Positions 1 through 64,000 of a stretch of 64,000 bases of DNA are shown here, in pieces; position 1 is the stretch's first letter, and every line of letters begins with the position of its first letter. Made by a program: the position numbers and the translations under genes. This DNA is from Syntrophales bacterium (lineage in GTDB: Bacteria > Desulfobacterota > Syntrophia > Syntrophales > UBA2210). Under the pieces are notes generated by a model. It was not told the origin of the DNA and did no database searches. It saw only the letters and a list, made by a program, of their open reading frames with translations. The stretch lies in assembly GCA_023228425.1 (NCBI GenBank), contig JALOBE010000002.1, forward strand, positions 83,113 through 147,112, written 5' to 3'.

Positions 1-2
1 CC

Positions 3-311
3 AGTGAGCCCCTGGCGGCAAAAATTGAAGCGGACCTGGGCCTCGAAACCTACATACCCGACTGGAAAGAATCGGTGCTGCTGACACCCCGCCGGGAGAT
101 TATCGCGCAACCGGGGGTAAGGAAAGCTCCCGAAACACTACCGGGAATACAGAGAGAGGAGCTTCTCGAATCCATTGAAATTCTCGAGGAACGGCTCGAA
201 CTCCTTCGTGACGGACTCACGGACGACCGGTATCCGGAAGCAATGGACAGGACAATGCTGGACCGGCTGAAGAAAATCAGTTCCGACCTGGCCGGCCTGG
301 TTTCTCCCTGA
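3..311 (+). CDS. 3' end of an unidentified CDS entering from the left window edge
   Basis: The frame is open from nt 3 to the TGA at 309-311. Composition is protein-like, helical and acidic (EELLESIEILEERLELLRDGL). No family recognised. The competing antisense ORF 50-388 is Ser/Arg-rich and looks like a GC shadow. Confidence 0.3.
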   Translation, partial: SEPLAAKIEADLGLETYIPDWKESVLLTPRREIIAQPGVRKAPETLPGIQREELLESIEILEERLELLRDGLTDDRYPEAMDRTMLDRLKKISSDLAGLVSP

Positions 312-368
312 TTACGCGCGGACGCGCTGACGGAAACGAAGAAAAAGGAAGAGAAAGGAGTTGATGGC

Positions 369-1133
369 ATGGATTTTCGGAACATCACCTACGAAAAACA
401 GGGATACATCGCTATTCTCACCCTGAACCGGCCACCGGCCAATTCGATCAACCTTGCCACGCTGGAGGAGATCGACCGGGTCCTTGATGATGTCGCCGGC
501 AACAACGACATTCGGGTACTCGTTATAACCGGTGCGGGAGAAAAGGGCTTTTCAGCCGGATTCGACGTGTCCGACGCGGCTAACAGCGACAAGGCCGGCC
601 CCATGGGCCAGGCTCTGTGGACGAGAATCAGCCGTTTTCAGAAGCCCGTTATTGCGGCCATCAACGGCTACGCCTTCGGCGGGGGGTGTGAACTGTCAAT
701 GGCCTGCACGTTCAGGGTCATGCTTTCAGGTGCGAAGATCGGCCTTACGGAACTCAACATGGGCATCATCCCCGGCTGGGGAGGAACCCAACGCATGCCC
801 GCCATCCTGGGTAAATCGAAGGCCTTGGACCTGATACTGTTCAGCAAACGCATCACCGCCGAAGAAGCGCTGGATATCGGCCTGGTGGACGCGGTTTCCC
901 GGCCGGGAGAATTGATGAAAGATGTTATGGAGATGGCCGGTTTCCTGGCCGGACGTCCCCCCCTTGCCGTTCAGGCCGTAATGAGGGCTGTCACCGTGGG
1001 CCTGGAAAAGGGACTCGATGAGGGATCAAAGGCCGAGCAGGACGGCATCGCCTTGACGAGCCGCTCCAGGGACGCCACGGAAGGTTTCATGGCTTTCCTG
1101 GAAAAACGGGAACCGGACTTCAAGGGTGAATGA
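369..1133 (+). CDS. enoyl-CoA hydratase/isomerase (crotonase family)
   Basis: 254 aa. Crotonase segments VLVITGAGEKGFSAGFDV and AAINGYAFGGGCELSMAC are present. It is followed directly by a 3-hydroxyacyl-CoA dehydrogenase gene. Confidence 0.9.
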   Translation: MDFRNITYEKQGYIAILTLNRPPANSINLATLEEIDRVLDDVAGNNDIRVLVITGAGEKGFSAGFDVSDAANSDKAGPMGQALWTRISRFQKPVIAAINGYAFGGGCELSMACTFRVMLSGAKIGLTELNMGIIPGWGGTQRMPAILGKSKALDLILFSKRITAEEALDIGLVDAVSRPGELMKDVMEMAGFLAGRPPLAVQAVMRAVTVGLEKGLDEGSKAEQDGIALTSRSRDATEGFMAFLEKREPDFKGE

Positions 1134-1139
1134 CCTTCG

Positions 1140-2306
1140 TTGAAAGGAACTGCAATGACTGCGGAAGACGTAAAAGACATTGCCGTGATCGGCGCCGGAG
1201 ACATGGGTCACGGAATCGCCGCCTGCTTCATCAGGGCAGGCTACCGGGTTGTCCTGCGGGACATCGAGCAGGAATACATCGATCGCGGCGTCGACAATAT
1301 AAGAAAAAGCCTGTCGCGCCTCGTGAACAAGGGCACAATGACCCGGGAGGCCTTCGATGAAGCACTGTCGCGACTGGTTCCCATGATTGACCTCGCGGAA
1401 GCCGTCCGAAACGCCGATTTCGTCATCGAGGCCGTTCCCGAACGGCCGGACCTGAAAAAAAGCGTTTTCGCCGAACTCGACCGGAACGCTCCGAAGCGTG
1501 CCATCCTGGCCTCCAACACGTCGAACATCAGCATCACCGATATAGCCGCTGCCACCGGCCGCCCCGACAAAGTCGTGGGCTGTCACTTCTTCAACCCGGC
1601 CATGGTAATGAAGCTGGTGGAGGTCACCCGGGGCGATCACTCCTCCGATGAATCAATTCAGACGGCCTGTGAACTGGCACGAAAGATCGGGAAGGTTCCC
1701 GTCATCGTTGAAAAAGACTCGCCGGGATTCATTTCCAACCGGGTCAATGAACCGACAGTGGTTCTGCTTTCAAAAATTCTTGAAGCAGGAACTCCCACGC
1801 CGGAAGAATTCGACGCCGCTTTCAAGGCATTCATGCCGATGACTCCCTTTGAACTTCTGGATTACGTCGGCATCGACATCTGTTATCACGGCCTCGAATA
1901 CTTCGCCCAGGCGCTTTCACCGGACTACGCGCCTTCGAAGGCCCTGGAAACCTATGTCAGGGAAGGCAGGCTGGGGAAAAAGACGGGGAGCGGATTCTTC
2001 GATTGGTCCCGGGGGAGACCGGAAATCGACCCTTCAAAAGCGACATCCGAGTATGACCTGAACCACCTGGTTGCCCTGCAGGTGAACGAAGCGACAAAGC
2101 TTATCGAAGAAGGCGTGTGTACCGATCCGGCACAGATCGATCTCGCCATGATAAACAGCAGCGGATCGCCCTTCGGACCCTTCGCCCTGGCCCGGGGGAT
2201 CGGCTATGACGTGCTGAACGCGAAGCTCGAAGAACTCTACGACAGGTTCGGACTGGAAATCTTCAAGCCCACGAAAACCATGAAGGAAGGTGGCGTGACC
2301 ACCTGA
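1140..2306 (+). CDS. 3-hydroxyacyl-CoA dehydrogenase, NAD-binding
   Basis: N-terminal Rossmann motif IAVIGAGDMGHGIA. NTSNISIT and FFNPAMVMKLVEV segments are typical of the HADH family. The start could instead be the ATG at 1155. Confidence 0.88.
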   Translation: MKGTAMTAEDVKDIAVIGAGDMGHGIAACFIRAGYRVVLRDIEQEYIDRGVDNIRKSLSRLVNKGTMTREAFDEALSRLVPMIDLAEAVRNADFVIEAVPERPDLKKSVFAELDRNAPKRAILASNTSNISITDIAAATGRPDKVVGCHFFNPAMVMKLVEVTRGDHSSDESIQTACELARKIGKVPVIVEKDSPGFISNRVNEPTVVLLSKILEAGTPTPEEFDAAFKAFMPMTPFELLDYVGIDICYHGLEYFAQALSPDYAPSKALETYVREGRLGKKTGSGFFDWSRGRPEIDPSKATSEYDLNHLVALQVNEATKLIEEGVCTDPAQIDLAMINSSGSPFGPFALARGIGYDVLNAKLEELYDRFGLEIFKPTKTMKEGGVTT

Positions 2307-2388
2307 TCCCTGGGAGCAAAACCTGCCGTCCGGGACGCCCCGCCCGTGTCACGCTGCCCGGGAAGACAACACAGCGTGACACGCGGTA

Positions 2389-2655
2389 CTAGAGCACGAT
2401 TGTGATGCCGCTATGGGAACTTAAGCGGTTAAAGAGATCCGTCCGGTCCTCGTCACTGTGCACGATGGCTTCAACCCGGAGGGAGCAGTAGGAGCCGGCG
2501 GCACTTGTCCTCGAATGACTGACCCGACAGGCCCGTTCCTGGAACACCTCCCCAATGGCCCGCTCCATCATGGCCCGATCGGAACCGATGACGGTGTATG
2601 CCCAGGAGCACGGATACTCCAGCACTGCCCGCCCTCCCTTCTTCTCCGGGTTCAT
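2389..2655 (-). CDS. DUF493/YbeD-family small protein
   Basis: EYPCSWAYTVIG matches the YbeD-type F/YPCxFxxKV(I/M)G core. The internal Met (MNPEKKGG) was chosen so the gene does not overlap the upstream stop at 2696. Confidence 0.6.
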   Translation of the reverse strand: MNPEKKGGRAVLEYPCSWAYTVIGSDRAMMERAIGEVFQERACRVSHSRTSAAGSYCSLRVEAIVHSDEDRTDLFNRLSSHSGITIVL

Positions 2656-2695
2656 GGCCGTACCGCCCCGGGGGGCCCTTGCCGCTCCCGCGGCA

Positions 2696-4105
2696 TCATT
2701 TTTCCAACTGTTCCAGGGCAAAATCCCAGTTGACGAGATTGTCCATGACGCCGGTCAGGTAATCGGCCCGCCTGTTCTGGTAGTCCAGATAATAGGCGTG
2801 TTCCCAGACGTCCACCGTAAGAAGGGCCTTGATACCGCGTGCTACAGGAGTATCGGCATCGGCAGTGGTCATGATATCAAGCTTGCCCTCGAGCATGACC
2901 AGCCAGGCCCAGCCGCTGCCGAACCGGCCCATGGCGGCCGCATGGAAGGCTTCCCGGAACCGGTCAAAACCGCCGAAGGAGGCGGTGATCAGTTCCAGCA
3001 TTTTCCCGCCCGGCCTTCCCCCTCCCCCCGGCGTGAGGCATTTCCAGTAAAACGTGTGGTTCCACAGCTGGGCCGCGTTGTTGAAGAGCGCTCGTTTCGA
3101 GGGGTCATCCACGATCGTTTTCAAAATTATCTCCAGGGGTTCCTCTTCAAGGCCGCTGCCCGCGATCAGTTTGTTCGCGTTTGCCTCATACTGGGCATGG
3201 TGCTTGCCGTAATGAAAATCAACGGTCCTTCCGCTGATAGTGGGCTCCAATGCCCCCGATGCATAGGGAAGATACTCTCGTTCAAGAATCATGGCTCCTG
3301 TTCCTCCTTCATGTTGGTCAGTCATCCTGCCGGTCGGTTGTTCACCCCTCTTTTCGACGGAGCTGCTGCCGGTGGAATGGATGGTTCCCTCTATCCGGTC
3401 CCCCGGCAGGATTTTCCGGTCCTTTTTCATACGTTCATCCATCCACAGGGGATGCCGTTTCCGGGCGTAGTCGAGTCCGACATACCCTGTGAACATACCT
3501 CTGAGAAGCGGTCTGTTCGGCTTTATCAGCAGGGCTGCGATATGGGCGACAAAGGCGAGAACAAACAGAAAAAAAGCACCATTGTGTATCCAGGTGGCCG
3601 TCAGGGCGATTGGCCGTGAAAGCTGAGGGTTCAGGAGGTTCATGTAGGTCTTGACCAGTCCGGAGAGTACCAGCAGTACTATGAGTGCCGCCATTCCCAT
3701 GTAGGCGAGGCGCTGTTCCGGCAGGTATTTCCCGAAAGGCGGCTCCTCGCCCTTGCCGAAAAATGATTTGATGACCGCGATGGATGCTTTCAAATCACCC
3801 CGCCGGGGAATAAGACCTCCGTCCCCCCGAAGCCCATGATAAAATAAATGGAAAAAAGCGACGGCAACGAAAACGATGGCGGCCGCGTAATGAAGCGAGA
3901 GGGTGACAAAAAAATCATCAGCCCAGGAAAAACCGGGAATCTCGGTAATATAGTATCGCCTTCCCACGGGCAGTTCGAGCAGGCCGGTGACGATCAGCAT
4001 GATTCCCGACAGGGCGACGGCCCAGTGCTCGACCATCTCTATCAGTCCATGCCGCCTTACCAGGTCCTGCTTCCTCGGGATTCCATCAGTCACAGCCGCC
4101 GCCAT
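2696..4105 (-). CDS. fused ORF: 4-TM b-type cytochrome (FdnI / Ni-hydrogenase cytochrome b / cytochrome b561-like) plus complete Fe/Mn superoxide dismutase
   Basis: The N-terminal ~250 aa has four hydrophobic helices with conserved His (VEHWAVA, HYAAA..FHLFYH, IHNGAF..AHIAA). The C-terminal ~200 aa has SOD signatures FHYGKHHAQY, NNAAQLWNHTFYW and DVWEHAYYLDYQNRR. There is no stop between the two parts. An internal GAAGGAGGA Shine-Dalgarno plus ATG near 3290 could also start SOD independently. Confidence 0.8.
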   Translation of the reverse strand: MAAAVTDGIPRKQDLVRRHGLIEMVEHWAVALSGIMLIVTGLLELPVGRRYYITEIPGFSWADDFFVTLSLHYAAAIVFVAVAFFHLFYHGLRGDGGLIPRRGDLKASIAVIKSFFGKGEEPPFGKYLPEQRLAYMGMAALIVLLVLSGLVKTYMNLLNPQLSRPIALTATWIHNGAFFLFVLAFVAHIAALLIKPNRPLLRGMFTGYVGLDYARKRHPLWMDERMKKDRKILPGDRIEGTIHSTGSSSVEKRGEQPTGRMTDQHEGGTGAMILEREYLPYASGALEPTISGRTVDFHYGKHHAQYEANANKLIAGSGLEEEPLEIILKTIVDDPSKRALFNNAAQLWNHTFYWKCLTPGGGGRPGGKMLELITASFGGFDRFREAFHAAAMGRFGSGWAWLVMLEGKLDIMTTADADTPVARGIKALLTVDVWEHAYYLDYQNRRADYLTGVMDNLVNWDFALEQLEK

Positions 4106-5081
4106 CCCGGTTGTCTTTTCCTCTCTGTTTCAGTGCGGCCACGGCCGCGGCGATCCCGGCACCCATTCCGGCAACCGGCGCCATGAGGACTGACGCTTCC
4201 AGAATGGATGCCCGGGCAAGCCGTCGTTCAACCCGGTCCAGGTGCGGCCGGCCCGGCCCCTTGGCCAGAACGGCATTTATATCCTCAAAGGGCACAGGCG
4301 ACAGGTAGATGGTCCCCGTGCCCCCGTTTTCCGTGTTCCCGTAGAGCCGGCCCCCCGTCCGCGCCGCCCTTCGCTCCGCCTCGTTGAATATGTCCCGCCT
4401 CAATCCGATGATCATGGCACCTCGGGGGCACGCCTCTACGCAGAGCGGAACCCGTTGCTTCATGAGTCGATCATAACAGAGGTCGCACTTGAACATGACA
4501 CCGTTTCCCGCCAGGGTCGGCAGAATATTCAAGTAGATGCCGAGACCGGATTGGCGCTGCGGGATACCCCAGGGACAGACGTCACGGCACTTTGCACCGC
4601 CGAAGCAGAGGTCGTCATCGATGACGACGGCACCGTTGGGATACTTGTGGTTCGCCGTGAAGGGACAGATGGTAGCACAGGGAGGATTGTCGCAGTGCAT
4701 GCAACGCCGCGGCAGATAAACCGTTCGTCTGTCGTCACCCTCCCCCACATCGGCCCGTTGCACATAGATCTGCGTATAGGGCGTCAACCGGTCAAGAACA
4801 TCCTTCCGTTCAGACCAGTCTTCGATCTGTCCCCGTGGAAAGAGCTTTGGAATCGGTTGTTCGGGATCGGGAATCCTCTCCAGGGCCCGTTCCCTGCAGG
4901 CCGCGACACAAAGCGCAACGGCGTGATCCACACACCCGTCGCAGAGCGTACAGTCGATCAGCGTGGCGAGATCTCCCCGACGGGGTCCGTCGGCAGCAAA
5001 GGACGGCGCGCCGGAAATGCCCGTCAGTGCAGCCAGGCTGGCGGCTGCCCGCAGAAAATGTCTTCTCGATAAAACCGGCAT
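4086..5081 (-). CDS. Tat-exported multi-[4Fe-4S] ferredoxin-type subunit (HybA/FdnH/DmsB-like) with C-terminal membrane anchor
   Basis: Twin-arginine signal MPVLSRRHFLRAAASLAALTG. Cys clusters CMHCDNPPCATICP, CFGGAKCRDVCP and CDLCYDRLMKQRVPLCVEACP. Hydrophobic C-terminal helix. The ORF track starts at a TTG at 5102; I prefer the ATG at 5081. Confidence 0.8.
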   Translation of the reverse strand: MPVLSRRHFLRAAASLAALTGISGAPSFAADGPRRGDLATLIDCTLCDGCVDHAVALCVAACRERALERIPDPEQPIPKLFPRGQIEDWSERKDVLDRLTPYTQIYVQRADVGEGDDRRTVYLPRRCMHCDNPPCATICPFTANHKYPNGAVVIDDDLCFGGAKCRDVCPWGIPQRQSGLGIYLNILPTLAGNGVMFKCDLCYDRLMKQRVPLCVEACPRGAMIIGLRRDIFNEAERRAARTGGRLYGNTENGGTGTIYLSPVPFEDINAVLAKGPGRPHLDRVERRLARASILEASVLMAPVAGMGAGIAAAVAALKQRGKDNRDGGGCD

Positions 5082-5230
5082 CGTTTTTCTTTCAGCCTGC
5101 AATCCATTTCAATCATCGATCACCGGAGCCACATTGTACGTCGGAACGGCACCGGTGACTTCGGGTGTTCCGCAGTATCTCATATATTGGAGGCAGCGTA
5201 CAGCATCTTTCGAGAAACCAGGGCACTTCG

Positions 5231-7909
5231 TCAGTGCGCCTCGTCCCAGTCGCCGCCGCTCCTGATATGCACTTCAAGCGGAACCTTCAGGGTGATGACA
5301 CCTTCCATTTCCTTTTTCACGAGATCCGCAAGGCTGTCTCGTTCTTCCCGGGGGACTTCAAAGACAAGTTCGTCGTGAACCTGCATGATCATACGGGCGG
5401 AGAATTCTTTTTCTTTGATGGCTCCGGCGATCCGCAGCATCGCGATCTTTATAAGATCCGCCGCGGACCCCTGGATGGGCGTGTTCACCGCCGCCCGTTC
5501 GGCAAACTGGCGGACCTGAACGATGGGGCTGTTGATCTCAGGAATTGCCCGGCGCCGCTTCATGATGGTAGTCACGAAACCGTCCTCCCTGGCCTGATCG
5601 AGCACCTTCTCTATGAAGCGACTGACCCCCTGGAAACGCTGGAAATATTCGTCAATGTAAATCTTTGCCATTTTCTGGGTTATGCCCAGTTCCCGAGCCA
5701 GCCCGAAGGGGCTCATTCCATAGATCACACCGAAGTTTATGACCTTTGCCTGCCGCCGCATCTCGTCGTTGACCAGGGCCGGGAAAACGCCGAAGACCGT
5801 GGAGGCCGTCTTTCGGTGAATGTCCTCGCCATCGGCGAAGGCCTGTATCAGCTCTTCATCCTCTGAAAGATGGGCCAGGATGCGCAGTTCGATCTGCGAA
5901 TAGTCCGACGACAGGAGTTCCCAGCCCTCGGGTGCCTTGAATGCCTGGCGGATGCGCTTCCCCTCGGTGGTTCTGATGGGAATATTCTGCAGATTCGGAT
6001 CGCTGCTGGAGAGCCGTCCCGTCGCCGTTGCCGTCTGGTTATAGGATGTGTGGATTCTCCCCGTTTCGGGATTGATAAGCTCAGGCAGGGCATCCACGTA
6101 GGTGGACCGCAGTTTGGCAAGACTCCTGTAAGCCAGGATTTCTCCAGGCAATTCATAGGAGCGGGCAAGGCGCGCGAGTACCTCCACGTCCGTTGAATAT
6201 CCCTCTTTTGTCTTGCGCCCCCGGGGCATTCCCAGCTTGTCGAAGAGTACGACCTGGAGCTGCCTGGGCGAATTGATATTGAATCGCTCTCCCGCCAGGG
6301 CATAAATCTTTTCTTCAGAGAGCCTGAGCAGTTCCCCCAGATCCTTCGACATGTCCGCCAGGAGGCCGCCATCGACAAGAACTCCGTAAAACTCCATGGC
6401 AGCCAGAACTTCCACCAAGGGCATTTCAATCTCCCTGAACAGCTCGGCCAGTCCCTCTTTCCTGATTTCGTCTTCCAACAGGGGCTTCAGGCTCGAGAGG
6501 ACGTCCACTGACCGGCAGAAACAGTCGACGGCCTTGTCCGGAGGGACATCACGGATCGATAGGGCACGGGCACCGCTCCCCGTCAGTTCCTCCGGCGACG
6601 GAAGACGACGGTTCAGGTATCGGGCGGCAAGTGACTGAAGACTGTAGTCCCTCTTCGATGCATCGAGGAGCCAGGCTGCCACCATGGTGTCAAAGTCGGC
6701 CCCCGCGAGGGTAATGCGGTTTGTCGCGAGGACAAGAAAGGCCTTCTTGAGGTCGTGACCGGTTTTGAGAATCGCGGGATCTGAAAAAACCGGCCCCAAC
6801 GATGAATAGAGGGACTCCGGCTCGAGTCCGACGCCATCTTCCTCCTTCCCGATGGGAATATACCAGGCCTCCCCCGGCCGGGCTGAAAGGGCCAGTCCGA
6901 CCGGTTCAATGCCCCGCTGAGGAATCTCCCGGCCGGTGACGAATTCAAAGGAAAAACTTCCCGCCTCCCGGAGGAGCCTCGAAAGGTCGTGAAGATGCTC
7001 TTCACGGGTAATCAGCGTATAACTACGGTCACCGGGGGCCTCTCGGCCCTGCACCTGCTGCAGCAGCGATGAAAATTCAAATTCCGAGAACAGAGCCCTC
7101 AAGGCGTCGGCGTCGAGATTTTGTCGCACCAGGTCTTCAAGTGATACATCAAGATCCAGATCGGTCCTGATGGTCGCAAGCTCCCGGCTCAAGCGCGCCT
7201 GGTCGGCATATTCCATGAGATTGCTTTTCAGTCGGCCCCCCTTCAACTCCTCAAGACGGCTCAGTATGTCATCCAGGGAACCGTAGTTACTCACCAGTTT
7301 TACGGCTGTCTTTTCTCCGATTCCCGGCACGCCCGGTATGTTGTCGGAAGAGTCTCCGGCAAGTCCCAGTACGTCGACAACCCGGTCCGGCGGAACCCCG
7401 AAGCGTTCCACTACACCATCCATGTCGTAGGATTTGTCCTTCATTGTATCCACAATGGTGACCCGGGCGGTCACCAGTTGCAGCAGGTCTTTGTCTCCGG
7501 AGGCTATCTTTACCCGGACACCCCGGGCATCGGCTGATTTTGCCAGTGTACCGATGATATCGTCGGCTTCGACACCTTCCCTCTCTATGACGGGAATGGC
7601 AAAGCCTCGCACCACATCCTTGACGCGGGGGATCTGAAGAACGAGATCATCGGGCATGACAGGCCGGTTCGCCTTGTACTGATCGTAGGCTTCATGGCGG
7701 AAGGTGGGTCCCTTCGCGTCGAACACGACGGCCATGTAGTCCGGTTCCTGTTCCCGGATCAGCTTCATCAGCATGGTGGTGAAGCCGTATATGGCGTTCG
7801 TGGGGAAGCCCTTCGAGTTTGAAAGTTCACGAATGGCATAGAAGGCCCGGTAGACATAGTTGGTGCCGTCCACGAGAACCAGAGTGGGGTAATCACGGTT
7901 ATCCGACAC
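5231..7909 (-). CDS. polA: DNA polymerase I
   Basis: 892 aa. The N-terminus is 5'-3' exonuclease-like (LVDGTNYVYRAFYA). Pol A motifs DYSQIELRILAHLS and QVHDELVFE are present. Confidence 0.97.
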   Translation of the reverse strand: MSDNRDYPTLVLVDGTNYVYRAFYAIRELSNSKGFPTNAIYGFTTMLMKLIREQEPDYMAVVFDAKGPTFRHEAYDQYKANRPVMPDDLVLQIPRVKDVVRGFAIPVIEREGVEADDIIGTLAKSADARGVRVKIASGDKDLLQLVTARVTIVDTMKDKSYDMDGVVERFGVPPDRVVDVLGLAGDSSDNIPGVPGIGEKTAVKLVSNYGSLDDILSRLEELKGGRLKSNLMEYADQARLSRELATIRTDLDLDVSLEDLVRQNLDADALRALFSEFEFSSLLQQVQGREAPGDRSYTLITREEHLHDLSRLLREAGSFSFEFVTGREIPQRGIEPVGLALSARPGEAWYIPIGKEEDGVGLEPESLYSSLGPVFSDPAILKTGHDLKKAFLVLATNRITLAGADFDTMVAAWLLDASKRDYSLQSLAARYLNRRLPSPEELTGSGARALSIRDVPPDKAVDCFCRSVDVLSSLKPLLEDEIRKEGLAELFREIEMPLVEVLAAMEFYGVLVDGGLLADMSKDLGELLRLSEEKIYALAGERFNINSPRQLQVVLFDKLGMPRGRKTKEGYSTDVEVLARLARSYELPGEILAYRSLAKLRSTYVDALPELINPETGRIHTSYNQTATATGRLSSSDPNLQNIPIRTTEGKRIRQAFKAPEGWELLSSDYSQIELRILAHLSEDEELIQAFADGEDIHRKTASTVFGVFPALVNDEMRRQAKVINFGVIYGMSPFGLARELGITQKMAKIYIDEYFQRFQGVSRFIEKVLDQAREDGFVTTIMKRRRAIPEINSPIVQVRQFAERAAVNTPIQGSAADLIKIAMLRIAGAIKEKEFSARMIMQVHDELVFEVPREERDSLADLVKKEMEGVITLKVPLEVHIRSGGDWDEAH

Positions 7910-7945
7910 CCGCTCTCACCTTCCTTCCTTGACGGCCGGGAGACA

Positions 7946-9184
7946 TCAGGCCTCTTTCCTGCCGGGAGCCTTCGAAAGGGCGATGGTAATCACTGAAAGG
8001 GCCACCACCGCCGCACCGGCAATGAACGGGACCGAGTAGGTTCCTGTGGAATCCTTCAGCATGCCGCCCACCAGGGGACCGAAAAAACCCGCCAAACCGA
8101 ACGCGGTGAACAGAAGTCCGTAATTGGCTCCCTGCGCCGTTGGCCCGTAATACTGCAGACAGGCAGAGGGAAACAGCGTGAACATGCCTCCGTAGTTCCA
8201 GCCGATCACGGCCGCTATGACGACGAGGAAGACCACGCTGCTGCCCGCCGGGTAGAGGAACAGCAGGGCCACTACCTGCAGGGCCAGGATCACGATGAGG
8301 GAAACTTTGGCGCCGATCTTGTCCGCCACGTAGCCGATCAGGATGCGTGTTACGGCATTGAACACAGCCAGGGCGCTCACGGCCATGGCGGCCTGCATAG
8401 CGGTCAGCCCCGAGTCGGTGCCGTGGCCCGCCACATGCCCGATGACCATGAGGCCCGCGAAGCAACCGCAGAAATAGGCAAGGTACAGCATCCAGAACTG
8501 GCGGGTCCGTACGGCCTCGCTGAAGGTATAATCACGGGAAATCACCTTTTCTCCCATTTCCGCCGGCCGGGGAGGATTCCAGCCGGCGGGTTTCCACTTC
8601 GGGGGCGGATTGTTCAGGCAGAAGGCGGAAACAAGGCCCATGATGCCCATGGCGATGCCCGCGTAGATAAAGACATACCGCCACCCCAGACCGGGGTGGC
8701 CGATGATCTTGGTCGCCAGGGGGGCCATGATGAATGAACCAAGACCCAGCCCGACAACGGCGAAACCCGTGGCAAGGGCCCTCCGGTCAGGCCACCACTT
8801 GGGGGCCGTGGCTATGGGAGGCAGATAGACGAGGCCGCCGCCTGTCCCCGCGATAAATCCATAGGTCAGATAGAGCTGCCATTTCTCCTGGATGAAGCCT
8901 GCGGCGGTAAATCCGACCCCCAGAATGATGGAGCCGATAATGACCACGATCCTGGGGCCGAAGCGGTCGCTCATTTTCCCCGATACGAAGGTTATGAGTC
9001 CGAACATGAGCGCGCAGATGGAAAAAGCCATGGATATCTCCGCCCGGTTCCAGCCGAACTCGGCGCTCAGGGGTTGAATGAAAACGCTCCAGGCATAGAG
9101 GAGCAGACCGCAGGTGGTGGATCCCAGGACTCCACCAAGAAGCGGAATCCAGCGGGGCATTACTTTCATGGATGCTGGTGACAT
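7946..9184 (-). CDS. MFS transporter (oxalate/formate antiporter-like)
   Basis: 412 aa with about 12 hydrophobic helices and an MFS loop motif [10 protein letters not shown] between TM2 and TM3. Confidence 0.85.
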
Positions 9185-9268
9185 GGGGTTCCTCCCGTAC
9201 AGGATTTTTATGGCGGCGGAAAGAAAAAAAGTGCTTTTCCGTTACCATAGTGAATCGGCAAGAATCAA

Positions 9269-9748
9269 TCATTTTGTCGGAGCACGCGGCCGCAGGTCGA
9301 AGGCGGCGTTGATCTTGAAGGTGCGAAGGGTTTTCATGTCCACGATATCCGTAATGCCCGTCTGCGCGCGCAGGGTTTCAAGAATGCGGTCGATATCGCC
9401 CCGTGAGGCCGCGATGAGCGTGAACCAGACATTCCAGTCGTGGTTGCGGCGGTAGTTGTGAGTAACACCGGGTATAGCGTTTACCGCCCCCACAAAGACA
9501 TCGAGTCGGTCGCCGGGAACCTTGGCGGCGCAGAGAGTCCCTTCCCAGCCAAGGGCTTCACGGTCGAAGACGGCGCCGATTCTCCTGATGACGCCCTCCT
9601 CTTTCAGCCGCTTCACCCGGTCGCGCACGTCCCCTTCGTCCATGCCCAGCCTGCCGGCCACCACGGCAATGGGATTTTTTTCCAGGGGAAAGTCGCCCTG
9701 CAGCATGGTGAGAAGGGTCCTGTCACGATCATCCATTGTACAGCTCAT
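9269..9748 (-). CDS. siroheme decarboxylase subunit, AhbA/AhbB (NirD/L/G/H, Lrp/AsnC-like)
   Basis: Contains DRTLLTMLQGDFPL, an HTH, and GVTHNYRRNHDWNVWFTL, all characteristic of the NirDLGH/AhbAB family. It is the last gene of the heme operon. Confidence 0.8.
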   Translation of the reverse strand: MSCTMDDRDRTLLTMLQGDFPLEKNPIAVVAGRLGMDEGDVRDRVKRLKEEGVIRRIGAVFDREALGWEGTLCAAKVPGDRLDVFVGAVNAIPGVTHNYRRNHDWNVWFTLIAASRGDIDRILETLRAQTGITDIVDMKTLRTFKINAAFDLRPRAPTK

Positions 9749-10842
9749 CTTTCCCCGGCAAACGAACCGCTCCTGCCGCTTCCGGGTTCCCAGGGACAGA
9801 GCGGCTCTTCAGCCAGGTAACTGCCTGTCGCCTCGTATGCGCGGGCCCGGCAACCCCCGCAAACCCGGATAAATTCGCAGCGACCGCATTTCCCCTCATA
9901 GCGAGAGAGATTCCTCAGGTCACGGAAAATGGGAGAATCCTCCCAGATTTCCTGAAAACTCTGACAGGACAGCTGTCCGCAATCGATTTCCAGAAACCCG
10001 CAGGGCTGCACCTGCCCCCGGTGGGAGATGAAGCAGAAGGAACTGCCCCCCATACAGCCCCGGGTCATGGTGTGAAGTTCACCGCCCCGTCCCGGGTCGT
10101 TCTCCCGGTTGTTCCTGTTCTGGTGATAAATGCGGTAATACTGGGGGGCACAGGTGGCTTTCAACTGCATGGAACAGCCTTTCTCACGCTCGTGGTACCA
10201 GAGAAGGGTTTCCTCGTATTCATCGGGTCCCATGGCCTGGTGTGCCATGTCCCGGGCCCGCCCCGTGGGGACCAGGAGAAATATGTGGTGAGCCGCCGCA
10301 CCGAGCCGCTCAGCCCGTTTCATGATCAGGTCCAGTTCTCCTCGATTCCGCTCTGTTACCGTGGTGTTCACCTGGAACTCAACTCCCGCTTGTCGAAAGG
10401 CCTCGATTCCCCTGAGCGCGGCGTCGTAGGCGCCGTGTACGCCCCGAAAGGTATCGTGGCTTGTCCCGTCCGCCCCGTCGATACTGATGCTCACGCGCCT
10501 GATGCCCGCCTCCCTGGTTTTTCGCGCGATTTCGTCAGTCACCATGGTACCGTTCGTGGCGAGAACCATACGAAGCCCCCGCCGGTCCCCTTCGGCGGCC
10601 ACGTAAAATATATCTTCCCGAAGGTAGGGCTCACCCCCCGTGAGAATCACCACGGGAGTTCCCAGAGAGGCGATGTCGTCCAACAGTGCCAGGCATTGTT
10701 CCGTGGCCGGTTCCCCCTCGTAGGGACCGTACTTGGCCGCCGCCCGGCAGTGGATACAGTCCAGGTTGCAGCTCCGTGTTATTTCCCAGGCCACCATGCG
10801 AAGGTCATGGGGCAGAATGATCGATGGTCGGTTTTGTACCAC
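9745..10842 (-). CDS. radical SAM/SPASM enzyme, NirJ-type (AhbC or AhbD)
   Basis: CxxxCxxC motif in ITRSCNLDCIHCRA. C-terminal Cys-rich SPASM region (KCGRCEFIRVCGGCRARAY). Heme-operon context. AhbC and AhbD cannot be told apart by eye. Confidence 0.8.
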   Translation of the reverse strand: MVQNRPSIILPHDLRMVAWEITRSCNLDCIHCRAAAKYGPYEGEPATEQCLALLDDIASLGTPVVILTGGEPYLREDIFYVAAEGDRRGLRMVLATNGTMVTDEIARKTREAGIRRVSISIDGADGTSHDTFRGVHGAYDAALRGIEAFRQAGVEFQVNTTVTERNRGELDLIMKRAERLGAAAHHIFLLVPTGRARDMAHQAMGPDEYEETLLWYHEREKGCSMQLKATCAPQYYRIYHQNRNNRENDPGRGGELHTMTRGCMGGSSFCFISHRGQVQPCGFLEIDCGQLSCQSFQEIWEDSPIFRDLRNLSRYEGKCGRCEFIRVCGGCRARAYEATGSYLAEEPLCPWEPGSGRSGSFAGER

Positions 10843-10860
10843 TAGTAATCCCTTTTTTCT

Positions 10861-11835
10861 TTATTTTAAAAGCACTTCTGCCGCTTCCTTCGCGTGATAG
10901 GTTATAATTATGTCGGCGCCGGCCCGCCGCAGCGACAGCAGGATCTCCATCATGGCGCGCTCACCGTCAAGGTGCCCCATGGCCGCCGCCGCCTTGACCA
11001 TGGCGTATTCACCACTTACGTTGTAGGCAGCGAGGGGCAGATCAAACTCCTCCCTGGCCCTGCGTATGACGTCGAGGTAGGCGAGTGCCGGCTTCACCAT
11101 GAGAATGTCCGCCCCTTCCGCCACGTCCAGGGTCATTTCCCTGATGGCCTCGTCACTGTTGGCAGGGTCCATCTGGTAGGACTTCCTGTCCCCCCGTTGC
11201 GGCGCGCTTTCGGCGGCCTCCCTGAAAGGCCCGTAGAAAGACGACGCGTACTTGGCCGAGTAAGCCATGACGGGCGTTGACTCATACCCTCCTTCGTCGA
11301 GGGCTTCACGAACGGCCAGGATCTGGCCGTCCATCATGGCCGAGGGTGCCACCATGTCGGCGCCGGCCCTGGCGTGGGAAAGGGCCGTTTCACCCAGTAC
11401 CTGGATCGTGGTATCGTTGTCCACGTCATCGCCGTCGAGCATGCCGCAGTGGCCGTGGCTGGTGTACTCGCATAGACATACATCGGTGATGACCATCATG
11501 TCGGGAATCGATTCTTTCAATGCCGAGACGGCCCTCTGCACGATGCCCTTTCTCGCGAAGGCTCCGCCGGCCAGCTCATCCTTCTTCTCGGGAATACCGA
11601 AGAGAAGCACCGCGGGAATCCCCAGGTCTCGAATCACCGCCGCTTCCTTCACCAGATGGTCAACGGATACCTGGAACTGTCCCGGCATGGAGGTGATCGG
11701 TTTCTTCACTTTTGAACCGGGAACGACGAACAGCGGACACACGAGGCTGTCAACGGACAGGCGTGTTTCCCTGATCAGCCGTCTCAGGTTCTCATTTTTT
11801 CTCAGCCGTCGTGGCCGGTATTCGGGGTACTGCAT
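10861..11835 (-). CDS. hemB: porphobilinogen synthase (delta-aminolevulinate dehydratase), Zn type
   Basis: N-terminal RPRRLRKNENLRRLIRET, Cys-rich Zn site DVCLCEYTSHGHCG, and MVKPALAYLD. Confidence 0.95.
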   Translation of the reverse strand: MQYPEYRPRRLRKNENLRRLIRETRLSVDSLVCPLFVVPGSKVKKPITSMPGQFQVSVDHLVKEAAVIRDLGIPAVLLFGIPEKKDELAGGAFARKGIVQRAVSALKESIPDMMVITDVCLCEYTSHGHCGMLDGDDVDNDTTIQVLGETALSHARAGADMVAPSAMMDGQILAVREALDEGGYESTPVMAYSAKYASSFYGPFREAAESAPQRGDRKSYQMDPANSDEAIREMTLDVAEGADILMVKPALAYLDVIRRAREEFDLPLAAYNVSGEYAMVKAAAAMGHLDGERAMMEILLSLRRAGADIIITYHAKEAAEVLLK

Positions 11836-11837
11836 GG

Positions 11838-13025
11838 TCAGCCCTCCTTGTCGATTTCCTCGTCCGTCAGGTAGCAGGCCGGGTCTTCAGCCCAGATGTC
11901 TCCCGTCGCCGCTTCCGCCCGGGCCCTGAAATTACCTCCGCAGATATCGAGCCATCGACAGGAGGCGCAGCGGCCCCGGACATGGAGTTTCTTGTCCTTC
12001 AGTCGCATCAGCAGCCCGTTTCCCCGATCCTCCCAGATCTCATGAAAGGGACGATTTTTCACGTTACCCAGGGAAACGGAACGCCAGAACTGGTCCGGAT
12101 GGACCTCGCCGTCCCAGCTGACGCAGCCGATGCCCCGGCCCGAGTTGTTTCCCTCGTTCATGCAAAGCAGCTTCATCACCTCGGCGGCCCGTTCCGGGTC
12201 CTCCCGCAGAAGACGCAGGTACAGGTAAGGCCCGTCGGCATGGTTGTCGACGGTGAGGACTTCCTTTGGCACACCCCGGCGGTACAGGTCTTTCGTGCGG
12301 TCAAGAATGAGGTCCACAGCGGCCCGGGTCTCACGATGATCAAGGTCTTCATCGATAAGAGCGGAACCGCGTCCCGAATAGACCAGATGATAGAAACAGA
12401 GCCGGGGTATTCCTTCAGCCTCCGCCAGGTCAAAAATGGCCGGCACCTGATCCACGTTCGAGCGGGTGAGGGTGAACCTGACACCCACCTTGATGCCCGC
12501 GTCCCGGCAGTTCCTGATACCCCGCATGGCGGCTTCAAAGGCCCCTCCGACGCCCCTGAAGCGGTCATGCACGGGGCCTGTCCCGTCGAGGCTCACCCCC
12601 ACATAGGACAGGCCGATATCAGCGTAAATCCGTGCCTGCCGCGGCGTGACGAGAGTGCCGTTGGTGGAGATGACGGCGCGCATGCCCCGGTCGACGGCGT
12701 AGCGGACCAGTTCGGGAAGGTCGCTTCTCATGAAAGGCTCGCCACCGGAAAAAAGCGCTACGGGACAACCGTAATCGGCCATATCCGACAGGAGCGCCCT
12801 GCCCTGCAGCGTGTCGAGTTCGTCGGCATAGGTCACATTCTGAGAGCTTGAGTAGCAGTGCACGCACTTCAGGTTGCACCGCCTGGTTACGTTCCACACC
12901 ACTACGGGTTTCTTGTCGGCGGAAAACTGGAGCAGCTGCGACGGAAGGCTCCCGGAATCAGAACCGTAGCGCAGAACATCCGACGGCTCGACACCCCCGC
13001 AGTATAGTTTTGAAACACCTATCAT
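11838..13025 (-). CDS. radical SAM/SPASM enzyme, NirJ-type (AhbD or AhbC)
   Basis: VTRRCNLKCVHCYS radical-SAM motif and C-terminal RCASCRWLDICGGNFRARA. It is a paralogue of 9745-10842 in the same operon. Confidence 0.8.
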   Translation of the reverse strand: MIGVSKLYCGGVEPSDVLRYGSDSGSLPSQLLQFSADKKPVVVWNVTRRCNLKCVHCYSSSQNVTYADELDTLQGRALLSDMADYGCPVALFSGGEPFMRSDLPELVRYAVDRGMRAVISTNGTLVTPRQARIYADIGLSYVGVSLDGTGPVHDRFRGVGGAFEAAMRGIRNCRDAGIKVGVRFTLTRSNVDQVPAIFDLAEAEGIPRLCFYHLVYSGRGSALIDEDLDHRETRAAVDLILDRTKDLYRRGVPKEVLTVDNHADGPYLYLRLLREDPERAAEVMKLLCMNEGNNSGRGIGCVSWDGEVHPDQFWRSVSLGNVKNRPFHEIWEDRGNGLLMRLKDKKLHVRGRCASCRWLDICGGNFRARAEAATGDIWAEDPACYLTDEEIDKEG

Positions 13026-14542
13026 CGTTTTTCTTTCAACCCCTCCTCGATGGCAGCCGCAAAGCCCTTCATGTCATAGGGGCCCTGCATGATGTCCACT
13101 CTCAGGCCGGCTTTCCGCGCCGCCGCTTCCGTTACGGGTCCGATGCAGGCGACGGCGACGGAAGGGGGTATGTTTTCGATACCGCCGATCATGTCGATAC
13201 AATGGGTCACCGTTGAGGGACTCGTAAAGGCGAGTACATCCACGAGGCCCTCCTTCATGAGCCCGATCAGTTCCGTGCCGTCACGGCCCGAACCTGTCGC
13301 GCGGTAGAGGGGTATCACGTCAACGCAGGCCCCCCGGGCCTCAAGTTCACGGGGAATCACGTCACGGGCCGTTTCCGCCCGGGGAAGCAGGATTTTGACA
13401 CCCTCCAGGTCCAGGCTTTCGAAGGCTTTTACCACCCCCTCCGAGATGTATTCTTCAGGGACTATGTCAACCCTGATTCCCTTTGCCTCGATGGCCGCCG
13501 CCGTGGCGGGGCCGATAGCGGCCACGCGAAGGCCCTTCAGATCCCGTAAATCCCTGCCGAGGCTTCGAAGACGGTCAAAAAAGAAGCGGACGCTGTTGGC
13601 GCTGGTGAATATGACCCACTGGTAGGAATCGAGAACGCCAAGGGCCTCGTCGAACCTGCCGGTGTCTTCATGGGGAACAATGGAAATGACGGGGAAAACA
13701 ATAACCCGGGCTCCCCGTTCACGAAGCATGTCCGCACATTCACGGGCCTGTCCCTCGGGCCGTGTGATAACGATACCCTTCCCGAAGAGGGGCTTCTTTT
13801 CGAACCAGGCAAGCCTGTCTCGCAGAGCCACCACGTCGCCGGTCACGAAGATCGCCGGTGGCGTCATGCCTCGTTCACGGGCCAGCGCTGCGATGCTTCC
13901 CAGGGTCCCAACCACTGTCTCCTGATCTGCAGTGGTCCCCCATCGGACAAGAATCGCCGGTGTTTCCGGATCTTTCCCGTGCTCGATGAGTTTTTCCGTG
14001 ATCGTTGGAAGGTTTTTCACGCCCATCAAAAAAACCAGTGTTTCAAGAGGCGCCAGGTGTTCCCAGTGGAGGCGGCTTTCAGGCTTCGTTGGATCTTCGT
14101 GCCCCGTGACAAAGGCCACCGTGGAGGTGAACTTCCGCTGGGTCAGGGGAATCCCGGCATAGGCCGGCACCGCGACGGCCGAGCTGATGCCGGGGATGAT
14201 TTCGAAGGGTATCCCGTGATCGGCGAGAACCAGCGCCTCTTCCCCGCCGCGACCGAAAATGAAGGGATCGCCGCCCTTGAGCCGCGCCACCACGTGCCCT
14301 CCGCGGGCCTCCTCAACGAGGATCATGTTGATGTCGTCCTGGGAAAGCGTGTGGTCCCCCCCCTGTTTCCCCACGTATATCCGGCGGGATTCGCCGGGGG
14401 CGTGATCCAGTATCTCCCTGTTGACGAGATGATCGTAGACAACCACGTCCGCCCGCGACAGGCACTCGACGGCCCGAAGGGTGACGAGTCCCGGGTCTCC
14501 CGGCCCTCCACCGATGATGTATACTTTCCCCATGTTTCGCAT
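13022..14542 (-). CDS. uroporphyrinogen-III C-methyltransferase / uroporphyrinogen-III synthase fusion (CobA/HemD)
   Basis: VYIIGGGPGDPGLVTLRA SUMT N-terminus followed by a HemD-like C-terminal half. The start was moved to the internal ATG (MRNMGKV) because the ORF-track N-terminal extension overlaps hemC. Confidence 0.9.
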   Translation of the reverse strand: MRNMGKVYIIGGGPGDPGLVTLRAVECLSRADVVVYDHLVNREILDHAPGESRRIYVGKQGGDHTLSQDDINMILVEEARGGHVVARLKGGDPFIFGRGGEEALVLADHGIPFEIIPGISSAVAVPAYAGIPLTQRKFTSTVAFVTGHEDPTKPESRLHWEHLAPLETLVFLMGVKNLPTITEKLIEHGKDPETPAILVRWGTTADQETVVGTLGSIAALARERGMTPPAIFVTGDVVALRDRLAWFEKKPLFGKGIVITRPEGQARECADMLRERGARVIVFPVISIVPHEDTGRFDEALGVLDSYQWVIFTSANSVRFFFDRLRSLGRDLRDLKGLRVAAIGPATAAAIEAKGIRVDIVPEEYISEGVVKAFESLDLEGVKILLPRAETARDVIPRELEARGACVDVIPLYRATGSGRDGTELIGLMKEGLVDVLAFTSPSTVTHCIDMIGGIENIPPSVAVACIGPVTEAAARKAGLRVDIMQGPYDMKGFAAAIEEGLKEKR

Positions 14543-14639
14543 AGGCTCTACCCTCAGTGCCGACCCCGCCGCCGGGGTCGGCAGATCCCGGTCCCGCGGC
14601 CGGGGATTGTTTTTCTCCTCAGTATCAGACCGTCGGCCA

Positions 14640-15557
14640 TCAGCAGGAACCGTACTCAATGTCAAGCACCCTTCGTCCGCCACGGGCAAGAATCGAGTCG
14701 GCCGCCGCCCGGCCGAGAGCCGCCCCTTCGTGACGTCCGCCACGGAGTGTTTCTCCGATCAGGACCCGGCCGTCGGGTGTCCCCACCAGTCCGCTGATCC
14801 TGAGGGAGTCACCCTCAACCCTTGCATAACCCGCGATGGGAACCTGGCAGCCGCCGCCGAGGCGACCAAGGTAGGCCCGTTCGGCAAGGATTTCAAGCAC
14901 CGTCTCGGGGTGATTGAGCGGGGAGACAAGCTCTTTTATGTCCCGATCATCACGGCGGATCTCGATACCCAGGACACCCTGACCCGCCGCGGGAAGAATC
15001 ACGTCGGGAGAAAGGAACTGGGATACTTCCCGGAGCCAGCCCATGCGAGCCATGCCCGCCGCCGCCAGGATGATCCCCTGGAGCCCCTGCTTCTCGATTG
15101 TGTCTATTCTCGTCCGCAGGTTTCCCCGTATGGGAATGATCGTCAGGTCCGGTCTCACCTTCAGGAGCTGCATACGGCGCCGGAGTGACCCCGTCCCTAT
15201 CCGGGCCCCCGGCGGCAGATTTTCCAGCAGGGCCTCTCCCTTCGTCACCAGGATGTCCCGCGGGTCTTCACGTCGGGGATAGGCTGCCATCTCAAGGCCT
15301 TCCGGCAGTTCCACCGGAACGTCCTTCATGCTGTGTACAGCGAGGTCGATAGAGCCTTTCAGAAGCTCCGCCTCGATTTCCTTGACAAAAACACCCTTCC
15401 CGCCCAGTTCGGCGATGCTCATCTCCTGCAGCCTGTCGGCCCTGGTCTTAATGGGAACGACCTCACAGACAAGTCCCGGGTGATGCTTTCGCAGCGACTC
15501 GGCAACACTCCGAGCCTGAACGAGGGCCAAGTCACTGCCCCTGGTTCCGATACGCAC
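14640..15557 (-). CDS. hemC: hydroxymethylbilane synthase (porphobilinogen deaminase)
   Basis: MRIGTRGSDLALVQA N-terminus, GNLRTR, and a conserved Cys near the C-terminus (GGCQVPI). Confidence 0.95.
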   Translation of the reverse strand: MRIGTRGSDLALVQARSVAESLRKHHPGLVCEVVPIKTRADRLQEMSIAELGGKGVFVKEIEAELLKGSIDLAVHSMKDVPVELPEGLEMAAYPRREDPRDILVTKGEALLENLPPGARIGTGSLRRRMQLLKVRPDLTIIPIRGNLRTRIDTIEKQGLQGIILAAAGMARMGWLREVSQFLSPDVILPAAGQGVLGIEIRRDDRDIKELVSPLNHPETVLEILAERAYLGRLGGGCQVPIAGYARVEGDSLRISGLVGTPDGRVLIGETLRGGRHEGAALGRAAADSILARGGRRVLDIEYGSC

Positions 15558-15589
15558 TGTCCGTTCGATTGCAGACCTCCCTCAGCGCG

Positions 15590-16861
15590 TTACACCTCTT
15601 CGTCGAGTCCGAAAAGACGCCTCAGTGCCGCCACATAGGCGTGACCGCCGCCGTTTTCACATTCTTCCTTGAGGCTCGTCACCGGTCCGTGAAGAATCTT
15701 GTTGGTTACCGACCTGATCAGGGTTTCAACATTGCCGCGCTCTTCCTCGCCGAGCCCGGTCATCCATGACATGGATCGGTCAAGCTCTCCCCTGGTGATG
15801 TCCTCCACCCTGTTTTTGAGGTCCACAATCGTGGGAACCGCATCGAGAGTCGCCCGCCAGCGGGTGAAGAGAGCCACCTCACCGCTGATGATTTCTTCGG
15901 CCCTGGCCGCCTCGGCCATGCGGCTCTTCAGGTTCTCGTCAACCACCTGCTGAAGATCATCGATGTTGTAAAGATAAACGTTGTCCATAGCGCCCACACC
16001 GGGATCGATGTCCCGTGGAACAGCTATGTCTATGAGAAAAAGCAGGTGGTTTTTCCGACGGCGCAGGGCTGCCGATACCAGCGGACGATCGATGATGTAT
16101 CCCGGAGCGCCCGTGGAGGTGATAATGATGTCCGCATCCCCCAGAATACCGGGCAACGCGTCGAACCCAAACGCCGTCCCTCCGAATACTCCCGCCAGGG
16201 CACGGGCGTTTTCGACGGTCCTGTTGGCCACGATGATCCTCGTCGCCCCGTTGTTCTTCAGATGCCGCGCCGCCAGTTCGGCCATTTCACCGGCCCCCAC
16301 GAGAAGGACGGACGTGCCCTCCAGGCTCCCCAGGATTTTTTTTGCCAGTGCCACTGCCGTGTAGCCCACGGAAACAGCGTTTTCAGCGATTCCTGTCTCC
16401 GTTCTCACCCTCTTTGCCACGCGAAAGGCCTGGTGCAGCAGACGGTTCATGATAACACCGGTGGTCCGCTTTTCAACGCACAGGCGATAGGCTTCCTTCA
16501 TCTGCCCCAGTATCTGGGGCTCGCCCATGATCATGGAGTCGAGGCTTGATGCCACCCGGAAGAGGTGCCGCACGGCCTCCTCGTCCCGGTAGCGATACAG
16601 GCAGACCTCCATCTCCCGGGCGGGAAGGTTTCCATGAGAAAGAATGAACTCCTTCAGGCTTTCCATGGCCCGCTTCACGTCTCCGACGGAGGCCAGCACC
16701 TCAACTCTGTTGCACGTCGCCAGGTAGAGGGCTTCTCGCACATGGGGAATGCTCTTCACCGCTTCCACGGTCCTGCCCTGGTCCTCGCAGGCTATCGTAA
16801 GGCGCTCTCGCAGGGCCAACGGGGCCGTTCTATGATTCATTCCCAGGATGACAATATGCAT
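15590..16861 (-). CDS. hemA: glutamyl-tRNA reductase
   Basis: LATCNRVEV catalytic-Cys motif and NADPH-binding VLLVGAGEMAEL. Confidence 0.95.
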   Translation of the reverse strand: MHIVILGMNHRTAPLALRERLTIACEDQGRTVEAVKSIPHVREALYLATCNRVEVLASVGDVKRAMESLKEFILSHGNLPAREMEVCLYRYRDEEAVRHLFRVASSLDSMIMGEPQILGQMKEAYRLCVEKRTTGVIMNRLLHQAFRVAKRVRTETGIAENAVSVGYTAVALAKKILGSLEGTSVLLVGAGEMAELAARHLKNNGATRIIVANRTVENARALAGVFGGTAFGFDALPGILGDADIIITSTGAPGYIIDRPLVSAALRRRKNHLLFLIDIAVPRDIDPGVGAMDNVYLYNIDDLQQVVDENLKSRMAEAARAEEIISGEVALFTRWRATLDAVPTIVDLKNRVEDITRGELDRSMSWMTGLGEEERGNVETLIRSVTNKILHGPVTSLKEECENGGGHAYVAALRRLFGLDEEV

Positions 16862-16870
16862 GGTTACCGC

Positions 16871-17683
16871 TTAAAACGTGTGTATTGTAGTAAAAAACAG
16901 ATTGACCCCCACAAAGGCGAACAGCAGTATCGCGAAGGCCCCCATGGACAGGAATGCCGCCCGGCGCCCCTTCCAGCCGATGACAAGCCTCTGGTGCAGC
17001 AGAACCCCGCAGAGGAACCAGGCCGCCAGTGTGGCGATCTGCTTGGGGTCCCAGGGCAGATGGCTTCCCCAGGCGGTGCGGGCCCACACCGATCCGGCGA
17101 TGATGCCCAGGGTAAGGAGAAGAAAGCCCCAGAGGACACTGAGATGATTTATCCTGTCCAGGTCGCCCAGCGACGGAAGAACCCGATACAATTCGTGAAT
17201 CTTCCTCCGGCGTATCAGGCCGTCCTGGATCAGGTACATGAGGGCCGCGCAGCACGCCAGGGCAAAGAGAGCCGATCCGGTGAGCGAAAAAATGACATGG
17301 ACCGTCACCCAGCAGGTTTTCAGGTCCTGTCCCGCGGGGGACGGGCCCATGATGCCCGCCGATGAGGCTATGACCATCACCAGCGAGAGAGGGGCTACAA
17401 ACGCTCCGAGTACCCGCGTTTTTGTCAATGCCTGAAAGAGAAAATACACCGCCGCGATAGCCCAGCCGATAAACGAAAGCGCCTCGGACAGGTTGACCGC
17501 CGGGCTGTACCCTGACCCCCACCAGCGCAGACCGATAAAGACCGTGTGCAGGGCGAAAGCCGCCGCGAACACCCAGGTGGACAGCCGGGCCAGGGCAACC
17601 CTTTTCAGAAGGAGCGACGCCGTGAACCCCGCCGTGCCTGCCAGGTAGATTACCAGGGCGGCCCTGAAAAACAATGCATCCAT
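16871..17683 (-). CDS. CcsA/HemX-like cytochrome c assembly family membrane protein
   Basis: Polytopic membrane protein with a Trp-rich motif WGSHLPWDPKQ. Its position beside hemA matches the Bacillus hemA-hemX arrangement. Confidence 0.7.
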   Translation of the reverse strand: MDALFFRAALVIYLAGTAGFTASLLLKRVALARLSTWVFAAAFALHTVFIGLRWWGSGYSPAVNLSEALSFIGWAIAAVYFLFQALTKTRVLGAFVAPLSLVMVIASSAGIMGPSPAGQDLKTCWVTVHVIFSLTGSALFALACCAALMYLIQDGLIRRRKIHELYRVLPSLGDLDRINHLSVLWGFLLLTLGIIAGSVWARTAWGSHLPWDPKQIATLAAWFLCGVLLHQRLVIGWKGRRAAFLSMGAFAILLFAFVGVNLFFTTIHTF

Positions 17684-18378
17684 CAGTCGTCACCGAAATA
17701 ATTATTGTTTCCGGTTTGTGCCGCCTCGAGTTCCGCCGGGTCCATCTCTTCGCCCGTCAGCTCCATGACAAGATTCCGTGCCTCGTCCAGCCGGCCTTCC
17801 TTGAGAAGTATCATGAGGGGTGAATAGATGAGAGATTCGAAGGTGAGCCTGTTCTCGTCGGCCGGCCTGGCCCGGGCCAGTATGCGTCTTCGCAGGTTCC
17901 CCAGCACCCGCAACAGGGGACCGTACCCGTCGTCCAGAAGCGTTTCCAGGTTCATCCGTATCATCCGGGCAAGAGCGGGACTTTTCCCCCCGGTGGAGAC
18001 GGCCACCGCCAGGTCACCTTTTCGAACCAGGGCAGGCAGGATGAAGGTGCATAATTCGGGACAGTCGACGATATTCACCAGCAGTCCCGCCGCTTCAGCG
18101 TCGCCATGAACGCGCCGGTTAACGGCCTCGTCATCGGTTGCCCCGATGACGAGAAAGGCACCTTCGATGTGTTCACTCCTGTAGTCATCATCGATGTGGG
18201 AGAGAACTCCCTCGTCACGCATGCGGGCCAGCTCGGGTGTCAATAAACGTCCCACCACGGTCACCCGGGCGCCGCATTCGATCAGACGGACCGACTTTCT
18301 CGCCGCGACATCACCGGCACCGATGACAATACAGTGTCGGTTCATTATATTCAGAAACAGTGGATAGTAGACCGTCAT
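17683..18378 (-). CDS. precorrin-2 dehydrogenase / sirohydrochlorin ferrochelatase (SirC / CysG N-terminal domain type)
   Basis: YPLFLNIMNRHCIVIGAGDVAARK Rossmann start typical of siroheme synthase N-domains. The internal ATG (MTVYYPLF) is preferred as the start. Confidence 0.8.
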   Translation of the reverse strand: MTVYYPLFLNIMNRHCIVIGAGDVAARKSVRLIECGARVTVVGRLLTPELARMRDEGVLSHIDDDYRSEHIEGAFLVIGATDDEAVNRRVHGDAEAAGLLVNIVDCPELCTFILPALVRKGDLAVAVSTGGKSPALARMIRMNLETLLDDGYGPLLRVLGNLRRRILARARPADENRLTFESLIYSPLMILLKEGRLDEARNLVMELTGEEMDPAELEAAQTGNNNYFGDD

Positions 18379-18507
18379 GGCCGCGCAACCGTCCCTTGTG
18401 TAATTTGGTTTCGTTACCATGAAGACAGGGAAAACTCAAGCAGCTTGAATTATCAGATGAAAGAGGATATACCGAAGTGGCGCGGTTCAGGCGCCCGAGG
18501 AGGATGT

Positions 18508-19449
18508 ATGACAACGACCCCAGCCAGGGAATCGTGGATTGAAATTGTAGTCAGGACCCCGCCGCTGCTGTCGGATCCTCTTGCAAACTTCCTGGATGAA
18601 CTGGGAACCCGGGGCGTCTTTGAAGAAGAATCAATCCAGGGCCCTTTCAACGATTTCCCCGAGGACCCCCCGAAGACGGTCACAATCAAGGCATACCTGC
18701 CCGACACCGGGGAGGTAGCGAAGAAGCTCTCGTCCCTCGAGACTTACACGGCAAGTCTGAAGGAACTCTTCCCGGAACTGGAGGCTCCGTCATACTCCAC
18801 CTCAACCATTTCCGATCCGGACTGGGCCGAGCGGTGGAAAAAGTATTTCAAGCCCCTGCGCATCAGCAAGAACATCGTCATAAAGCCCACCTGGGAACGC
18901 TACCGGTCCGAGGGGGGAGAAATTGTCATCGACATCGACCCGGGTATGGCTTTCGGAACGGGTCAGCACGCCTCCACGCGACTCTCGGTCAATGCCATTG
19001 AAGATATCATCTTGAAACAGACACCGCCGGAGGGCTGGAATGTTCTCGACATCGGAACGGGCACGGGCATCCTGGCCATGTGCTGCGCCATGCTGGGCGC
19101 CGATCTCGTGACCGCCATCGACCTGGACCCGCTTGCCGTGGAAATAGCGGCCGTCAACATAGCCATAAACGATCTTCACGACCGGATCCGGCTGGTCAAC
19201 CGGGATGCCTCCGACATGGAAGGAACCTTCAACCTTATCGTGGCAAATCTCACGGCTCCCGCCCTGATGAACCTCCGCGACAGGCTCGTCACCATGATGG
19301 CGCCGGGCGGTTATCTTGTCGCCTCGGGCATCATCGACACATATGGAAGCCGGCTCGAACAGATTTTTGAGGACGACGGCGTCACCGTCACCGATCGTCG
19401 GGATGAAAAGGAATGGCTCTGCCTCACCTTCAAAAAAAGGGACCCCTGA
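18508..19449 (+). CDS. prmA: ribosomal protein L11 methyltransferase
   Basis: DPGMAFGTGQHASTRL and VLDIGTGTGILA SAM-binding motifs. GAGGAGGA Shine-Dalgarno sits before the ATG at 18508. The ORF-track upstream extension was rejected. Confidence 0.9.
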   Translation: MTTTPARESWIEIVVRTPPLLSDPLANFLDELGTRGVFEEESIQGPFNDFPEDPPKTVTIKAYLPDTGEVAKKLSSLETYTASLKELFPELEAPSYSTSTISDPDWAERWKKYFKPLRISKNIVIKPTWERYRSEGGEIVIDIDPGMAFGTGQHASTRLSVNAIEDIILKQTPPEGWNVLDIGTGTGILAMCCAMLGADLVTAIDLDPLAVEIAAVNIAINDLHDRIRLVNRDASDMEGTFNLIVANLTAPALMNLRDRLVTMMAPGGYLVASGIIDTYGSRLEQIFEDDGVTVTDRRDEKEWLCLTFKKRDP

Positions 19450-19450
19450 C

Positions 19451-20227
19451 GTGTCGGTTCAGCGGGTGTACCGGCCGGCCCTGAGGCCGGGAACAACAAT
19501 GACCGAGCTGGACCGGGAGGACTTTCACTACCTGAAGCATGTCCTGAGGCTGAAGGTCGGTGATACGGTGATTCTCTTTGACGGTGTCGGCAATGAATAC
19601 GAGGCCGTCATCGATGATTTCGGTGCCTCCCGGGTACGCCTGGAAATCCGGGAAGAACGACCCGTCGACGATCCGGCGCCGCCGGTGATTCTGGCCCAGG
19701 CACTTCCCAAGGAAGGCAAGATGGATTTTATCGTTCAGAAGGCAACCGAGCTGGGCGTGAGGACCATCATCCCCTTCACCTCCTCCAGGACAATACCCAG
19801 ACTCACGGGCGAAAAGGCGGCAGCGCGGGTGAAACGCTGGCGGAAGATTGCCGCTGAAGCGTCAAAACAGTGCGGCAATGCCATTGTTCCCGAGGTTTCT
19901 GAAATCAGGACCTTCGAAGCCATGATAGATGAAGGGGCCCGGGCAAGCCTCCCTCTCTTCTTCTGGGAAGAGGAACACCATCGGGGCATCAGGGATATTT
20001 TCAGCACGCCCTTCAGGCCCGATCTGTCAGAGATTTCCATCGTTGTCGGCCCCGAGGGGGGCTTTTCCAGGGACGAGGCAACCGCCGCCCGGAACCGGGG
20101 CTTCATGACGGCGCACCTGGGACGCCGCATATTGAGAGTCGAGACGGCGGCCCTGGTCATCCTGTCGATTATCCAGTACGAAATCGGATCCATCGGAACG
20201 TCGCCGGAAAGGAACGATGTCCAATGA
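19451..20227 (+). CDS. rsmE: 16S rRNA (uracil1498-N3)-methyltransferase
   Basis: RsmE-like N-terminus (..HYLKHVLRLKVGD..LFDG) and C-terminal SPOUT knot (GPEGGFSRDE..LGRRILRVETA). The GTG start is 1 nt after the prmA stop; the ATG at 19499 is an alternative. Confidence 0.85.
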   Translation: MSVQRVYRPALRPGTTMTELDREDFHYLKHVLRLKVGDTVILFDGVGNEYEAVIDDFGASRVRLEIREERPVDDPAPPVILAQALPKEGKMDFIVQKATELGVRTIIPFTSSRTIPRLTGEKAAARVKRWRKIAAEASKQCGNAIVPEVSEIRTFEAMIDEGARASLPLFFWEEEHHRGIRDIFSTPFRPDLSEISIVVGPEGGFSRDEATAARNRGFMTAHLGRRILRVETAALVILSIIQYEIGSIGTSPERNDVQ

Positions 20228-20742
20228 GGTACCATCGCTACGGAGGGTTCTGGCGCCGCGCCCTGGCCATCTGGATGGATGGACTGATCATCCAGCTCCT
20301 CATAGCCCTTGCCTTCATAACCATTCGATTCACCCTCCCCGATTCCATGGGACAGTCCATGGGGAGCTATTCGACCTTCGTCACGAGCTATGTATACCTT
20401 TCCGTCGGCGTGCTCATGAATATGGCCTACTACACCATCTTTCACGGAGCAGGCGGGCAGACACCGGGGAAATGGGTTGTGGGTGTCAAAGTCATTCGGG
20501 ATACCGGGGAAGAGATGACCCTGGGATATGCCTTTCTCCGCTGGGTCGGATACCTGGTGTCGTACATGTTCCTGTGCCTGGGTTTTCTCTGGGCCGCCTT
20601 CGACGGCAGAAAGCAGGGCTGGCACGACAAAATTGCGGGAACTCTCGTGATCAGGACACGGGGGCGAAAGCGGACGCCGGATCAGGAAAGAAGCCTTTCC
20701 CCGGACAGGACGGCCCGGCACATTTCTCTTTCTTCCCCTTGA
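20224..20742 (+). CDS. RDD-family membrane protein
   Basis: GFWRRALAIWMDGLII, GQTPGKWVVGVKVI and WHDKIAGTLVI are RDD-domain hallmarks. Confidence 0.8.
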   Translation: MRYHRYGGFWRRALAIWMDGLIIQLLIALAFITIRFTLPDSMGQSMGSYSTFVTSYVYLSVGVLMNMAYYTIFHGAGGQTPGKWVVGVKVIRDTGEEMTLGYAFLRWVGYLVSYMFLCLGFLWAAFDGRKQGWHDKIAGTLVIRTRGRKRTPDQERSLSPDRTARHISLSSP

Positions 20743-20920
20743 AACGGTTTCGATGAAACAGGCACTCAAACCTGATATCGACGGGAGGGGAAAGTGCTTG
20801 ACAAAAAAATTTGAATCGGCTAATCATCGATTCCTCACAGGATCTACTGATTCCTCCGGGGTGAGTAGAAAACGAGACCTTTTAATTTTGTCATTTCAAG
20901 GTCTCAAAACGAAATAAAAT

Positions 20921-20996
20921 GGGTCGGTAGCTCAGTCGGTAGAGCACCGGACTGAAAATCCGGGTGTCGGCAGTTCAATTCTGCCCTGACCCACCA
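20921..20996 (+). tRNA. tRNA-Phe (anticodon GAA), CCA encoded
   Basis: Cloverleaf folded by eye: acceptor GGGTCGG/CTGACCC (one G-U pair), D-arm TAGCTCAGTCGGTAGAGCA, anticodon loop CTGAAAA, T-arm GGCAGTTCAATTCTGCC, then discriminator A and CCA. Confidence 0.95.
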
Positions 20997-21007
20997 GTCG
21001 AAAAGAA

Positions 21008-21037
21008 GGGTCGGCACTGTTTGCCGACCCTTTTTCT
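21008..21037 (+). terminator. rho-independent terminator after tRNA-Phe
   Basis: 9-bp GC-rich stem GGGTCGGCA/TGCCGACCC with a 5-nt loop, followed by TTTTTCT. Confidence 0.85.
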
Positions 21038-21454
21038 CAATACCGCTCTCAGCTGTCCCGCCGACGGTTCGCCCTCTGTGCCCTGCACGGATATGTTCCA
21101 TATTTTCTTGCGTTACAGTGCCGCTTCTGGGATGATACCGGATCATTACAACCATCGGAAGATGTCGTTCCCGGAATAGTCGGAAAACATCCGATGAAGG
21201 ACGGCTTTATAAATAAACAGTTCCTGAGGCATGGGGAGCACATCCCGATGACTGAGGAAAAACCGAAGAGCCGAAACGCTGCGAAAAAAAAAGATCCGTG
21301 TCTGTATTGTAGAGAAAAGTCCTTGCTTTCACGTGGAAGACACGTATTATAAAAAACACTTGATTCGATTCGTCGCAACACTTGACCGTCATGGGCTCCG
21401 GGAACGTCACGGAAAGGGTGATACCGTACAAACATCAACGAGAGAGGTGGCACC

Positions 21455-23008
21455 GTGAAACGACAGTCTTCGATATTTCTTGCCGGGTTGTTTCTGATCC
21501 TGTGTTTTGTTGTCCCTGCATCCCAGGCATCCGGCAATGAGTCTCCTGAGGAACTGCTGCAGCGGGGTATCAGGGAATACCGGATGGACTATTATGAAGA
21601 AGCCATCGAGACGCTGACAGCCGTCCGGGAGTTCCTGCCCCAATCGTCGCTTGCCGCCTTCATGCTGGGCATGGCCTACAAACAGATCATGGACTACCAG
21701 AAAGCCCTTCCTCACTTCCAGGATGCCGTCACCCTGGAACCGCGCATCAGAGAAGCTCTCCCTGAACTGATCAACACCCACTACCGGCTGGGCAACCTCG
21801 AGGAGGCACACCGCTGGATAGCCCTTGCGGAAAAAGAGGATGTCCTCCCGGCGACGGTGTCATTTCTCAAGGGCCTGGTTCTTCAGAAGGAAGGCAAACA
21901 CCCGGAGTCCGTGGAAGCCTTTGAACGGGCGAAGAAGCTTGATCCGAAGATAACCCAGTCGGCGGATTTCCAGATCGGCCTCTCCTACATGATGGCCCGC
22001 AAGTTCAGGGAGGCCGGCGAGCGCTTCCAGGCTGCCGTGGTAGCTGATCCGGCGACGGACCTGGGAACCTACGCGCGGCGTTACCAGGATCTGGTGGACC
22101 AGCGTGTTTTTCTGGAACGCCCCTGGCGCTTTACCCTGGGCCTTTTCGGCCGAATGGACAGCAACGTCATATCCAAACCGGAGGACTCGGCGATTGCCGG
22201 CGGTATCACCAACGAATCGAGCCTGGCCTTCACGCCTTCCTTCAGGATCGATTACGTTCCCGTTCTCGAGGGGCGGAAGCTCTTCAACGCCAGCTATTCA
22301 CTGGGAACCGTTTTTCTCGACAAGAACGCCTCAACCCACAACATGATCGGCAACATCGTCTCGCTCAACCCGGGGTACCGTTTCGAGCGATCGGCGCTCA
22401 ACTTCAACGTCAGCTACGGCCACTATATGCTGGGCGGCAGGCGCTATGTGGAAATGCTGTCGGCGGGCCCCCTCTACCGCTACCTGCTCAACAACACCAA
22501 CATCATTGAAGTATTTGCCGGATATGCCGTCAACAACTATTTCCAGCCCGTCGTGCCTCCCGATATCGAGAACGACCGTGACAGCGAAGGTATCAGGGCC
22601 TACGTGAGCTGGGTGTGGCTCTTCGCCCGTGATTCCTTCTTCAACGCCCGGTACGAGTTTACCGACGAAAACGCCGACGGACTTCGATATGACAACCGGG
22701 GACACCGGTTCAGCCTCAACACCATCTTCCCCATTGCCGACGATGTCAAGATCCAGGCAAGCATCGGCTACTTCCTGCGCGACTTCAGTTATACCCTCCC
22801 CTACCCGGAACCCCTGGGAGGCGGTTTTATACTCCTGGACAAAAAGCGCAAGGACAACCAATACTCCCTTTCCCTCGGGCTGACCTGGGAGGTGACGAGA
22901 CAGCTCAACGCCATCGTTTCGTATTCAGGGTTGAGAAACCGTTCGAATGACGTCCTGAACACCTACACGCGGCATGTCGTCACAACGGGCATAGAGTACA
23001 AGTTCTGA
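21455..23008 (+). CDS. outer-membrane protein: signal peptide, TPR repeats and a C-terminal predicted beta-barrel
   Basis: GTG start. Signal peptide ending ASQASG. TPR-like helices over the first ~200 aa. The C-terminal half has alternating aromatic/polar beta-strand patterning and ends ...TGIEYKF (terminal Phe, an OMP signature). Confidence 0.7.
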   Translation: MKRQSSIFLAGLFLILCFVVPASQASGNESPEELLQRGIREYRMDYYEEAIETLTAVREFLPQSSLAAFMLGMAYKQIMDYQKALPHFQDAVTLEPRIREALPELINTHYRLGNLEEAHRWIALAEKEDVLPATVSFLKGLVLQKEGKHPESVEAFERAKKLDPKITQSADFQIGLSYMMARKFREAGERFQAAVVADPATDLGTYARRYQDLVDQRVFLERPWRFTLGLFGRMDSNVISKPEDSAIAGGITNESSLAFTPSFRIDYVPVLEGRKLFNASYSLGTVFLDKNASTHNMIGNIVSLNPGYRFERSALNFNVSYGHYMLGGRRYVEMLSAGPLYRYLLNNTNIIEVFAGYAVNNYFQPVVPPDIENDRDSEGIRAYVSWVWLFARDSFFNARYEFTDENADGLRYDNRGHRFSLNTIFPIADDVKIQASIGYFLRDFSYTLPYPEPLGGGFILLDKKRKDNQYSLSLGLTWEVTRQLNAIVSYSGLRNRSNDVLNTYTRHVVTTGIEYKF

Positions 23009-23028
23009 TCCAAGAGGAGGCCTTTATC

Positions 23029-25173
23029 ATGAGAAAATTATGGATTGCGTTTGTCCTTCTGGCCCTGGTTTCGCTCCTCCCTTTTACGGCCCTGGCGACT
23101 CCCGTCGGCATTGTGACCGCCATCGAAGGCCGGGCCGACATCACCCGGGGTGACGATCCCGCCCGGCCCGCCGCGGTGGGCGACGAGGTCCATATGGGAG
23201 ATTTCCTGCGCACCATGACGAAGTCGCGCCTGGAGCTGACTTTCATCGATGACAGCGTCACCCGGCTCGCCCCGCTCTCGCGTCTGCGGGTAACGGAGTT
23301 TCTCTTTGACGCCGATAAGCGGACGGGTACCATCGATCTCCTGAGGGGCAAGGTCCAGAGCGTCCTGGTAAAAGCCACCCCGGACAGTGTGTACGAGGTT
23401 CACACTCCCACGGCCGTTGCCGGGGTCAGGGGCACCACTTTCTTCGTCTACTTTCGTGACGGTGTTACCGGAGGTGCCAGCAGAGAGGGAACCTTCTATG
23501 TCTACAGCAGGGGCCGTCCCGACCAGGTTCGGATCGTGAGGCCCGGCCAGGCCTTCCTGGTGCTCGGAGCTGACGAGATTCCCATTGTCAGGCCCGCCAC
23601 GGAGGAGGAACTGGAACGTCACCTCGACGACACCACTATCCGCAAGGGTGAGGCTTTGGGTGATGGGGAAGACCCCCTCAACGGCGGCGACATGGCCGGT
23701 GATGCCGAAAGCGGCGAGCGCTACGCCGATGCCGCCGACCCTGATACGGATCTCCCCGGACTCGATCCGGACAGGGACCCCATGCCGGATCAGACACTCC
23801 CCCCGGAACCCCCGCTGCCTGAACTGCAGCCCGAGTCTGAACCGCAGCCCGAGCCCTTTGCGGGAGTGAACATATCCGGTACAAGCAACTACAATAACTG
23901 GGCTTTCGTACATCTCTCCCTGGTCGCTTCAAGCCCGGGGATAATGGAAGTAGACGGAGAAATCCATGACCCGTCTTTCGGCCCCGTGCTTTATCCAAGC
24001 TGGAGCGCTCCCGTAAGCATAGACGACGGCACCCAGCGTCTCGACGGCATCTTTGCTGGAGCCAAGTGGATTGACGGCTGGTTCGGCCTCCTCCCGGGGT
24101 TTCATGTGAGAGATGACGGTCTTCTGGGCTACACGCTCGGCATGCTCGAAGGAAGCGGTGAGGTGCCGGGTCAAGGAGGAGTCTACGAGTTCGATGGCGG
24201 CGGCCCAGCCGATTATGTGCTCCTGACCACGGAACCCGGAATCTTTGAGGTCGATGACAACCCAATATTTGATGAAGATATGTGGGGTACCTGGAAGTTC
24301 TCGGACGGCGGAGGAGAGCCCTTGCCTCTTACCTTCAATAACGCCAGGACCGTAACCTGGTCGATCAGGGAGCAGGGTGGCGACGAAGCCAGTGTCGCGA
24401 CGATATTATTTGAAGGATTCGGGATAGGAGCAACTACCGAAGCTCTTATAACGACCTGGGGTGATCTGCTTGTTGAACTGAACCTTGGAACGGAAAAACC
24501 CCGGGCGTATCTCAGAAGTAAAGATATCCCAATCATCCCAATCGGAGACGGCGGCACCTTTGAACAAACGATGACCGGCTCCTGGATCGATATAGACGAT
24601 GCCGTGACAGGAGTCCTGGGAGGCATGATAAGGGGGGGCATCTTTGAAGAGAGGGAACAGAATGAGCTAACGGGGGTTCCCTGGTATGCCATGGCCGGAG
24701 GGATTTTCCTGGAAACGTCGGCATTCCTTGATATGGTGGCGGATGACCCCGCAACCCTCGGGGCACTGAACATTCCCTTCGTCGAGGTGGGCAGGACCAC
24801 CCTATCCGGTGCGAGCGAGGGGGAGGGGCCACACGGCGGCACTATCCCCTCGTTGACGATGGACGATGTACGGTTTTTCTCCTATAGCCCCGGAGGAGCC
24901 CCCCTGATATGGGCAACGGGAGCTGTGACTGGAACGTATGAGGGTAACCCTGCCGGCGCCCACGGGAGTTGGAATACATCAGACTGGGAAGAAGGCGGTT
25001 TTTCAGTAACGAGCTGGGACGGAGGCTCCTGGGCAGCCGACATTGACGGTGGCGGGAGCGTTACCGGTATCGGGAACGTATCGATCCTGGGCGGAGCGGC
25101 AGGTTCCTACGCTGCCGGCCCGGGGCCTGCCGGTACTTTCGAGGGAACGGCTTCAGGTGTGGTTGTTCCTTAA
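23029..25173 (+). CDS. secreted FecR-domain protein with Pro/Asp/Glu linker and a large uncharacterised Gly/Trp-rich C-terminal region
   Basis: Signal peptide MRKLWIAFVLLALVSLLPFTALA. FecR-type segment GIVTAIEGRADITRGD...GDFLRT...VHTPTAVAGVRGTTFFV. Linker PEPPLPELQPESEPQPEP. Confidence 0.75.
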   Translation: MRKLWIAFVLLALVSLLPFTALATPVGIVTAIEGRADITRGDDPARPAAVGDEVHMGDFLRTMTKSRLELTFIDDSVTRLAPLSRLRVTEFLFDADKRTGTIDLLRGKVQSVLVKATPDSVYEVHTPTAVAGVRGTTFFVYFRDGVTGGASREGTFYVYSRGRPDQVRIVRPGQAFLVLGADEIPIVRPATEEELERHLDDTTIRKGEALGDGEDPLNGGDMAGDAESGERYADAADPDTDLPGLDPDRDPMPDQTLPPEPPLPELQPESEPQPEPFAGVNISGTSNYNNWAFVHLSLVASSPGIMEVDGEIHDPSFGPVLYPSWSAPVSIDDGTQRLDGIFAGAKWIDGWFGLLPGFHVRDDGLLGYTLGMLEGSGEVPGQGGVYEFDGGGPADYVLLTTEPGIFEVDDNPIFDEDMWGTWKFSDGGGEPLPLTFNNARTVTWSIREQGGDEASVATILFEGFGIGATTEALITTWGDLLVELNLGTEKPRAYLRSKDIPIIPIGDGGTFEQTMTGSWIDIDDAVTGVLGGMIRGGIFEEREQNELTGVPWYAMAGGIFLETSAFLDMVADDPATLGALNIPFVEVGRTTLSGASEGEGPHGGTIPSLTMDDVRFFSYSPGGAPLIWATGAVTGTYEGNPAGAHGSWNTSDWEEGGFSVTSWDGGSWAADIDGGGSVTGIGNVSILGGAAGSYAAGPGPAGTFEGTASGVVVP

Positions 25174-25381
25174 TGTTCCATGGGGAACTGGCATTTTCCG
25201 ACTCAAGGATGATGGTGATCTCCCGGCAGTCTCCGGCAATTCACGCGGGACGGGCGGTGTCGCTTTACAACTTCAGGCACCACCGGGGACGCGGCAAAGG
25301 CGGTTCTGATTTAAGGGCCACCCCATTCACGGCATTGTATCCACCTGGATATATGCCCCGTCGTAATTTGGAGGTGTTACA

Positions 25382-25936
25382 ATGACCCGTTACATCGTTT
25401 TAGTCTGTTCGGCGATAGTGATTGCCCTGTGGTTCGGATATGCCTGGGCGGAACCGCAGATGAACCCCGGAAACTGGGAGATCACCACAAACATTGAAAT
25501 GGCCGGCCTGCCCACTCAGAGCATGACACAGACCATCTGTATCACCGAAGACGACCTGGTCCCCGTGAGTCCCGATGAAAGCAGCGAGTGCAAAATCACG
25601 GACATCAAAACCAGCGGAGACACCGTGTCCTGGAAAATGACCTGCAGCGCTGACGGGGGTGGCATGGACGGCAGGGGGCAGGCTACCTATAGGGACGACA
25701 GCATGCATGGTTCGATGACCATGGTCATGAAACCCGACGGAACGGAGATAAGAAACACCTTTTCAGGTCGCCGCGTGGGCGGATGCGACGGCTCATCAAC
25801 CAGGTCCAACGCGGGTGAGGGCTTGGCCGACGATGCCAGGGATATTGGAAGGGCAGCCAGGGACGAAGCCAAGGCAAGTGTCGTGGATGAGGTTCGCCAG
25901 GGCGTCAGGGGTGCCGTACGGGGTCTTTTTAAATAA
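25382..25936 (+). CDS. DUF3617-like small secreted protein
   Basis: Signal peptide, then the PGNWEIT...C.T......C......G......W...C pattern I associate with DUF3617. Confidence 0.55.
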   Translation: MTRYIVLVCSAIVIALWFGYAWAEPQMNPGNWEITTNIEMAGLPTQSMTQTICITEDDLVPVSPDESSECKITDIKTSGDTVSWKMTCSADGGGMDGRGQATYRDDSMHGSMTMVMKPDGTEIRNTFSGRRVGGCDGSSTRSNAGEGLADDARDIGRAARDEAKASVVDEVRQGVRGAVRGLFK

Positions 25937-26185
25937 CTTCTGTTCCCGCCGGAAGCTATCGACGCCGGACGTTCCCGGCGTCGATAGCCGCGTACAAAGC
26001 ACCGTCGGGCGAACTTCCAGGCAACAGAGACATACGTATATGAAATCATTAAGTACACAATTGTTAGTTCGGTCTCCTTCTCCGGGTTCGCCGGCGCGTC
26101 CATACTCGACGATGCCCGCTTACGGCACGTTAGTTGTATGTTACAGGACCGCCGGAGGCGGACCGGGACGCTTCTAACGAACTCG

Positions 26186-27982
26186 TCATTGTTGTTGCTT
26201 TTTTTCTTCCTCCTCCTGAAGCACACGTTTGAGGACCTTCCCGATGAGCGACTTGGGCAGGGAGTCCCGGAATTCAACGTGTTTCGGCACTTTGTAGGCT
26301 GTCAGCCGTTCTTTGCAAAAGGCCTTGAGTTCCTCGGCCGTACATTGCTGTCCGGACCTCAGCACGACCCATGCCTTGACCGCCTCTCCCCGCTCGGGGT
26401 CTTTAACGCCCGCCACGCCCACCTCCATAACCGCCGGATGGGCCGCGATGACCTCCTCCACTTCCACCGGAAAGACCTGATGACCACTGGGCTTGATCAT
26501 CTCCTTTTTCCGCGATGTAATATACAGATAGCCGTCACCGTCCAGGTGCCCGATGTCGCCGGTGTACAGCCATCCGTCACGGATCATCTCCTTCGTGGCA
26601 TCGGGATTTTTCCAGTAACCCTGCATCAGGTGGGGTGCCCTGGCGATAATCTCTCCGGTCTCGCCAGGAGCCATCTCCGTTTTTCCGTCCACGATATCGA
26701 CGATCCTGACTTCCACATCGGGTGTGGGCAGTCCGACGGCCCCTTCTTTCCACGTCCCCTGTATGGGCCCCATGGCGATAATGCCGGATTCCGTGAGACC
26801 ATAGGCTTCGACAAGCTTTCCCCCGGTCAGCGCCTCCCACCTCTTCTTGGTTTCCGGCAACAACGGCGCGGCGGCGGCAACACACATTTTCATGGACTTG
26901 AAGTCGATGGCACCTGACTTCACATCGGGATGATTCATCAGGCCCACAAAAAGCGGGGCTATGGCGGGGAAAAATTTCGGCTTCGTTGCCTTGATGGTGG
27001 CAAGCAGATCGGGAACGTCACGGGGATTCGGTACCAGAGCGATGGGCACCCTGGCGTTCAGTATGGTCGAAACCAGAATGATATTCCCGTAGATGTGGAA
27101 CAGCGGCATCAGCAGGATGGTCACGTCCTCCCAGTCCGTCAGCACCGTGCCGAACCAGGCGCGTGTCTGCATGCCGTTCATCATGATAGCGCCGTGAGAG
27201 AGCATGACACCCTTGGGAACACCCGTGGTGCCTCCACTGAAGAGGATCAGGCCGGTCTCGTCAAAGCCGGGCCGTATGTCGGGAAGCGGGGAGCGCGCAT
27301 ATTCCCGAATGACCTCCTGGAGCCATAGATCGCCTGGTCTGAGCTCCACGTAATGGCCCTGTTTCTTTTCCATCAGGAGCCCGAAGATGAACCTCTTGAA
27401 GGGAGCCAGGTACTCCTTGACTCCCGTTGCGATTACCGTCTTTACGCCGGTTCGGGGCTGCACGTTTTTCAGTTGATCGTAGAAGGGGGTCATAACGATG
27501 GCCAGTTCCGCACCGCAGTCCTCAAGGGTGTGCTCGAGCTCGGAATCGCTGTAGAGCGGATTGACCGGTACGGCAATGGCGCCTGCCCTCCACGCCGCAA
27601 ACTGACAAATAAGCATCTGGGGTATGTTCGGCAGGAGCAGCGCCACCCGGTCGCCCTTCATCACACCGAGGCCGACCAGTGCCCGCGTCGTATCTTCCAC
27701 GTACTTCTGAAACCGGGAATAGGTGATGACATTGCCCTTAAACCACATCATCATATGGTCCGGCCGCTGTCTGGTGGTTTCAGCAACGACGTCCAACAGA
27801 TTCTTGTCCGGGTAGGGCGCAAGGGTGTGCGGCACCCCCGCATCATAACTCTTGAACCAGGGATAATCAGCCAAAGCGCACCTCCTTCCAGGTGTGGGTT
27901 GTTGATAACCGGCCCGCGAGGACGAATGATGGCCGCCGTGCATTGTTCGAGAGAACTGATCGTGTGTGAAAGGAAAAATCAA
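26186..27982 (-). CDS. long-chain fatty acid-CoA ligase (AMP-forming, FadD-like)
   Basis: AMP-binding motifs FSGGTTGVPKGVMLSH, YGLTESG and TGDIGHLDGDGYLYITSRKKEMI. The true start may be an internal Met downstream of 27982. Confidence 0.88.
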   Translation of the reverse strand: MIFPFTHDQFSRTMHGGHHSSSRAGYQQPTPGRRCALADYPWFKSYDAGVPHTLAPYPDKNLLDVVAETTRQRPDHMMMWFKGNVITYSRFQKYVEDTTRALVGLGVMKGDRVALLLPNIPQMLICQFAAWRAGAIAVPVNPLYSDSELEHTLEDCGAELAIVMTPFYDQLKNVQPRTGVKTVIATGVKEYLAPFKRFIFGLLMEKKQGHYVELRPGDLWLQEVIREYARSPLPDIRPGFDETGLILFSGGTTGVPKGVMLSHGAIMMNGMQTRAWFGTVLTDWEDVTILLMPLFHIYGNIILVSTILNARVPIALVPNPRDVPDLLATIKATKPKFFPAIAPLFVGLMNHPDVKSGAIDFKSMKMCVAAAAPLLPETKKRWEALTGGKLVEAYGLTESGIIAMGPIQGTWKEGAVGLPTPDVEVRIVDIVDGKTEMAPGETGEIIARAPHLMQGYWKNPDATKEMIRDGWLYTGDIGHLDGDGYLYITSRKKEMIKPSGHQVFPVEVEEVIAAHPAVMEVGVAGVKDPERGEAVKAWVVLRSGQQCTAEELKAFCKERLTAYKVPKHVEFRDSLPKSLIGKVLKRVLQEEEEKKQQQ

Positions 27983-28443
27983 AAATATTGTCGCATATCC
28001 CTGCTTCCAAAATCAATGGCGGATTTCCGGACTCTTTCCGCTGGAAATACATCATACAAACTGCTATATTCGAGCAATCCGATCCCGATCACAGCATCTC
28101 GAAGCTCCTGGACAAGAAGTGAAGATTCCGAAACCGGGACGACTCCCGACCCGGATGATCGTCGATGCGCGGGGCCCTGTCGGGGTTACTCATCATGAGG
28201 CTTCCATGGCCGGCGTCGCCGGAAACAGAGACCGACGGGACCAACCGAGATTGAATGAATGCTGGACCGCGGCCCTGCAGGGGAACGGACGTCCTTCCTT
28301 CCCGATTGCAATCAAGGTACCTCGACGACAGCATGACATACTCTTCAAAGCACCTCGACGGTCGGTGAAACCCGGTCTGCTGCCGCGAGCCGCCATAGAA
28401 AACCGGAAGCCGGATCGTATCGTTACCGGGGGGAACACATGCC

Positions 28444-29529
28444 ATGACCGAACAGCCGGACTCGAAAAACCACACCGACGCTCGGGGAAAGAAGAAGCGA
28501 TCGGGAGGAAACAAAACTGAGATAAAAAGCGTTAACCTGGCCCTTCAGGGCGGTGGATCCCACGGAGCCTTTACCTGGGGTGTTCTGGATCGCCTGCTTG
28601 AAGACGGCAGGATTGTCATCGAAGGAATCAGCGGCACCAGCGCCGGTGCCATGAATGCCGTGGTCGTTGCCGACGGTCTGATGCGAGGCCACAGGGAGGG
28701 CGCGAGAAGGGCCCTTCATGATTTCTGGCATGCCGTAAGTGCGGCCTCCATCTTCAGCCCGATCCAGCGAACCCCGGCGGATATCGCTGCCGGACGGTGG
28801 AATCTCGACCTTTCACCGGGCTTTATGCTCTTCGATATGCTGGAACGTTCAGTATCGCCCTATCTGCTGAACCCACTGAACATAAACCCGCTGCGCGAAC
28901 TCCTGGCCAGCCGTGTAGACTTTGAACGGGTGCGAAGCTGCGACAAGGTCAAGCTCTTCATATCCGCAACGAATGTACGAACAGGTCACGTCAAGGTCTT
29001 CGAACGGTCGGAAATGACCGTTGACATGGTGATGGCTTCCGCCTGCCTGCCCTTTCTCTCCCAGGCGGTCGAAATCGATGGGGACGCCTATTGGGACGGC
29101 GGCTACATGGGAAACCCGGTCCTCTATCCCTTCGCCTACCGATGCCGGGGCAGGGACGTGGTGATCGTGCAGATCAATCCTCTTTACCGTCATGACATCC
29201 CCCGGACCGCCCAGGAGATTCTCAACCGGGTCAACGAAATAACCTTTAACGGCAGCCTCATGAAGGAACTGAGGGCGATTGAGTTTGTCGGTCGGCTGCT
29301 GGACGCTGAAAGTCTTGACCCCGGCCGTTACAAGAAGATGCTGATCCACATGATCGATTTCGATGCCGCCAACCGGCCGCTCAACGTCTCGAGCAAATTG
29401 AATGCCGGCTGGGACTTTCTGACCTTCCTTCATCGGGAGGGAAGACATGCGGCAGCCGAATGGCTCGACAGGCATTACGACAGCCTCGGAAGGGAATCTT
29501 CCCTTGACGTGCGCTCGCTTTTTTCCTGA
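28444..29529 (+). CDS. patatin-like phospholipase (intact paralogue)
   Basis: Oxyanion GGGSHGAF, nucleophile elbow GTSAG, and catalytic Asp in YWDGGYMGNPV. Confidence 0.9.
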   Translation: MTEQPDSKNHTDARGKKKRSGGNKTEIKSVNLALQGGGSHGAFTWGVLDRLLEDGRIVIEGISGTSAGAMNAVVVADGLMRGHREGARRALHDFWHAVSAASIFSPIQRTPADIAAGRWNLDLSPGFMLFDMLERSVSPYLLNPLNINPLRELLASRVDFERVRSCDKVKLFISATNVRTGHVKVFERSEMTVDMVMASACLPFLSQAVEIDGDAYWDGGYMGNPVLYPFAYRCRGRDVVIVQINPLYRHDIPRTAQEILNRVNEITFNGSLMKELRAIEFVGRLLDAESLDPGRYKKMLIHMIDFDAANRPLNVSSKLNAGWDFLTFLHREGRHAAAEWLDRHYDSLGRESSLDVRSLFS

Positions 29530-29599
29530 GAGGCGGATCGCCTGTTTGAAAACCGCACCGCACCAGACAGCCCCGGCAGGGCCGTAAAAAGGGGGAACA

Positions 29600-30967
29600 A
29601 TGAAACTCAAGCCGCTTTTTGAACCCGGGACGATGGCCGTCTTCGGCGTTTCCGCCACCTCTGAGCGCCATCCGGCCAACGTTATTTATGAAAAAAACAA
29701 AAACCGCTACCCTCTTGAAGTATTCGCTGTCAATCCGAAGGGAGGAAAGTTGCGCGATACGGTCCTGTATCCGTTGATTGCCGACGTTCCGGAAAAAATC
29801 GATCTCGCGGTGATTGCCGCCCGAGCCGAGTTTGTCCCCGACATCCTGATCCAATGCATCGATGCCGGTGTTAAGTCCGCGGCAATCATTTCCGGCGGCT
29901 TTACCGAAGGCGGCCGGCCCGATCTCCAGCACCGGCTGGTGGACATATCCCGTGAAGCCGACTTCCCCTTTATCGGGCCAAACTGCCTTGGCCTGTACGT
30001 TCCCCACCGCCTTGACACCTTTTTCCTGCCCATGGAGAGGATGATCACGCCCGGTATCGGCGATGTCGCCATTGTCAGTCAGAGCGGCGGTATCCTCGTT
30101 GACCAGATGATCAAATTTACCCAGCAGGGTGTGGGAATCTCAAAGGCCGTCAGCATCGGCAACAAGGCCGTCATTCGCGAAATCGACCTGCTTCGCTACC
30201 TGCGATCCGATTCAAAAACCAATGTCATCGCTTTTTATATCGAGGGTTTCAACGAGGGAGAAGGACGGGAATTCGTCAAAGCCGCCGATTGTTCGCCCAA
30301 GCCGGTGGTGCTGATGAAATCGGGAAAAACCGAAGCGGGACATCGGGCCGTATCGAGCCACACTGCCTCCCTGGCGGGAGACTACGCGGGTTTCCAGGCG
30401 GCTGTGGCGCAGCACAACATCCTGGAGGCGGCCAACGAGCATGAACTGGTCGCTTTTTGCGAAGTGCTGAGCGCCTACAGACAGCCCATCGAGGGGAAAA
30501 TCGGTATTATTACCGCAAGCGGAGGCCACGGAGCCATGGCGGTAGACGCCTGTGCCCTGGATGGCATGTCCGTACCCGAATTTAACGAAGCGACACAGTC
30601 GGCGGTGCGCAGCGGTCTCTCAGATAAAGTCAGCCCCATCGCCTCCGTGGCAAACCCGGTGGACCTCACGGGCAGCGCGACAGACGACGACTTCGTCGCC
30701 TGCGTGAAAGCCCTGGGCTCTTCCACTGAAATCGATTGCGTCATTGTCCTGCTGTTGCCCTACATTCCCGGCGTGACTCTCGACATCGGAGTCAGGCTGA
30801 GCCAGGCCATGCGTCCCTTCAACAAACCGCTTATCGCCTATGTTCCGCACGTGGAAAAATACAACATGATGGTAGATGGGTTCGAATTCAACGGAACACC
30901 CGTGTCTTCTTCTATCGAAGGCGCGGTGCTGATGGCCAAGGCCCTGATGAGGAAAAAGCCATGCTGA
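29600..30967 (+). CDS. acyl/acetyl-CoA synthetase (ADP-forming), alpha part (CoA-binding / succinyl-CoA-synthetase-like flavodoxin domains)
   Basis: LFEPGTMAVFGVSA... CoA-binding start, GPNCLGL, and the SSHTASLAG phosphohistidine segment. Confidence 0.85.
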   Translation: MKLKPLFEPGTMAVFGVSATSERHPANVIYEKNKNRYPLEVFAVNPKGGKLRDTVLYPLIADVPEKIDLAVIAARAEFVPDILIQCIDAGVKSAAIISGGFTEGGRPDLQHRLVDISREADFPFIGPNCLGLYVPHRLDTFFLPMERMITPGIGDVAIVSQSGGILVDQMIKFTQQGVGISKAVSIGNKAVIREIDLLRYLRSDSKTNVIAFYIEGFNEGEGREFVKAADCSPKPVVLMKSGKTEAGHRAVSSHTASLAGDYAGFQAAVAQHNILEAANEHELVAFCEVLSAYRQPIEGKIGIITASGGHGAMAVDACALDGMSVPEFNEATQSAVRSGLSDKVSPIASVANPVDLTGSATDDDFVACVKALGSSTEIDCVIVLLLPYIPGVTLDIGVRLSQAMRPFNKPLIAYVPHVEKYNMMVDGFEFNGTPVSSSIEGAVLMAKALMRKKPC

Positions 30968-31689
30968 AACAAGAAGCGGCAGAAATTATCCGGAAATCCG
31001 GGGAGTGGGGTTGGGTCCTCGAGCCCGATGCGATGAGGCTGCTTTCCCTCTACGGATTTAAAACGCCTCGATACAATGTGGTGACCCAGGCTCCCCGGGC
31101 CCTGGCCATTGCCCGGACAATCGGTTATCCCCTGGTAGCCAAGATCGTTTCGCCGTCCATTATGCATAAATCCGATGCCAAGGGTGTCGTTGTCGGCGTC
31201 AGGGACGACGAGACACTGATTCAGACATTGGAGAGGTTTCAAGGCTTCGACGGTTTCGCCGGCATGCTGATAGCGGAGATGGTCAGGGGCCTCGAGCTGA
31301 TTATCGGAGCGAAAAACGATCTGCAGTTCGGCCCCATGATTCTTGTCGGCATGGGCGGCGTGGGCGTCGAGATTTATAAGGACGTCGCTCTGCGCATGGC
31401 GCCTCTTAAAGTCCGGGACGTGAAGCCCATGCTGAGTGAACTGACCGCCCACAAGCTCCTGGCCGGCTACCGCGGTTCCGAGCCTGTCAACATGGACACG
31501 CTCATCAAGACCATTGTGCGTTTTTCCCGGTTGATGATGAAGATGCAGGAAACCGTCGAATCGATAGATCTCAATCCCGTCATGTGCGGCGAAACGTCCT
31601 GCATCATAGCAGACGCCCGGATTATCTTGAAACAGGAGAGGTGGTCACATGGAAGAACGCGACAGGGGAATGACAACGCGCACCGATAA
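30961..31689 (+). CDS. acyl/acetyl-CoA synthetase (ADP-forming), beta part (ATP-grasp)
   Basis: The ATG overlaps the upstream stop (ATGCTGA). The ATP-grasp pattern YGFKTPRY...GYPLVAKIVSPSIMHKSDAKGVVVGV is present. The ORF-track upstream extension was rejected. Confidence 0.8.
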   Translation: MLKQEAAEIIRKSGEWGWVLEPDAMRLLSLYGFKTPRYNVVTQAPRALAIARTIGYPLVAKIVSPSIMHKSDAKGVVVGVRDDETLIQTLERFQGFDGFAGMLIAEMVRGLELIIGAKNDLQFGPMILVGMGGVGVEIYKDVALRMAPLKVRDVKPMLSELTAHKLLAGYRGSEPVNMDTLIKTIVRFSRLMMKMQETVESIDLNPVMCGETSCIIADARIILKQERWSHGRTRQGNDNAHR

Positions 31690-32722
31690 GGCTGGTCTCC
31701 CTCCGGGCACACTCATGCACGTGGGCGAGCGCAGGGAAGAGGAGATCAGGATCACCCGTTTTGACTACGGCCCCGATGGCGTCCACGAGACGGCTCCGGC
31801 CACCATTGAAGAATGCCTTTCCCTGACGACCGATTTCCCGGTTACCTGGATAGACATCGAAGGACTTCACCAGGTCGATGTTGTGGAAAAAATTGGATTG
31901 TTCTATTCCCTTGACCCCCTGAGCCAGGAAGATATTCTTACGACGACGCAGCGCCCCAAGGCGGAAGATTATGACGACTATATTCTCATTATCGTAAAAA
32001 TGCTTTCCTTGGCGCAGGATTCCCACAGAGTCAGTACGGAACAGGTCAGTATCGTACTCGGCAAAGGCTATGTCCTGTCCTTCCGGGAAGCCCGGGGAAA
32101 CCTGTTCGGTACCGTCAGGAAACGGCTGCGGGGAGAGAAGGGACGTCTTCGAAAAATGGGGGCCGATTACCTTGCCCACGCCCTGCTCGATGCCGTGGTT
32201 GATAATTATTTTGTCCTGCTGGAGCGATTCGGCGAACGAATCAAATCTCTCGATGATGAGCTCGAACAAAGGCCCGACAGAAAAACGCTCCAGGCAATTC
32301 ACACATTACGACGAGAAAACATCTTTTTGGGAAAATCGATATGGCCTCTTCGGGAACTGATAAGCGAACTCGACCGGAGCGAATCGGAACTCCTGACCGA
32401 TGGGCTGGACCGTTACCTGCGGGATCTGTATGACCACACGATTCAGATCATCGACATCGTCGAGACAAACCAGGACCTCATAACGGGCATGCTCGATCTC
32501 TACCTGTCGGGCCTAAGCAACAGGATGAACGAGGTTATGAAGATTCTCACCATGTTCGCGTCGATTTTTATTCCACTCTCGTTCATCGTAGGCATTTACG
32601 GCATGAATTTCGAGTTCATGCCCGAACTCACCTGGCGGTGGTCCTACCCGGTACTGTGGCTCGTCATGGTACTGGGCGCCCTTGGAATGCTCCTCTTTTT
32701 CAAGAAAAAGGACTGGTTCTGA
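31649..32722 (+). CDS. corA: Mg2+/Co2+ transporter CorA
   Basis: Two C-terminal TM helices with the YGMNF signature. Confidence 0.92.
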   Translation: MEERDRGMTTRTDKAGLPPGTLMHVGERREEEIRITRFDYGPDGVHETAPATIEECLSLTTDFPVTWIDIEGLHQVDVVEKIGLFYSLDPLSQEDILTTTQRPKAEDYDDYILIIVKMLSLAQDSHRVSTEQVSIVLGKGYVLSFREARGNLFGTVRKRLRGEKGRLRKMGADYLAHALLDAVVDNYFVLLERFGERIKSLDDELEQRPDRKTLQAIHTLRRENIFLGKSIWPLRELISELDRSESELLTDGLDRYLRDLYDHTIQIIDIVETNQDLITGMLDLYLSGLSNRMNEVMKILTMFASIFIPLSFIVGIYGMNFEFMPELTWRWSYPVLWLVMVLGALGMLLFFKKKDWF

Positions 32723-32739
32723 AGCATACCGGAACAGGG

Positions 32740-32767
32740 TTGACATTACAGTATCGACTGCTATAGT
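32740..32767 (+). promoter_or_regulatory. sigma70-type promoter for the OMP gene
   Basis: TTGACA (32740-45), a 16-nt spacer, then TATAGT (32762-67), about 70 nt upstream of the ATG at 32837. Confidence 0.5.
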
Positions 32768-32836
32768 CATTTGTCAGTCATTTGCCGAACAAAAACCCGA
32801 AGCATTCCACTCAAAACCAAAACGGAAAGGAGAACT

Positions 32837-33472
32837 ATGATGAGACGTTTTTACTTTTTCGCTCTTGTCGTGGCCCTGGTGTTTTCCCTGTCTTTTTCAA
32901 CAGCCATGGCGGAAATGTTCAACGGCCCCTACATCGGCGTAAATCTCGGGTACGGATCCACTGATTACAAAACGGACGTCGGCCCCGGCACACTGACACT
33001 GGATTCTCTCAGCGGAAGCGGTGTCAATGCCGGTCTCTTCGCGGGATACGGCGCGACGTCTCCCCAGGGCATATACTTCGGTATCGAGGCTGAGGGCTCC
33101 TGGAGCAGTGGAGATGTGGATGTGGATTTGATGGGCGCGAAGGCGGAACTGTCCCAGGACTGGACCCTGGGCCTGACAGCCCGTCTCGGAGGCATGCTTA
33201 CGGAAACCATTCTCGGCTACGTCCGGGCCGGATGGGTCGCGACGAAATTCGAAGCTGAAGTCCCTCCCCTTGCCTGGTCACAGAAGAAGACCTTTACCGG
33301 TCCTCGGATCGGCCTGGGACTTGAATTTCCCATAAACAAAGATGTCTCTTTCCGCACCGACTACACCTACACCTGGTACCAGTCGAAAGACCTCGATGAC
33401 GCCGGCGTTCCTGTCATGAGCGTCAAGCCGAGCGAACAACTGTTCCGTATCGGTTTCGCATACAACTTCTAA
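32837..33472 (+). CDS. small outer-membrane beta-barrel protein (OmpA-N / opacity-porin-like)
   Basis: AAGGAGA Shine-Dalgarno before the ATG, signal peptide ending TAMA, alternating beta-strand pattern, C-terminal FRIGFAYNF. Confidence 0.8.
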   Translation: MMRRFYFFALVVALVFSLSFSTAMAEMFNGPYIGVNLGYGSTDYKTDVGPGTLTLDSLSGSGVNAGLFAGYGATSPQGIYFGIEAEGSWSSGDVDVDLMGAKAELSQDWTLGLTARLGGMLTETILGYVRAGWVATKFEAEVPPLAWSQKKTFTGPRIGLGLEFPINKDVSFRTDYTYTWYQSKDLDDAGVPVMSVKPSEQLFRIGFAYNF

Positions 33473-33505
33473 AAATCTTTATACGACATTCAGCACCGAT
33501 ACTGA

Positions 33506-33547
33506 GCCCGCCTTCTTACCGGCCGGAGAAGGCGGGCCGTTTCATCT
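33506..33547 (+). terminator. rho-independent terminator
   Basis: 11-bp stem GCCCGCCTTCT/AGAAGGCGGGC with a 10-nt loop, followed by a moderately T-rich tail (CGTTTCATCT). Confidence 0.6.
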
Positions 33548-33794
33548 GATCGGACCGAGCCGGAAGAAACCGGGTTCCCGAGGCATGTTCACTGCGGCCG
33601 GTCGGCCCACATCGACCGCCCTCGATAGTGGGGTCCTGCCGAAACGGAATCATCCACCCCCGCCGGACACCTTCCGGCCCAGCCATCGCAAGGCTCGACA
33701 GGGACAAACCGCCGGCATCGCCGACACATCCGTCCGAGAGAGTCACTCTCACCGGGTTATTTTTCCTTTCCATGTCCCTATTCTTTTATCTCTC

Positions 33795-33833
33795 TTGACA
33801 ATTACACGGCACAGGTATAGATAGGCCTATCTA
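33795..33833 (+). promoter_or_regulatory. feoAB promoter with an operator-like perfect palindrome
   Basis: TTGACA (33795-800), a 17-nt spacer, then TAGATA (33818-23). A 16-bp perfect palindrome TAGATAGGCCTATCTA (33818-33833) overlaps the -10 element. Confidence 0.5.
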
Positions 33834-33861
33834 ACTTTTAAGCTCTCACCGCTTCCGCAGG

Positions 33862-34119
33862 GTGAAAGCGACCAGGAGTGCCATGAAAAAAACTCTTTCT
33901 GATCTGAAACCTCATGAAACGGCGATCGTGTCCGAAATCCAGGGCGGGCAGGGCCTCGTGAGCCGCCTGAACGCCCTCGGCATCCGCCGGGGCAAAAAAA
34001 TTACCATGATCCATCCCGTCTTTTCCCGAGGACCCGTAACGGTACTCGTCGACAGGACCCATATCGCCATCGGCCGCGGCATGGCTGACAAAATACTGGT
34101 GACCGCAGAGGAACCCTGA
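33862..34119 (+). CDS. feoA: ferrous iron transport protein A
   Basis: 85 aa with an SH3-like FeoA pattern (LSDLKPHETAIV.EI.G......RL.ALGI..G..I). Confidence 0.88.
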   Translation: MKATRSAMKKTLSDLKPHETAIVSEIQGGQGLVSRLNALGIRRGKKITMIHPVFSRGPVTVLVDRTHIAIGRGMADKILVTAEEP

Positions 34120-34121
34120 TA

Positions 34122-35828
34122 ATGCGTATCCTGCTCATGGGTAACCCAAACGTAGGCAAGAGCGTCGTTTTTTCGCGTCTTACGGGGGTTCGCGTGGTTT
34201 CCGCGAATTATTCAGGGACCACGGTTGAATATCTCACGGGAACCATGAAACTCGGGGATGAAATGGTGGAGATCGTCGATGTTCCCGGAACCTACACACT
34301 TGATCCTACCAGCGAGGCCGAAGAGATAGCCCTGAAAATGCTTCAGACGGGCGATCTGGTAATCAACGTGGTCGACTCGACGAATCTTGAAAGAAACCTC
34401 TATCTCACCCTGCAGCTTCTGGAACGGGACATACCGGTCATCGTAGCGCTGAATATCTGGGACGAAACGGTCCACAAGGGTATCGAAATCGATGTCGGCA
34501 AGCTGGAGGAAGTTCTCCGGGTGCCCGTGGTCACCACGTCGGCACTCACGGGACAGGGCATCAAAGATCTCGTGGAACGAATCCCCGAGGCCCGCTCACC
34601 CAGGTTCCCCCCCCTCATCCAGGATGTCCGGTGGGCCTCCGTGGGCAATATCGTTTCTATGGTCCAGCAGATCAGCCATCGCCATCACCGGTGGTATGAG
34701 CGGCTTGAAGATGCGAGCGTCAAGCCTCTTTCGGGATTGTTCATCGCAGCGGCGATACTCATCCTCTCCTTCGTGATCATACGCTTCATCGGAGAATCAT
34801 TGATCGATTACCTTTTCGACCCGCTCTTCACGACATTGTGGCTTCCCGTCCTGGAACGCGCCAGCTTTCACCTTGGAGGGGACGGCTTTCTGCATAATAT
34901 CATCATAGGAAAGCTGCTGGATGGGGAGATCAGCTTCACCGAATCCTTCGGCGTTCTCAGCAGCGGATTCTATGTACCGCTGGGGATGGTTCTCCCCTAT
35001 ATCATCTCCTTCTACCTCGTACTGGGACTCCTCGAAGACGTGGGGTACCTGCCCCGGCTCGCGGTTCTCATGGACACGACCATGCACCGCCTCGGCCTTC
35101 ACGGCTATGCCATAATCCCCACGCTCCTGGGGCTGGGCTGTGCTGTTCCGGCCATCCTTGCCACCAGAGTCCTCGAAAGCAGACGGGAACGGTTCATCGC
35201 CGCCACCCTGGTGGCCATAGCGATTCCCTGCGCTTCCGCCCAGGCCATGATTATCGGTCTTGTGGGAGATTACGGTATCCGGTACGTCCTCATGGTCTAC
35301 GGATCACTGGCGGTATCCTGGGTGGTTATCGGCATGATTCTCAACTACCTCATGAAAGGGCACAGCCCTGAGCTGCTTATCGAGATCCCGCCCTATCGAC
35401 GGCCTCCCTGGACGTCAGTGTTTCAGAAGCTCAGGATGCGGGTGCGGGGATACCTGGTGGAAGCGGTTCCCATCATTCTGGGCGCGATTATTGTTGTGAA
35501 CATCCTCTTTTACATCGGGGTCTTCGACGTTCTAACCCGCCTGTCGGCGCCGGTGGTAAAGGGCATCCTCGGCCTTCCCGAAGAATCGGTCACCTCCATC
35601 ATCATCGGGCTTCTGAGAAAGGATGCCGCTCTGGGCATGCTTGCCACGACGGCAATGACGGCGAAACAAATGGTCGTCGGGTCAGTGGTGCTCACCATGT
35701 TCTTCCCCTGCATCGCCGCTTTCGTCGTCCTGTACCGGGAACTCGGAATGAAAGATTTTTTCAAGTCCATGGCGGTCATGCTCATAGCATCCATAAGTGC
35801 CGGCGGGCTGCTCAACCTGATCCTTTGA
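34122..35828 (+). CDS. feoB: ferrous iron transporter B
   Basis: N-terminal G-domain LMGNPNVGKSVVFSRLTG and DVPGTY, followed by a polytopic membrane domain. Confidence 0.92.
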   Translation: MRILLMGNPNVGKSVVFSRLTGVRVVSANYSGTTVEYLTGTMKLGDEMVEIVDVPGTYTLDPTSEAEEIALKMLQTGDLVINVVDSTNLERNLYLTLQLLERDIPVIVALNIWDETVHKGIEIDVGKLEEVLRVPVVTTSALTGQGIKDLVERIPEARSPRFPPLIQDVRWASVGNIVSMVQQISHRHHRWYERLEDASVKPLSGLFIAAAILILSFVIIRFIGESLIDYLFDPLFTTLWLPVLERASFHLGGDGFLHNIIIGKLLDGEISFTESFGVLSSGFYVPLGMVLPYIISFYLVLGLLEDVGYLPRLAVLMDTTMHRLGLHGYAIIPTLLGLGCAVPAILATRVLESRRERFIAATLVAIAIPCASAQAMIIGLVGDYGIRYVLMVYGSLAVSWVVIGMILNYLMKGHSPELLIEIPPYRRPPWTSVFQKLRMRVRGYLVEAVPIILGAIIVVNILFYIGVFDVLTRLSAPVVKGILGLPEESVTSIIIGLLRKDAALGMLATTAMTAKQMVVGSVVLTMFFPCIAAFVVLYRELGMKDFFKSMAVMLIASISAGGLLNLIL

Positions 35829-36175
35829 ACATCGAACGGGCCTCTTCAAGGGGGACCCCTATCCAGCAACTCCAACTAACCGGTTGATTTTCCGCCCGCT
35901 CGTCCCGTCGGTTCCGGTCATCGTCAACAGGACTGTTCATAGCCATGTTGATAACCTTGTGGACGCTTCATACAAATGCTATAAAATCTCATTTTTACAC
36001 CCTTTTGCGTAAACATTGGGCACATAATTGTTCTATATTATCAAATAGATAGAGCTTTCCGTCGCATAACTGAGGAGTTACAGGGCACGGGGGATCGGGC
36101 GGGACGGCTCACCGGGACAGGCGGGTACCGTGAACGGTCAGGAAGAAATGAAACAAATCAGGTCTGTTGTAACGA

Positions 36176-36493
36176 TTATCGTTTCTCCGCGAAGAAGCCG
36201 AACCATTCCGATTCTGTTTTTCGAAGTTCCGAGTTTATATACTTGCGTTCTTTCCAGAGATGTTCAACCAGTTCGGCATTGTGCCTGCTTTCCATGTTTC
36301 CGCAGCCCGGCGCGGATGAATACACTTCACACAGAGTCGAATGGTGATTGCAGCGAATGCTGATGAATCCGCCATCCATTCCCCCCAAAAGAGGAACGTA
36401 ATAGTAAAACTCCCTGTCCGAACGACGGATCTCTCCGGCAAGCAACCGGGCGTCTTTTTTGGATCGTATCTGAAAAATCGCTGGTTTCTTCAT
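36176..36493 (-). CDS. hypothetical small protein (105 aa)
   Basis: GAAGGAGGA Shine-Dalgarno directly upstream of the internal ATG (MKKPAIFQI...). The longer 215-aa ORF-track version has an Arg/Cys-rich, improbable N-terminus. No family recognised. Confidence 0.45.
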   Translation of the reverse strand: MKKPAIFQIRSKKDARLLAGEIRRSDREFYYYVPLLGGMDGGFISIRCNHHSTLCEVYSSAPGCGNMESRHNAELVEHLWKERKYINSELRKTESEWFGFFAEKR

Positions 36494-36672
36494 GGTTCCT
36501 CCTTCACCTTTATCCAGCCGGTGTCTGAAAAAACAAAAATACTCCAGACAGCCTTTTGTGGTGCGGCGAAAAGAACTGCCCTGTCGAATACGGGGAACAC
36601 AGAGGATCGAAACGAATGTACCATTACAGTGACAGTGTATATTCTCAACTGATCCGGGCAAGGTCAAGCATT

Positions 36673-37527
36673 TTATGGTGACTCCCGCAGAGCAGATCCG
36701 GCGTTGCTTTCCGGGGTATTCCGAAGTCCCGGATCGGCTGTGACGAGATCTACCGTGAAGCTTCCAACCACGACACTGCTTTTCATGCGTACGGGCATGC
36801 GCCGGTTGTCGGCGGTTACCCACACAAAAAGGTCGGCGTCCCGGCTTTTTTTGAAAACGCCGTCCACGTCACCCATGTCAACCCGCACGAGGAAACTGTC
36901 ATAATCAACGCCCCGGACCTTGATCATCTCCCGATCCATGACGACCGCCCTGCCGGTGATGGTTTTTTTCCCGTCAGAAACCGGTATAGCAAACTCTTTT
37001 CCAACATCGATATCAAAAAACCGGAAAGCGAAAAACATGGAGAGGGGGTCGAACGATCCGGGCAGCAGGGCAACCGAGGCGTGTTCTTCTCCGTTGTTGA
37101 AATAGCGCGACCGCATCGTATCCCAATCGTAGGTCACCACGACATCGCGCCTGCTTTTCCCCTCGCTTTTCTTGGTATAGAGGAGGGACATGGTCATGTC
37201 CTTGTCGGTAAAGCCTTCCATCCGGTCGCGGACACGGTAGAAAATATCGGCAAAAGCGTTTGTCCTGCTGACCATGGCGAAATGTCTGGCCTCGAGACCA
37301 TTCACATCCGTCCGGGGCATCACCTCCAGGACACCTTCGCCGACCGGTATGGCGCCCCAGGTAACGACGAAAACCAAACGTTCACCGGGATAAAAAGGCT
37401 GCCCCGCGAAATCGCCGCCATGGCTCCGGAAAGGCCACACGCACAGACACACGCACAGGAGCAAGGCGACGGCAAGCGTTCCGATCCCTGCCCCTGCCCG
37501 GAAGCAGACATGCCGCTTCAGCGCCAT
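36673..37527 (-). CDS. DUF3108-like exported protein
   Basis: Signal/TM segment GIGTLAVALLLCVCLCVW, then GERLVFVVTWGAIPVGEGVLEV, a pattern I associate with DUF3108. The start was set at the internal ATG (MALKRH). Confidence 0.55.
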   Translation of the reverse strand: MALKRHVCFRAGAGIGTLAVALLLCVCLCVWPFRSHGGDFAGQPFYPGERLVFVVTWGAIPVGEGVLEVMPRTDVNGLEARHFAMVSRTNAFADIFYRVRDRMEGFTDKDMTMSLLYTKKSEGKSRRDVVVTYDWDTMRSRYFNNGEEHASVALLPGSFDPLSMFFAFRFFDIDVGKEFAIPVSDGKKTITGRAVVMDREMIKVRGVDYDSFLVRVDMGDVDGVFKKSRDADLFVWVTADNRRMPVRMKSSVVVGSFTVDLVTADPGLRNTPESNAGSALRESP

Positions 37528-37915
37528 GGTATCCGGTATTCGACAGTCATCCATGGGCATAACCGTAATAGCAATCAAACCGTGAGTCAAGCGCGTAACG
37601 ACCGGCATGGAGTACACACCTCCCCTATGCTCTCCTCTCTCCGGCTGTGAAAAAACAAGACAACACCGGTGGATGTCCTTTTTTCCGAAGGTGACACAAA
37701 AGTCTTGAGGTTACCGTCTTACGGAACGAATCGACCGTCGGTAGACACAAGGATTTCCCGGCCCCTGTTCACATCCTGTGCTCTTTTAGTACTTGACAAA
37801 TGGCGTGATGAGGCATAAGCAGCACATTCATTACCGTAATCACCTTTTCAGGAAAAATCCGACGGCCTTCCATGGAACAACGGACACGTTTCCCGGGAAG
37901 TCCCCACACAGCACC

Positions 37916-38173
37916 ATGAAACAAGCAGAAAACAAAAAACCTCTTCGTCGCGGCCACATCGTTATTCACCAGGACACCTGTAAAGGGTGCGGCCTGTGTA
38001 TATCCGTGTGTCCCGCCCAGGTGATCGGCTTTTCGCATGTACTGAATGAAAAAGGCTACTACCCGGCACTGTATCTGGAACCATCGGAATCAAACGAGGG
38101 ACGTTTCTGCACCGGCTGCGCCATCTGCGCTATTATCTGCCCCGATGTCGCCATTGAAGTGTACCGTGACTGA
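37916..38173 (+). CDS. 2-oxoacid:ferredoxin oxidoreductase delta subunit (2x[4Fe-4S] ferredoxin)
   Basis: Two CxxCxxCxxxCP motifs (CKGCGLCISVCP and CTGCAICAIICP). First gene of a four-subunit OFOR operon. Confidence 0.85.
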   Translation: MKQAENKKPLRRGHIVIHQDTCKGCGLCISVCPAQVIGFSHVLNEKGYYPALYLEPSESNEGRFCTGCAICAIICPDVAIEVYRD

Positions 38174-39248
38174 TAAAATTCTCATGAGGGGGACCCATGT
38201 GATCGCCGAGTCGGCCGTCAGGGCCGGCTGCCGTTTTTACGCGGGCTACCCCATCACACCACAGAACGAACTCGCGGAATACATGGCCTCCGCCATGGCC
38301 GCCCTGGATGACGGAACCTTCATTCAGGGAGAGAGCGAAATCGCCTCGATCAACATGGTGATCGGCGCCTCAATAGCCGGCGCCCGCGCCATGACAAGTT
38401 CTTCCAGCCCCGGTTTGAGCCTGAAACAGGAGGGACTCTCCTTCCTCGCGGCCCAGGAACTGCCGGCTGTCGTGGTCAACTCAATGCGGGGCGGTCCCGG
38501 CATGGGCAATATCGCTCCTTCACAGGGCGACTATTTCCAATCCACCCGCGGTGGAGGTCACGGCGATTACCGCTGCATAGTTCTGGCGCCTGCCTCGGGC
38601 CAGGAAATGGCCGATCTCACCCGAAGGTCCTTCGAGTACGCCGATCACTACCGTTCACCGGTCATCATGCTCATCGACGGTATGATGGGACAGATGATGG
38701 AACCGGTGCTTCTTCCCGAACCCCTCGCCGCGGCCGATCTTCCGAAGAAAAACTGGATCCTTGACGGAGCCGCCGGAAGACCCTGCAGAACGGTCAAGTC
38801 TCTGATTCTCGATACGGCCAAGGAAGAGGAGCACAACTGGAAACTGTTCCGTAAATACGAAAACATTTCCAAGGAACTCCAGATGGCTGAAACCTATCGG
38901 ACCGATGACGCCCGTCTGGTGGTTGTGGCCTATGGCACCGCCGCCCGTGTAGCCAAGGGGGCCATAAAACGTGTTCGAGAAATCGGATTGAAAGTAGGCC
39001 TGCTCCGTCCCGTGACGCTCTGGCCTTTCCCACGCCGGGCTCTTGAAGACGCGAGCAGGTTCGTCAAAGAATTCCTGGTCTATGAAATGAATACGGGACA
39101 AATGGTTGAAGATGTGCAACTCTCCCTGAAACACCGGAGTGAAGTCCACTTTTATGGACGGCCGGGCGGTGTTGTACCGACTCCCGACGAGATAGCAAAG
39201 GTCATAACGAGCCTCTATTATCGACGGCGTCTCGAAGAGGAAGCCTGA
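38166..39248 (+). CDS. 2-oxoacid:ferredoxin oxidoreductase alpha subunit
   Basis: GTHVIAESAVRAGCRFYAGYPITPQNE is the typical KorA/PorA N-terminus. The GTG at 38166 overlaps the delta-subunit stop; the ATG at 38184 is an alternative start. Confidence 0.88.
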   Translation: MTDKILMRGTHVIAESAVRAGCRFYAGYPITPQNELAEYMASAMAALDDGTFIQGESEIASINMVIGASIAGARAMTSSSSPGLSLKQEGLSFLAAQELPAVVVNSMRGGPGMGNIAPSQGDYFQSTRGGGHGDYRCIVLAPASGQEMADLTRRSFEYADHYRSPVIMLIDGMMGQMMEPVLLPEPLAAADLPKKNWILDGAAGRPCRTVKSLILDTAKEEEHNWKLFRKYENISKELQMAETYRTDDARLVVVAYGTAARVAKGAIKRVREIGLKVGLLRPVTLWPFPRRALEDASRFVKEFLVYEMNTGQMVEDVQLSLKHRSEVHFYGRPGGVVPTPDEIAKVITSLYYRRRLEEEA

Positions 39249-40027
39249 TGGCGAAACCCGTTTTCCAACGGCCGAGATATCTGCTCAATGCCCCTTTTCA
39301 CTACTGTCCGGGCTGCGGTCACAGCATCATTCACCGGCTCATAGCCGAAATCATAGAAGAGCTTGAAATCGGGGATATCACGATCGGTGTTCCGCCCGCG
39401 GGATGCGCCGTTCTTGCCTACGATTACCTGGACATCGACATGGCCGAGGCCGCTCACGGGCGAGGCCCGGCCCTGTGTACCGGAATCAAACGGGTTCTGC
39501 CCGACAGGATCGTCTTCTCCTATCAGGGCGATGGCGATATAGCCGCGATCGGAACAGCCGAAACGATTCACGCCGCCAATCGGGGGGAAAACATAACCGT
39601 TGTATTCGTGAACAACAGCTGCTACGGCATGACGGGCGGCCAGATGGCGCCGACGACCCTTATCGGCCAGGAAACAACGACCACGCCGGGAGGCAGGATC
39701 GCCGAACGGGACGGTTCCCCCATCGATTTGAGCGAAATGGTCGCCATCGCCAAGGGAAGCGTCTACATCGAGCGGACATCGGTCCATTCCGTCAAGCATA
39801 TCGTCAGAACGAAGAAAGCCCTCACGAAGGCCTTCAGGAACCAGATGGAAGGTCTGGGCTTCTCACTTGTTGAAATACTCTCACCCTGCCCGACGAACTG
39901 GAAATTATCACCTCTCGATTCCTGCGAGCGGATTGAAAAGGAAATTATGAAGGTATTCCCTCTGAAAGTTATCAAGGATGAAACGGGAACATCTCGACGT
40001 CAGCAGGGGGGGTCAAGGCATCTATGA
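39248..40027 (+). CDS. 2-oxoacid:ferredoxin oxidoreductase beta subunit (TPP-binding)
   Basis: CPGCGHSII Cys motif and TPP motif GDGD...NNSCYGMTGGQ. Confidence 0.9.
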   Translation: MAKPVFQRPRYLLNAPFHYCPGCGHSIIHRLIAEIIEELEIGDITIGVPPAGCAVLAYDYLDIDMAEAAHGRGPALCTGIKRVLPDRIVFSYQGDGDIAAIGTAETIHAANRGENITVVFVNNSCYGMTGGQMAPTTLIGQETTTTPGGRIAERDGSPIDLSEMVAIAKGSVYIERTSVHSVKHIVRTKKALTKAFRNQMEGLGFSLVEILSPCPTNWKLSPLDSCERIEKEIMKVFPLKVIKDETGTSRRQQGGSRHL

Positions 40028-40572
40028 AGAAAACGGTATTTGCCGGATTCGGCGGCCAGGGAGTTCTCATGATGGGGTACGTTTTTGCCGTTGCCGCCAT
40101 GCGTGACGGGCAACACGTGACCTACCTGCCGTCCTATGGAGCGGAGATGCGGGGCGGCACGGCGAATTGTACGGTTGCCGTTTCAGATGACGAAATTTTT
40201 TCGCCTGTCGCGTCCGAACCTGATTTCGCGGTCATCATGAACAAGCCTTCCCTGACCAGGTATGAGAACATGATGCGGTCAGGCGGAACGGTCTTCCTGA
40301 ACTCCAGCGTCATAGACCGGGATCTGACGCGAGAAGACATTTCCCGGGTTCTCGTTCCCGCCGGCGACATGGCCGGGGAGCTGGGATCACCCCGCGTTCT
40401 TAACATGATCATGCTGGGGGCCTTTGTCGCAAGGACACGGCTGACCACTCTCGAATCGATCATGAATGGTCTTGAAGAAATTATTAAGGGAAAATCGAGC
40501 TCCGTCATAAAGCTCAACAGGAAAGCTCTCGATCGGGGTGCCGGGTACGTAATGAAAGGATTATCCCCATGA
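40024..40572 (+). CDS. 2-oxoacid:ferredoxin oxidoreductase gamma subunit
   Basis: FAGFGGQGVLMMG N-terminus. Its start overlaps the beta-subunit stop. Confidence 0.88.
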   Translation: MKKTVFAGFGGQGVLMMGYVFAVAAMRDGQHVTYLPSYGAEMRGGTANCTVAVSDDEIFSPVASEPDFAVIMNKPSLTRYENMMRSGGTVFLNSSVIDRDLTREDISRVLVPAGDMAGELGSPRVLNMIMLGAFVARTRLTTLESIMNGLEEIIKGKSSSVIKLNRKALDRGAGYVMKGLSP

Positions 40573-40997
40573 AAACAATCAGGCAGATTTCACATTTTTT
40601 AAAAAATGAACCGGGGGGACTGTCCGAGGTAAGTGAAATTCTCGGCGCCAACGGCATCAATATTATTGCAATCTATTTCAAGGGCCATGGTAAGGAGGGA
40701 AGACTCCAGTTCGTTGCCAACGACCCTGACAAGGCCTTCAATGTTATGAAATCAGCAGGCTATGACGTCGAGGTTACCGAGGTCATCGCCTGTGTCGTAC
40801 CTCACCATCCCGGCGGCCTGAACGCCGTTCTCAAGCCGCTCAGAAGCGCTCGCATCAATGTTGAGTATATTTATGCCTGTCTTGGAACCGGTGACATTAC
40901 CGTTGTAGTCCTGGGAGTGGACGACATTGAAAAGTCTCTGAAAATTCTCAGCGACAACTGGATACGGCTCCTGGGCGAAGAGCTGTACCATATGTGA
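40569..40997 (+). CDS. ACT-domain protein
   Basis: Two beta-alpha-beta-beta-alpha-beta-like halves (LKNEPGGLSEVSEILGANGINI; VPHHPGGLNAVLKPLRSARINV). Translationally coupled to the OFOR operon. Confidence 0.6.
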   Translation: MKTIRQISHFLKNEPGGLSEVSEILGANGINIIAIYFKGHGKEGRLQFVANDPDKAFNVMKSAGYDVEVTEVIACVVPHHPGGLNAVLKPLRSARINVEYIYACLGTGDITVVVLGVDDIEKSLKILSDNWIRLLGEELYHM

Positions 40998-41043
40998 CGG
41001 CATCGTCACAGGTAAAATCGACGTCCCCGTAAAAACTGCCTCA

Positions 41044-42687
41044 TCATCCCCCGCAACCGATCCGGGCGGTCACTTCCGTAACAGGCAGCGTGCCTATGTC
41101 CAGGAGCTTGCCCTGTTCACGATGGTCCTCGTCCAGAAGATCGATCACCCGGGAATATACGTTCTCGATAAACACCGGTCCTTCGTGACCTGTCTTGCAA
41201 ATTCCCATACGAAACTGTTTCCAGTCTTTTTCAGCCATCTTGTTTACGAGGTTTTTGGTCGCAAAAATTGAGCCGTAGCGGGCCAGACCTGAAAGGCGGG
41301 CCGCACAGTTGATGGTATCGCCCAGGGCTGTGAATTCAAGGCCCGTGGAACCGCGGACGGTGCTGAAGTATTCTTCCCCCTCGTTCAGGCCGATATTGAG
41401 ATAGAGCGTGTTGAACCATTGTTTTCTGACCTTCCATTTCTGTGAAAATTCCACCATCCGTTCCTTGATCTCCAGGGCACAGGAGAGGGCGTTGACGAGA
41501 TACCTGGAGTCACCTTTTTTGAGAAAGTAGTAAACCATTCCGTCCCCAACGTGTTTTCCATATATCCCGTAGTATTTTCTGTATGTTTCTTCAAGTGCTT
41601 TCCACATGTCATTGACGATCTCGAAGTATTCCTCCGGTGGCAGTTCCGTGCAAATGCGGCAGGAGTCCTGAAGATCCGCCACGAGGACACAAAAGGGGAT
41701 CATGGTGGGCATTTTGAGGGATATGAGATCCTTGATAACGGCGGCCCTGTCCTTCAGGAGGTCGGATATTCCCTCGAGAATGGCATCCTCGTACTCAAAA
41801 ATAAAAAATATTCCCTCCCTGAAAAAAGTGACATATACGGAATACAACTTCTCGCTCCCATCGGAGCAACGCACCCTGACCGACGTCCGGCGCACAACGC
41901 CCGCAGGGCTGACGGTGATCTTCTCGAAGCACTTTTCAAGAAAGCCTGCCTCGCCCTGAGATATGCCCTCATAGATCTTCGAGAGATACTCCACCCCGTG
42001 GCGTTCCTTGACGAGGGCAAGATGAATTCTGACCATCTCCTCCCAGTTCTTCATGTTTTTTTGAAACTCCCATCGGAAGAACAGCCTGAAGATATTCCTG
42101 TCATCCGCGATCCTGATGGACCTCACATCACTGTGAAAGAGCTGTTCCTCGGCCGATTCGTTTATCCACTCTATCTCGAAGTTGTAATTTAAAAGATAGG
42201 CGGGCGCCCTGATCGAATCAAGGTCGAGATTGAGGCCTGTTTTTCTTTCAGGCAACGGATGCCTTCGGGGCCGTTCGGGCGGTTTTGTACTGCTGAGGGA
42301 ATCATCCGGCTCCGCTCGCCTATCCCTCTCATCAGCCGTCAGACCCTGCCGCCCCGGGACCGGTTGCCCGTCAGGACGCTCCGGACCGGTGTCCCGGACT
42401 TCATTCCGCCCGTTGTCTTCCCGGCCTTCCGTCATTTCACCGACAATGAGCCCCATAGACATACCCTCCCGTTTCATTCGCTGTATCCTGTGGACCCGAC
42501 TCACCACCCATTCGGGGAAATAACCTATGCGCTTCGCTCTCGTCGTACCGGAACCGGGAATTTTTACAACCGGTTTCGGCAGCATTCCCATCTTGATATA
42601 ATTATTCAAGGTTGCCCGAGATATGCCTGTTTTTTCAAGCAATTCTTTACTGGTGACGTCCGGCGTACTCTTTCTTTGTGATGTCAT
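41044..42687 (-). CDS. MerR-type HTH / PAS-like / class III adenylate-guanylate cyclase fusion protein
   Basis: N-terminus ELLEKTGISRATLNNYIKMGMLPKP...RYFPEWVVSRVHRIQRMKREGMS (MerR-like HTH). A low-complexity linker and a PAS-like middle region follow. Cyclase motifs VLVADLQDS, GKHVGDGMVYYF, LNIGLNEGE and LGDTINCAARL. GGGGGAGGG Shine-Dalgarno before the ATG at 42687. The ORF-track 66-aa extension would cover the promoter. Confidence 0.8.
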   Translation of the reverse strand: MTSQRKSTPDVTSKELLEKTGISRATLNNYIKMGMLPKPVVKIPGSGTTRAKRIGYFPEWVVSRVHRIQRMKREGMSMGLIVGEMTEGREDNGRNEVRDTGPERPDGQPVPGRQGLTADERDRRAEPDDSLSSTKPPERPRRHPLPERKTGLNLDLDSIRAPAYLLNYNFEIEWINESAEEQLFHSDVRSIRIADDRNIFRLFFRWEFQKNMKNWEEMVRIHLALVKERHGVEYLSKIYEGISQGEAGFLEKCFEKITVSPAGVVRRTSVRVRCSDGSEKLYSVYVTFFREGIFFIFEYEDAILEGISDLLKDRAAVIKDLISLKMPTMIPFCVLVADLQDSCRICTELPPEEYFEIVNDMWKALEETYRKYYGIYGKHVGDGMVYYFLKKGDSRYLVNALSCALEIKERMVEFSQKWKVRKQWFNTLYLNIGLNEGEEYFSTVRGSTGLEFTALGDTINCAARLSGLARYGSIFATKNLVNKMAEKDWKQFRMGICKTGHEGPVFIENVYSRVIDLLDEDHREQGKLLDIGTLPVTEVTARIGCGG

Positions 42688-42772
42688 GGGAATCCCTCCC
42701 CCGGTATGTCCGTTCCCGACCAGAGCCCTGGAACGACCAGTCACAGGACCACGCAATTTATACTGTACAGAA

Positions 42773-42801
42773 ATATTATACAGTATAATTATACATGTCA
42801 A
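42773..42801 (-). promoter_or_regulatory. sigma70 promoter of the HTH-cyclase gene with a palindromic operator in the spacer
   Basis: On the minus strand: TTGACA (42801-42796), a 17-nt spacer, then TAATAT (42778-42773). The spacer carries the perfect 15-bp palindrome ATTATACAGTATAAT (42775-42789). Confidence 0.55.
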
Positions 42802-42806
42802 GAAAA

Positions 42807-42823
42807 AATTATACTGTACAATT
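42807..42823. promoter_or_regulatory. second operator-like palindrome (AATTATAC-T-GTACAATT)
   Basis: 17-bp dyad with one mismatched pair. Same half-site as 42775-42789, with centres 33 bp apart. A weaker related copy lies at 42757-42770. Confidence 0.45.
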
Positions 42824-42910
42824 AGGTCGGTCCCGTACCCTTTCCGTTGATCATATACTTGATTTTTCATCCTGTCCGGGACCACTGCGAATTAATTACG
42901 GGGAAACCCA

Positions 42911-42939
42911 TTGACAGGCTTTATCGAACAATATACAAA
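42911..42939 (+). promoter_or_regulatory. candidate sigma70 promoter of the gcv operon
   Basis: TTGACA (42911-16), a 17-nt spacer, then TACAAA (42934-39), about 30 nt upstream of the gcvT ATG. Confidence 0.4.
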
Positions 42940-42967
42940 ATGCGGACGCCACACGACAGGAGGAACA

Positions 42968-44245
42968 ATGACAAAAAAAACCCCTCTCTATGGCCGCCAT
43001 GTGGCTCGAAGGGCAAACATGGCTGATTTTGGCGGCTATGAAATGCCCCTCTGGTATCCCTCGGGGGTGAAAAAAGAGCATCTTTCCGTCCTGACCGGGG
43101 CGGGCCTCTTCGACACGAGCCACATGGCTGTTCTGATGATATCCGGTCCCTCGGCCTTTGATCTCCTTCAGCGATGCATCACCAAGGATCTCAGCCACTG
43201 CGTCGGGAAAGACCACCTTCCCCTTGTACCCGGTCGATCAGCCTACGGGGCATTCCTCGACTCGGCCGGCCATGTCATAGATGACGCCATCGTCAACAGA
43301 ATCAGTGAAGAAATTTTCATGGTCGTCGTTAATGCCGGTATGGGTTCCGCCATCACCGATCACCTGTCGAAACAGGCAGGGGAAGCCTCCCTGGCCGTCG
43401 ATATCACGGATCTGACGGACCAGGTCGGGAAAATCGACCTTCAGGGACCGGCATCCGGTAAAATCCTCCTGTCGGTACTGGAAGATTCGAACGTCCTGTT
43501 CAATGCAATGCCTTTTTTCAGCTTCAAAGGCCACTTCGACCCATCGTTCGCGTCCACTGAGAAGGTCCGTCTCGTCAACGGAACTTCTGTTCTTCTGTCG
43601 CGAACGGGATATACGGGAGAATTCGGTTTTGAGCTGTACATGCAGCCCGATGCCCTTGAAGACGCCTGGAACCTCCTGGAAGATGCCGGAGGTCCCCGTT
43701 GCTGTGAGCCCTGCGGCCTGGCGTCCCGGGATTCACTGAGAGCGGGGGCCTTGCTCCCCCTTTCACATCAGGACATCGGTGACTGGCCCTTCATCAACCA
43801 CCCCTGGGAGCATGCCCTCCCCTACGACAGTGAGAAAAGAGACTTTACGAAGACCTTCATCGGTGCCGACAGGCTTCTTGAAACCAGGGGCACGGGGTAT
43901 TTTACCCTCCCCTTCGCCGGCTTCGACCTGCGGAAGGTGGCACAGGGACCGGGCACGAGTGTTGTCGATGCCGAGGACCGGAATCTCGGCATCGTACTGA
44001 CCTGCGTGACTGATGTCGCCATTGACCGCCAGGGCAAACGGATCTTCAGCATCACGAGCCCCGACAGGCCCCGGGGATTCCGTCCCCGGGGTCTATGCTG
44101 CGGTTTTGTTCGCACCACATCGCCCCTGAAGGTCGGCTCCATGGTTGAGATCAGGGATGATCGACGATCTCTGCCCGTCATGATCATGGACGACCTCCGG
44201 CCCGATCGGACGGCACGGAATCCGATAGGAACCATGATGGCGTGA
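42968..44245 (+). CDS. gcvT: glycine cleavage system aminomethyltransferase (T protein)
   Basis: TPLYGRHVARRANMADFGGYEMPLWY and LSRTGYTGEFGFELY. AGGAGGAA Shine-Dalgarno before the ATG at 42968. Longer than typical GcvT (insertions in the C-terminal half). Confidence 0.9.
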   Translation: MTKKTPLYGRHVARRANMADFGGYEMPLWYPSGVKKEHLSVLTGAGLFDTSHMAVLMISGPSAFDLLQRCITKDLSHCVGKDHLPLVPGRSAYGAFLDSAGHVIDDAIVNRISEEIFMVVVNAGMGSAITDHLSKQAGEASLAVDITDLTDQVGKIDLQGPASGKILLSVLEDSNVLFNAMPFFSFKGHFDPSFASTEKVRLVNGTSVLLSRTGYTGEFGFELYMQPDALEDAWNLLEDAGGPRCCEPCGLASRDSLRAGALLPLSHQDIGDWPFINHPWEHALPYDSEKRDFTKTFIGADRLLETRGTGYFTLPFAGFDLRKVAQGPGTSVVDAEDRNLGIVLTCVTDVAIDRQGKRIFSITSPDRPRGFRPRGLCCGFVRTTSPLKVGSMVEIRDDRRSLPVMIMDDLRPDRTARNPIGTMMA

Positions 44246-44313
44246 TACCCCTCATGTAACAGTTCAACCACCGCCGGTCTTTGACGGACCGGCGCAACGA
44301 TCAGGAGAGACCC

Positions 44314-44718
44314 ATGAAAGAAATCAGTACACTGCTTTTCCCCGAGGACCTGCTGTACGCGGAGGATCACGAATGGACAAGGATCGAAAACGAGACCCTG
44401 ACTATCGGAATTGACGACTACGCCCAGGACCGGTTGGGTGATATCGTTTTTGTCGAACTTCCCCGGGAGGGAGACACTTTCGGCCGGGGAGAAGAGTTCG
44501 GCACCGTTGAATCCGTGAAGGCTGTCTCCGAACTGTACATGCCCGTCGGCGGAGAGGTTATCTCGGTAAATACGGATTTGGAGGATTCTCCTGAACGCAT
44601 CAACCAGTCTCCTTACGGCGACGGGTGGCTGATCAGGGTACGGCCCGACAACGAGGAAGAACTCGATCTGCTCATGAAAAAAGAAGCCTACATCACATAC
44701 CTTGAAGGAAAAGATTGA
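44314..44718 (+). CDS. gcvH: glycine cleavage system H protein
   Basis: YAEDHEWTRIE...VGIDDYAQDRLGDIVFVELP and the lipoyl-lysine motif ESVKAVSELY. Confidence 0.93.
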   Translation: MKEISTLLFPEDLLYAEDHEWTRIENETLTIGIDDYAQDRLGDIVFVELPREGDTFGRGEEFGTVESVKAVSELYMPVGGEVISVNTDLEDSPERINQSPYGDGWLIRVRPDNEEELDLLMKKEAYITYLEGKD

Positions 44719-46049
44719 TGCCCTATCTGCCCCACACTCCCGAAGATATTGATGAAATGCTTGCACTGACGGGTCATGCAGACCTTGACACACTCTTTGA
44801 GCAAATACCCGAACCCTGTCGCCGCGTTTCCGAGATGAATCTTCCCGAGGCGCTTTCGGAATGGCAGCTTGACGCCGTGATGGAGAATCTCGCGGAACAA
44901 AACGCCCTCCGGCCGGAATATAAGATCTTCCTTGGAGCCGGGAGCTATGATCATTACATCCCCGAGACGGTCCCCTATCTCACGGGACGGTCTGAATTCG
45001 CGACCTCCTACACTCCCTATCAGCCCGAATTAAGCCAGGGAACGCTCCAGGCCATGTACGAATACCAGACGTTGATGACACGGCTTACGGGAATGGATAT
45101 CGCCAACGCTTCGCTCTACGATGGAGCGTCCGCTTTCGCCGAGGGACTGCTCATGGCGGTGAGGGTGACGAAACGCAAGCGAATCGCCCTCTCGACACTT
45201 GTCCATCCCTTCTACCGCCAGGCGGCCCGCACCTACCTGGAACCCACCGGCTGCGACATCATCGAACTCCCCCCCCTGCCCTCGGGAACAACGGACCTGT
45301 CACCCCTGGCGGGGCGGGAAACGACAGCAGCCCTGGCTCTGCAGTCCCCCAATTTTTTCGGCTGCGTCGAAAACCTGCCTGTCGCGGCGGAACTGATTCA
45401 GGGCTCCGGAGGACTCCTGGTGGCGACCTTCACGGAGCCGCTCGCTTTTGCGCTCTACCGGTCGCCCGGAGAGGACGGCGCCGACATTGCCTGCGGCGAG
45501 GGTCAGAGCCTGGGAATTCCCCAGTCCTTCGGAGGACCGGGTCTCGGCATATTCGCCGCCCGTTCAGACTACATGCGGGCCATGCCGGGACGGCTGGTGG
45601 GGAAAACACGGGACCGCGCCGGCCGGGAGGGATTCGTTCTCACGCTGGCCACGCGGGAGCAGCATATCCGCCGCGAAAGGGCCACCTCGAACATATGCAC
45701 AAACAGCAGTCTCTGTGCCCTGGCGTGTTCGATATACATTGCCTCCCTCGGCGGCACGGGCATCAGGGCCCTGGCGAAGATGAACTACGACAAGGCACAG
45801 TACCTGAAACAGGGACTTGCGGGGGCGGGCTGGAAGCTTCCCTTCCCTGCCGCGACATTCAACGAGTTCGTAGTGAAAATACCCGGTGACGCGACCGCGG
45901 TTCACCGGCGGCTCCTGGAAAAAAAGATTCTGGCGGGTCTTTCCCTTGAAAGGTGGTATCCCGAACTCCCGGGGCATTATCTGCTGTGTGCCACGGAAAC
46001 ATCCTCCCGGAGCGACATGGACCTGCTGATCGAGGAGGTGCGCTCATGA
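44718..46049 (+). CDS. gcvPA: glycine dehydrogenase (decarboxylating) subunit 1
   Basis: MPYLPHTPEDIDEML N-terminus and TPYQPELSQGTLQAMYEYQT. The ATG overlaps the gcvH stop (ATGA). Confidence 0.93.
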   Translation: MPYLPHTPEDIDEMLALTGHADLDTLFEQIPEPCRRVSEMNLPEALSEWQLDAVMENLAEQNALRPEYKIFLGAGSYDHYIPETVPYLTGRSEFATSYTPYQPELSQGTLQAMYEYQTLMTRLTGMDIANASLYDGASAFAEGLLMAVRVTKRKRIALSTLVHPFYRQAARTYLEPTGCDIIELPPLPSGTTDLSPLAGRETTAALALQSPNFFGCVENLPVAAELIQGSGGLLVATFTEPLAFALYRSPGEDGADIACGEGQSLGIPQSFGGPGLGIFAARSDYMRAMPGRLVGKTRDRAGREGFVLTLATREQHIRRERATSNICTNSSLCALACSIYIASLGGTGIRALAKMNYDKAQYLKQGLAGAGWKLPFPAATFNEFVVKIPGDATAVHRRLLEKKILAGLSLERWYPELPGHYLLCATETSSRSDMDLLIEEVRS

Positions 46050-47500
46050 AGGATGGTCTCGCCACCCGAGGCCTGGTATTGAACGAACCCCTGCTCTGGA
46101 AAAAGGGCCGGAAGGGACGGGCCGGTGTGGTCATACCTGCCGCCGATGTTGACCCGGCTCCTGTCGATGAACTGCTTCGTGGCCGGGGTCCCGATTTTCC
46201 GGACCTGTCCGAACTTGACGTGGTACGCCATTATACCCGCCTCTCCCAATGGAACTTCGGAGTGGACTCGGGCATGTATCCCCTGGGGTCCTGCACCATG
46301 AAATATAATCCAAAGACAAATGAAAAACAGGCCTCACGAAAAGGGTTCGCCCGGCTTCACCCGTTGCTTCCGGATGAGTTGTCCCAGGGGGCGCTGCAGC
46401 TCATGGGAGAACTCCAGGACTACCTGATCGAAATCACCGGCATGCCTGCCGTGTCCCTCCAGCCTGCGGCGGGCGCCCAGGGTGAACTGACGGGAATGCT
46501 CGTCATGCACGCCTTGTTTAAACACCGTGGTGAATCCCGCACAAAAATAATAGTTCCCGACACGGCCCACGGGACGAACCCGGCAAGCGCCGCCCTGTGC
46601 GGTTTCTCGTCCGTCCCGGCGGCCTCCGGTGAAAGGGGTATCCTCGAAGTGCAAACCGTTGAAGCCATCATGGATGACGCAACGGCGGGTATCATGGTCA
46701 CCAACCCGAACACCCTGGGCCTTTTCGAAGAAAATATACAGGAGATAGCCCGTATCGTCCACGAACGGGGAGGACTTGTATACTGTGACGGGGCAAACAT
46801 GAATGCCCTCATGGGCATTGTCGACATGGCCGGGCTGGGCATCGACATCCTGCACCTGAACCTGCACAAGACCTTCTCAACCCCCCACGGCGGCGGAGGT
46901 CCCGGAGCGGGGCCCGTACTGGTCACGGAAGAGCTCGAGCCCTTTCTGCCGATCCCGCGGATCATCCAGAAATCGGGAACCCGGCGGCTCTCCGAGGACT
47001 ACCCGCTCTCCATCGGAAAGGTACATGGCTTTTATGGTAACTTCGGCGTTCTCATCAAGGCCTGCAGCTATATCAGGAGCATGGGCACCGACTTGAAAAT
47101 GGCGAGCCGGATGGCTGTTTTGAGCGCCAATTATCTCAAGGAACGCCTCAAGGGCACCTTCCATCTCCCCTTTGACCGCCCCTGCATGCACGAATGCGTC
47201 TTTACGGACGCCTTTCAGCAGCCACTGGGCGTGACAACCCTTGACATAGCGAAACGCCTCATGGATTACGGCTTCCATCCGCCCACGGTTTACTTCCCGC
47301 TGGTCGTCAAGGGAGCCATCATGATTGAACCAACGGAAACAGAGTCAAAAGAAACCCTTGATACATTTGTGGAATCCATGCTGGCAATAGCCCGGGAAGC
47401 CCGGGAAACACCGGAGCTTCTGAAAAACGCTCCCCACATCTGCAGGACACGGCGGCTGGATGAAACGCAAGCCGCCCGCAAGCCCTGTCTGGCAGGATGA
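46046..47500 (+). CDS. gcvPB: glycine dehydrogenase (decarboxylating) subunit 2
   Basis: PLGSCTMKYNPK and the PLP lysine region NLHKTFSTPHGGGGPG. The ATG overlaps the gcvPA stop. Confidence 0.93.
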   Translation: MKDGLATRGLVLNEPLLWKKGRKGRAGVVIPAADVDPAPVDELLRGRGPDFPDLSELDVVRHYTRLSQWNFGVDSGMYPLGSCTMKYNPKTNEKQASRKGFARLHPLLPDELSQGALQLMGELQDYLIEITGMPAVSLQPAAGAQGELTGMLVMHALFKHRGESRTKIIVPDTAHGTNPASAALCGFSSVPAASGERGILEVQTVEAIMDDATAGIMVTNPNTLGLFEENIQEIARIVHERGGLVYCDGANMNALMGIVDMAGLGIDILHLNLHKTFSTPHGGGGPGAGPVLVTEELEPFLPIPRIIQKSGTRRLSEDYPLSIGKVHGFYGNFGVLIKACSYIRSMGTDLKMASRMAVLSANYLKERLKGTFHLPFDRPCMHECVFTDAFQQPLGVTTLDIAKRLMDYGFHPPTVYFPLVVKGAIMIEPTETESKETLDTFVESMLAIAREARETPELLKNAPHICRTRRLDETQAARKPCLAG

Positions 47501-47515
47501 GCAGGAGCACCCCCG

Positions 47516-48799
47516 ATGTCCTTCCGGTTCACACAGTACCGTCGGTTGATGCTGGCTGTCATAGCCGTCACCTATTTCATAGCCTGCCTTCACCGCCACG
47601 CCCCGACAGTCGTGGCCCGTGACCTTGCGGCCTCCTTCAATGCCGATGCCGTGGCCCTGGGTTTCATAGCCTCCAGCTACTTCTATCTCTACGCAGCGGC
47701 ACAACCCCTCGCGGGGTTCCTTTCAGACACGATCGGGCCCCGGCGTGTCATGGCCGCCTTTTTTGTCCTTGCTTCACTGGGTTCACTTATTTTCGGCATG
47801 GCGCCCAACACGACAGCGGCCTTCATCGGGCGCGCGCTCGTGGGAGCCGGGGCCGGGGGTATTTTCATCCCGAGCCTGAAGCTGTTTTCAGAATGGTACC
47901 GGATCCGGGCATTCGCCGGCCTGACCGGGTTCATGCTGACCATCGGAGGCCTGGCGGGAATAGCGGCAACACTTCCTCTCACGCTGCTGGTGCTGTGGAG
48001 CGGCTGGAGGGGAACATTCGTAGTTATCGCCGTCATATCAACGGCCATGACTCTTCTGTGCTGGCTTATCCTTCGCGACGACCCGGGAAAAAAGGGGTGG
48101 GACCGGGCACTCGTGGGAGAGCTCCTTCAGCATCACGCCGCCGCCGAAGTCATTCGGGAAAATATCACCGTCGGCAGACGGCTTTCCCTGATTATGGGCA
48201 ACTCTGACTTTTACAAGCTGTCCATTGCCATTTTTTTTACAACCGGGGCCTTCCTCACCTTCCAGGGCCTCTGGGGCATTCCCTATCTCATGGACTCTTT
48301 CGGCCTGGACCGGATCAGGGCCGGCAGATTCCTGATGCTCTTCCCTGTCGGTTTCGCTCTGGGCGGTCCTGTGATCGGCGTCGCCGCCGAACGGTTGGGA
48401 CTCAGACGCAGGAACGTCCTTGTGGCCCTGACAGCCCTGCAATTTTCCCAGTGGGTCATGCTGTACGCCTTTGAAGACCGACTCGTCATGCCCGCCCTGA
48501 TGGTTGCTCTGTTCGTCATCGGTTTCACCTCCGGCGGATCATTGCCCATCTCCTTCACTATCACCCGCGGCCTCTTCTCACACCGGCTCATGGGAACCGC
48601 CGTGGGCCTGGTGAATACGGCATCCTTCCTCGGAGCCGCGCTTTATCAGCCTCTGACCGGGTTCATCCTTCGGTCCTCAAACAGCCTCCGGCCGGGCGCC
48701 TTCAGCATCGATGCCTACAGCCACCTCTTTTTTCTGTTTACACTGTCTCTGGCCATCGCGTGCGTCGCCGCGGCACTGCTTCGCGGTGAACCCCCATGA
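47516..48799 (+). CDS. MFS transporter
   Basis: 427 aa with about 12 TM helices and an MFS loop motif GFLSDTIGPRR. Confidence 0.85.
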   Translation: MSFRFTQYRRLMLAVIAVTYFIACLHRHAPTVVARDLAASFNADAVALGFIASSYFYLYAAAQPLAGFLSDTIGPRRVMAAFFVLASLGSLIFGMAPNTTAAFIGRALVGAGAGGIFIPSLKLFSEWYRIRAFAGLTGFMLTIGGLAGIAATLPLTLLVLWSGWRGTFVVIAVISTAMTLLCWLILRDDPGKKGWDRALVGELLQHHAAAEVIRENITVGRRLSLIMGNSDFYKLSIAIFFTTGAFLTFQGLWGIPYLMDSFGLDRIRAGRFLMLFPVGFALGGPVIGVAAERLGLRRRNVLVALTALQFSQWVMLYAFEDRLVMPALMVALFVIGFTSGGSLPISFTITRGLFSHRLMGTAVGLVNTASFLGAALYQPLTGFILRSSNSLRPGAFSIDAYSHLFFLFTLSLAIACVAAALLRGEPP

Positions 48800-49683
48800 A
48801 CGGCCGGACCCGTCCCTCACCGAAACCGAAATGGCTGAAGAAGCGGCTTGCCGCGGGCCCCGGCTTTGAGCCCACCAGGTCATTTCTTCGAGAAAACGCG
48901 CTCCATACGGTGTGCGAGGAAGCCCGCTGCCCCAACCTTCGGGAATGTTTTTCCCGGGGCACGGCCACCTTCCTGATACTGGGAAACCGCTGCACCCGGA
49001 ATTGCCGCTTCTGCGCCATCACACAGGGAAGGCCGGACCCGCCCGACAGGCTCGAAGCCGGGCGGGTCGCGGCAGCCGCCGAAGACATGAATCTTGCCTA
49101 TGTGGTGGTTACATCAGTGACCAGGGACGACCTGGCCGATGGCGGAGCATCCTGCTTTGCAGAAACAGTGACGGCCATAAGACGACGTGTTCCGGGAGCC
49201 GCGGCAGAAATACTCGTTCCCGACTTTCAGGGCGACCGGGAAGCTCTCCTCGGGGTTCTGCGATCAGGTCCCGCCGTTTTAAACCACAACATGGAGACGG
49301 TATCCCGCCTTTACCCCGTTGTCCGCCCCGGGGCCGACTATGATCGATCACTGGGAGTGCTGGCGAGGGCCGCCGCCTTCAGCCCGTCAATACCCGTCAA
49401 GACGGGACTCATGCTGGGTCTTGGCGAAACAGCCGCCGAACTGAAAGAAACCCTGAAGGACATCTACCGGGCGGGCGCGCGGATTATCACGCTGGGACAA
49501 TATCTCCAGCCGGCGCCGGGAAAGCATCCCGTGGCCCGCTTTGTCCCGCCTGAAGAATTTGAACAGTGGAAAGAGGAGGCCCGCGCCACAGGATTTGCCG
49601 CCGTCGCCTCGGGGCCCTTTGTGAGAAGTTCCTATGACGCGGCGGCACTCCATGGATCCTTTCTGAAAACGTTTCCGGATTGA
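48796..49683 (+). CDS. lipA: lipoyl synthase
   Basis: Auxiliary cluster CEEARCPNLRECF and radical-SAM CTRNCRFCAI. The start overlaps the MFS stop. Confidence 0.95.
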   Translation: MNGRTRPSPKPKWLKKRLAAGPGFEPTRSFLRENALHTVCEEARCPNLRECFSRGTATFLILGNRCTRNCRFCAITQGRPDPPDRLEAGRVAAAAEDMNLAYVVVTSVTRDDLADGGASCFAETVTAIRRRVPGAAAEILVPDFQGDREALLGVLRSGPAVLNHNMETVSRLYPVVRPGADYDRSLGVLARAAAFSPSIPVKTGLMLGLGETAAELKETLKDIYRAGARIITLGQYLQPAPGKHPVARFVPPEEFEQWKEEARATGFAAVASGPFVRSSYDAAALHGSFLKTFPD

Positions 49684-50041
49684 GAACCCTCACCCCCTGC
49701 GTCAGGCCTTGTGGGCAATCCTTTCATTCCGTGACCCTTCCCGGAATTCCGGCAATAAAGCCGGTTCTTCCCGCCTCCCGCGCGGACTATCCCGTCGAGC
49801 CCTGCGAGGAAGAACCATGCTCCCGAAAGGAAACCCGGACGCACACCGTCCCCGCGCGTTCCTGTTCTTCTTGAATGGCCGGATACTTCGTGCTACGATA
49901 CTCAATCATTATCCTGATCGGCAGACATCGGTCTGACCCCTGTCCCCCCTGTCTGCCGGAAGGTTCAGGCAGGGACACTGTACAAGGCCTTGTCCCGCCG
50001 GTCACCGCGGAACCGGCGGACATCGCTACGGAGGGAGAGCC

Positions 50042-50695
50042 ATGCTGAACTATCTATACAAACTTATCATTGACGATGTTACCGACGTTTCCTACGGGAA
50101 CTGTCTTGAGTATTTTCCCGAAACCTCGAAAATTCTCGATGTGGGAATCGGCAACGGTATTATGCTTGAACAATACCATTCGCTCATACGATCGAAACAG
50201 CTCAGGATCACCGGGATCGATATCAACCGTCAATACCTGAAACACTGCAGAAAAATGATCCGTAAATGCGGCCTCGAAGACCTGATCAAGGTTCATTACG
50301 CGTCGATTGAATCCTTTCGCCCCCCCAGGAACCATTACTACGACTACATACTGTTCAGTATGAGTTTCATGCTCTTTGACGACCAGCAGATTGTCCTTGA
50401 CCGGATCAAACCCTGGATCACGCCGAATGGAGAAGTCATCTTCTGCCAGACCATGTATGAAGACCGGTCCCTGTTCCTTGAAATCGTCAAGCCACGCCTG
50501 AAGTACCTGACCACCATCGATTTCGGAAAAGTGACGTACAAGAAAGACTTCTTTGACCTGCTTGACAAGAAGAATATGACCGTTACCGAAAGCAGGGTTA
50601 TCAAAAAAGAGTTGTTTAAAGGGGAATATCACCTGATTGTATCGTCGCCGGAAAACGGCATCGGGGCGCACTGGGGGCATACGCCCGGAAGGTGA
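50042..50695 (+). CDS. class I SAM-dependent methyltransferase
   Basis: Motif I ILDVGIGNGIMLE. Visibly AT-richer than its neighbours. Confidence 0.65.
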   Translation: MLNYLYKLIIDDVTDVSYGNCLEYFPETSKILDVGIGNGIMLEQYHSLIRSKQLRITGIDINRQYLKHCRKMIRKCGLEDLIKVHYASIESFRPPRNHYYDYILFSMSFMLFDDQQIVLDRIKPWITPNGEVIFCQTMYEDRSLFLEIVKPRLKYLTTIDFGKVTYKKDFFDLLDKKNMTVTESRVIKKELFKGEYHLIVSSPENGIGAHWGHTPGR

Positions 50696-50701
50696 TCTCC
50701 T

Positions 50702-51736
50702 TCATTTTTTTGCGGCATCGTCGGCCGACTTCAAAGGACTCCCGGGCATCCGGTGTTCCCTGACGAGACCGCTCACGGTACTGATCCTGTCCTTCGACCA
50801 ACGCAGATGTGTTCCCAGGCGCACAACCATATCATGGCCCAGGATATCATGGAACCTGTAGGTCCCCCGGTCGGGATCCCTCTTTTCAACGCGGACAAAG
50901 GGCTTCGCAATATCATGAAGGAGTGCCGCCCAGCGCAGGTTAATATCCGGCTGTGACGATTGAACTACAAGGATCGTGTGATCCCAGAGATTGTGGGCAT
51001 GATAGAGGCTGTTCTGCTCGTAGTCTTTCTGAAGTGAAAGTTCCGGAATCATGAATCGGCAGAGCCCGGTGTCCATGAAAAGCCGCAGCCCTTCTTCAAG
51101 CCGGTGCCCTGCAAGCAGCCGGTCCAATTCCGTCATCCACCGTTCCTTGCTGATCTGAAGAATGCGATGGGCCGATTGTTCTATAGCCCGGACAGTTTTC
51201 GGATCTATGCTGAAGCCAAGCTGCGCCGCAAATCGTATGGCCCGAAGCATACGCAGGGGATCCTCCCTGAATCGGGTCACGGCATTCCCCACGGCGCGGA
51301 TCACCCTCTTCTGCAGATCTTCCTTCCCTCCAAAGGGATCGATGACCCTGTCGCCTCTCCGGGCCATCGCGTTTATGGTGAAATCCCGCCGCGCAAGGTC
51401 ATCGGTAATACCGTCCACGAAGGACACATCGGGACTCCGGCTCCCCTCACGGTAACGCTCGGTTCGAAAGGTCGTAATCTCCACCAGGCGACCTCCAAGG
51501 CGCAGGCCGATGGTTCCGAAGCGTTTTCCCGTCAGGAAAGGGCGTTTCCCCGCTTTCCTGACCTGTTCCTCGATATACTCGGGCCGGTGGGGCGTCGCGA
51601 AGTCATAGTCCAGGGGTTCAATTCCCAGCAACTCGTCCCGCAGTGATCCACCCACTTCGTAGACCGGTGAAATAATGTCTTCGATCGCGTCGAATACCCT
51701 GTTCATGGAATCACGTAATGCCGCAGCCCGGGGCAT
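50702..51736 (-). CDS. tRNA nucleotidyltransferase / poly(A) polymerase family protein with HD domain (CCA-adding type)
   Basis: GGSLRDELLG...DYDFAT nucleotidyltransferase head, RDFTINA, and HD motif LLHDIAKP. Confidence 0.88.
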   Translation of the reverse strand: MPRAAALRDSMNRVFDAIEDIISPVYEVGGSLRDELLGIEPLDYDFATPHRPEYIEEQVRKAGKRPFLTGKRFGTIGLRLGGRLVEITTFRTERYREGSRSPDVSFVDGITDDLARRDFTINAMARRGDRVIDPFGGKEDLQKRVIRAVGNAVTRFREDPLRMLRAIRFAAQLGFSIDPKTVRAIEQSAHRILQISKERWMTELDRLLAGHRLEEGLRLFMDTGLCRFMIPELSLQKDYEQNSLYHAHNLWDHTILVVQSSQPDINLRWAALLHDIAKPFVRVEKRDPDRGTYRFHDILGHDMVVRLGTHLRWSKDRISTVSGLVREHRMPGSPLKSADDAAKK

Positions 51737-51834
51737 CCCCTTTCTTCATGCCGATCATGTGACATCACCATACACGCCACTCTTCCCGAAGTTCAAGCTA
51801 TGCAATGATTGCACCCTGGCGTACCACGATATGT

Positions 51835-52764
51835 CTATACAGGCCGCAGGCGCCGACGGCCGTCAAGACGCCGCAGACCGGCGGCTTCAGCCGCAGCCGA
51901 TGCCCGGGCGTATTCAGCACCCGTTATTCTCCGCCCCAGCACGGGGTCTCCCAGGGCATCGTGGCAGGGCCGGTACTGATCCATGATGTTGACATAGGTT
52001 TCCCGGGAAATTTCACGGGCAATGAACTCCATGACTTTTTCGGTGCCTGCCACGTCGCCCGGCATGACGAGGTGCCGCACCAGCAGGCCCCGCAGGGCTG
52101 TTCCGTCTTCGGCGAGAACCAGGTCTCCAACCTGGCGATGCATCTCCTTCAGTGCCCGGCAGGCATGTTCCCGGTAATCGGAAACACCACAGGCATAGCG
52201 GGCCCAGTCGTTGTCCCAGAATTTGAAGTCCGGCATGTAGACATCGACGACACCGTCGAGGATTTTCAGCGTTTCCAGGCTCTCGTAGCCACCACAGTTA
52301 TAGACGAGAGGGATTTCCAGGCCCCGGGATGCCGCCAGGAGAAGTCCCTCGAGTATCTGGGGAACCACGTGCGTGGGTGTGACGAGATTGATGTTGTGAC
52401 AGCCCTGGCCGGCAAGGGACAGCATCATATCCGCCAGGGTTTCCGGCCCGACCTCTCCCCCCGCGCCGCCGTGACTGATGTCATCATTCTGGCAGAATGA
52501 GCACAGCAGGTTGCAGGAACTGAAAAAGATCGTGCCCGACCCGAGGCGGCCGACCAGTGGCGACTCCTCGCCGAAGTGGGCTCCCCGGCTCGCCACGGAC
52601 GCCCTCCTCCCGGTCCGGCAGAAACCCTGTTCCCCGGCCCGGCGATTGACGGAACACATCCGGGGGCAGACAGTACAGGAGGTCAGCAGGTCAACAGCCT
52701 CTGCGACCCGTTCCGCAAGCTTGTTTGCGCGATGCAAGGCACGGTATGACGGTCCCCGGATCAT
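51835..52764 (-). CDS. radical SAM protein, PflX-like (pyruvate formate-lyase activase homologue, COG1313 type)
   Basis: N-terminal CTVCPRMCSVNRRAGEQGFCRTG and radical-SAM motif CNLLCSFCQN. Confidence 0.8.
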   Translation of the reverse strand: MIRGPSYRALHRANKLAERVAEAVDLLTSCTVCPRMCSVNRRAGEQGFCRTGRRASVASRGAHFGEESPLVGRLGSGTIFFSSCNLLCSFCQNDDISHGGAGGEVGPETLADMMLSLAGQGCHNINLVTPTHVVPQILEGLLLAASRGLEIPLVYNCGGYESLETLKILDGVVDVYMPDFKFWDNDWARYACGVSDYREHACRALKEMHRQVGDLVLAEDGTALRGLLVRHLVMPGDVAGTEKVMEFIAREISRETYVNIMDQYRPCHDALGDPVLGRRITGAEYARASAAAEAAGLRRLDGRRRLRPV

Positions 52765-53185
52765 GATACCGGAAGCTCCGCGCGCAGGCCTCCACCCTCG
52801 ATGAACTCGTAGAAAGTCGAAAACGTTGCACAGGCACGGCGCGCACGTTTTTTCACACGATCATACACATACCACAAAGGCGCAGCGTGAAACAAGGCCA
52901 CATGTTCTACAGACATATTATTGTTGCGTTTTCCTTTTTCGATCCGGAGATCGTCCTCAGGATACGGCATTTTTCTTCCGTTTTTTGTTGCCGTCATCGT
53001 TTTCGTGGAGGCCTTTGGTTCCGTCACAATGTGGACAGGATTTTCCGGTTTTCGCAGGCCCCGGAAGCCCTCCGGAGATCAGACCCTGAGCCCCCTTTCC
53101 CCGGAGGTCAACAAAATTCTTGAAAATATCGGCGGGCGGTATTATATACACGAGATCAAGCATTACACACCACGAGGGGGATTAC

Positions 53186-54070
53186 ATGGAAAAGTCTGGA
53201 ACTCTGCCTTTGAAGACAGGGCTTGCGGAAATGCTGAAGGGCGGAGTCATCATGGATGTGACCAACCCCGAGCAGGCGAAGATGGCCGAGGATGCCGGGG
53301 CTGTTTCGGTTATGGCCCTCGAGAGAGTACCTGCCGACATCAGGGCCCAGGGCGGCGTTGCCCGCATGACTGACCCGGAAATCATAGAAAAGATCATGGA
53401 GTGCGTCTCTATTCCCGTCATGGCGAAGGTTCGGATCGGCCACTTCGTTGAGGCCCAGATTCTCGAATCAATGGGAATCGCCTTCATCGACGAGAGCGAG
53501 GTTCTCACGCCCGCCGATGAGCACTATCACATCAACAAGTGGAACTTCAAGGTTCCCTTCGTCTGCGGCGCCGTCAACCTCGGCGAGGCGCTCAGGAGGC
53601 TCGGTGAAGGAGCGGCCATGCTGCGCACCAAGGGGGAAGCCGGAACGGGCAACGTGGTCGAGGCCGTTCGGCACATGCGCGCGATTAACGATGAAATAGC
53701 GCGCCTTTCGGGACTTCCCGAAGAAGAACTCATGACGGCGGCAAGAAACCTGGGGGCGCCCTACGAGCTGGTGAGAATGGTCGCCCGGGACCGGAAGCTG
53801 CCCGTGTTGAATTTCTCCGCCGGCGGCATCGCCTCCCCTGCCGACGCGGCACTCATGATGCAGCTCGGTTCCGACGGAGTCTTCGTGGGATCGGGCATCT
53901 TCAAGTCGAAGGAACCTGCACGGCGGGCAAGCGCCATCGTTCAGGCCGTAACCCACTACAGAGACCCTGAAGTCCTCGTCCAGGTATCACGATCTCTCGG
54001 CGACGCCATGCCGGGTCTGGATATCTCCTCGCTTACCGAAAAAGACAAGCTTCAGACACGGGGCGACTGA
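53186..54070 (+). CDS. pdxS: pyridoxal 5'-phosphate synthase, PdxS subunit
   Basis: [49 protein letters not shown] Shine-Dalgarno before the ATG at 53186. Confidence 0.95.
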
Positions 54071-54231
54071 GACGGGTGGAACACCATGAGAATCGCTGTT
54101 CACGTTCTCCGGAGACATGCGGCTGATACAGGGCTCTTCCGAGGAGTGAAAACCCTGTAACGCCTTTTCGAAGTGACTGTCATCAATGAGACGGGGCCCG
54201 GCGGCACCGCCCGGGTCCGCCGGTTTCCCGG

Positions 54232-55065
54232 CTATGGCGCGCCGGCATTCTCCTCCAGCCATGACGTGACTTCATCCCACCAGGCACGACCGGGATCGCC
54301 GGGCCAGCTGTTGTGACCGGCGCCGTCGAATATCCAGAGCCGTTTCGGCTCCGCCAGACCGTCATAGAGACTCCGTGTCAGTTTCACCGGTATTATTTCA
54401 TCATGCCCGGCCATGAGTACCGCCACGGGCCCCCTGTACCCGGACAGGTTTTCCGCGTTGTCGTAATGGTCCCCCATGAAGAGCCGAACCGGCAGCAGGG
54501 GAAAGAGGGCCTTGGCCAAGTTGTAAAGCTTGTCCCAGGGAGTGATCAGAACAACGCCGGCCACGGCAAGATCGGGGTCCGGAGCAAGGGCCGCGGCGAC
54601 ACCGCATCCCAGCGATTCACCCCAGAGATACAGGGAACCTCCGAACTCACGGACCGCCCTGGTCACCAGAGAGCGCGCGTCGGCCACAAAACTCGCTTCG
54701 CTTTTCTCACCCCCTCGGGCACCGTAGCCGGGGTATTCGGCAATGACAACCCGAAACCCCCGAGGGGCCAGAGAGGCCGCGTAGCGGGACCGGTGGACGG
54801 CAGCGCCCGCGTTTCCGTGAAAGACAACCACCGTTCCCCGGGAAGAGGCCTCTTCTTTCACATGTGTCAGGCCGAGGTAGTCCTTCCCGCCCGGAGGCCA
54901 GGGCTCCAGGCCCTCCATAGAGGAAAAATATTCTACATCCTCCATGCTCATCCGCTCGGGATAATAGAGCATGGAACGCTGAAGGCGGCATCCGCCGAGA
55001 AAAGAAAGGACAGTCATGGCAATCACCATCGTTCCCGCGAGCAGGATCAGGTTCTTCATAGTCAT
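54232..55065 (-). CDS. alpha/beta-hydrolase lipoprotein
   Basis: Lipobox LSFLGGC, nucleophile elbow GESLG, HGNAG, and a C-terminal GAGHNS catalytic His region. Confidence 0.75.
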   Translation of the reverse strand: MTMKNLILLAGTMVIAMTVLSFLGGCRLQRSMLYYPERMSMEDVEYFSSMEGLEPWPPGGKDYLGLTHVKEEASSRGTVVVFHGNAGAAVHRSRYAASLAPRGFRVVIAEYPGYGARGGEKSEASFVADARSLVTRAVREFGGSLYLWGESLGCGVAAALAPDPDLAVAGVVLITPWDKLYNLAKALFPLLPVRLFMGDHYDNAENLSGYRGPVAVLMAGHDEIIPVKLTRSLYDGLAEPKRLWIFDGAGHNSWPGDPGRAWWDEVTSWLEENAGAP

Positions 55066-55143
55066 ACATCGGGCGTTTCCCGATTTTTCAGGAAACCATC
55101 GACAGCAGCGGCTGTAACGAACTGTTCCCGGTGCGCCCGCCGG

Positions 55144-55308
55144 TCACAAACGGTTCACCGGCAGTTCCGAAGGATCGTCGAACCAGCTGAAATACCTCTG
55201 CGCGCAGGTTGCGCCTGATTGGATCAGGGCCTCCTTCTTCTCGTCCGGGATATCAAAATCCGTGGTTCCCACATCGAGTGTGTCGATATACAGCGTCCGT
55301 TGCCAGTC
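55144..55308 (-). pseudogene. 3' fragment (about 55 codons) of a patatin-like phospholipase gene split by the mobile element
   Basis: DWQRTLYIDTLDVGTTDFDIPDEKKEALIQSGATCAQRYFSWFD resembles patatin C-termini. For comparison, the C-terminus of the intact paralogue 28444-29529 reads IHMIDFD...SSKLNAGWDFLTFLHREGRHAAAEWL. Upstream of codon D (55306-08) the ORF-track sequence is integrase antisense, not patatin. It joins in frame to 63346. Confidence 0.65.
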
Positions 55309-56941
55309 TTGTAAATCTATCAGTCTTATATACCGTACTTCCCCGGTAACTGCCCTTAACCTTGGGCGTATTCTCGCCGTCCCGGTTCCCTCCCTCGTCG
55401 TCATCGTTGTCCCGATAGTCGATATCGTCGCCCTTCAGGGTCCGCAGACCGATGATCTTTCCGTACAGGAAATAATCAATCGCCGAATCTCGAGCTTTAC
55501 CCCTCTTCATGACATAAATTCCGTATGGCGTCCCTTTTTCGTCCACGCCGTCAAATAACCAGTGAAGAAGGCGTTTTTTGTCCTCGAAGGTCATCTCTGC
55601 CAGTCGTTCAGGACCGCTGTAATCCTCAAGCAACTGCCGTCTGATCGTTTCGGCTTCTCGTTTCACCTGTTCGATGTCCGGAAGGGAACGGAGTTGATCC
55701 CGGTTCCCGTCCAATTCTTCAGCGACCTTGGTTTTTGCTTGTAGTAAGGCCTGCTCCTTGGCCCGGATCGTTTCCTTTGCAAGAGTTCCGGCAAGGGCCA
55801 GATCAACCAGTTTATCAAGTTCCCGGTGAATCCGCTTCAGCTCCTTTTCTCCGGTCTTGATGTTTTTTTCCAGTAAACGGATATGATTTTCATCCGGTAA
55901 AGAATCAGCTATGGCCCGTTCAAATGAAGGAACGTCCGCAATGTTCTCAAAGATTGTCCGAAAGACAGCGTTTTCAACCGGCTTCAAAGGAACGCTATTG
56001 AAGGCCTTGCGTTTTTCGTATTTCCCCGATGGATGGGTATAATACTTGAATTCCCTCCCGTTCTTGCTCACCTGTGTCTGGCCTGACAAGGATCTTCCAC
56101 AGGCTTCGCACCTGATGAAGCCCGTCAAGACGTACTTCCGGACATCCTGCCGGGACTCAATTTTATTATGGTCCAGACGTTCCCTGATCTTCTGGATGGT
56201 AGCATCGTCAAGGATTCGGGGTATGGTGTAGGTGATCGGGTCTTGATCCTTGAAAGTGATGGTCCATGTATCTCCGCATCGGTTGGTCAACATTGTGGTC
56301 AAATAGGAATAGCCTAATGGTTGACCGTACTGGGTCCGAAGGGTGTGGGACAAATCCCGCAGTGATTCTCCCTGTAAATACCGGTCTGCCGCCCATCGAA
56401 CCAGACGGGCTTTTTCCTCGTCAAGCGACCATTCCCCGGTTTCCCTGTTGAATTTTCGCCCGAAGGGGAGTTGCCCGGAAGTGGGGATGCCCTTCTTCGC
56501 CCGTGCAATCCGGTTTTCAAGCATCTGTTCCCTGATGATTTCCCGTTCCAGCTCACTCATAACGGCGAACATCCCCAGCATTGCCTTGCCGTATTTGCTT
56601 CCGAAGTCGATTCCCTCGGATATGGAGCGAAGATCAACGCCAGCCTTGGAAAGTTCATCGTGGTTATTCAGTAGTTCACGGGCATTTCTACCGAACCGGG
56701 ACAGCCTATGAATCACCAGAACCTCAAACTTGCCTTTCTGGCCATCATACAGACATTGCAGAAGAGCGTGGCGATCCTTGACCGTTCCCCCGGAGATTCC
56801 TTCATCGGCGTATATCTCTGTCAGTTGCCATCCCTGGGCTTTAACGTAGTCCTTAATGGACTGTCGTTGAGTTGACAAGGACTCCCCGCCAACCTGTTCT
56901 GCGGAACTGACCCTGACGTATCCTGCGGCTTTCTTCTTCAT
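55253..56941 (-). CDS. large serine recombinase (integrase)
   Basis: Catalytic N-terminus GYVRVSSAEQ..., resolvase-fold core (VLVIHRLSRFGRNARE), recombinase domain, zinc-ribbon FIRCEACGRSL...YYTH, and a coiled-coil region. GGGAGGA Shine-Dalgarno. The last 17 codons lie beyond attL in host DNA. Confidence 0.92.
   Translation of the reverse strand: MKKKAAGYVRVSSAEQVGGESLSTQRQSIKDYVKAQGWQLTEIYADEGISGGTVKDRHALLQCLYDGQKGKFEVLVIHRLSRFGRNARELLNNHDELSKAGVDLRSISEGIDFGSKYGKAMLGMFAVMSELEREIIREQMLENRIARAKKGIPTSGQLPFGRKFNRETGEWSLDEEKARLVRWAADRYLQGESLRDLSHTLRTQYGQPLGYSYLTTMLTNRCGDTWTITFKDQDPITYTIPRILDDATIQKIRERLDHNKIESRQDVRKYVLTGFIRCEACGRSLSGQTQVSKNGREFKYYTHPSGKYEKRKAFNSVPLKPVENAVFRTIFENIADVPSFERAIADSLPDENHIRLLEKNIKTGEKELKRIHRELDKLVDLALAGTLAKETIRAKEQALLQAKTKVAEELDGNRDQLRSLPDIEQVKREAETIRRQLLEDYSGPERLAEMTFEDKKRLLHWLFDGVDEKGTPYGIYVMKRGKARDSAIDYFLYGKIIGLRTLKGDDIDYRDNDDDEGGNRDGENTPKVKGSYRGSTVYKTDRFTRLATDAVYRHTRCGNHGF
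55291..55332. other. putative attL (host arm CAGCGTCCGTTGCCAG | TC | element arm TTGTAAATCTATCAGTCTTATATA)
   Basis: Patatin coding similarity stops at 55308. The TC at 55307-08 is shared with the right junction. The element arm contains GTCTTATATA, inverted relative to TATATAAGAC at the other end. Confidence 0.55.
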
Positions 56942-56982
56942 TGGCCGTTTCCTCCCTATACTTTACCCTAACTGACAAAAGA

Positions 56983-57016
56983 AAATCGATTCTAGGCCCG
57001 TAAAACCCCTTTCAGC
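56983..57016 (-). repeat. motif copy A (CTAG-containing, promoter-like): minus strand CTGAAA-N15-TAGAAT
   Basis: AAATCGATTCTAGGCCCGTAAAACCCCTTTCAGC. Closely similar to the cores at 58142-58175 (inverted), 60467-60501 and 63029-63060. It lies 40-75 nt upstream of the integrase ATG. Confidence 0.7.
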
Positions 57017-57017
57017 G

Positions 57018-57224
57018 TTACTCTACATCGACGAATATCAGCGTCGTCCTAAGAAGTGTATCATAATCTCCGCTCGTGGCCTGTGCAATATAATCATCAA
57101 TGAACGCCTCATCGTAGCCAGCGTCCCGCAATGCCTTGGACACCTTGCCGAGAATGTAATAGGCATTCCCGTCTTCGCCGATCAGCTTAACCTTGACTTT
57201 CGTTATGGGTCGTGATGTACTCAT
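57018..57224 (-). CDS. small hypothetical protein (68 aa)
   Basis: GGAAGGAG Shine-Dalgarno before the ATG at 57224. The sequence KLIGEDGNAYYILGKVSKALRDAGY...SGDYDTLL resembles small proteins I recall from phage genomes, but I cannot name the family. Confidence 0.65.
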   Translation of the reverse strand: MSTSRPITKVKVKLIGEDGNAYYILGKVSKALRDAGYDEAFIDDYIAQATSGDYDTLLRTTLIFVDVE

Positions 57225-57292
57225 GCCGTAAACTCCTTCCCTTGGTTGAAGGATTTGCATCAGTCCCGGTATGGGTGCCAGCCTCGCCGGGA

Positions 57293-57985
57293 CTACTTTT
57301 TTGGCTTCGCCTTGCTTGTACGGGTGATTTGTTCACATCTATATAGCGTCCATGGTTGACCATCCATTGTTTTTACGCCTTCAGCGTTCAGAATATCGGC
57401 TATCTGTTGCCATGTTCTGCGTCTGCCATCCTTTGTCTTACGCCGCAATGCTCTGATCTTCCGAAGTACCGCTTTTCCTTCTTCCGTCTCCCGGTATCCC
57501 TTCCGGCCTCCGCACTTTACCCCTGTGGCCCGGATTCTTTCCCGGCTAGCAATGAGCTTTTTGACGAGTAGATTCTTTTCCAGTTCGGCAAAGATGCCTT
57601 GAATCTGGACAAGGGCTTTTCGCATAGGATCGGCCATGATCGCTTCCGTAACATTTTCCTCTGTTCTGGCTGATAGTAATTCAATGTCCTTGCTGGCCAG
57701 ATAGATAAGTAACGTTTCTTGGACGTGGTATTCCCTGGCAAGGCGGTCAAGCCCTTCAACAATAATCGTCCGTACTCCATCTTTCAGAATTTCTGAAACC
57801 ATCTCCTGAAATGCTGGACGGTCTTCCTCTCCCTTGGTCCCTGACACATCATCCTTGAAAACGGCGACAACTTCAATCTTGCACTTCTTTGCGTAGTCCC
57901 TGATTGCCTTTTCTTGTCGTGGGAAGCCATCACCCTTGACTTGTCCCGATCCGCTAACTCTTAAATATCCGTAGGCCTTCTTCAC
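57293..57985 (-). CDS. small serine recombinase (resolvase/invertase family) with C-terminal HTH
   Basis: AAGGAGGTGA Shine-Dalgarno before the GTG at 57985. Catalytic YGYLRVSGSGQ, RTIIVEGLDRLARE, and C-terminal ...TWQQIADILNAEGVKT (HTH). Confidence 0.88.
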   Translation of the reverse strand: MKKAYGYLRVSGSGQVKGDGFPRQEKAIRDYAKKCKIEVVAVFKDDVSGTKGEEDRPAFQEMVSEILKDGVRTIIVEGLDRLAREYHVQETLLIYLASKDIELLSARTEENVTEAIMADPMRKALVQIQGIFAELEKNLLVKKLIASRERIRATGVKCGGRKGYRETEEGKAVLRKIRALRRKTKDGRRRTWQQIADILNAEGVKTMDGQPWTLYRCEQITRTSKAKPKK

Positions 57986-58136
57986 TTTATCACCTCCTTT
58001 CATTAGTAATATATAATACTTGAATGAAAAAATCAAGCTTTTTTAATGGATTCTTAAAAATAAAAATTAATATATGATTCCCTAATGAGCCACAGTCCTG
58101 CATCACGGGACAGGAAGGGTCTACAAAGGCTCAAAA

Positions 58137-58219
58137 CAAGGAGTTGAGAAGGGGTTTATGGGTCTAGAATCGATTTACTCAATGGAGTCCATATAAAGAC
58201 ATGCCTTGGCATTAAAACG
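58137..58219 (+). repeat. left arm of the 83-bp inverted repeat (contains motif copy B, TTGAGA-N15-TAGAAT reading rightward)
   Basis: It is the reverse complement of 60424-60506 with a single mismatch (aligned by eye). Similarity decays over about 8 more bp on the inner side. Confidence 0.9.
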
Positions 58220-58243
58220 TCGTATAGAAGCGGAAAACAGCGT

Positions 58244-58885
58244 TTAACCCGGGATGAGTCTAGCCTTGAGCGGCTGAACTCGCAATAGATTGGACGGTTC
58301 ATCCTCATCAACCGGGCTCGGTTCTTCTGAATCAATAGCCGGATCAGTTACACCGGGGGAGATAAAAGGAACGGCTTTCCGCTCCCGTAGAACTTCAATG
58401 GACGGATCAGCTTTATGAATCTTACTGACCAGTCTTTCAAACATAGCAAGTTCTCGATCATTGAGCATGGAAAGGTCAGAAGTATTGTCCTGCTCGATCT
58501 GCTTTTGCTCCTGCTCCAATTCCATGATTTTGATCTGGTGCAGGGTAAGGGCAATTTTACTCAACAATTCGTAACTGCCCCGTGCTTCGGCTATCGCCTT
58601 TAATTCAAGCCTCGGATTATCCTTTTCCTCGGCCTTGTTCATGATCCGCTTGGTACGGCGTAGAAGTTCATCAATCTCTCCTAACAGGTCCATTGACCGG
58701 TGAAGCTCCTTCTGCGCCATAGCAGTTGCCAGCTGGCGGGTAATGTGATTGTCCCGGTGACGGTACAGGGCATCCTCCGACACACCATACTCACGTGATA
58801 TACTGGCGATGCTCTTTCCTTGCAGGATTTTCCTGTCCAGCTCTATTCTCTTGTCATGATTACAGACTCGACATGCTTGGGCCAT
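58244..58885 (-). CDS. HTH DNA-binding protein (phage small-terminase-like or regulator-like N-terminus), acidic C-terminal tail
   Basis: AAGGAGGA Shine-Dalgarno 7 nt before the ATG at 58885. N-terminus CRVCNHDKRIELDRKILQGKSIASISREYGVSEDALYRHRDNH is a CxxC plus HTH arrangement I recall from phage TerS-annotated and regulator proteins. Coiled-coil middle region. The functional call is weak. Confidence 0.7.
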   Translation of the reverse strand: MAQACRVCNHDKRIELDRKILQGKSIASISREYGVSEDALYRHRDNHITRQLATAMAQKELHRSMDLLGEIDELLRRTKRIMNKAEEKDNPRLELKAIAEARGSYELLSKIALTLHQIKIMELEQEQKQIEQDNTSDLSMLNDRELAMFERLVSKIHKADPSIEVLRERKAVPFISPGVTDPAIDSEEPSPVDEDEPSNLLRVQPLKARLIPG

Positions 58886-58918
58886 TGCCAATTCCTCCTT
58901 TATGGTCCGACCTTCCGG

Positions 58919-59217
58919 CCTTGATTAATGGGAAAAATTCTCCATTTATTAAAAATTAATAATTTTCCATCTATCTGCTATCTTCTTCTATACGTCCATC
59001 ATTTATGATGGACGCTTAGAATATCTTAAAATATTTTATTCTCCATCTTAATACTCTTATATATATCCTTGGTTTTTAATAGGGCAATCCTTGATTTTTA
59101 ATAGAACGATCCTTGATTTTTAATAGAACGATCCTTGATTTTTAATAGGGCAATCCTTGATTTTTAATAGACGAATATTCGTTCGAAAACTAAAGGGATT
59201 ACCCTTCGAAAACTAAA
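58919..59217. other. candidate replication origin: degenerate iteron, AT-rich tract with a 20-bp hairpin, 5 iterons, and a 2x13-bp repeat
   Basis: CCTTGATTAATGGG (58919-32). AT-rich 58933-59065 with TTCTCCAT twice and the palindrome GTCCATCAT-TT-ATGATGGAC (58994-59013). Iterons at 59066-59175. TTCGAAAACTAAA at 59182-94 and 59205-17. Confidence 0.7.
59066..59175. repeat. 5 tandem 22-bp iterons (TCCTTGATTTTTAATAG-NNCNA)
   Basis: Units begin at 59066, 59088, 59110, 59132 and 59154. The core TCCTTG(A/G)TTTTTAATAG is invariant and the last 5 nt vary. The exact 22-bp phase equals two helical turns. Confidence 0.92.
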
Positions 59218-59285
59218 CGGCTATTAAGGAGACCAAAGATAAGGATAACAAAAATGGGGATTTCCCATATATGGGTTTTCCCCTA

Positions 59286-60146
59286 TCATCTTATCCTCGG
59301 TTTCAGATAGACCTTGAACCATTTGTCAATTCTTTCCACGAGCCGGTATTTCTCCAATTGCTTCATTGGAGCTTTGATATTTGTTACGTTGACCCCTGCG
59401 TGTCGTCCCAATTCCGCAAGGGGTATTGTCACAACGTCCCATTTACGGGTACGGATATACTCGTCATGGGAAGTCATCCACTCAAACCCGTTGTCGGTTT
59501 CTACGTCACGGTAAAGTTCGTAGTCCTGAACAGCCACGCTCCGCATTGCCAGATATAGCGCCTTCGCCCGGGGTTTCAGTTTCGCCCATATCCCACTGTC
59601 GATAAGGCAAGCAAAAAATAAAAAGTAATCACCTTTCCAATGGGGGATCATATTCCTGCGGATAAATCCGGCCCGATAGAGGTAGAAATGGCGGGTGCCT
59701 TCTGATGTCATCTTCACTTCCAATAGGGGAACCGCTGTACCTTTCCCGTTCTCGTCTGTTGTTTTTAGTTTATACTCACCGTCGACAAGTTCTTTAATCC
59801 CCTTTTGAACAGTGCCCCCTCCGATCCCGGCCATCTTCCCGATGTTCTCTTGTGATATTTGGAACCAATCGTTATGCTCGAAATTTGCCTGTGAACACAT
59901 GACCGGATAAACGGCGATTGACGCTTTGCTCCATTGGTCCCCAAATAGACCGGGACCGAATATCTTTGGAAAGAAAAAATGTCTGTTCATATTCACCTCG
60001 GCCTTTGGAAACTCGAAGATAGTTGTCTTGTCATATTTCTCCGCGAACAATTCTTTTTGCTGTTGTCGCCGTTGCTCTTTTTGCTTCTTGGCCTCAAGTG
60101 CTACCTTGCCCCGAAATGGGGAGCTTCTTGACTGTTCCATGTCCAT
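59286..60146 (-). CDS. putative iteron-binding replication initiator (two winged-helix-like segments)
   Basis: It sits immediately upstream of the iteron array. Two HTH/wHTH-like segments are present: IGKMAGIGGGTVQKGIKELVD and LAELGRHAGVNVTNIKAPMKQLEKYRLVERI. The ORF track starts at a TTG (60176); the ATG at 60146 is preferred. No family confirmed. Confidence 0.6.
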   Translation of the reverse strand: MDMEQSRSSPFRGKVALEAKKQKEQRRQQQKELFAEKYDKTTIFEFPKAEVNMNRHFFFPKIFGPGLFGDQWSKASIAVYPVMCSQANFEHNDWFQISQENIGKMAGIGGGTVQKGIKELVDGEYKLKTTDENGKGTAVPLLEVKMTSEGTRHFYLYRAGFIRRNMIPHWKGDYFLFFACLIDSGIWAKLKPRAKALYLAMRSVAVQDYELYRDVETDNGFEWMTSHDEYIRTRKWDVVTIPLAELGRHAGVNVTNIKAPMKQLEKYRLVERIDKWFKVYLKPRIR

Positions 60147-60423
60147 TGACCTCGCTTTCCTTGATCGACCTCGCAAGTAAATAATGGCCGGGGGCTGGAC
60201 AAGTGCGAGGTCGTGACCTGTCTTTCGGGAGCTACCCTAGCCCCCAGCATGTCTTTACCAATATGGAAACTGATTAACATCATAATTTCACTATATTTAT
60301 ACGCCAAATTTTCCTAGCGTTCCCCTGTCGAAAGAATGCCTGGGGCAGGTCGGTTGGGGAAACCAACTTTTCGGTTGCAAGCCCAGCCCCCGGCAATAAA
60401 ACTATGTTTTTCAAGCTATGCGC

Positions 60424-60506
60424 CGTTTTAATGCCAAGGCATGTCTTTATATGGACTCCATTGAGTAAATCGATTCTAGACCCATAAACCCCCTCTCAAC
60501 TCCTTG
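60424..60506 (-). repeat. right arm of the 83-bp inverted repeat (contains motif copy C, TTGAGA-N15-TAGAAT reading leftward toward rep)
   Basis: Reverse complement of 58137-58219 with 1 mismatch (C at 60493 versus T in the left arm). Confidence 0.9.
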
Positions 60507-60709
60507 AAAAGGAGAAGGAAAAGGGACGTGCGGTCCGGCAAAAGGAGACGACAGGCGTGGGATGGATCATCCCCCCACCAAATACAAAACCCGGACCGCA
60601 CGTCCAGTAGCGGCAGGGAAAAATTCCCCGGCGTAGGAAGGAGGCGGCAGGGGAGAAAATTGACAAAACCCCACCATAACCCCGCCGGTTGAAAACCCTG
60701 CCGATTCAT

Positions 60710-61534
60710 TTACTGTACCTTTGCCCAGTTGAATTTTTCCACGTCGGCGGGCCAGCCCGGAAGATCCTCTTTCCGGATCACCCCGCCAGTAATGGGAGGC
60801 TTCATAGGGACGGGCAGACCTCGTTCTCGTGCGGCTTGTTGCGCCCGTGCAAGTCGTTCCGCTCGTTTCTTTTTCTGTTGCGCATGAAAGGTTGGAATTA
60901 CTTGTTCCCGGTAGTCGATGACATCCATCCCATGATATGGGCTTCGCTCGTCACGAATTCGGAGAACGCCTGAAGGATCGGGGCTGACCATCTGCCCATC
61001 TAATTCGGTGATTACTTTGTCCAGCCTTCCGGAATATGAATCCCCACGAGGACCGTATTGAAGGACCGCTTTGTCATCGGTCCTGCTTTCGGCTTCGATT
61101 TTTTGGGCGAGTAATTCTTCCAGCTTTTTGACCTCGTCTTTGAGAATATCCTGTTCTGCTTCCAGCTTCATCAATTCACTGTACATTTCATCATTCATCG
61201 TCGTCAGCGGGCGCATACCCCGGTTAATTCGGTGTTGATTGAGATGCTCAAATCTTTCGTTGAGTTCATCAATTTGCATCTTTTTTTTCAGCTGATGGCT
61301 TGGCGTGGCTGTTCCAAGCCTGTCCGTTTTGAACGTTCCATCAGCATCGCCCCGGTACTCTGACAGCAATTGTTCCAAGCCCCGGCGCGTGGTCATGCTG
61401 TGTAAGTGCCCGAAGTTCCACGCCGTGGATGATGCCCCACCGGGATTGAGGATAAAACTGGACTGTGCCAGTCGGTCAAATCTTCTGTCATATTCGGGGT
61501 TTATGCCTATTCTGTATCGTCTTCGTCCTGCCAT
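60710..61534 (-). CDS. hypothetical protein with central coiled-coil (274 aa)
   Basis: GAAGGAGGT Shine-Dalgarno. Heptad-rich middle region (MYSELMKLEAEQDILKDEVKKLEELLAQKIEAE). No family recognised. Confidence 0.75.
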   Translation of the reverse strand: MAGRRRYRIGINPEYDRRFDRLAQSSFILNPGGASSTAWNFGHLHSMTTRRGLEQLLSEYRGDADGTFKTDRLGTATPSHQLKKKMQIDELNERFEHLNQHRINRGMRPLTTMNDEMYSELMKLEAEQDILKDEVKKLEELLAQKIEAESRTDDKAVLQYGPRGDSYSGRLDKVITELDGQMVSPDPSGVLRIRDERSPYHGMDVIDYREQVIPTFHAQQKKKRAERLARAQQAARERGLPVPMKPPITGGVIRKEDLPGWPADVEKFNWAKVQ

Positions 61535-61547
61535 CTTCCTACCTCCT

Positions 61548-62288
61548 TCAATTCAAGCCGGTTGGCATCAAAACGTTTGGATTGTCATTGCTCGGTCGTT
61601 GGGGTTCTTGGTCTTTCCCGCCCATGCCGGTTGGTAACAGCAGATTGCGGCGATCGGCTTCTTCCCGAAGTGCCGCCTGACAAGGTGCTTTCTTTTCCTC
61701 TTCTTCCTCTGCGACTCGAACGCCCAGGGGGTACAAATGTTTTTCCATTCCTGCTCCTTCCTTTTGATAGTTCCCGATTCCTGTCCCGACGCAAGCCGGG
61801 TCTTGATCGGGCAGAAGTGCCAGATGGTCGGCCTGAACGATTTCTGTCACGATGGCCGAAAAGTAAGTGTCCTCCAGCCAACCTGAGACAAGAATATCCT
61901 CGGTAAAAACCCCAAGACTGACATTGCGGGCCCGTTGGCATAGCGATAAGTCCGCCGTGTTGATGGGGATTTCGATTGTCCCAATAACCCCCTTCCGCCG
62001 TTGGTCGTACTTCGTACCCACCAGAACGCCTCGGCTGAACTTCTGTTGAACCTGAGCGCTGTAGTTGATAGATACGAAATGCCCTTCCGAATTTTCTGGA
62101 TGTCGCATTGTAACCGGGATATTGCTGAAGTCCTTTGCATGACGTTCCAAAACTCCGATGGGCCACAATACAGGCCCATTGCTCCCTGCATGAATACCGG
62201 GAACCGCTAGCAAGACCGGAGCTGTCAACTTCCCGTTCTTGACTGTCCACGGCGCAACGGCGTTACAGTTTAGGTGTTTCAGTTTCAC
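61548..62288 (-). CDS. phage-type protein resembling DUF2213 (head scaffold/maturation-associated)
   Basis: The GTG start overlaps the XRE stop (GTGA), with an AAGGAGGA Shine-Dalgarno. PVTMRHP, NVSLGVF and IVQADHLALLPDQDPACVG match my recollection of DUF2213 motifs (..T..HP.., ElS.GY, NH(L/V)AL(V/L)..GR.G). The C-terminal tail is acidic and Pro-rich. Confidence 0.7.
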   Translation of the reverse strand: MKLKHLNCNAVAPWTVKNGKLTAPVLLAVPGIHAGSNGPVLWPIGVLERHAKDFSNIPVTMRHPENSEGHFVSINYSAQVQQKFSRGVLVGTKYDQRRKGVIGTIEIPINTADLSLCQRARNVSLGVFTEDILVSGWLEDTYFSAIVTEIVQADHLALLPDQDPACVGTGIGNYQKEGAGMEKHLYPLGVRVAEEEEEKKAPCQAALREEADRRNLLLPTGMGGKDQEPQRPSNDNPNVLMPTGLN

Positions 62289-62758
62289 TCGGATTCCTCC
62301 TTCGTTTTAGTCCACCGCCTTTCCAATATAGCGATGATTTTATCCTTCTCTTTCTCTGTAAAACCTTGCGTTGCCTCGTCAACTTGCTGAGCAATCTTTT
62401 CGATGCTGGGTCGGTCATACCCGGCAAGGACCAGAAGCTGAACAAAAGCCCCTTGCCGATACAGTCGAGCGACATGGACCAGAGCCGCATCAATGGGATA
62501 ACGCGCATCAAAAAGATTCTGGACAGCCTGCAACGTGACATTGGCAAGATCGGGGGGGGCGGCTTCCCATTCGATTTCGCCCACCGCATCAAGGACCTGT
62601 TCAATCTTCATCAGCGGAAGTAAATCGAGCAGACGGGTTTTGCCTTGTTCAAGCATAGATAAATTCGACTGCTGGAACCCTGTCTTTTCAGCAAGCTCCT
62701 GTTGGGTCATTCCGGCCCGTTTTCTTGCTTGCCTCATTGTCAATTTCCGCATCTTCAT
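62285..62758 (-). CDS. XRE-family HTH transcriptional regulator
   Basis: MRQARKRAGMTQQELAEKTGFQQSNLSMLEQGK is a classic Cro/C1-type HTH. It is the first gene at the right end of the element. Confidence 0.88.
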   Translation of the reverse strand: MKMRKLTMRQARKRAGMTQQELAEKTGFQQSNLSMLEQGKTRLLDLLPLMKIEQVLDAVGEIEWEAAPPDLANVTLQAVQNLFDARYPIDAALVHVARLYRQGAFVQLLVLAGYDRPSIEKIAQQVDEATQGFTEKEKDKIIAILERRWTKTKEESE

Positions 62759-63028
62759 TCCTCCGGTTCGTTATTATTATTTAATATATATTATTAACGA
62801 ACAAAAGTCTAGAAAAAAGTCATTTTCTGACGAATTATTTAGGTCTAATTTTATAACCTCAAAGAATCATTGATAATAATGAAATACAGAATTTATAAAA
62901 AGAATGGGTTTTTATATTTATAGCAAATACATGATTGTGAAAAATGCCCAATCAGAAACAACCGAATTAGCGCCCTAGAAACGCCGATCCGTTTCAGGCA
63001 GGTAAATATATGCCCCAGGTAAAGAAAA

Positions 63029-63060
63029 CCGTTTCTAGACAATAAAACCCCCTTTCAACG
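63029..63060 (-). repeat. motif copy D (minus strand TTGAAA-N15-TAGAAA)
   Basis: CCGTTTCTAGACAATAAAACCCCCTTTCAACG. It lies in the AT-rich 585-bp leader region upstream of the XRE gene. Further CTAG-containing fragments are at 62807, 62975 and 63283. Confidence 0.6.
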
Positions 63061-63316
63061 GTATGTTTTTGATAAAGATAAACGCTGATCCTTTGTCTAT
63101 ATTGTAGGGATTTTGACAGGTTCGTTTAAGTTGGGCTTGTGATTGTTTAGAAGTGGCGGATATTGCAGAGGATAAAAATTGCTGTCAGGTGGGTGGATTC
63201 TCCGGGGGCTTTGTATTATCTTTCTTCAATAGTGACAAACCCGCCTCCGATGATTGACCGGGGCGGGGCGTGGTGAAGGGGAAGGCCTAGACAGCGGCCT
63301 TGACCTTCCAATTGAC

Positions 63317-63362
63317 TATATAAGACCTATTTTCTTGCTTTCATCACTGTGAAGGTGCTGGT
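63317..63362. other. putative attR (element arm TATATAAGACCTATTTTCTTGCTTTCA | TC | host arm ACTGTGAAGGTGCTGG)
   Basis: The patatin frame acquires an element-encoded tail ...ESKKIGLI-stop left of 63343. The TC at 63344-45 matches the TC at 55307-08. Confidence 0.55.
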
Positions 63363-64000
63363 TCTCCTGCACCCGGAGGACCGTCTTTACGAGTGCCCCG
63401 GCAAAGTCCGAGAATTTCTTGATGGCCCGACCGGACGGAAGCTCGTCGTAGCGGTAAAGGGCGATTTCCTCCCTCGTGTCCAGACGCATGCCCAGGGTCT
63501 GCCGATTATACACATAGGGACTGCGACCGGGCCGGAGGGCGAGAAAGCGTTCGTTCTCCCGGGCGTAGTAGGACGTCTGCCTGGCCGCCGCCCCCTCATC
63601 CTCCATATCGATGTACCGTTGGCGGTCAAATAGTTTTACGGGATAATTGAGTACCATGCCGCCGTCCACATAGACATCGTTGCGTTCTCCCCGGCGGACG
63701 GCGGCGAAAAAGAGGGGGATGGACATGCTGATCCGCAGGGCGGTCGCCAGGGGCATGTCACCCTGTCGTTCCCGGGAGAATACTTCGGCATAGCCCGTGC
63801 TAAGATTGGTTCCTGTCACGTAAAGATCGGGACCACCCTGTTTCGCCAGGTCATCAAAGGTCGCCCGGGCGTTTCCCAGCCGGTCGGCAATGATCGAGCC
63901 GATCCAGGTGGAAAAGAAATCCCCTCTGTACCACCCGAATTCCCGGGCAAGTCGGCGGACATCGCGAATAACCCCGAAGGAATCGTCCATGAAGTTTTTG
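63346..64000 (-). pseudogene. 5' portion of the split patatin-like phospholipase gene (continues beyond the right window edge)
   Basis: The frame is open to nt 64000. Catalytic-Asp region VYVDGGMVLNYPV and MSIPLFFAAV are typical of patatin. The GxSxG nucleophile should lie off-window. Confidence 0.7.

Follow-up and report, generated by a model that had tools for sequence, protein, structure and literature searches.

An in-frame cytochrome b-superoxide dismutase fusion in a Syntrophales bacterium, probably a tolerated product of a recent frameshift

Genes at the locus

The window analyzed here is a stretch of 64,000 nucleotides from a Syntrophales bacterium (assembly GCA_023228425.1, contig JALOBE010000002.1). 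On its minus strand, a single open frame of 469 codons, running from 4105 to 2696, encodes a membrane cytochrome b followed by a complete superoxide dismutase (SOD). The initial annotation had described this joined frame, and the translation of the ORF together with Pfam matches to PF01292, Sod_Fe_N and Sod_Fe_C bears it out. A gene for an Fe-S protein precedes the frame and a small DUF493 gene follows it, forming a row of what would ordinarily be four genes (Table 1). The DUF493 gene has an alternative ATG start at 2655.

Table 1. Positions of the features of the row within the window
Feature	Positions	Strand	Basis
Tat-exported (predicted) HybA/HmcB/FdnH-like four-cluster Fe-S subunit with C-terminal anchor	4086..5081	-	NCBIfam, Pfam, motifs
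FdnI-type dihaem cytochrome b core, residues 1-232	3410..4105	-	PF01292, PDB match, AF2, Foldseek
Cytochrome tail (C-terminal, disordered; residues 233-271), now linker	3293..3409	-	AF2, homologue alignment
Shine-Dalgarno sequence of the SOD, AAGGAGG	3303..3309	-	AGGAGG at 3308-3303, 10 nt before the ATG at 3292-3290
Fe-type superoxide dismutase with an ATG and stop of its own (198 aa; residues 272-469)	2696..3292	-	Pfam, SodB-like profile
DUF493/HP0495-family small protein, last of the four-gene row	2389..2721	-	PF04359, 60.7 bits; NF050007, 84 bits (cut-off 45)

The cytochrome part matches PF01292 over residues 18-207 (73.8 bits; gathering cut-off 30.1). Its core comprises four transmembrane helices and a short cytoplasmic helical segment. 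Hydrophobic segments lie at residues 27-48, 66-88, 134-155 and 171-193, and an AF2 model, run on the cytochrome part alone from alignment A3, places helices at residues 21-44, 65-92, 129-157 and 164-194; its mean pLDDT is 84.7, and it is confident over residues 10-232. In both sequence and fold, the best match is FdnI, the gamma subunit of E. coli formate dehydrogenase-N (1KQF), which is itself a four-helix dihaem cytochrome b. The 1kqf_C chain is the only PDB sequence match (E 4.9e-6), and Foldseek aligns it to the model with an E-value of 2.7e-7 and a TM-score of 0.78. The scores for formate dehydrogenase gamma stay under the equivalog cut-offs, with 52.2 against 115.85 for TIGR01583 and 49.7 against 341 for NF007924.

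Three histidines (H27, H174 and H188) align with His18, His155 and His169 of the 1kqf_C chain. A fourth, H72, falls five positions away from His57 in a weakly aligned stretch. We take these four residues of FdnI to be its haem ligands. All four histidines of the window protein are invariant in alignments of 12 and of 29 cytochrome sequences, and a loss of the putative haem ligands does not tell against the initial reading. Lysine and arginine residues number 4, 2, 8, 1 and 15 along the N-terminus, the successive loops and the tail. Together with the hydropathy, this bias suggests that both termini of the cytochrome are cytoplasmic, as in FdnI. The SOD domain would then also lie in the cytoplasm, which agrees with the earlier topology prediction.

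Translation of the cytochrome likely begins at GTG 4093, four codons after ATG 4105, since its homologues and two database gene calls (465 aa) begin there. The previously reported 20-nt overlap with the Fe-S gene is correct for ATG 4105 only; from the likelier GTG the overlap is 8 nt.

The Fe-S gene starts with an ATG at 5081 or, alternatively, with a TTG at 5102 (4086-5102). Its product had been described as a HybA/FdnH-like, Tat-exported protein with a membrane anchor. We find the features expected of such a protein: a twin-arginine motif (SRRHFL), 16 cluster-type cysteines plus one more, and a hydrophobic C-terminal segment at residues 296-317. Fer4_11 is matched with 64.5 bits and TAT_signal with 18 bits, the latter below its cut-off of 22.7; the matches to HybA (128 bits; cut-off 263) and HmcB (120.6 bits) are both under the equivalog cut-offs. 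The arrangement resembles that of FdnH and FdnI, in that the gene immediately before the cytochrome encodes a Tat-exported subunit with four Fe-S clusters and a C-terminal anchor. By analogy to FdnH-FdnI, the pair would most likely act as a quinone-linked electron conduit, connecting the menaquinone pool with a redox partner in the periplasm.

Unlike FdnGHI, the locus is without a molybdopterin catalytic subunit, as had been noted at the outset; polA lies upstream of the Fe-S gene instead. No catalytic molybdopterin or hydrogenase subunit adjoins the Fe-S/cytochrome pair in the window, and no catalytic gene was found among the same-strand neighbors of homologous pairs that were scanned with Pfam (28 ORFs; 22 of 30 distinct full-flank loci). 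The PF00384 genes of this genome are on other contigs or far off. Further, two additional PF01292 cytochromes are encoded in the genome. One of them belongs to its formate dehydrogenase cluster on another contig; that enzyme has a cytochrome b of its own. Between 2200 and 5400, a scan for sigma-70 promoters returned no sites, and the five terminator-like sites there fall inside the range expected from shuffled sequence (mean 3.2, sd 1.9).

The SOD part matches Sod_Fe_N at residues 278-357 (77.4 bits; cut-off 27) and Sod_Fe_C at residues 366-464 (119 bits; cut-off 20.9). The motifs FHYGKHH and WNHTFYW are present in the translation as had been quoted, and DVWEH occurs there within DVWEHAYY; these motifs presumably hold the three histidines and one aspartate that bind the metal. 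Fe-SODs in the PDB match the domain with E-values down to 1.7e-65, and many Fe-SODs are 50-60% identical to it. The likeness to SodB extends to both Pfam domains, the four ligand-bearing motifs and a ribosome-binding site and ATG of its own. The SOD differs from SodB in being in frame with a preceding membrane protein, and its score of 217.6 bits is below the equivalog cut-off of 348. PF02777 has a single match in the genome, making this the sole Fe/Mn-type SOD found there. Neither desulfoferrodoxin nor cytochrome bd was found in the same genome, a metagenome-assembled draft of 35 contigs that is 97.9% complete.

Origin of the junction

Between the two domains lies a stretch that had been described as a linker of about 45 residues. 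The stretch exists, but it is the cytochrome's own tail: it is predicted to be disordered from about residue 233 to 271, with pLDDT values of 44-63 over residues 231-270, and it is poorly conserved across homologues. Such a long disordered C-terminal tail, here bearing the SOD, distinguishes the window cytochrome from FdnI.

The nearest relatives of the cytochrome (P0002-P0004) are stand-alone proteins of 261-264 aa that are 74-77% identical to it. The body of their tails aligns to the cytochrome frame of the window (scores of 40-44 versus 17-26), whereas their last 12 residues fit the frame one base over (29-35 versus 14-19). That second frame ends in a TGA that overlaps the ATG of the SOD. 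The change of frame falls at about 3322-3337, and beyond this site the ancestral ending is out of frame. Because this ending is still legible one base over, we infer that an insertion of 3n+1 nucleotides caused the fusion. From the comparison of proteins, its size would be 1 nt or about 16 nt.

The same row of genes for the Fe-S protein, cytochrome b, SOD and DUF493 protein is kept in order and strand in all five genomes available from the genus, and in each of them cytochrome b and SOD are separate genes with a stop between them. The initial annotation had itself named a stop between the domains in orthologous loci as evidence that would refute its reading, and such stops are what the congeners show. 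In three congeners (G001, G004 and G005), a TAA overlaps the ATG of the SOD. The other two have a 48-nt spacer with three in-frame stops (G002) and a short cytochrome followed by a gap of about 170 nt (G003). The junction alignment places AGGAGG 7 nt before the SOD ATG in G001, G004 and G005 and 6 nt before it in G003; G002 has a weaker AGAGGAGG that ends 8 nt before the ATG.

These comparisons suggest the following course of events. In the ancestor, the cytochrome stop would have overlapped the SOD start in an ATGA-type arrangement, providing translational coupling. In this species, the insertion would have hit the last 11-16 or so codons of the disordered cytoplasmic tail, shifting the cytochrome frame into that of the SOD and bypassing the old stop. 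Each ribosome on the cytochrome would now run on into the SOD. The predicted product is a membrane protein of 465-469 aa in which some 40 disordered residues act as a linker that holds the SOD at the cytoplasmic face. A free SOD of 198 aa is probably still made by internal initiation, because its own AGGAGG and ATG are intact; both forms may thus be produced. It had already been cautioned that an internal Shine-Dalgarno sequence and ATG might express the SOD separately, the remaining oddity being a cytochrome gene that lacks its own stop; the junction has precisely these elements.

Could the frameshift instead be a sequencing or assembly error, such that the organism has two ordinary genes? 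One extra base would suffice to create the fused frame, and the genome is a draft recovered from a metagenome. We nonetheless regard this explanation as extremely improbable. The site is not a homopolymer. An identical fused protein, called by different sources, is found on contigs of three differing sizes (177,491 nt; 263,975/264,011 nt; 399,197 nt). In three landfill runs from three studies, every word sampled from the 901-base stretch (2900-3800) is present. Further, in an unrelated manure run (X4), a Logan contig covers 3267-3800 with two substitutions and no indel. This contig ends 26 nt past the SOD ATG, short of the 31 nt of our bridging rule, but has the whole tail and the frameshift site inside it. 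The Logan contigs of X2 and X4 agree across the site, with no inserted or deleted letters reported. A common habitat or sample of origin may lie behind the three assemblies and runs X1-X3; the X4 contig is the one that is clearly independent. Cover is missing for parts of 3267-3323 and 3295-3597 in the contigs of X5 and X7, and these gaps are uninformative. The fused allele is not an assembly error, and the region 3290-3440, for which a re-check had been advised, appears to contain a real frameshift. The 24 runs listed for the 901-base stretch include no RNA run.

Function of the fused protein

The cytochrome had been likened to E. coli cytochrome b561, CybB, and the fusion had accordingly been proposed to be a dedicated membrane unit for handling superoxide. 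CybB (5OC0) is indeed similar in having a PF01292 domain, four helices and two b haems. Two reports link it to superoxide chemistry (PMC11869295; bioRxiv 10.1101/2021.12.23.473985), and according to the former this oxidase captures superoxide at a cationic site that faces the periplasm. The differences are more telling. In the fold search, 5oc0 ranks only 17th (E 1.3; TM-score 0.61 on the target). CybB works alone, whereas the periplasmic face of the window cytochrome is expected to dock the Fe-S subunit. Finally, the superoxide site of CybB is periplasmic, whereas the SOD of the window protein would be on the cytoplasmic side. The FdnI-type cytochrome, the cytoplasmic SOD, the stops in all five congeners and the origin by frameshift together argue against the proposed unit. 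Of the functional idea there remains a tightly coupled operon, kept across the genus, that holds both genes.

A related, adaptive explanation, the form in which the initial proposal persists, deserves consideration. The sole Fe/Mn SOD would be anchored on the cytoplasmic side of a cytochrome b that reacts with menaquinone, and the row would be an oxidative-stress module; on exposure to oxygen, reduced quinone and haem would generate superoxide at the cytochrome. The two genes are tightly coupled in all five congeners, either by stop/start overlap or by an AGGAGG inside the last codons of the cytochrome. This coupling, the single PF02777 match and the lack of a detected desulfoferrodoxin leave room for a real functional link; the lack of a detected cytochrome bd and the recurrence of the fused allele in several samples also count in its favor. 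Even so, we judge this explanation unlikely. SODs require no electron donor, and the cytochrome is of the FdnI type, not the CybB type. The fusion itself is confined to one species and stems from a frameshift that still displays the ancestral stop.

The distribution of the gene pair also speaks against adaptation. The adjacency of cytochrome b and SOD is confined to one genus: it occurs in 0 of 35 other relatives and in 0 of 80 metagenome loci with relatives of the cytochrome. By comparison, an Fe-S homologue immediately precedes the cytochrome at 73 of those 80 loci, and the other seven start at a contig edge. Approached from the SOD, a PF01292 neighbor is present at 1 of 79 SOD loci among the matches listed, which is about the level expected by chance; these loci are a sample from a scan of genome contigs, in which generic SOD motifs are abundant. 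On the other side of the ledger, a distantly related PF01292 gene lies 117 nt ahead of the SOD in an unrelated Desulfobacteraceae MAG. A stronger form of the adaptive view is that the fusion has been retained as useful, with the SOD pinned at the face of the quinone site so that superoxide is removed at its source, and the row an oxygen-stress module on its way to becoming a single protein. We consider this unlikely. If it were true, the coupled Fe-S/cytochrome b/SOD/DUF493 row found across the genus would represent an oxygen-stress module of syntrophic anaerobes.

Another possibility is that the cytochrome b gene is decaying: the frameshift would damage or destabilize its product, the fused polypeptide would be broken down or cut, and internally initiated SOD would be all that counts. 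A NapH-like gene precedes the Fe-S gene in G001, G002 and G004 but is missing from the window locus, where polA stands instead, suggesting local remodeling; the best match to this gene elsewhere in the genome is 34% identical. The two additional PF01292 cytochromes of the genome likewise count in favor of decay. Decay nevertheless seems quite improbable to us. Neither the Fe-S gene nor the cytochrome core is damaged, and every residue that is invariant in the family is retained. The change affects just the final 11-16 residues of the tail, which is variable and disordered, and there are no further lesions.

We therefore favor the conclusion that the cytochrome b-SOD fusion is probably a tolerated, recent and species-specific by-product of a frameshift rather than a machine built for superoxide. 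Its neutrality is our most likely interpretation, as distinct from the sequence and the relatives' stops, which can be read directly. The fusion would gain biological weight only if the tethered SOD proved to be advantageous; as matters stand, the evidence favors an accident that a single species has tolerated.

Novelty of the architecture and comparable fusions

The combination of PF01292 with an Fe-SOD is a new architecture, being without counterpart in two very large protein collections, where no further cytochrome b-SOD fusion was found. One candidate for a second fusion, P0270 (473 aa, SOD at 270-463), was rejected, as no Pfam family matches its N-terminal part, which looks like that of a soluble protein. 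A full-text literature search, among the matches listed and the excerpts they offered, yielded no report of such a fusion.

A different enzyme has been joined to the same type of cytochrome. In alpha/beta hydrolase fusions (P0014 and P0079; G006 and G012), the same FdnI-like cytochrome, encoded behind the same Fe-S gene, carries a PF12146 domain on its C-terminal tail, on the cytoplasmic side. Several genomes and metagenomes contain these fusions (relatives from two genera, plus JGI and NCBI records), whereas the SOD fusion occurs in a single species. Natural hydrolase fusions on the cytochrome tail imply that a cytoplasmic enzyme is tolerated at this position.

The locus thus illustrates cleanly how, in nature, neighboring genes that are translationally coupled can give rise to multidomain membrane proteins. 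Where a stop overlaps the next start, a frameshift in the last codons welds the two genes, and the second keeps its ribosome-binding site. The case also calls for caution in annotation: for the same DNA, the gene calls in databases span 198 to 469 aa, and one record (P0121) calls exactly the 198-aa SOD product.

The fused frame and its setting

The initial annotation described a cytochrome b and an Fe/Mn superoxide dismutase (SOD) sharing one frame downstream of an Fe-S protein gene. The open frames (see table), Pfam and NCBIfam confirm this arrangement. In the 469-aa product, PF01292 (residues 18-207), Sod_Fe_N (278-357) and Sod_Fe_C (366-464) each score above the Pfam cut-off; in NCBIfam, its N-terminal part is nearest to formate dehydrogenase gamma subunits and its C-terminal part to Fe-SOD, both below the equivalog cut-off. 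Two details required correction: the cytochrome probably starts at a GTG four codons into the frame, the start shared by homologues and two database gene calls, and the “linker” belongs to the tail of the cytochrome itself. The Fe-S protein, nearest to HybA, HmcB and FdnH, combines a twin-arginine motif (SRRHFL) with 16 cluster-type Cys and a hydrophobic anchor at its C-terminus.

Genes at and around the fused frame
Feature	Coordinates	Strand	Basis or position
Enoyl-CoA hydratase-like ORF	369-1133	+	named by reading translation; converges on four-gene row
3-Hydroxyacyl-CoA dehydrogenase-like ORF	1140-2306	+	named by reading translation; converges on four-gene row
DUF493/HP0495 gene	2389-2721	-	open frame
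Fused cytochrome b-SOD, 469 codons	2696-4105	-	open frame
Fe-S protein, 331-338 aa	4086-5081 (or 4086-5102)	-	open frame
polA	5231-7909		minus strand; upstream of Fe-S gene

Among 40 related genomes, the genes for the Fe-S protein, cytochrome b, SOD and DUF493 keep the same order and strand in all five congeners (G001-G005); in the other 35, cytochrome and SOD matches lie far apart or on separate contigs. Every congener has a stop between cytochrome and SOD, which tells against the initial reading of the fusion. In G001, G004 and G005, a TAA shares one base with the SOD ATG, and AGGAGG lies within the final cytochrome codons; in G002, three in-frame stops fall within a 48-nt spacer, and G003 has a short cytochrome (230 aa) and a gap of ~170 nt before SOD. 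Flanking the row in G001 and G004 is an ORF that, in translation, is similar to the final part of the 3-hydroxyacyl-CoA dehydrogenase-like ORF.

Of 80 metagenome loci that encode cytochrome relatives of 50-65% identity, 73 have the Fe-S gene immediately before the cytochrome, the remaining 7 begin at a contig edge, and none has an SOD downstream. The Fe-S/cytochrome pair is a self-contained two-gene unit with variable neighbours (GNAT, BKACE, SDR, rhodanese, CNNM, sometimes a NapH-like polyferredoxin). A bacteria-wide sample of 79 SOD loci includes one with a PF01292 gene upstream of SOD, no more than chance would allow. This locus (L031:1798-5326, a Desulfobacteraceae MAG) holds two multihaem cytochromes c, a distantly related PF01292 cytochrome b of 270 aa and, 117 nt beyond it on the same strand, an Fe-SOD, a second and independent adjacency of this kind.

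The NapH-like membrane polyferredoxin gene (PF12801, Fer4_5) immediately precedes the Fe-S gene in G001, G002 and G004 (L004:3-491, L005:3288-3776, L003:3870-4322), and adjoins the pair in four metagenome loci (L150, L176, L185, L189). It is missing at the window locus, where polA is upstream instead; the rest of the genome offers nothing closer than 34% identity. Two metagenome loci have a CsoR/RcnR-type metal-sensitive repressor gene (PF02583) just upstream of the pair on the same strand (L158:1091-1483, L185:950-1465).

Origin of the junction

Between a conserved LDYA..HPLW motif and the SOD's HYGKHH there are 279 nt in the window versus 302-351 nt in the congeners, and the window genes share one frame. 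One base off the cytochrome frame, the last 11 codons before SOD encode a short peptide, and the TGA that closes it overlaps the start codon of SOD (ATGA). The three nearest cytochrome relatives, all stand-alone (P0002-P0004; 74-77% identical, 261-264 aa), served as references. The body of their tails aligns best with the window's cytochrome frame (scores 40-44 vs 17-26), whereas their last 12 residues align best with the frame one base off (29-35 vs 14-19); in P0003, 7 of 9 aligned residues match in the off-frame, and its final residue coincides with that frame's last sense codon. Relative to its ancestor, the window allele thus carries a 3n+1 insertion at ~3322-3337, for which, by protein comparison, a single base is enough and P0003 suggests 16 nt. 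Such an insertion would move the cytochrome frame into that of SOD, beyond the old stop, and the legibility of the old ending argues that the event was recent.

A one-base frameshift is also exactly the product expected from sequencing error, and the allele was therefore checked in other data. The identical fused protein is found on contigs of 177,491 nt, 263,975/264,011 nt and 399,197 nt from different sources. Three landfill runs from three studies, which may include the source sample, contain every sampled word of the 901 bases queried (2900-3800). An unrelated run from manure (X4) yielded a Logan contig that matches 3267-3800 with two substitutions (one V186I) and no indel; it takes in the frameshift site together with the entire tail and the ATG, but just 26 nt of SOD. 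The site, by reading of the sequence, is not a homopolymer. A sequencing or assembly artefact is thus highly improbable. Database gene calls here are of 446, 465 and 469 aa, except for an NCBI call limited to the 198-aa SOD. We conclude that the fusion is a real, recent, species-specific frameshift joining two translationally coupled neighbours, and that its biological weight is modest.

A word-indexed search of 5.8 billion proteins gave 1818 matches with E <= 0.001 among 8000 candidates. None of the 120 listed combines PF01292 and SOD domains outside the window's own cluster; the remainder are 116 stand-alone cytochromes (~258-330 aa), two cytochrome-alpha/beta-hydrolase fusions and one plant SOD. 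When 1.84 billion representatives were searched exhaustively with HMMER, no protein among the best 150 matched both halves, and PF01292 is absent from the eight long SOD-containing matches scanned (three further SOD matches of ~300-350 aa, P0147, P0194 and P0258, lie outside that scan). The architecture singled out initially thus has no second example among the matches examined in both collections, and the PF01292-Fe-SOD combination appears to be unreported.

Cytochrome type and orientation

On its sequence and predicted structure, the cytochrome is FdnI-type. Its sole sequence match among solved structures is 1kqf_C (FdnI, the E. coli formate dehydrogenase-N gamma subunit; E 4.9e-6), in which His 18, 155 and 169 align with H27, H174 and H188; H72 falls five positions off His 57, within a weakly aligned stretch. 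These four His are conserved without exception in family alignments of 12 and of 29 sequences. An AlphaFold2 model of residues 1-270 (29-sequence alignment; mean pLDDT 84.7) is confident over ~10-232 and drops to 44-63 from ~233 on. Foldseek with this model places 1kqf_C first (E 2.7e-7, TM 0.78 on target), then hydrogenase-1 cytochrome b (4gd3_A, TM 0.55), and superoxide oxidase (5oc0) just 17th (E 1.3). Hydropathy indicates four membrane segments, and together with K/R counts of 4, 2, 8, 1 and 15 in the N-terminus, three loops and tail, this points to an N-in, C-in topology. The SOD domain would then be cytoplasmic, as had been anticipated.

These results bear on the initial headline of a dedicated membrane superoxide-handling unit resembling E. 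coli CybB. According to PMC11869295, the cationic site at which superoxide oxidase collects superoxide is on the periplasmic side and its quinone reduction takes place on the cytoplasmic side, whereas the SOD domain here is predicted on the opposite face from the cationic site. With an FdnI-type cytochrome besides, the analogy is weak, and the headline is not sustained. By analogy with FdnH-FdnI, the most likely role of the Fe-S/cytochrome pair is electron transfer between the menaquinone pool and a periplasmic partner. The genome's formate dehydrogenase-like cluster (contig C7, ~38.4-47.8 kb; L107, L108, L110, L111) has a separate PF01292 cytochrome b of its own and three molybdopterin genes, two with an in-frame TGA (possibly selenocysteine).

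Consequences of the fusion

The initial interpretation finds partial support, in that its caveat holds: the locus has a cytochrome b gene without a stop of its own, and SOD retains its AGGAGG, 10 nt before the ATG (6-8 nt in congeners), so that SOD could be made separately. Every cytochrome polypeptide would carry SOD at the cytoplasmic face on a disordered tether of ~40 residues, and free SOD would still arise by internal initiation.

Might a membrane-tethered SOD be adaptive? The cytochrome b and SOD genes are tightly coupled across the whole genus. In the 97.9%-complete draft, a search covering Fe/Mn-type SODs gave the window SOD as the sole PF02777 match, and desulfoferrodoxin and cytochrome bd were looked for and neither was found. 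Even with these points in its favour, we consider adaptation unlikely. An alpha/beta hydrolase occurs on the tail of the same cytochrome family in two other genera and several metagenome records; the tail thus tolerates an attached enzyme, and this recurring fusion is better conserved than that with SOD. The hydrolase fusions (P0014 and P0079; L007:197-1795 in G006 and L010:619-2259 in G012, both related genomes; products of 533-547 aa, PF12146/PF12697) join the hydrolase to the C-terminal tail of an FdnI-like cytochrome and are still preceded by the Fe-S gene.

What the first reader, a model, noticed from the sequence alone, without database searches (positions are those of the whole stretch)
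55144..64000. An ~8.0-kb serine-integrase element splits a patatin-like phospholipase gene, and the junctions reconstruct to the base
The minus-strand ORF entering from the right edge is a patatin (…VYVDGGMVLNYPV…VLRVQENQHLHSD) that ends in an 8-residue unrelated tail at 63316. About 8 kb to the left, 55306-55144 encodes DWQRTLYIDTLDVGTTDFDIPDEKKEALIQSGATCAQRYFSWFD…, which looks like a patatin C-terminus. Both junctions share the dinucleotide TC (55307-08 and 63344-45). Joining them gives CAGCGTCCGTTGCCAG-TC-ACTGTGAAGGTGCTGG, which reads through in frame as …HLHS-D-WQRTLYID…. A 2-bp crossover with no long direct repeats is what a serine integrase leaves, and such an integrase sits at the left end. 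The element-proximal arms carry an inverted 10-mer (GTCTTATATA at 55323-32 and TATATAAGAC at 63317-26). These lie 14 and 17 nt from the core, which is roughly as expected for the two half-sites of an attP. Gene-splitting elements of this kind (skin, SPbeta and similar intervening elements) can act as excision-dependent switches. Here the interrupted gene is a lipase-type effector of the sort often used in defence and abortive-infection systems. Its upstream neighbours are off-window.
Basis: partly seen in the sequence, partly recalled or inferred. Interest (0 to 1): 0.8.

Follow-up and report, generated by a model that had tools for sequence, protein, structure and literature searches.

The report
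Serine-integrase element splitting a patatin gene

Summary
The minus-strand patatin gene is split by an 8,032-bp element (55309-63340) flanked by two copies of a TC core (55307-08 and 63341-42). Intact homologues read HLHSDDWQRT, and the closest intact relative aligns to both flanks without gaps, with exactly 2 nt of overlap. With the corrected core, the inverted 10-mers lie 14 and 14 nt from it. The same arm motif and spacing recur in related elements.

The element carries a large serine recombinase, a small serine recombinase, an XRE repressor, a Rep-like gene beside five 22-bp iterons, an int-alpA RNA motif and several proteins of unknown function. It has no phage structural or conjugation genes.

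The defence-effector idea is not supported. The patatin is the last gene of an RND efflux operon and belongs to a widely conserved family of standalone genes.

The switch idea has no support either. No empty site or circle junction was found. Every independent assembly carries the interrupted allele. The integrase has Arg in place of a near-invariant zinc-ribbon Cys.

Side findings: attP lies inside the 3' end of the integrase gene, and three relatives split integron-integrase genes just before the catalytic tyrosine.

The parts
63343..64000 (-). Host patatin gene, N-terminal part (runs off the window; residues about 72-289 of a 343-aa protein). The last host codon, GAT (D289), is at 63345-63343.
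   Evidence: PF01734; 100% identical to P0002 and L003/L004; ungapped 85% nt match to the intact relative L001 down to 63341
63341..63342 (.). Core dinucleotide TC (GA on the gene strand), right-hand copy. This is the corrected crossover position.
   Evidence: 2-nt overlap of the two L001 alignments; the DD requirement; symmetric 14-nt spacing; the P' arm similarity to L020 starts immediately after it
63316..63340 (-). Element right end (P' arm). It contains the 10-mer TATATAAGAC (63317-26) and supplies the foreign tail (E)SKKIGLI plus stop to the truncated patatin.
   Evidence: 21 of 24 nt identical to the P' arm of the L020 remnant
55309..55332 (-). Element left end (P arm) with the 10-mer GTCTTATATA (55323-32). 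It lies inside the integrase ORF, where the motif encodes VYKT.
   Evidence: the motif is conserved in the int 3' ends of L005, L006, L010, L011 and L020
55307..55308 (.). Core dinucleotide TC, left-hand copy
55144..55306 (-). Host patatin gene, C-terminal 54 codons plus stop (DWQRTLYIDTLDV...NRL*), detached from the rest of the gene
   Evidence: dN/dS versus L001 is 0.07, so there is no decay
55253..56941 (-). Large serine recombinase (562 aa). The ORF runs across the core, so its last 17 aa are host-encoded when integrated. After excision they would be KQENRSYIVNWKVKAAV.
   Evidence: PF00239 E=8e-36, PF13408 26.3 bits; phrog_95 integrase E=4e-85; tails computed and by hand, 3 sequence
56009..56011 (-). 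Integrase codon 311, CGC (Arg), where 28 of 30 relatives have Cys (TGC/TGT). This is the probable fourth zinc-ribbon ligand.
57018..57260 (-). 80-aa protein of unknown function (phrog_1933), directly upstream of int. It is a candidate accessory factor or RDF by position only.
   Evidence: no homologue in related loci
57293..58036 (-). Small serine recombinase (247 aa; resolvase/invertase type)
   Evidence: PF00239 E=4e-27. A small serine recombinase lies just upstream of int in relatives too: L005, L006, L011, L080.
58137..58227 (.). Arm 1 of a 91-nt inverted repeat (97% complementary). It contains ATGCC-AA-GGCAT.
58244..58891 (-). 215-aa HTH protein (weak HTH_28), conserved in related elements
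59065..59193 (.). Five tandem 22-bp iterons (ATCCTTGATTTTTAATAGAACG); probable replication origin
   Evidence: repeats also sit right after the rep-like genes of L005 and L018
59286..60176 (-). 296-aa Rep-like protein (HTH_36; weak match to DnaD-like helicase loader)
60323..60393 (-). int-alpA RNA motif (RF02996), upstream of the Rep-like gene
   Evidence: 36.1 bits against a gathering score of 35.8, E=1.4e-4
60416..60506 (.). Arm 2 of the 91-nt inverted repeat
   Evidence: Logan contigs break inside these arms, at 58180 and 60463
60710..61534 (-). 274-aa protein of unknown function. It belongs to a family of about 450 clusters, and homologues occur in four related loci (L010, L011, L014, L018).
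   Evidence: AF2 pLDDT 93.9; no significant PDB, BFVD, PHROG or Pfam match
61548..62288 (-). 246-aa orphan protein
   Evidence: the single-sequence model is unusable (pLDDT 32)
62285..62758 (-). XRE-family HTH regulator (157 aa); probable element repressor
   Evidence: PF01381 E=1.5e-10; phrog_3 and phrog_8

Best explanation
A small (8,032 bp plus a 2-bp core), low-G+C integrative element has been inserted by its own large serine recombinase into codon 289/290 of a conserved 343-aa patatin-like phospholipase gene. That gene is the last in an OEP-MFP-RND efflux operon of a Syntrophales bacterium.

Recombination occurred at a TC/GA core between two sites. attB is CAGCGTCCGTTGCCAG-TC-ATCACTGTGAAGGTGCTGG. 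attP is about 50 bp, TATATAAGAC-N14-TC-N14-GTCTTATATA, and lies inside the 3' end of the integrase gene.

Integration truncates the patatin: it loses 54 strongly conserved residues and gains 8 foreign ones. Integration also swaps the last 17 residues of the integrase.

The cargo points to an element that is kept silent and replicates as a circle after excision. It comprises an XRE repressor, a Rep-like gene with five iterons, a small serine recombinase and an int-alpA RNA. This resembles an integrative plasmid or a satellite. It is neither a phage nor a conjugative element.

What is shown: the anatomy, the junctions, the in-silico restoration and the family-wide att architecture. What is inferred: the integrase performed the insertion, the insertion inactivates the patatin, and the element replicates. 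The most likely biological reading is plain insertional disruption by a mobile element, possibly now immobilised by integrase C311R, and not a regulated switch.
For: - Intact homologues are colinear across the corrected joint.
- The two L001 alignments are ungapped and overlap by 2 nt.
- The integrase has the serine-recombinase domains and invariant S12, R10, R82 and R85.
- The 10-mer pair is far beyond chance.
- The same motif + 14 nt + core architecture is found in relatives. In L005, L006 and L010, homology to the integron-integrase C-terminus begins exactly at the predicted core. The L020 remnant carries both arms with matching AC cores.
- G+C drops inside the element.
- Both junctions occur in independent assemblies.
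- The iterons and Rep-like gene are present, and repeats also follow the rep-like genes of L005 and L018.
- The int-alpA RNA passes its gathering score.
- The lost patatin segment is near-invariant in homologues.
- The operon context is an RND efflux system.
Against: - No experiment or read-level data were available.
- The Recombinase domain PF07508 is just below its cut-off (19.4 against 21.1 bits).
- No RDF was identified.
- Replication is inferred only from weak HTH_36/DnaD-like matches and the iterons.
- Three cargo proteins have no assignable function.
- Both gene halves show low dN/dS (0.13 and 0.07). That fits a recent insertion, but it equally fits continued selection through reversible excision.
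Confidence: 0.9

Rival explanations
1. Regulated gene switch. The element excises under particular conditions and restores the patatin gene, as SPbeta restores spsM or skin restores sigK.
For: - Excision would restore the ORF exactly.
- Both gene halves are undecayed.
- The element keeps an intact-length integrase and a repressor.
- There is precedent in SPbeta, where SprA plus SprB excise the prophage (PMC4191935).
Against: - No empty site or circle junction was found in JGI metagenome contigs or IMG/VR.
- The reconstructed patatin and the excised-form integrase are absent from 15 billion proteins.
- Only the interrupted allele is seen, in three Logan runs and three NCBI accessions.
- The integrase has C311R at a near-invariant zinc-ribbon Cys.
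- No RDF was recognised.
- The host is not known to have a terminally differentiating cell type (general knowledge).
- Relatives insert in unrelated sites, including an intergenic one, as ordinary mobile elements do.
Confidence: 0.08
2. Grounded remnant. The element is fixed and can no longer move, because the integrase is crippled by C311R. The patatin gene is then a young pseudogene.
For: - Codon 311 is CGC where relatives have TGC or TGT.
- Cys is kept in 28 of 30 relatives, in the C-x2-C...H...C pattern of the zinc-ribbon match.
- The interrupted state is seen in every assembly.
- A decayed relative about 2 kb long exists in L020.
Against: - Two other family members also lack one of these Cys residues.
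- The zinc-ligand role is inferred from the pattern and not from a structure (one search found no solved relative of this domain).
- All element ORFs are intact and there is no decay in the gene halves.
Confidence: 0.3
3. The junction lies exactly where the reader placed it (core at 63344-45, one Asp in the restored protein).
For: TC is also present at 63344-45, and the join stays in frame.
Against: - All aligned intact homologues have DD.
- Host homology extends to 63341.
- The 10-mer spacing would be asymmetric at 14 and 17 nt.
- Similarity of the P' arm to L020 starts at 63340, not 63343.
Confidence: 0.02
4. Assembly chimera joining a plasmid-like contig to the chromosome.
For: The window comes from a metagenome-assembled genome, and Logan contigs break inside the element.
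Against: - Both junctions are crossed by 100% identical contigs from independent runs.
- The breaks coincide with the 91-nt inverted repeat.
- The two flanks fit an intact gene to the base.
Confidence: 0.01

Closest known systems
SPbeta (SprA/SprB, spsM) and skin (SpoIVCA, sigK) intervening elements of Bacillus; the fdxN element (XisF) of Anabaena
   Same: A large serine recombinase sits at the element's end. The element splits a protein-coding gene, and precise excision restores the ORF (PMC4191935).
   Different: Those are 48-134 kb prophage-derived elements with demonstrated, developmentally timed excision and known accessory factors. This one is 8 kb with no phage genes, no excision evidence and no RDF. 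The integrase is only 26-28% identical to phage integrases and is far below the XisF and Ccr equivalog cut-offs.
Ordinary serine-integrase phages and elements that insert in genes (Bxb1 in groEL1, A118/phi10403S in comK, SCCmec CcrAB in rlmH)
   Same: Short att sites, a 2-bp central crossover, no long direct repeats, imperfect inverted symmetry of attP, and directionality that needs an RDF (PMC12286644 and PMC1470463 abstracts).
   Different: A different integrase lineage, found in Desulfobacterota, Bacteroidota and Balneolales metagenome genomes. attP is inside the int coding sequence, and the cargo is plasmid-like.
Myxophage Mx8 intP/intX
   Same: attP lies within the integrase coding sequence, so integration gives the integrase gene a new 3' end (PMC6070905).
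   Different: Mx8 Int is a tyrosine recombinase. Here the enzyme is a serine recombinase, only the last 17 residues beyond the conserved VYKT motif are exchanged, and no functional consequence is known.
Phage satellites (PICI-like) and integrative plasmids
   Same: Small size, integrase, XRE repressor, a Rep-like gene next to iterons, and no virion genes.
   Different: No recognisable packaging-hijack genes (small terminase, capsid-size factors) and no primase-helicase. Assignment to this class is by analogy only.

Membership tests
Large serine recombinase (serine integrase) | N-terminal resolvase-type catalytic domain with the nucleophilic Ser and conserved Arg residues | tested here: met
   PF00239 E=7.8e-36, residues 5-151. 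S12, R10, R82 and R85 are invariant in 30 relatives. PDB matches to TP901-1 integrase and to resolvase catalytic domains.
Large serine recombinase (serine integrase) | C-terminal recombinase domain followed by a zinc-ribbon domain | tested here: inconclusive
   PF13408 scores 26.3 bits against a 25.3 cut-off. PF07508 scores 19.4 against 21.1, just below. One conserved Cys of the C-x2-C...H...C pattern is Arg in this copy. No solved relative of this region by sequence.
Large serine recombinase (serine integrase) | Short att sites with a 2-bp crossover, no long target duplication, and attP with inverted half-sites | tested here: met
   Exactly 2 nt of overlap when an intact relative is aligned to both flanks. 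A perfect 10-bp inverted motif lies 14 nt either side of the core.
Large serine recombinase (serine integrase) | Catalyses attP x attB integration; excision needs an RDF | not testable with these tools
   Needs a recombination assay. No RDF candidate beyond position (p80, 57018-57260).
Regulated intervening element / active lysogeny switch (skin, SPbeta, fdxN, phi10403S) | The element interrupts a gene, and precise excision restores a full-length conserved ORF | tested here: met
   In-silico join equals the homologue sequence, HLHSDDWQRT
Regulated intervening element / active lysogeny switch (skin, SPbeta, fdxN, phi10403S) | Excision actually occurs (empty site and circle detectable) under defined conditions | tested here: inconclusive
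   No empty site or circle in JGI metagenome contigs or IMG/VR, and no matching proteins. Assembled contigs cannot see rare events, and no positive control for the integrated junction could be run in that collection.
Defence-system patatin effector (e.g. CBASS CapV) | Reaches the family model's cut-off | tested here: not met
   NF041079 CBASS_lipase scores 21.9 bits against a 200 cut-off. The best PADLOC match is a generic phospholipase model at E=2.6e-8.
Defence-system patatin effector (e.g. CBASS CapV) | Encoded next to a sensor or cyclase partner in a defence operon | tested here: not met
   Upstream genes are OEP, MFP and an RND pump, with a 4-bp overlap to the patatin. Orthologues stand next to Fic or GGDEF genes.
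Phage satellite / PICI-like element | Integrase plus repressor plus replication module with ori | tested here: inconclusive
   Int, XRE and a Rep-like gene (HTH_36 22.7 bits; phrog_186 E=2e-4) plus 5 x 22-bp iterons. The Rep assignment is weak.
Phage satellite / PICI-like element | Genes that hijack helper packaging or capsid assembly | tested here: not met
   None recognised by Pfam, PHROGs or NCBIfam. No tblastn match of the 246- and 274-aa proteins in 50,697 phage records.
int-alpA RNA (RF02996) | Covariance-model score at or above Rfam's gathering score | tested here: met
   36.1 bits against 35.8, full-length match 1-71/71, at 60323-60393(-). The margin is small.

The most novel reading that the evidence does not exclude
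This integrase lineage may define a class of small replicative integrative elements with two unusual properties.
1. attP is embedded in the integrase's own 3' end, so the enzyme's C-terminal tail differs between the free and integrated states. This could be a built-in way to bias direction or stability, as in Mx8 but for a serine enzyme.
2. Members home to conserved coding sequence close to functionally essential residues: the patatin C-terminus here, and integron integrase 25 codons from its end, just before the catalytic tyrosine, in three relatives from two phyla. That would make them reversible on/off cassettes for host functions, including integron activity.
Probability: 0.12. Interest if true: 0.7.

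Novelty: new member of a known kind. Interest (0 to 1): 0.38.

Why it matters
In itself this is one more gene disrupted by a serine-integrase element, which is a well-known kind of event.

Its practical value is a cleanly defined attB/attP pair for an uncharacterised integrase lineage. Across the five identified sites of this lineage the attP arm architecture is conserved (motif-N14-core-N14-motif), while the core dinucleotide (GA, GT, AC) and the target vary. That is the sort of natural series used to study and re-engineer serine-integrase specificity.

The side observation that relatives split integron-integrase genes immediately upstream of the catalytic tyrosine would, if confirmed, be a new interaction between two recombination systems.

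Tried and rejected
Rejected.
- **Empty site and circle junction.** Patterns tolerating either core position were searched in JGI metagenome contigs and IMG/VR, with nothing found.
- **Exact-sequence look-ups.** Both versions of the restored patatin and both versions of the excised-form integrase are absent.
- **Exact look-up of the Rep-like protein.** Not on record, probably because of a different start call.
- **Function of the 246-aa protein.** No Pfam, PHROG, NCBIfam, PADLOC or phage tblastn match. The single-sequence AlphaFold model is unusable (pLDDT 32).
- **Mapping Cys311 onto a solved zinc ribbon by sequence.** No match.
- **Apparent 33-nt direct repeat at the two ends of L010.** Judged a chance match after translation.
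- **Inverted repeats like the 91-nt pair in relatives.** None found.
- **Promoter and terminator scan of the element.** Not above shuffled expectation.
- **Literature.** No paper found describing serine-recombinase elements in patatin or intI genes.

Full report
**1. Observation**

ORF listing and raw sequence confirm three features on the minus strand:
- a patatin ORF entering from 64000 and stopping at 63316;
- an ORF at 55404-55144 whose last 54 codons read DWQRTLYIDTLDV...NRL;
- a 562-aa ORF at 56941-55253.

Pfam identifies the first as Patatin (PF01734, E=5e-11). It identifies the third as a large serine recombinase: Resolvase E=8e-36, Zn_ribbon_recom 26.3 bits, and Recombinase 19.4 bits, which is just under its cut-off. 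PHROGs calls it an integrase (phrog_95, E=4e-85).

**2. Is the gene really split, and where exactly?**

The joined protein finds 1,809 homologues at E<=1e-10. The best are about 344 aa long, 68-86% identical and cover the query 100%. The only truncated hit is P0002 (297 aa), which is this locus itself, annotated in Syntrophales metagenome genomes.

The right junction sequence ttcatc contains two TC dinucleotides. Using 63341-42 instead of 63344-45 restores the second Asp.

This was tested at the DNA level with the closest intact relative (L001, 86% aa identity). blastn gives two ungapped segments: q10210-10869 = window 64000-63341, and q10868-11036 = window 55308-55140. They overlap by exactly 2 nt, GA on the gene strand.

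The element is therefore 55309-63340 (8,032 bp), flanked by two copies of a TC core.

With this core, the two perfect 10-mers lie 14 and 14 nt from the crossover. They are the only two copies in 64 kb, against an expected 0.01. Element G+C is about 0.48 against about 0.60 in the flanks.

Independent Logan contigs that are 100% identical to the window cross each junction. An assembly artefact is therefore excluded.

**3. Family evidence for the att architecture**

The integrase has about 200 relatives at E<=1e-20. The closest are 65-73% identical over about 91% of the length, and their C-terminal tails differ. Contexts were fetched from NCBI, JGI and Logan assemblies, GTDB genomes and IMG/VR.

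- The arm motif (G)TATATAAGAC, which encodes (V/I)YKT, is conserved inside the 3' end of these int genes.
- Placing the core 14 nt downstream of the motif predicts the junctions of the relatives.
- In L005 (Desulfobacter postgatei), L006 (a Desulfobacteraceae MAG) and L010 (a Balneolaceae MAG), the peptide encoded from the predicted core onward matches the last 25 positions (291-315 of 315) of the integron-integrase model TIGR02249 (E about 1e-8). The match starts exactly at the predicted core.
- L020 holds a decayed copy about 2 kb long with both arms and an AC core at each end. Its P' arm (AAGCAAATAAATAAGTCTTATATA) is 21 of 24 nt identical to the window's, and the similarity begins immediately after the core.

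These results independently support both the corrected core position and the reading of the 10-mers as integrase half-site motifs.

Targets differ between members:
- the patatin 3' end (this window);
- the intI 3' end (three loci);
- the 5' end of a TIM-barrel gene (L011);
- an intergenic site (L020).

**4. attP inside int**

In all five loci with an identifiable core (the window, L005, L006, L010 and L011), the integrase ORF continues past the core.

In the window, the integrated form ends in LATDAVYRHTRCGNHGF. After excision it would end in KQENRSYIVNWKVKAAV. This follows from the sequences.

The closest precedent is myxophage Mx8, whose attP lies within int so that integration gives int a new 3' end (PMC6070905). 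Mx8 Int is a tyrosine recombinase. Whether the tail matters here is unknown, because the conserved part of the protein ends at about the VYKT motif.

**5. The element's cargo**

All genes are on the minus strand. In order from the right end:
- an XRE-family regulator (PF01381);
- a 246-aa orphan protein;
- a 274-aa protein from a family of about 450 clusters, with a confident AlphaFold model (pLDDT 94) but no Pfam, PHROG, PDB or BFVD relative;
- an int-alpA RNA motif (RF02996, 36.1 bits against 35.8);
- a 296-aa Rep-like protein (HTH_36; weak DnaD-like match);
- five 22-bp iterons;
- a 215-aa HTH protein;
- a 247-aa small serine recombinase;
- an 80-aa protein (phrog_1933);
- the integrase.

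Homologues of the HTH protein, the Rep-like protein, the 274-aa protein and the small recombinase recur in related elements. Repeats also sit right after the rep-like genes of L005 and L018.

No capsid, terminase, relaxase or coupling-protein genes were found. The IMG/VR relative L080 likewise has none.

I infer an integrative element that replicates as a circle, of the integrative-plasmid or satellite kind. This is an inference from weak Rep matches plus the iterons.

**6. The interrupted gene**

The off-window upstream genes are OEP, MFP and an RND pump. The RND gene overlaps the patatin start by 4 bp. The arrangement is the same in the intact relative L001.

More distant orthologues stand alone next to Fic or GGDEF genes. 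The protein scores 21.9 bits against a 200-bit cut-off for the CBASS lipase model and matches only generic PADLOC phospholipase profiles.

This is a broadly conserved single-gene family, about 70% identical across Desulfobacterota. It is not a defence effector.

The 54 residues removed by the insertion are among the most conserved in the family, so loss of function is likely. This is an inference.

**7. Switch or plain disruption?**

Excision would restore the gene exactly, and neither half shows decay: dN/dS against L001 is 0.13 for the N-terminal part and 0.07 for the C-terminal part. Both facts fit a recent insertion as well as a reversible one.

Against an active switch:
- No empty site or circle junction was found in JGI metagenome contigs or IMG/VR, using patterns that tolerate either core position.
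- The restored patatin and the excised-form integrase are absent from the 15-billion-protein collection.
- The interrupted allele is present in three NCBI accessions and at least three Logan runs.
- Integrase codon 311 is CGC (Arg) where 28 of 30 relatives have Cys (TGC/TGT), in the C-x2-C...H...C pattern of the zinc-ribbon match.
- No RDF is recognisable.

Assembled contigs cannot exclude rare excision, so this point stays open. I put about 0.08 on a regulated switch and about 0.3 on the element being grounded.

**8. Comparison and novelty**

Mechanistically this is a standard serine-integrase insertion. Such integrases use short att sites, and excision requires an RDF (PMC12286644 abstract). 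Gene splitting with exact restoration is known from SPbeta/spsM (PMC4191935) and, from general knowledge, from skin, fdxN and Listeria comK prophages.

The integrase is not a member of the XisF or Ccr equivalogs. It is only 26-28% identical to phage integrases.

The verdict is a new member of a known kind. The family-level features (attP within int, intI-splitting relatives, and a conserved pairing of a small with a large serine recombinase) are the parts worth following up.

Noticed in passing
L005:11637-11743, L006:11538-11640, L010:11607-11720: Three relatives of the integrase appear to be inserted in integron-integrase (intI) genes. They come from Desulfobacter postgatei, a Desulfobacteraceae MAG and a Balneolaceae MAG. 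The DNA from the predicted core (GT) onward encodes ...TTMIYTHVLNRGGKGVKSPLD, which matches positions 291-315 of 315 of TIGR02249. The split therefore falls just before the catalytic tyrosine. The N-terminal intI halves lie beyond the 10-kb flanks and were not seen. No paper describing this was found.
   Followed up: partly
window 55253-55308 (and int 3' ends in L005, L006, L010, L011): The integrase ORF runs across the crossover core in all five loci with an identifiable core. Integration therefore replaces the enzyme's last residues (17 aa in this window). This parallels Mx8 intP/intX but in a serine recombinase. The functional meaning is unknown.
   Followed up: partly
window 56009-56011: Integrase residue 311 is Arg (CGC), where 28 of 30 relatives have Cys in the zinc-ribbon C-x2-C...H...C pattern. 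It is a single T-to-C change that may cripple DNA binding.
   Followed up: partly
window 58137-58227 and 60416-60506: A 91-nt inverted repeat (97% complementary) flanks a 2,188-bp segment holding the Rep-like gene, the iterons, the int-alpA RNA and the 215-aa HTH gene. The small serine recombinase gene sits right beside one arm. The arms contain ATGCC-AA-GGCAT, which resembles an invertase crossover site. This may be an invertible segment. Logan contigs from three runs break inside the arms, which any repeat longer than the k-mer would cause.
   Followed up: partly
window 56978-57020, 58145-58179, 60462-60504, 63021-63063: A conserved core of about 35-43 nt (AAATCGATTCTAGACCCATAAACCCCCTTTCAA) occurs in four intergenic gaps of the element (not in the iteron-bearing gap between the Rep-like and HTH genes). 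Three copies face one way and one is inverted, and three lie upstream of int, the Rep-like gene and the XRE gene. It may be an operator, a promoter or a recombinase-binding site.
   Followed up: no
window 59065-59193: Five tandem 22-bp iterons lie immediately after the Rep-like gene. Analogous repeats follow the rep-like genes of L005 (5284-5362) and L018 (7036-7118).
   Followed up: partly
window 60323-60393 (-): A match to the Rfam int-alpA RNA motif (RF02996) just above the gathering score (36.1 against 35.8 bits), upstream of the Rep-like gene.
   Followed up: no
window 57293-58036; L005:8158-8733; L006:9263-9901; L011:9260-9919; L080:9271-9981: A small serine recombinase gene lies immediately upstream of the large one in the window and in four related elements (L005, L006, L011, L080). 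This pairing suggests a shared role such as multimer resolution, inversion or help with excision.
   Followed up: no
window 60710-61534: The 274-aa protein belongs to a sizeable family: 452 representatives at E<=1e-3, and homologues in four related loci. Its AlphaFold model is very confident (pLDDT 94; long helical hairpins plus a small beta domain), yet it has no Pfam, PHROG, PDB or BFVD relative.
   Followed up: partly
L020:8606-10657: A decayed remnant of a related element, about 2 kb long, in a delta-proteobacterial MAG. It keeps both att arms with AC cores and an integrase fragment, and is inserted in an intergenic site downstream of an outer-membrane-protein-like gene.
   Followed up: partly
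L080:11499-12356: In an IMG/VR contig with a 54%-identical integrase, the int 3' end overlaps by about 190 nt an ORF for an enoyl-ACP reductase-like protein. This suggests yet another coding-sequence target. The contig has no phage structural genes despite being filed as viral.
   Followed up: no

Follow-up and report, generated by a model that had tools for sequence, protein, structure and literature searches.

The stretch of DNA analysed here (the window, 64,000 nucleotides of a Syntrophales contig) contains a low-GC element of 8,036 bp at positions 55307-63342, whose eight genes are all oriented along the minus strand. The GC content, about 0.60 outside, falls to 0.38-0.56 between approximately 55,100 and 63,400, and the insertion point is a patatin-like (lipase-type) gene of the host. 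The element, its target and its integration apparatus are arranged as follows:

55307-63342, minus strand: whole integrated element, 8,036 bp including the crossover GA at both ends, delimited by the GC drop, the junctions and restoration of the patatin ORF
63341-64000, minus strand: 5' part of the host patatin-like phospholipase gene (Pfam Patatin, E = 5e-11), extending past the window end; attL is 63341-63342
55144-55306, minus strand: 3' end of the interrupted patatin-like gene, on the downstream side of attR, where the frame ...SDDWQRTLYIDTLDVGTTDF... resumes after in-silico excision
55253-56941, minus strand: large serine recombinase (LSR, the integrase), 562 aa; Pfam Resolvase (7.8e-36), Zn_ribbon_recom (1e-5) and Recombinase (1.3e-3), and phrog_95 integrase (4.5e-85)
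55309-55332, minus strand: attP half-site P, TATATAAGAC plus a 14-nt spacer, up to the crossover GA (55308-55307)
63317-63340, minus strand: attP half-site P', a 14-nt spacer plus GTCTTATATA, after the crossover GA (63342-63341)

Read along the minus strand, with a slash at the junction, the two ends are ...CACAGTGATGA / AAGCAAG (GA at 63342-63341) and ...TTTACAAGA / CTGGCAACGG (GA at 55308-55307). Excision in silico joins the flanks into a single unbroken 270-codon patatin-like ORF (...HLHSDDWQRTLYIDTLDV...); the interrupted gene is called at 297 aa in an independent assembly. An earlier reading made from the sequence only had placed the element at 55309-63343; the element is real, and the junctions correct its ends to 55307 and 63342. 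The LSR has the domain architecture Resolvase, Recombinase and Zn_ribbon_recom, and the rebuilt attP, TATATAAGAC-N14-GA-N14-GTCTTATATA, is a 50-bp dyad with perfect 10-bp inverted arms that lies within the 3' end of the LSR's own gene. The LSR ORF spans the crossover site and, as comparison of the C-termini of integrated and circular forms reveals, takes its final 18 codons from host DNA when the element is integrated. The LSR put the element into the patatin-like gene site by a GA crossover with this dyad-symmetric attP.

The remaining features, in the direction of transcription, are the following:

63026-63058, minus strand: forward-oriented copy of a 32-nt promoter-like motif, ahead of the XRE operon
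62285-62752, minus strand: XRE-family regulator, 155 aa (HTH_3, E = 1.5e-10; PHROG repressor families)
61548-62288, minus strand: 246-aa protein (A1 slot), placed by profile search in the phage DUF2213 scaffold/prohead-protease family as a short member
60710-61534, minus strand: 274-aa coiled-coil protein (A3), an orphan family specific to this element family
60416-60506, minus strand: arm 2 of a 91-nt inverted repeat, upstream of rep, with the promoter-like motif in forward orientation
60323-60393, minus strand: full-length match to the int-alpA RNA motif (Rfam RF02996) in the rep leader, scoring 36.1 bits (gathering score 35.8)
59286-60140, minus strand: Rep, 284 aa, winged-helix replication initiator (HTH_36, 22.7 bits against a cut-off of 25)
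59065-59171, minus strand: iterons, five 22-bp direct repeats (CTATTAAAAATCAAGGATyGyy), the presumed ori
58244-58885, minus strand: 213-aa Zn-HTH protein (A2), candidate small terminase, containing a long helical hairpin
58137-58227, plus strand: arm 1 of the inverted repeat (arms 97% complementary), with the promoter-like motif oriented opposite to the genes
57293-57985, minus strand: small serine recombinase, 230 aa (Pfam Resolvase, 3.6e-27; phrog_95, phrog_125)
57018-57224, minus strand: 68-aa protein, phrog_1933 (E = 8e-20), its start preceded by a Shine-Dalgarno site
56983-57015, minus strand: 32-nt promoter-like motif in forward orientation, ahead of the LSR gene

All eight ORFs are intact, with GGAGG-type Shine-Dalgarno sequences upstream of their likely starts, and an independent assembly gives 155, 246, 274, 284, 213, 230, 68 and 562 aa. 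These genes, their ribosome-binding sites and their sizes are as the sequence-only reading had described them, and so is what they lack: scans of the eight proteins against Pfam, PHROGs and NCBIfam matched no portal, large terminase (TerL), capsid, tail, lysis, relaxase or T4SS family. If the locus were the remnant of a degraded prophage or a set of genes brought together by chance, the phage relatives of several genes would be accounted for, but the boundaries are exact, the LSR is intact, the attP is perfectly symmetric and no reading frame has decayed. The genes belong to an exactly bounded 8-kb element instead of a complete prophage, independent assemblies repeat their order, as do other elements at 30-85% identity, and a circular relative exists; degradation or chance is thus a very improbable origin.

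Pfam (HTH_3, Resolvase) bears out the XRE regulator and the two serine recombinases named earlier. The XRE gene opens an operon with the 246-aa and 274-aa genes (its stop codon overlaps the start of the former), and the order XRE-A1-A3 is found also in L097, L001, L142 and L143. The small recombinase consists of a catalytic domain and a short LSR-type tail, is 26% identical to the LSR N-terminus and has TnpX, Gin and Sin as its sequence relatives in the PDB. The 68-aa protein has tblastn matches in 186 phage records, including those of Listeria, Mycobacterium and Campylobacter phages.

The replication cassette is bracketed by the 91-nt inverted repeat. Among 42 Rep homologues, most carry the precomputed PF13730 and some RepA_N, RepL or Phage_rep_O; those in IMG/VR are located within phage replication modules. 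An iteron-bearing, AT-rich origin 3' of a winged-helix rep had been proposed from the sequence, and it is found there: the repeats (TRF period 22, 4.9 copies, 90% matches) begin directly 3' of the rep stop codon, are followed by an AT-rich stretch and fall within the 500-bp segment of lowest GC (0.376) in the element. Ten related loci have repeats of approximately 22-bp period at the same position, their sequence differing alongside Rep. L001 (45.7 bits) and L087 (36.5 bits) also have the int-alpA RNA motif, immediately 5' to their replication gene.

By sequence, the 246-aa protein belongs to the phage DUF2213 scaffold/prohead-protease family, of which it is a short member. The earlier label 'DUF2213-like' holds at the profile level, on which the assignment rests, and not by direct Pfam scan, which gave no match even at E <= 10: a profile search recovered 7,040 relatives, and 39 of 47 relatives match Pfam DUF2213. 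Phage members are typically 470-570 aa long with the domain N-terminal, and they match PHROG head maturation protease families; homologues in cultured phages are annotated 'prohead core protein serine protease', and in one phage (L017) the homologue lies between head morphogenesis and major head protein genes, after the portal gene. The closest chain of known structure is that of the Pa193 gp24 scaffolding protein (PMC11456595); the 246-aa protein itself was modelled poorly (pLDDT 59), with no fold match. Residues H63, S124 and H155 are invariant in 154/154 family sequences and present in this protein. The peptide [LIVM]LLPxG forms the C-terminal end of 39 of 104 long phage homologues (chance expectation, 0.006 per protein) and LLPxG occurs three times in the tail of the 246-aa protein; in the circular relative, the A1-slot protein has lost the family's domain altogether, which leaves only the LLPxG peptide in four copies. 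The coiled-coil assignment for its 274-aa neighbour held. This protein has no match in Pfam, PHROGs, NCBIfam or the PDB; its family (eight members, 20 invariant columns) is always encoded next to the gene in the 246-aa slot, and P0053 is an A1-A3 read-through.

The second protein with a possible role in hijacking is the 213-aa Zn-HTH protein, whose family has invariant C7, C10, H12, H45 and H49. In five phage contexts (Thermus phage Riverbug, Methanoculleus virus L4768 and three metagenomic phage groups), homologues are encoded immediately ahead of TerL, or one to three genes before it, and after RusA; in Riverbug and L092-94 the stop and start codons overlap. From gene position alone, the protein is a candidate small terminase (TerS), with late-gene activator as the alternative role. 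No TerS model matched it, its PHROG matches were weak and mostly HTH-driven, and Foldseek with its AF2 model (pLDDT 78) returned no solved structure and, from BFVD, only uncharacterised phage proteins. The guess of a CxxC-HTH, terminase-like protein was essentially right, and the phage homology expected of both the 213-aa and the 246-aa proteins was found. In 80 phage loci with a member of the scaffold/protease family, no A2 homologue occurs within 10 kb, so the two hijack candidates are not traceable to one known phage lineage.

The element might instead be an anti-phage decoy island, whose short scaffold/protease would act with its partner to disrupt head formation in an infecting phage, as an abortive or interference function, without phage-borne transfer of the island. 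Multiplied LLPxG peptides would suit a competitive inhibitor of scaffold-capsid binding, and the His/Ser/His residues are kept; known satellites, moreover, combine interference with hijacking (PMC9618062). However, interference and satellite transfer can coexist, a pure defence island needs neither the candidate TerS nor the autonomous origin, and PADLOC returned only generic HTH matches, to the XRE regulator, which leaves this explanation improbable. It is quite improbable that the element is instead an integrative mobilisable element using a foreign conjugative system via an unrecognised oriT: it is small, integrative and devoid of its own transfer genes, and intergenic inverted repeats or palindromes might conceal an oriT, but its proteins include no relaxase, coupling protein or Mob-type protein, Rep is by HTH_36 a winged-helix initiator with no relaxase or HUH-endonuclease family match, and the cargo is of phage head and packaging type.

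The order XRE, A1, A3, Rep, iterons, A2, small recombinase, LSR is found again in Thermodesulfobacteriota and Bacteroidota, and an Auribacterota contig shows only its Rep-iterons-A2 part. A1 is not universal in the family (it is absent from L126-L128), and one related element (L002) carries TerL. A 127-bp terminal overlap in relative L085, of which L086 is a circular permutation, indicates a 7,751-bp circle. Such a circle would be expected of an integrative iteron plasmid (episome) that needs no helper phage, is parked in the chromosome by the LSR and has its multimers resolved by the small recombinase, the phage-like genes being inherited baggage or serving maintenance or regulation. The conserved position of Rep and iterons across relatives and the two serine recombinases fit this explanation, as do the absence of element-type A2 and A3 from IMG/VR and the lack of a helper phage in the window, which carries no phage genes outside the element; the last two points also weigh against a satellite. 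Against it, tblastn of Rep and the 213-aa protein found no match among the 72,556 plasmids of PLSDB, nor was any plasmid backbone homology seen there; partition, mobilisation and toxin-antitoxin genes are lacking in the element; five of the six non-recombinase genes are related to phage genes; and the family keeps, and even multiplies, a scaffold docking peptide with no obvious plasmid use. We regard the plasmid as possible but rather doubtful, and the existence of the 7.75-kb circle means that it partly overlaps with a satellite.

With relatives of those five genes in phages, the cargo is probably of phage descent, and the element is most likely an active 8.0-kb integrative mini-replicon of such descent with a satellite lifestyle. 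We lean, with modest confidence, towards a helper-dependent phage satellite that has a plasmid-like episomal state. Under this model, the XRE protein would silence the shared promoter-like motifs and release them only on infection by, or induction of, a helper phage; after excision, Rep would fire the iteron origin and amplify the circle; and the Zn-HTH protein would replace the helper's small terminase and so bring satellite DNA to the helper TerL for packaging. The 246-aa protein may be a cut-down phage scaffold/prohead protease that has kept the N-terminal His/Ser/His domain and three C-terminal docking peptides without the scaffold body (about 250 aa) of the phage versions. Together with its coiled-coil partner it could enter, or compete for, helper procapsids, and either redirect assembly to an 8-kb-sized capsid or disrupt the formation of helper heads. 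The small serine recombinase might resolve multimers or packaged concatemers, or rearrange the inverted-repeat-bracketed replication cassette.

As a phage satellite, the element would most likely belong to an undescribed family. The sequence-only reading had seen in it the published organisation of phage-inducible chromosomal islands (PICIs), but it lacks both a primase-helicase and an AlpA- or Stl-type regulator beside int, and it measures 8 kb as opposed to 10-15 kb; it is not a PICI by membership, and the likeness is functional only. Nor would a serine integrase be new to satellites, as had been suggested: PLEs use one, as do 91% of module-3 marine VEIMEs, some of which have plasmid-like replication genes (PMC9618062).

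The final 9 kb of the window hold an island in which GC content falls, with sharp edges, from about 0.60 to between 0.38 and 0.56, and which corresponds to an element integrated in the genome of a Syntrophales MAG. Its eight genes all lie on the minus strand; GGAGG-type ribosome-binding sites precede the likely starts, and an independent 264-kb assembly has the identical gene order and product sizes (155, 246, 274, 284, 213, 230, 68 and 562 aa).

Features of the integrated element (window coordinates)
55307-63342, genes on the minus strand: integrated element of 8,036 bp, inside a patatin-like phospholipase gene
59065-59171: five 22-bp direct repeats (iterons), directly 3' of the rep stop codon
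58137-58227 and 60416-60506: arms of a 91-nt inverted repeat, 97% complementary, bracketing exactly the cassette of Rep, iterons and TerS-like gene
56983-57015, 58145-58176, 60467-60499 and 63026-63058: 32-nt motif in four copies, of which one is inverted and the others are forward
60323-60393, minus strand: match to the Rfam int-alpA RNA (RF02996) within the leader of rep, scoring 36.1 bits (gathering score 35.8)

On the minus strand, the entry junction passes from host sequence ...CACCTTCACAGTGATGA into element DNA AAGCAAGAAAATAGG..., and the exit junction, 8 kb downstream, from ...GATTTACAAGA into CTGGCAACGGACG.... In-silico excision, in which the host flanks were fused at their common GA, yields an uninterrupted 270-codon ORF (...ENQHLHSDDWQRTLYIDTLDVGTTDF...); because the fused flanks restore one continuous reading frame, we conclude that the element interrupts a patatin-like gene, and the 5' part of the interrupted ORF is a Pfam Patatin domain. 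The attP rebuilt from the element's own ends has the form TATATAAGAC-N14-GA-N14-GTCTTATATA, its arms being a perfect 10-bp inverted pair at equal distance from the GA crossover; the junction of the circle would read ...GATTTACAAGAAAGCAAGAAAATAGG..., and the empty attB ...CACAGTGATGACTGGCAACGG.... A dyad attP of ~50 bp, a 2-bp crossover and simple restoration of attB, which together characterize large serine recombinases (LSRs), are all present, and the attP is of the textbook form for this class of enzyme. No tRNA is near the insertion, the window's sole tRNA being far away.

The integrase is encoded at the attR end, attL and attR are defined exactly, and its domains (Pfam Resolvase, Recombinase and Zn_ribbon_recom; phrog_95, E = 4.5e-85) are those of an LSR. 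Its ORF passes through the crossover (55253-55308), such that the final 18 codons are host DNA in the integrated state and are replaced by a different 20 codons in the circular form. The LSR ORF of a related locus, L123, likewise enters the 5' end of a host gene, in that case fabI-like (~5790-5800), and this integrase clade seems to be characterized by an attP within the 3' part of int, with differing targets. The 50-bp attP, known to its exact limits, together with its attB and the compact LSR, also offers a ready candidate pair for genome engineering.

Direct family scans recognized the XRE regulator (HTH_3, E = 1.5e-10) and the small serine recombinase (Resolvase, 3.6e-27). The XRE protein, which drew the only PADLOC matches of the element, all of them generic HTH ones, is the sole regulator; its gene is at the far end from int, co-oriented, and heads the operon with both head-type genes. 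The 68-aa protein (57018-57224) belongs to phrog_1933 (E = 8e-20) and has tblastn matches in 186 phage records, mainly from Mycobacterium, Listeria, Microbacterium and Campylobacter phages. A role as the directionality factor of the LSR was considered and rejected on context, because its homologues are widespread in Listeria, Mycobacterium and Campylobacter phages without any link to an integrase. Searches of Pfam and PHROGs revealed no structural or lysis genes, and no major capsid, portal or head-tail connector gene belonging to the element, the sole head-type gene present being the scaffold/protease homologue.

The sequence-only reading had placed an iteron-bearing, AT-rich origin immediately 3' of rep, and this was borne out: the five repeats occupy the most AT-rich part of the element (local GC 0.376), and the combination of Rep, adjacent tandem iterons and an AT-rich region, which is the layout of iteron theta plasmids, is kept in relatives. 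An array with a period of ~22 bp (21-23 bp, 2.6-4.9 copies) follows rep in 10 of the 14 related loci examined, and its sequence varies between loci, as would be expected for cognate iterons. At the margin of the origin, an extended palindrome (59242-59297) overlaps the stop codon of rep. Rep itself (284 aa) is a winged-helix protein with, at best, a sub-threshold match to HTH_36; it contains no primase or helicase domain, and its profile has no relative in the PDB. Among its 42 homologues, most have precomputed HTH_36 assignments and a few have RepA_N, RepL or Phage_rep_O, and those in IMG/VR occur within phage replication modules (helicase, sigma factor, primase, Rep, DnaD/O-like protein, DnaB).

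One related locus, L085, is a 7,751-bp circle, as judged from a terminal overlap of 127 bp, and a second record, L086, is the same molecule circularly permuted. That molecule could represent a plasmid, the product of excision, or a permuted genome that had been packaged; the copy in the window is integrated. There is good support for regarding the element as an active integrative replicon. One account of such a replicon is that it is a plain integrative plasmid, for which the iteron-type origin and the circular relative might speak. The plasmid backbone homology that was sought as a check on any phage-related reading was not found: neither Rep nor the 213-aa protein has a tblastn match among 72,556 PLSDB plasmids (and Rep has none in cultured phages), and Pfam and NCBIfam scans detected no par or mob genes. 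We consider the plasmid interpretation rather unlikely, and, were it correct, the element would add only modestly to the small mobile elements already catalogued.

The replication module is delimited by repeats that may have a function of their own. The 91-nt inverted repeat adjoins the gene for the small serine recombinase, and the same bracketing layout (42-nt arms, 93% complementary) occurs in the related locus L001 round a non-homologous replication gene. Its arms could delimit a cassette that is inverted or exchanged, or they could provide convergent promoters. At the core of each arm is the 32-nt motif, TGArAnGGGGnTTT...CTAGAAnCrrTTT, which resembles a promoter (-35 TTGAGA, N15, -10 TAGAAT) and is present once in each major intergenic region, further forward copies preceding the XRE operon and the LSR gene; in another relative, L097, the copy that precedes rep has the opposite orientation. 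These copies could be shared promoter/operator sites; alternatively, the adjacent small recombinase could use them for crossover. Inversion of the cassette of Rep, origin and TerS-like gene was not detected among other assemblies, which either have it in the same orientation or are broken inside the repeats. Four short contigs from other samples (L144, L145, L146 and L149) carry the TerS-like gene alone or rep alone and are 99.9-100% identical to the element where aligned; L144 may have one iteron fewer. The contigs with the TerS-like gene end within the iterons and within an arm of the inverted repeat, and these look like assembly breaks at repeats, uninformative on inversion.

The int-alpA RNA motif also lies directly 5' of the replication gene in L001 (11831-11901, 45.7 bits) and in the related locus L087 (2333-2414, 36.5 bits). 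The motif was considered as a link to satellite P4 and rejected as such, P4 being without it. Separately, a perfect 15-bp inverted repeat (GGACGTGCGGTCCGG ... CCGGACCGCACGTCC, 60524-60605) is situated in the GC-richer spacer between the gene for the 274-aa protein and rep.

The family of the 246-aa protein is linked to phage head assembly by several observations. The protein has no direct match in Pfam, PHROGs or NCBIfam, the Pfam DUF2213 model missing it even at E <= 10, and only six close homologues, one of which has a precomputed DUF2213 match. A profile built from these six retrieves 7,040 proteins at E <= 1e-3, in which the domain is typically N-terminal and the length 470-570 aa, and 39 of 47 sampled relatives match Pfam DUF2213. 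The label DUF2213-like, originally attached from sequence inspection, therefore holds at the level of profiles and of invariant residues, the direct Pfam scan being empty. Relatives of the protein match PHROG families of head maturation proteases, and homologues in cultured Salmonella, Klebsiella and Pseudomonas phages are annotated as prohead core protein serine protease. In one phage (L017), the relative follows a portal and a head-morphogenesis gene and precedes a small gene and a major-head-type protein, the last defined by its match to PHROG major-head-protein and virion-structural families. The nearest solved chain to the 246-aa family is the scaffolding protein gp24 of Pseudomonas phage Pa193, whose helical residues 286-326 bind the capsid interior (PMC11456595).

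Three residues, H63, S124 and H155, are invariant in 154/154 aligned sequences and are kept in the window protein, as are the invariant G35, G38 and P64; by inference, H63, S124 and H155 would form a catalytic triad. The most telling feature is at the other end of the protein: in 39 of 104 long phage homologues, the peptide E-x-[LIVM]LLP-x-G-[VI] falls within the final 20 residues (chance expectation ~0.006 per protein), and the tail of the 246-aa protein has three copies of it, HLYPLGV, LLLPTGM and VLMPTGL. In the corresponding slot of the circular relative (L085 75-464; L086 1495-1995) is a 166-aa protein without the N-terminal domain, which consists of four peptides of this LLPxG type: EILMPLQV, DMLLPTNS, DLLLPTNS and EILHPLGH. 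Going by this peptide-only protein, the terminal scaffold peptide is what the element family conserves, and it presumably docks into the procapsid. The phage DUF2213 proteins and the 246-aa protein thus have in common the N-terminal domain with its invariant His, Ser and His and the C-terminal [LIVM]LLPxG, but whereas the phage proteins are 350-570 aa long and encoded between portal and major capsid genes, that of the element is without the helical capsid-binding body of the Pa193 type, has the peptide in triplicate, and has no capsid gene near it. An AF2 model of the 246-aa protein from a 6-sequence alignment is poor (pLDDT 59), and its comparison with the PDB by Foldseek was uninformative.

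The neighbouring 274-aa coiled-coil protein is an orphan: its family has eight members with 20 invariant columns and always adjoins the scaffold/protease gene (one protein, P0053, is a read-through of both), and it matches nothing in a PDB profile search, PHROGs, Pfam or NCBIfam, or in scans of viral, metagenome and genome collections. The idea that it stands in for the C-terminal body of the phage scaffold, missing from the element, was rejected, since the long phage proteins are not matched by its profile.

The 213-aa protein belongs to a larger family (224 members at E <= 1e-3, typically 160-187 aa), in which C7, C10, H12, H45 and H49 are invariant. In every phage context examined, its homologues open the packaging module: in Thermus phage Riverbug and in loci L092-94 the homologue follows a RusA gene and overlaps the start codon of TerL, while a methylase intervenes before TerL in L095/96, L090 and Methanoculleus virus L4768, together with one or two additional small genes in the latter two. 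In the AF2 model (pLDDT 78), a zinc-HTH leads into a long hairpin of helices, an architecture compatible with TerS. The suggestion from the sequence that this CxxC-HTH protein is a small terminase accordingly stands as to position beside TerL; however, family and fold do not second it, the only sequence matches to TerS being weak PHROG hits in 3 of 50 members (E above 2e-3, HTH-driven), and Foldseek finding no PDB fold match at E <= 0.001 and, in BFVD, uncharacterized phage proteins only, with nothing significant. We regard TerS as its most likely role, with moderate confidence. Alternatively, it could be an activator of late genes like Delta of satellite P4, which is a zinc-binding protein that turns on the late genes of the helper. 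A single phage source for the scaffold/protease and TerS-like genes is unsupported, as none of 80 phage loci with the scaffold/protease family carries the TerS-like family within 10 kb.

HMM scans of related loci revealed a recurring order: XRE, scaffold/protease slot, 274-aa protein, Rep, iterons, 213-aa protein, small recombinase, LSR. The full order is found in L097 and the order recurs in the circular L085/86; L001 also follows it, except that its rep slot is filled by a non-homologous protein of 446 aa (phrog_4756), and a Bacteroidota MAG and SAG and an Auribacterota MAG have parts of it. An LSR-bounded element of ~10 kb beside Planctomycete-type host genes (L002, 575-10605; also L003) carries a small serine recombinase, TerL (phrog_2, 1.7e-27), a short scaffold/protease homologue of 185 aa, and the same phrog_4756 protein that fills the replication slot of L001.

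Returning to the nature of the replicon, we lean slightly towards a phage satellite, because of its cargo (a cut-down helper-type scaffold/protease with multiplied docking peptides, a protein in the TerS slot, and a Rep, a regulator and a small protein that are all of phage type) and because plasmid and conjugation functions are absent. Counting against this interpretation are the lack of a helper phage (none was found within the window), of virion evidence, and of a TerS model or fold match. A more specific proposal, which we offer tentatively and consider doubtful as a whole, is that this is the first recognized member of a satellite family in anaerobic Thermodesulfobacteriota, Bacteroidota and Auribacterota, which would hijack the heads of helpers by means of a decoy derived from the helper's own scaffold/protease. 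The decoy would combine the N-terminal domain with multiplied C-terminal LLPxG capsid-docking peptides, some members having only the peptides; a TerS would also be encoded by each element, and the replication cassette, bracketed by inverted recombination sites, would be swappable. Well-characterized satellites come mostly from a few cultured bacterial groups, in which mechanisms of capsid hijacking are known in detail. If the family is one of satellites, this lifestyle extends to strictly anaerobic, uncultured lineages of digesters and sediments, and the proposed principle of the hijack, a shortened copy of the helper's scaffold/protease reduced to an enzyme-like head with extra capsid-docking peptides, is simple and testable. 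What appear to be new are the host range, the family's particular gene set and the proposed decoy-scaffold mechanism.

By membership, the element is not a PICI, P4-like or cf-PICI. It shares with PICIs and SaPIs a common logic, i.e., an integrase, a regulator, an autonomous rep-ori, a TerS and a capsid-assembly protein (both putative in the element), and the absence of structural and lysis genes; SaPIs also employ an alternative internal scaffold (CpmB) or a homologue of the capsid protein (Ccm). The earlier likening to a PICI is retained for the integrase at one end with its att site, but PICIs have a tyrosine integrase, a Stl/AlpA-type regulator adjoining int, a primase-helicase replicase and a size of 10-15 kb, none of which applies here. 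Pfam and NCBIfam gave no AlpA or Stl-like regulator, and the 213-aa and 246-aa proteins match neither the PICI packaging and capsid families nor any TerS model. P4 has a dual lifestyle, to which that of the element may be compared, being integrated or a multicopy plasmid with helper-dependent packaging, and its annotation includes repeat-based origins; however, it has a tyrosine integrase and no int-alpA RNA, whereas the element has an LSR and an int-alpA match, and no P4 core gene (sid, psu, delta, alpha, epsilon, alpA) was matched in the element by PHROGs, Pfam or NCBIfam.

PLE of Vibrio cholerae has an iteron-type initiator of the RepA_N kind with an adjacent origin, excises, replicates and is packaged into the capsids of its helper ICP1, and it both remodels capsids with a protein of its own and interferes with the packaging motor; the element may resemble it in these respects. 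Compared by description, PLE is larger (~18 kb), is confined to Vibrio and remodels capsids with an external scaffold, TcaP, whereas the element would use a homologue of a helper's internal scaffold/protease. The two have in common that the integrase is a large serine recombinase, PLEs being the reference satellites with such an enzyme, as the main text of Eppley et al. (2022, PMC9618062) states for PLE. That text describes marine VEIMEs, virion-encapsidated integrative mobile elements defined as concatemers in virions, of which those of module 3 have serine recombinases in 91% and plasmid-like replication initiation genes, with two recombinases in some subgroups; other modules have TerS homologues, or serine proteases that its authors tie to procapsid maturation, and the remaining genes are mostly orphans (PMC9618062). 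A serine integrase in a satellite is thus already known, since PLE and the module 3 VEIMEs use one (PMC9618062).

Both VEIMEs and the present element are small and integrative, the former known from virions and the latter, likened to them by description, from sequence alone; element-type genes, that for the 213-aa protein included, are absent from IMG/VR. A truncated DUF2213 scaffold/protease that carries several copies of a docking peptide does not feature in the main text of PMC9618062, and the hosts named there are marine aerobes (Cyanobacteria, Verrucomicrobia, Pelagibacter), as opposed to the anaerobic Syntrophales and Bacteroidota here. By analogy, and on the description of VEIMEs in that text, the workings of the element would be closest to those of PLE and of the module 3 marine VEIMEs (PMC9618062).
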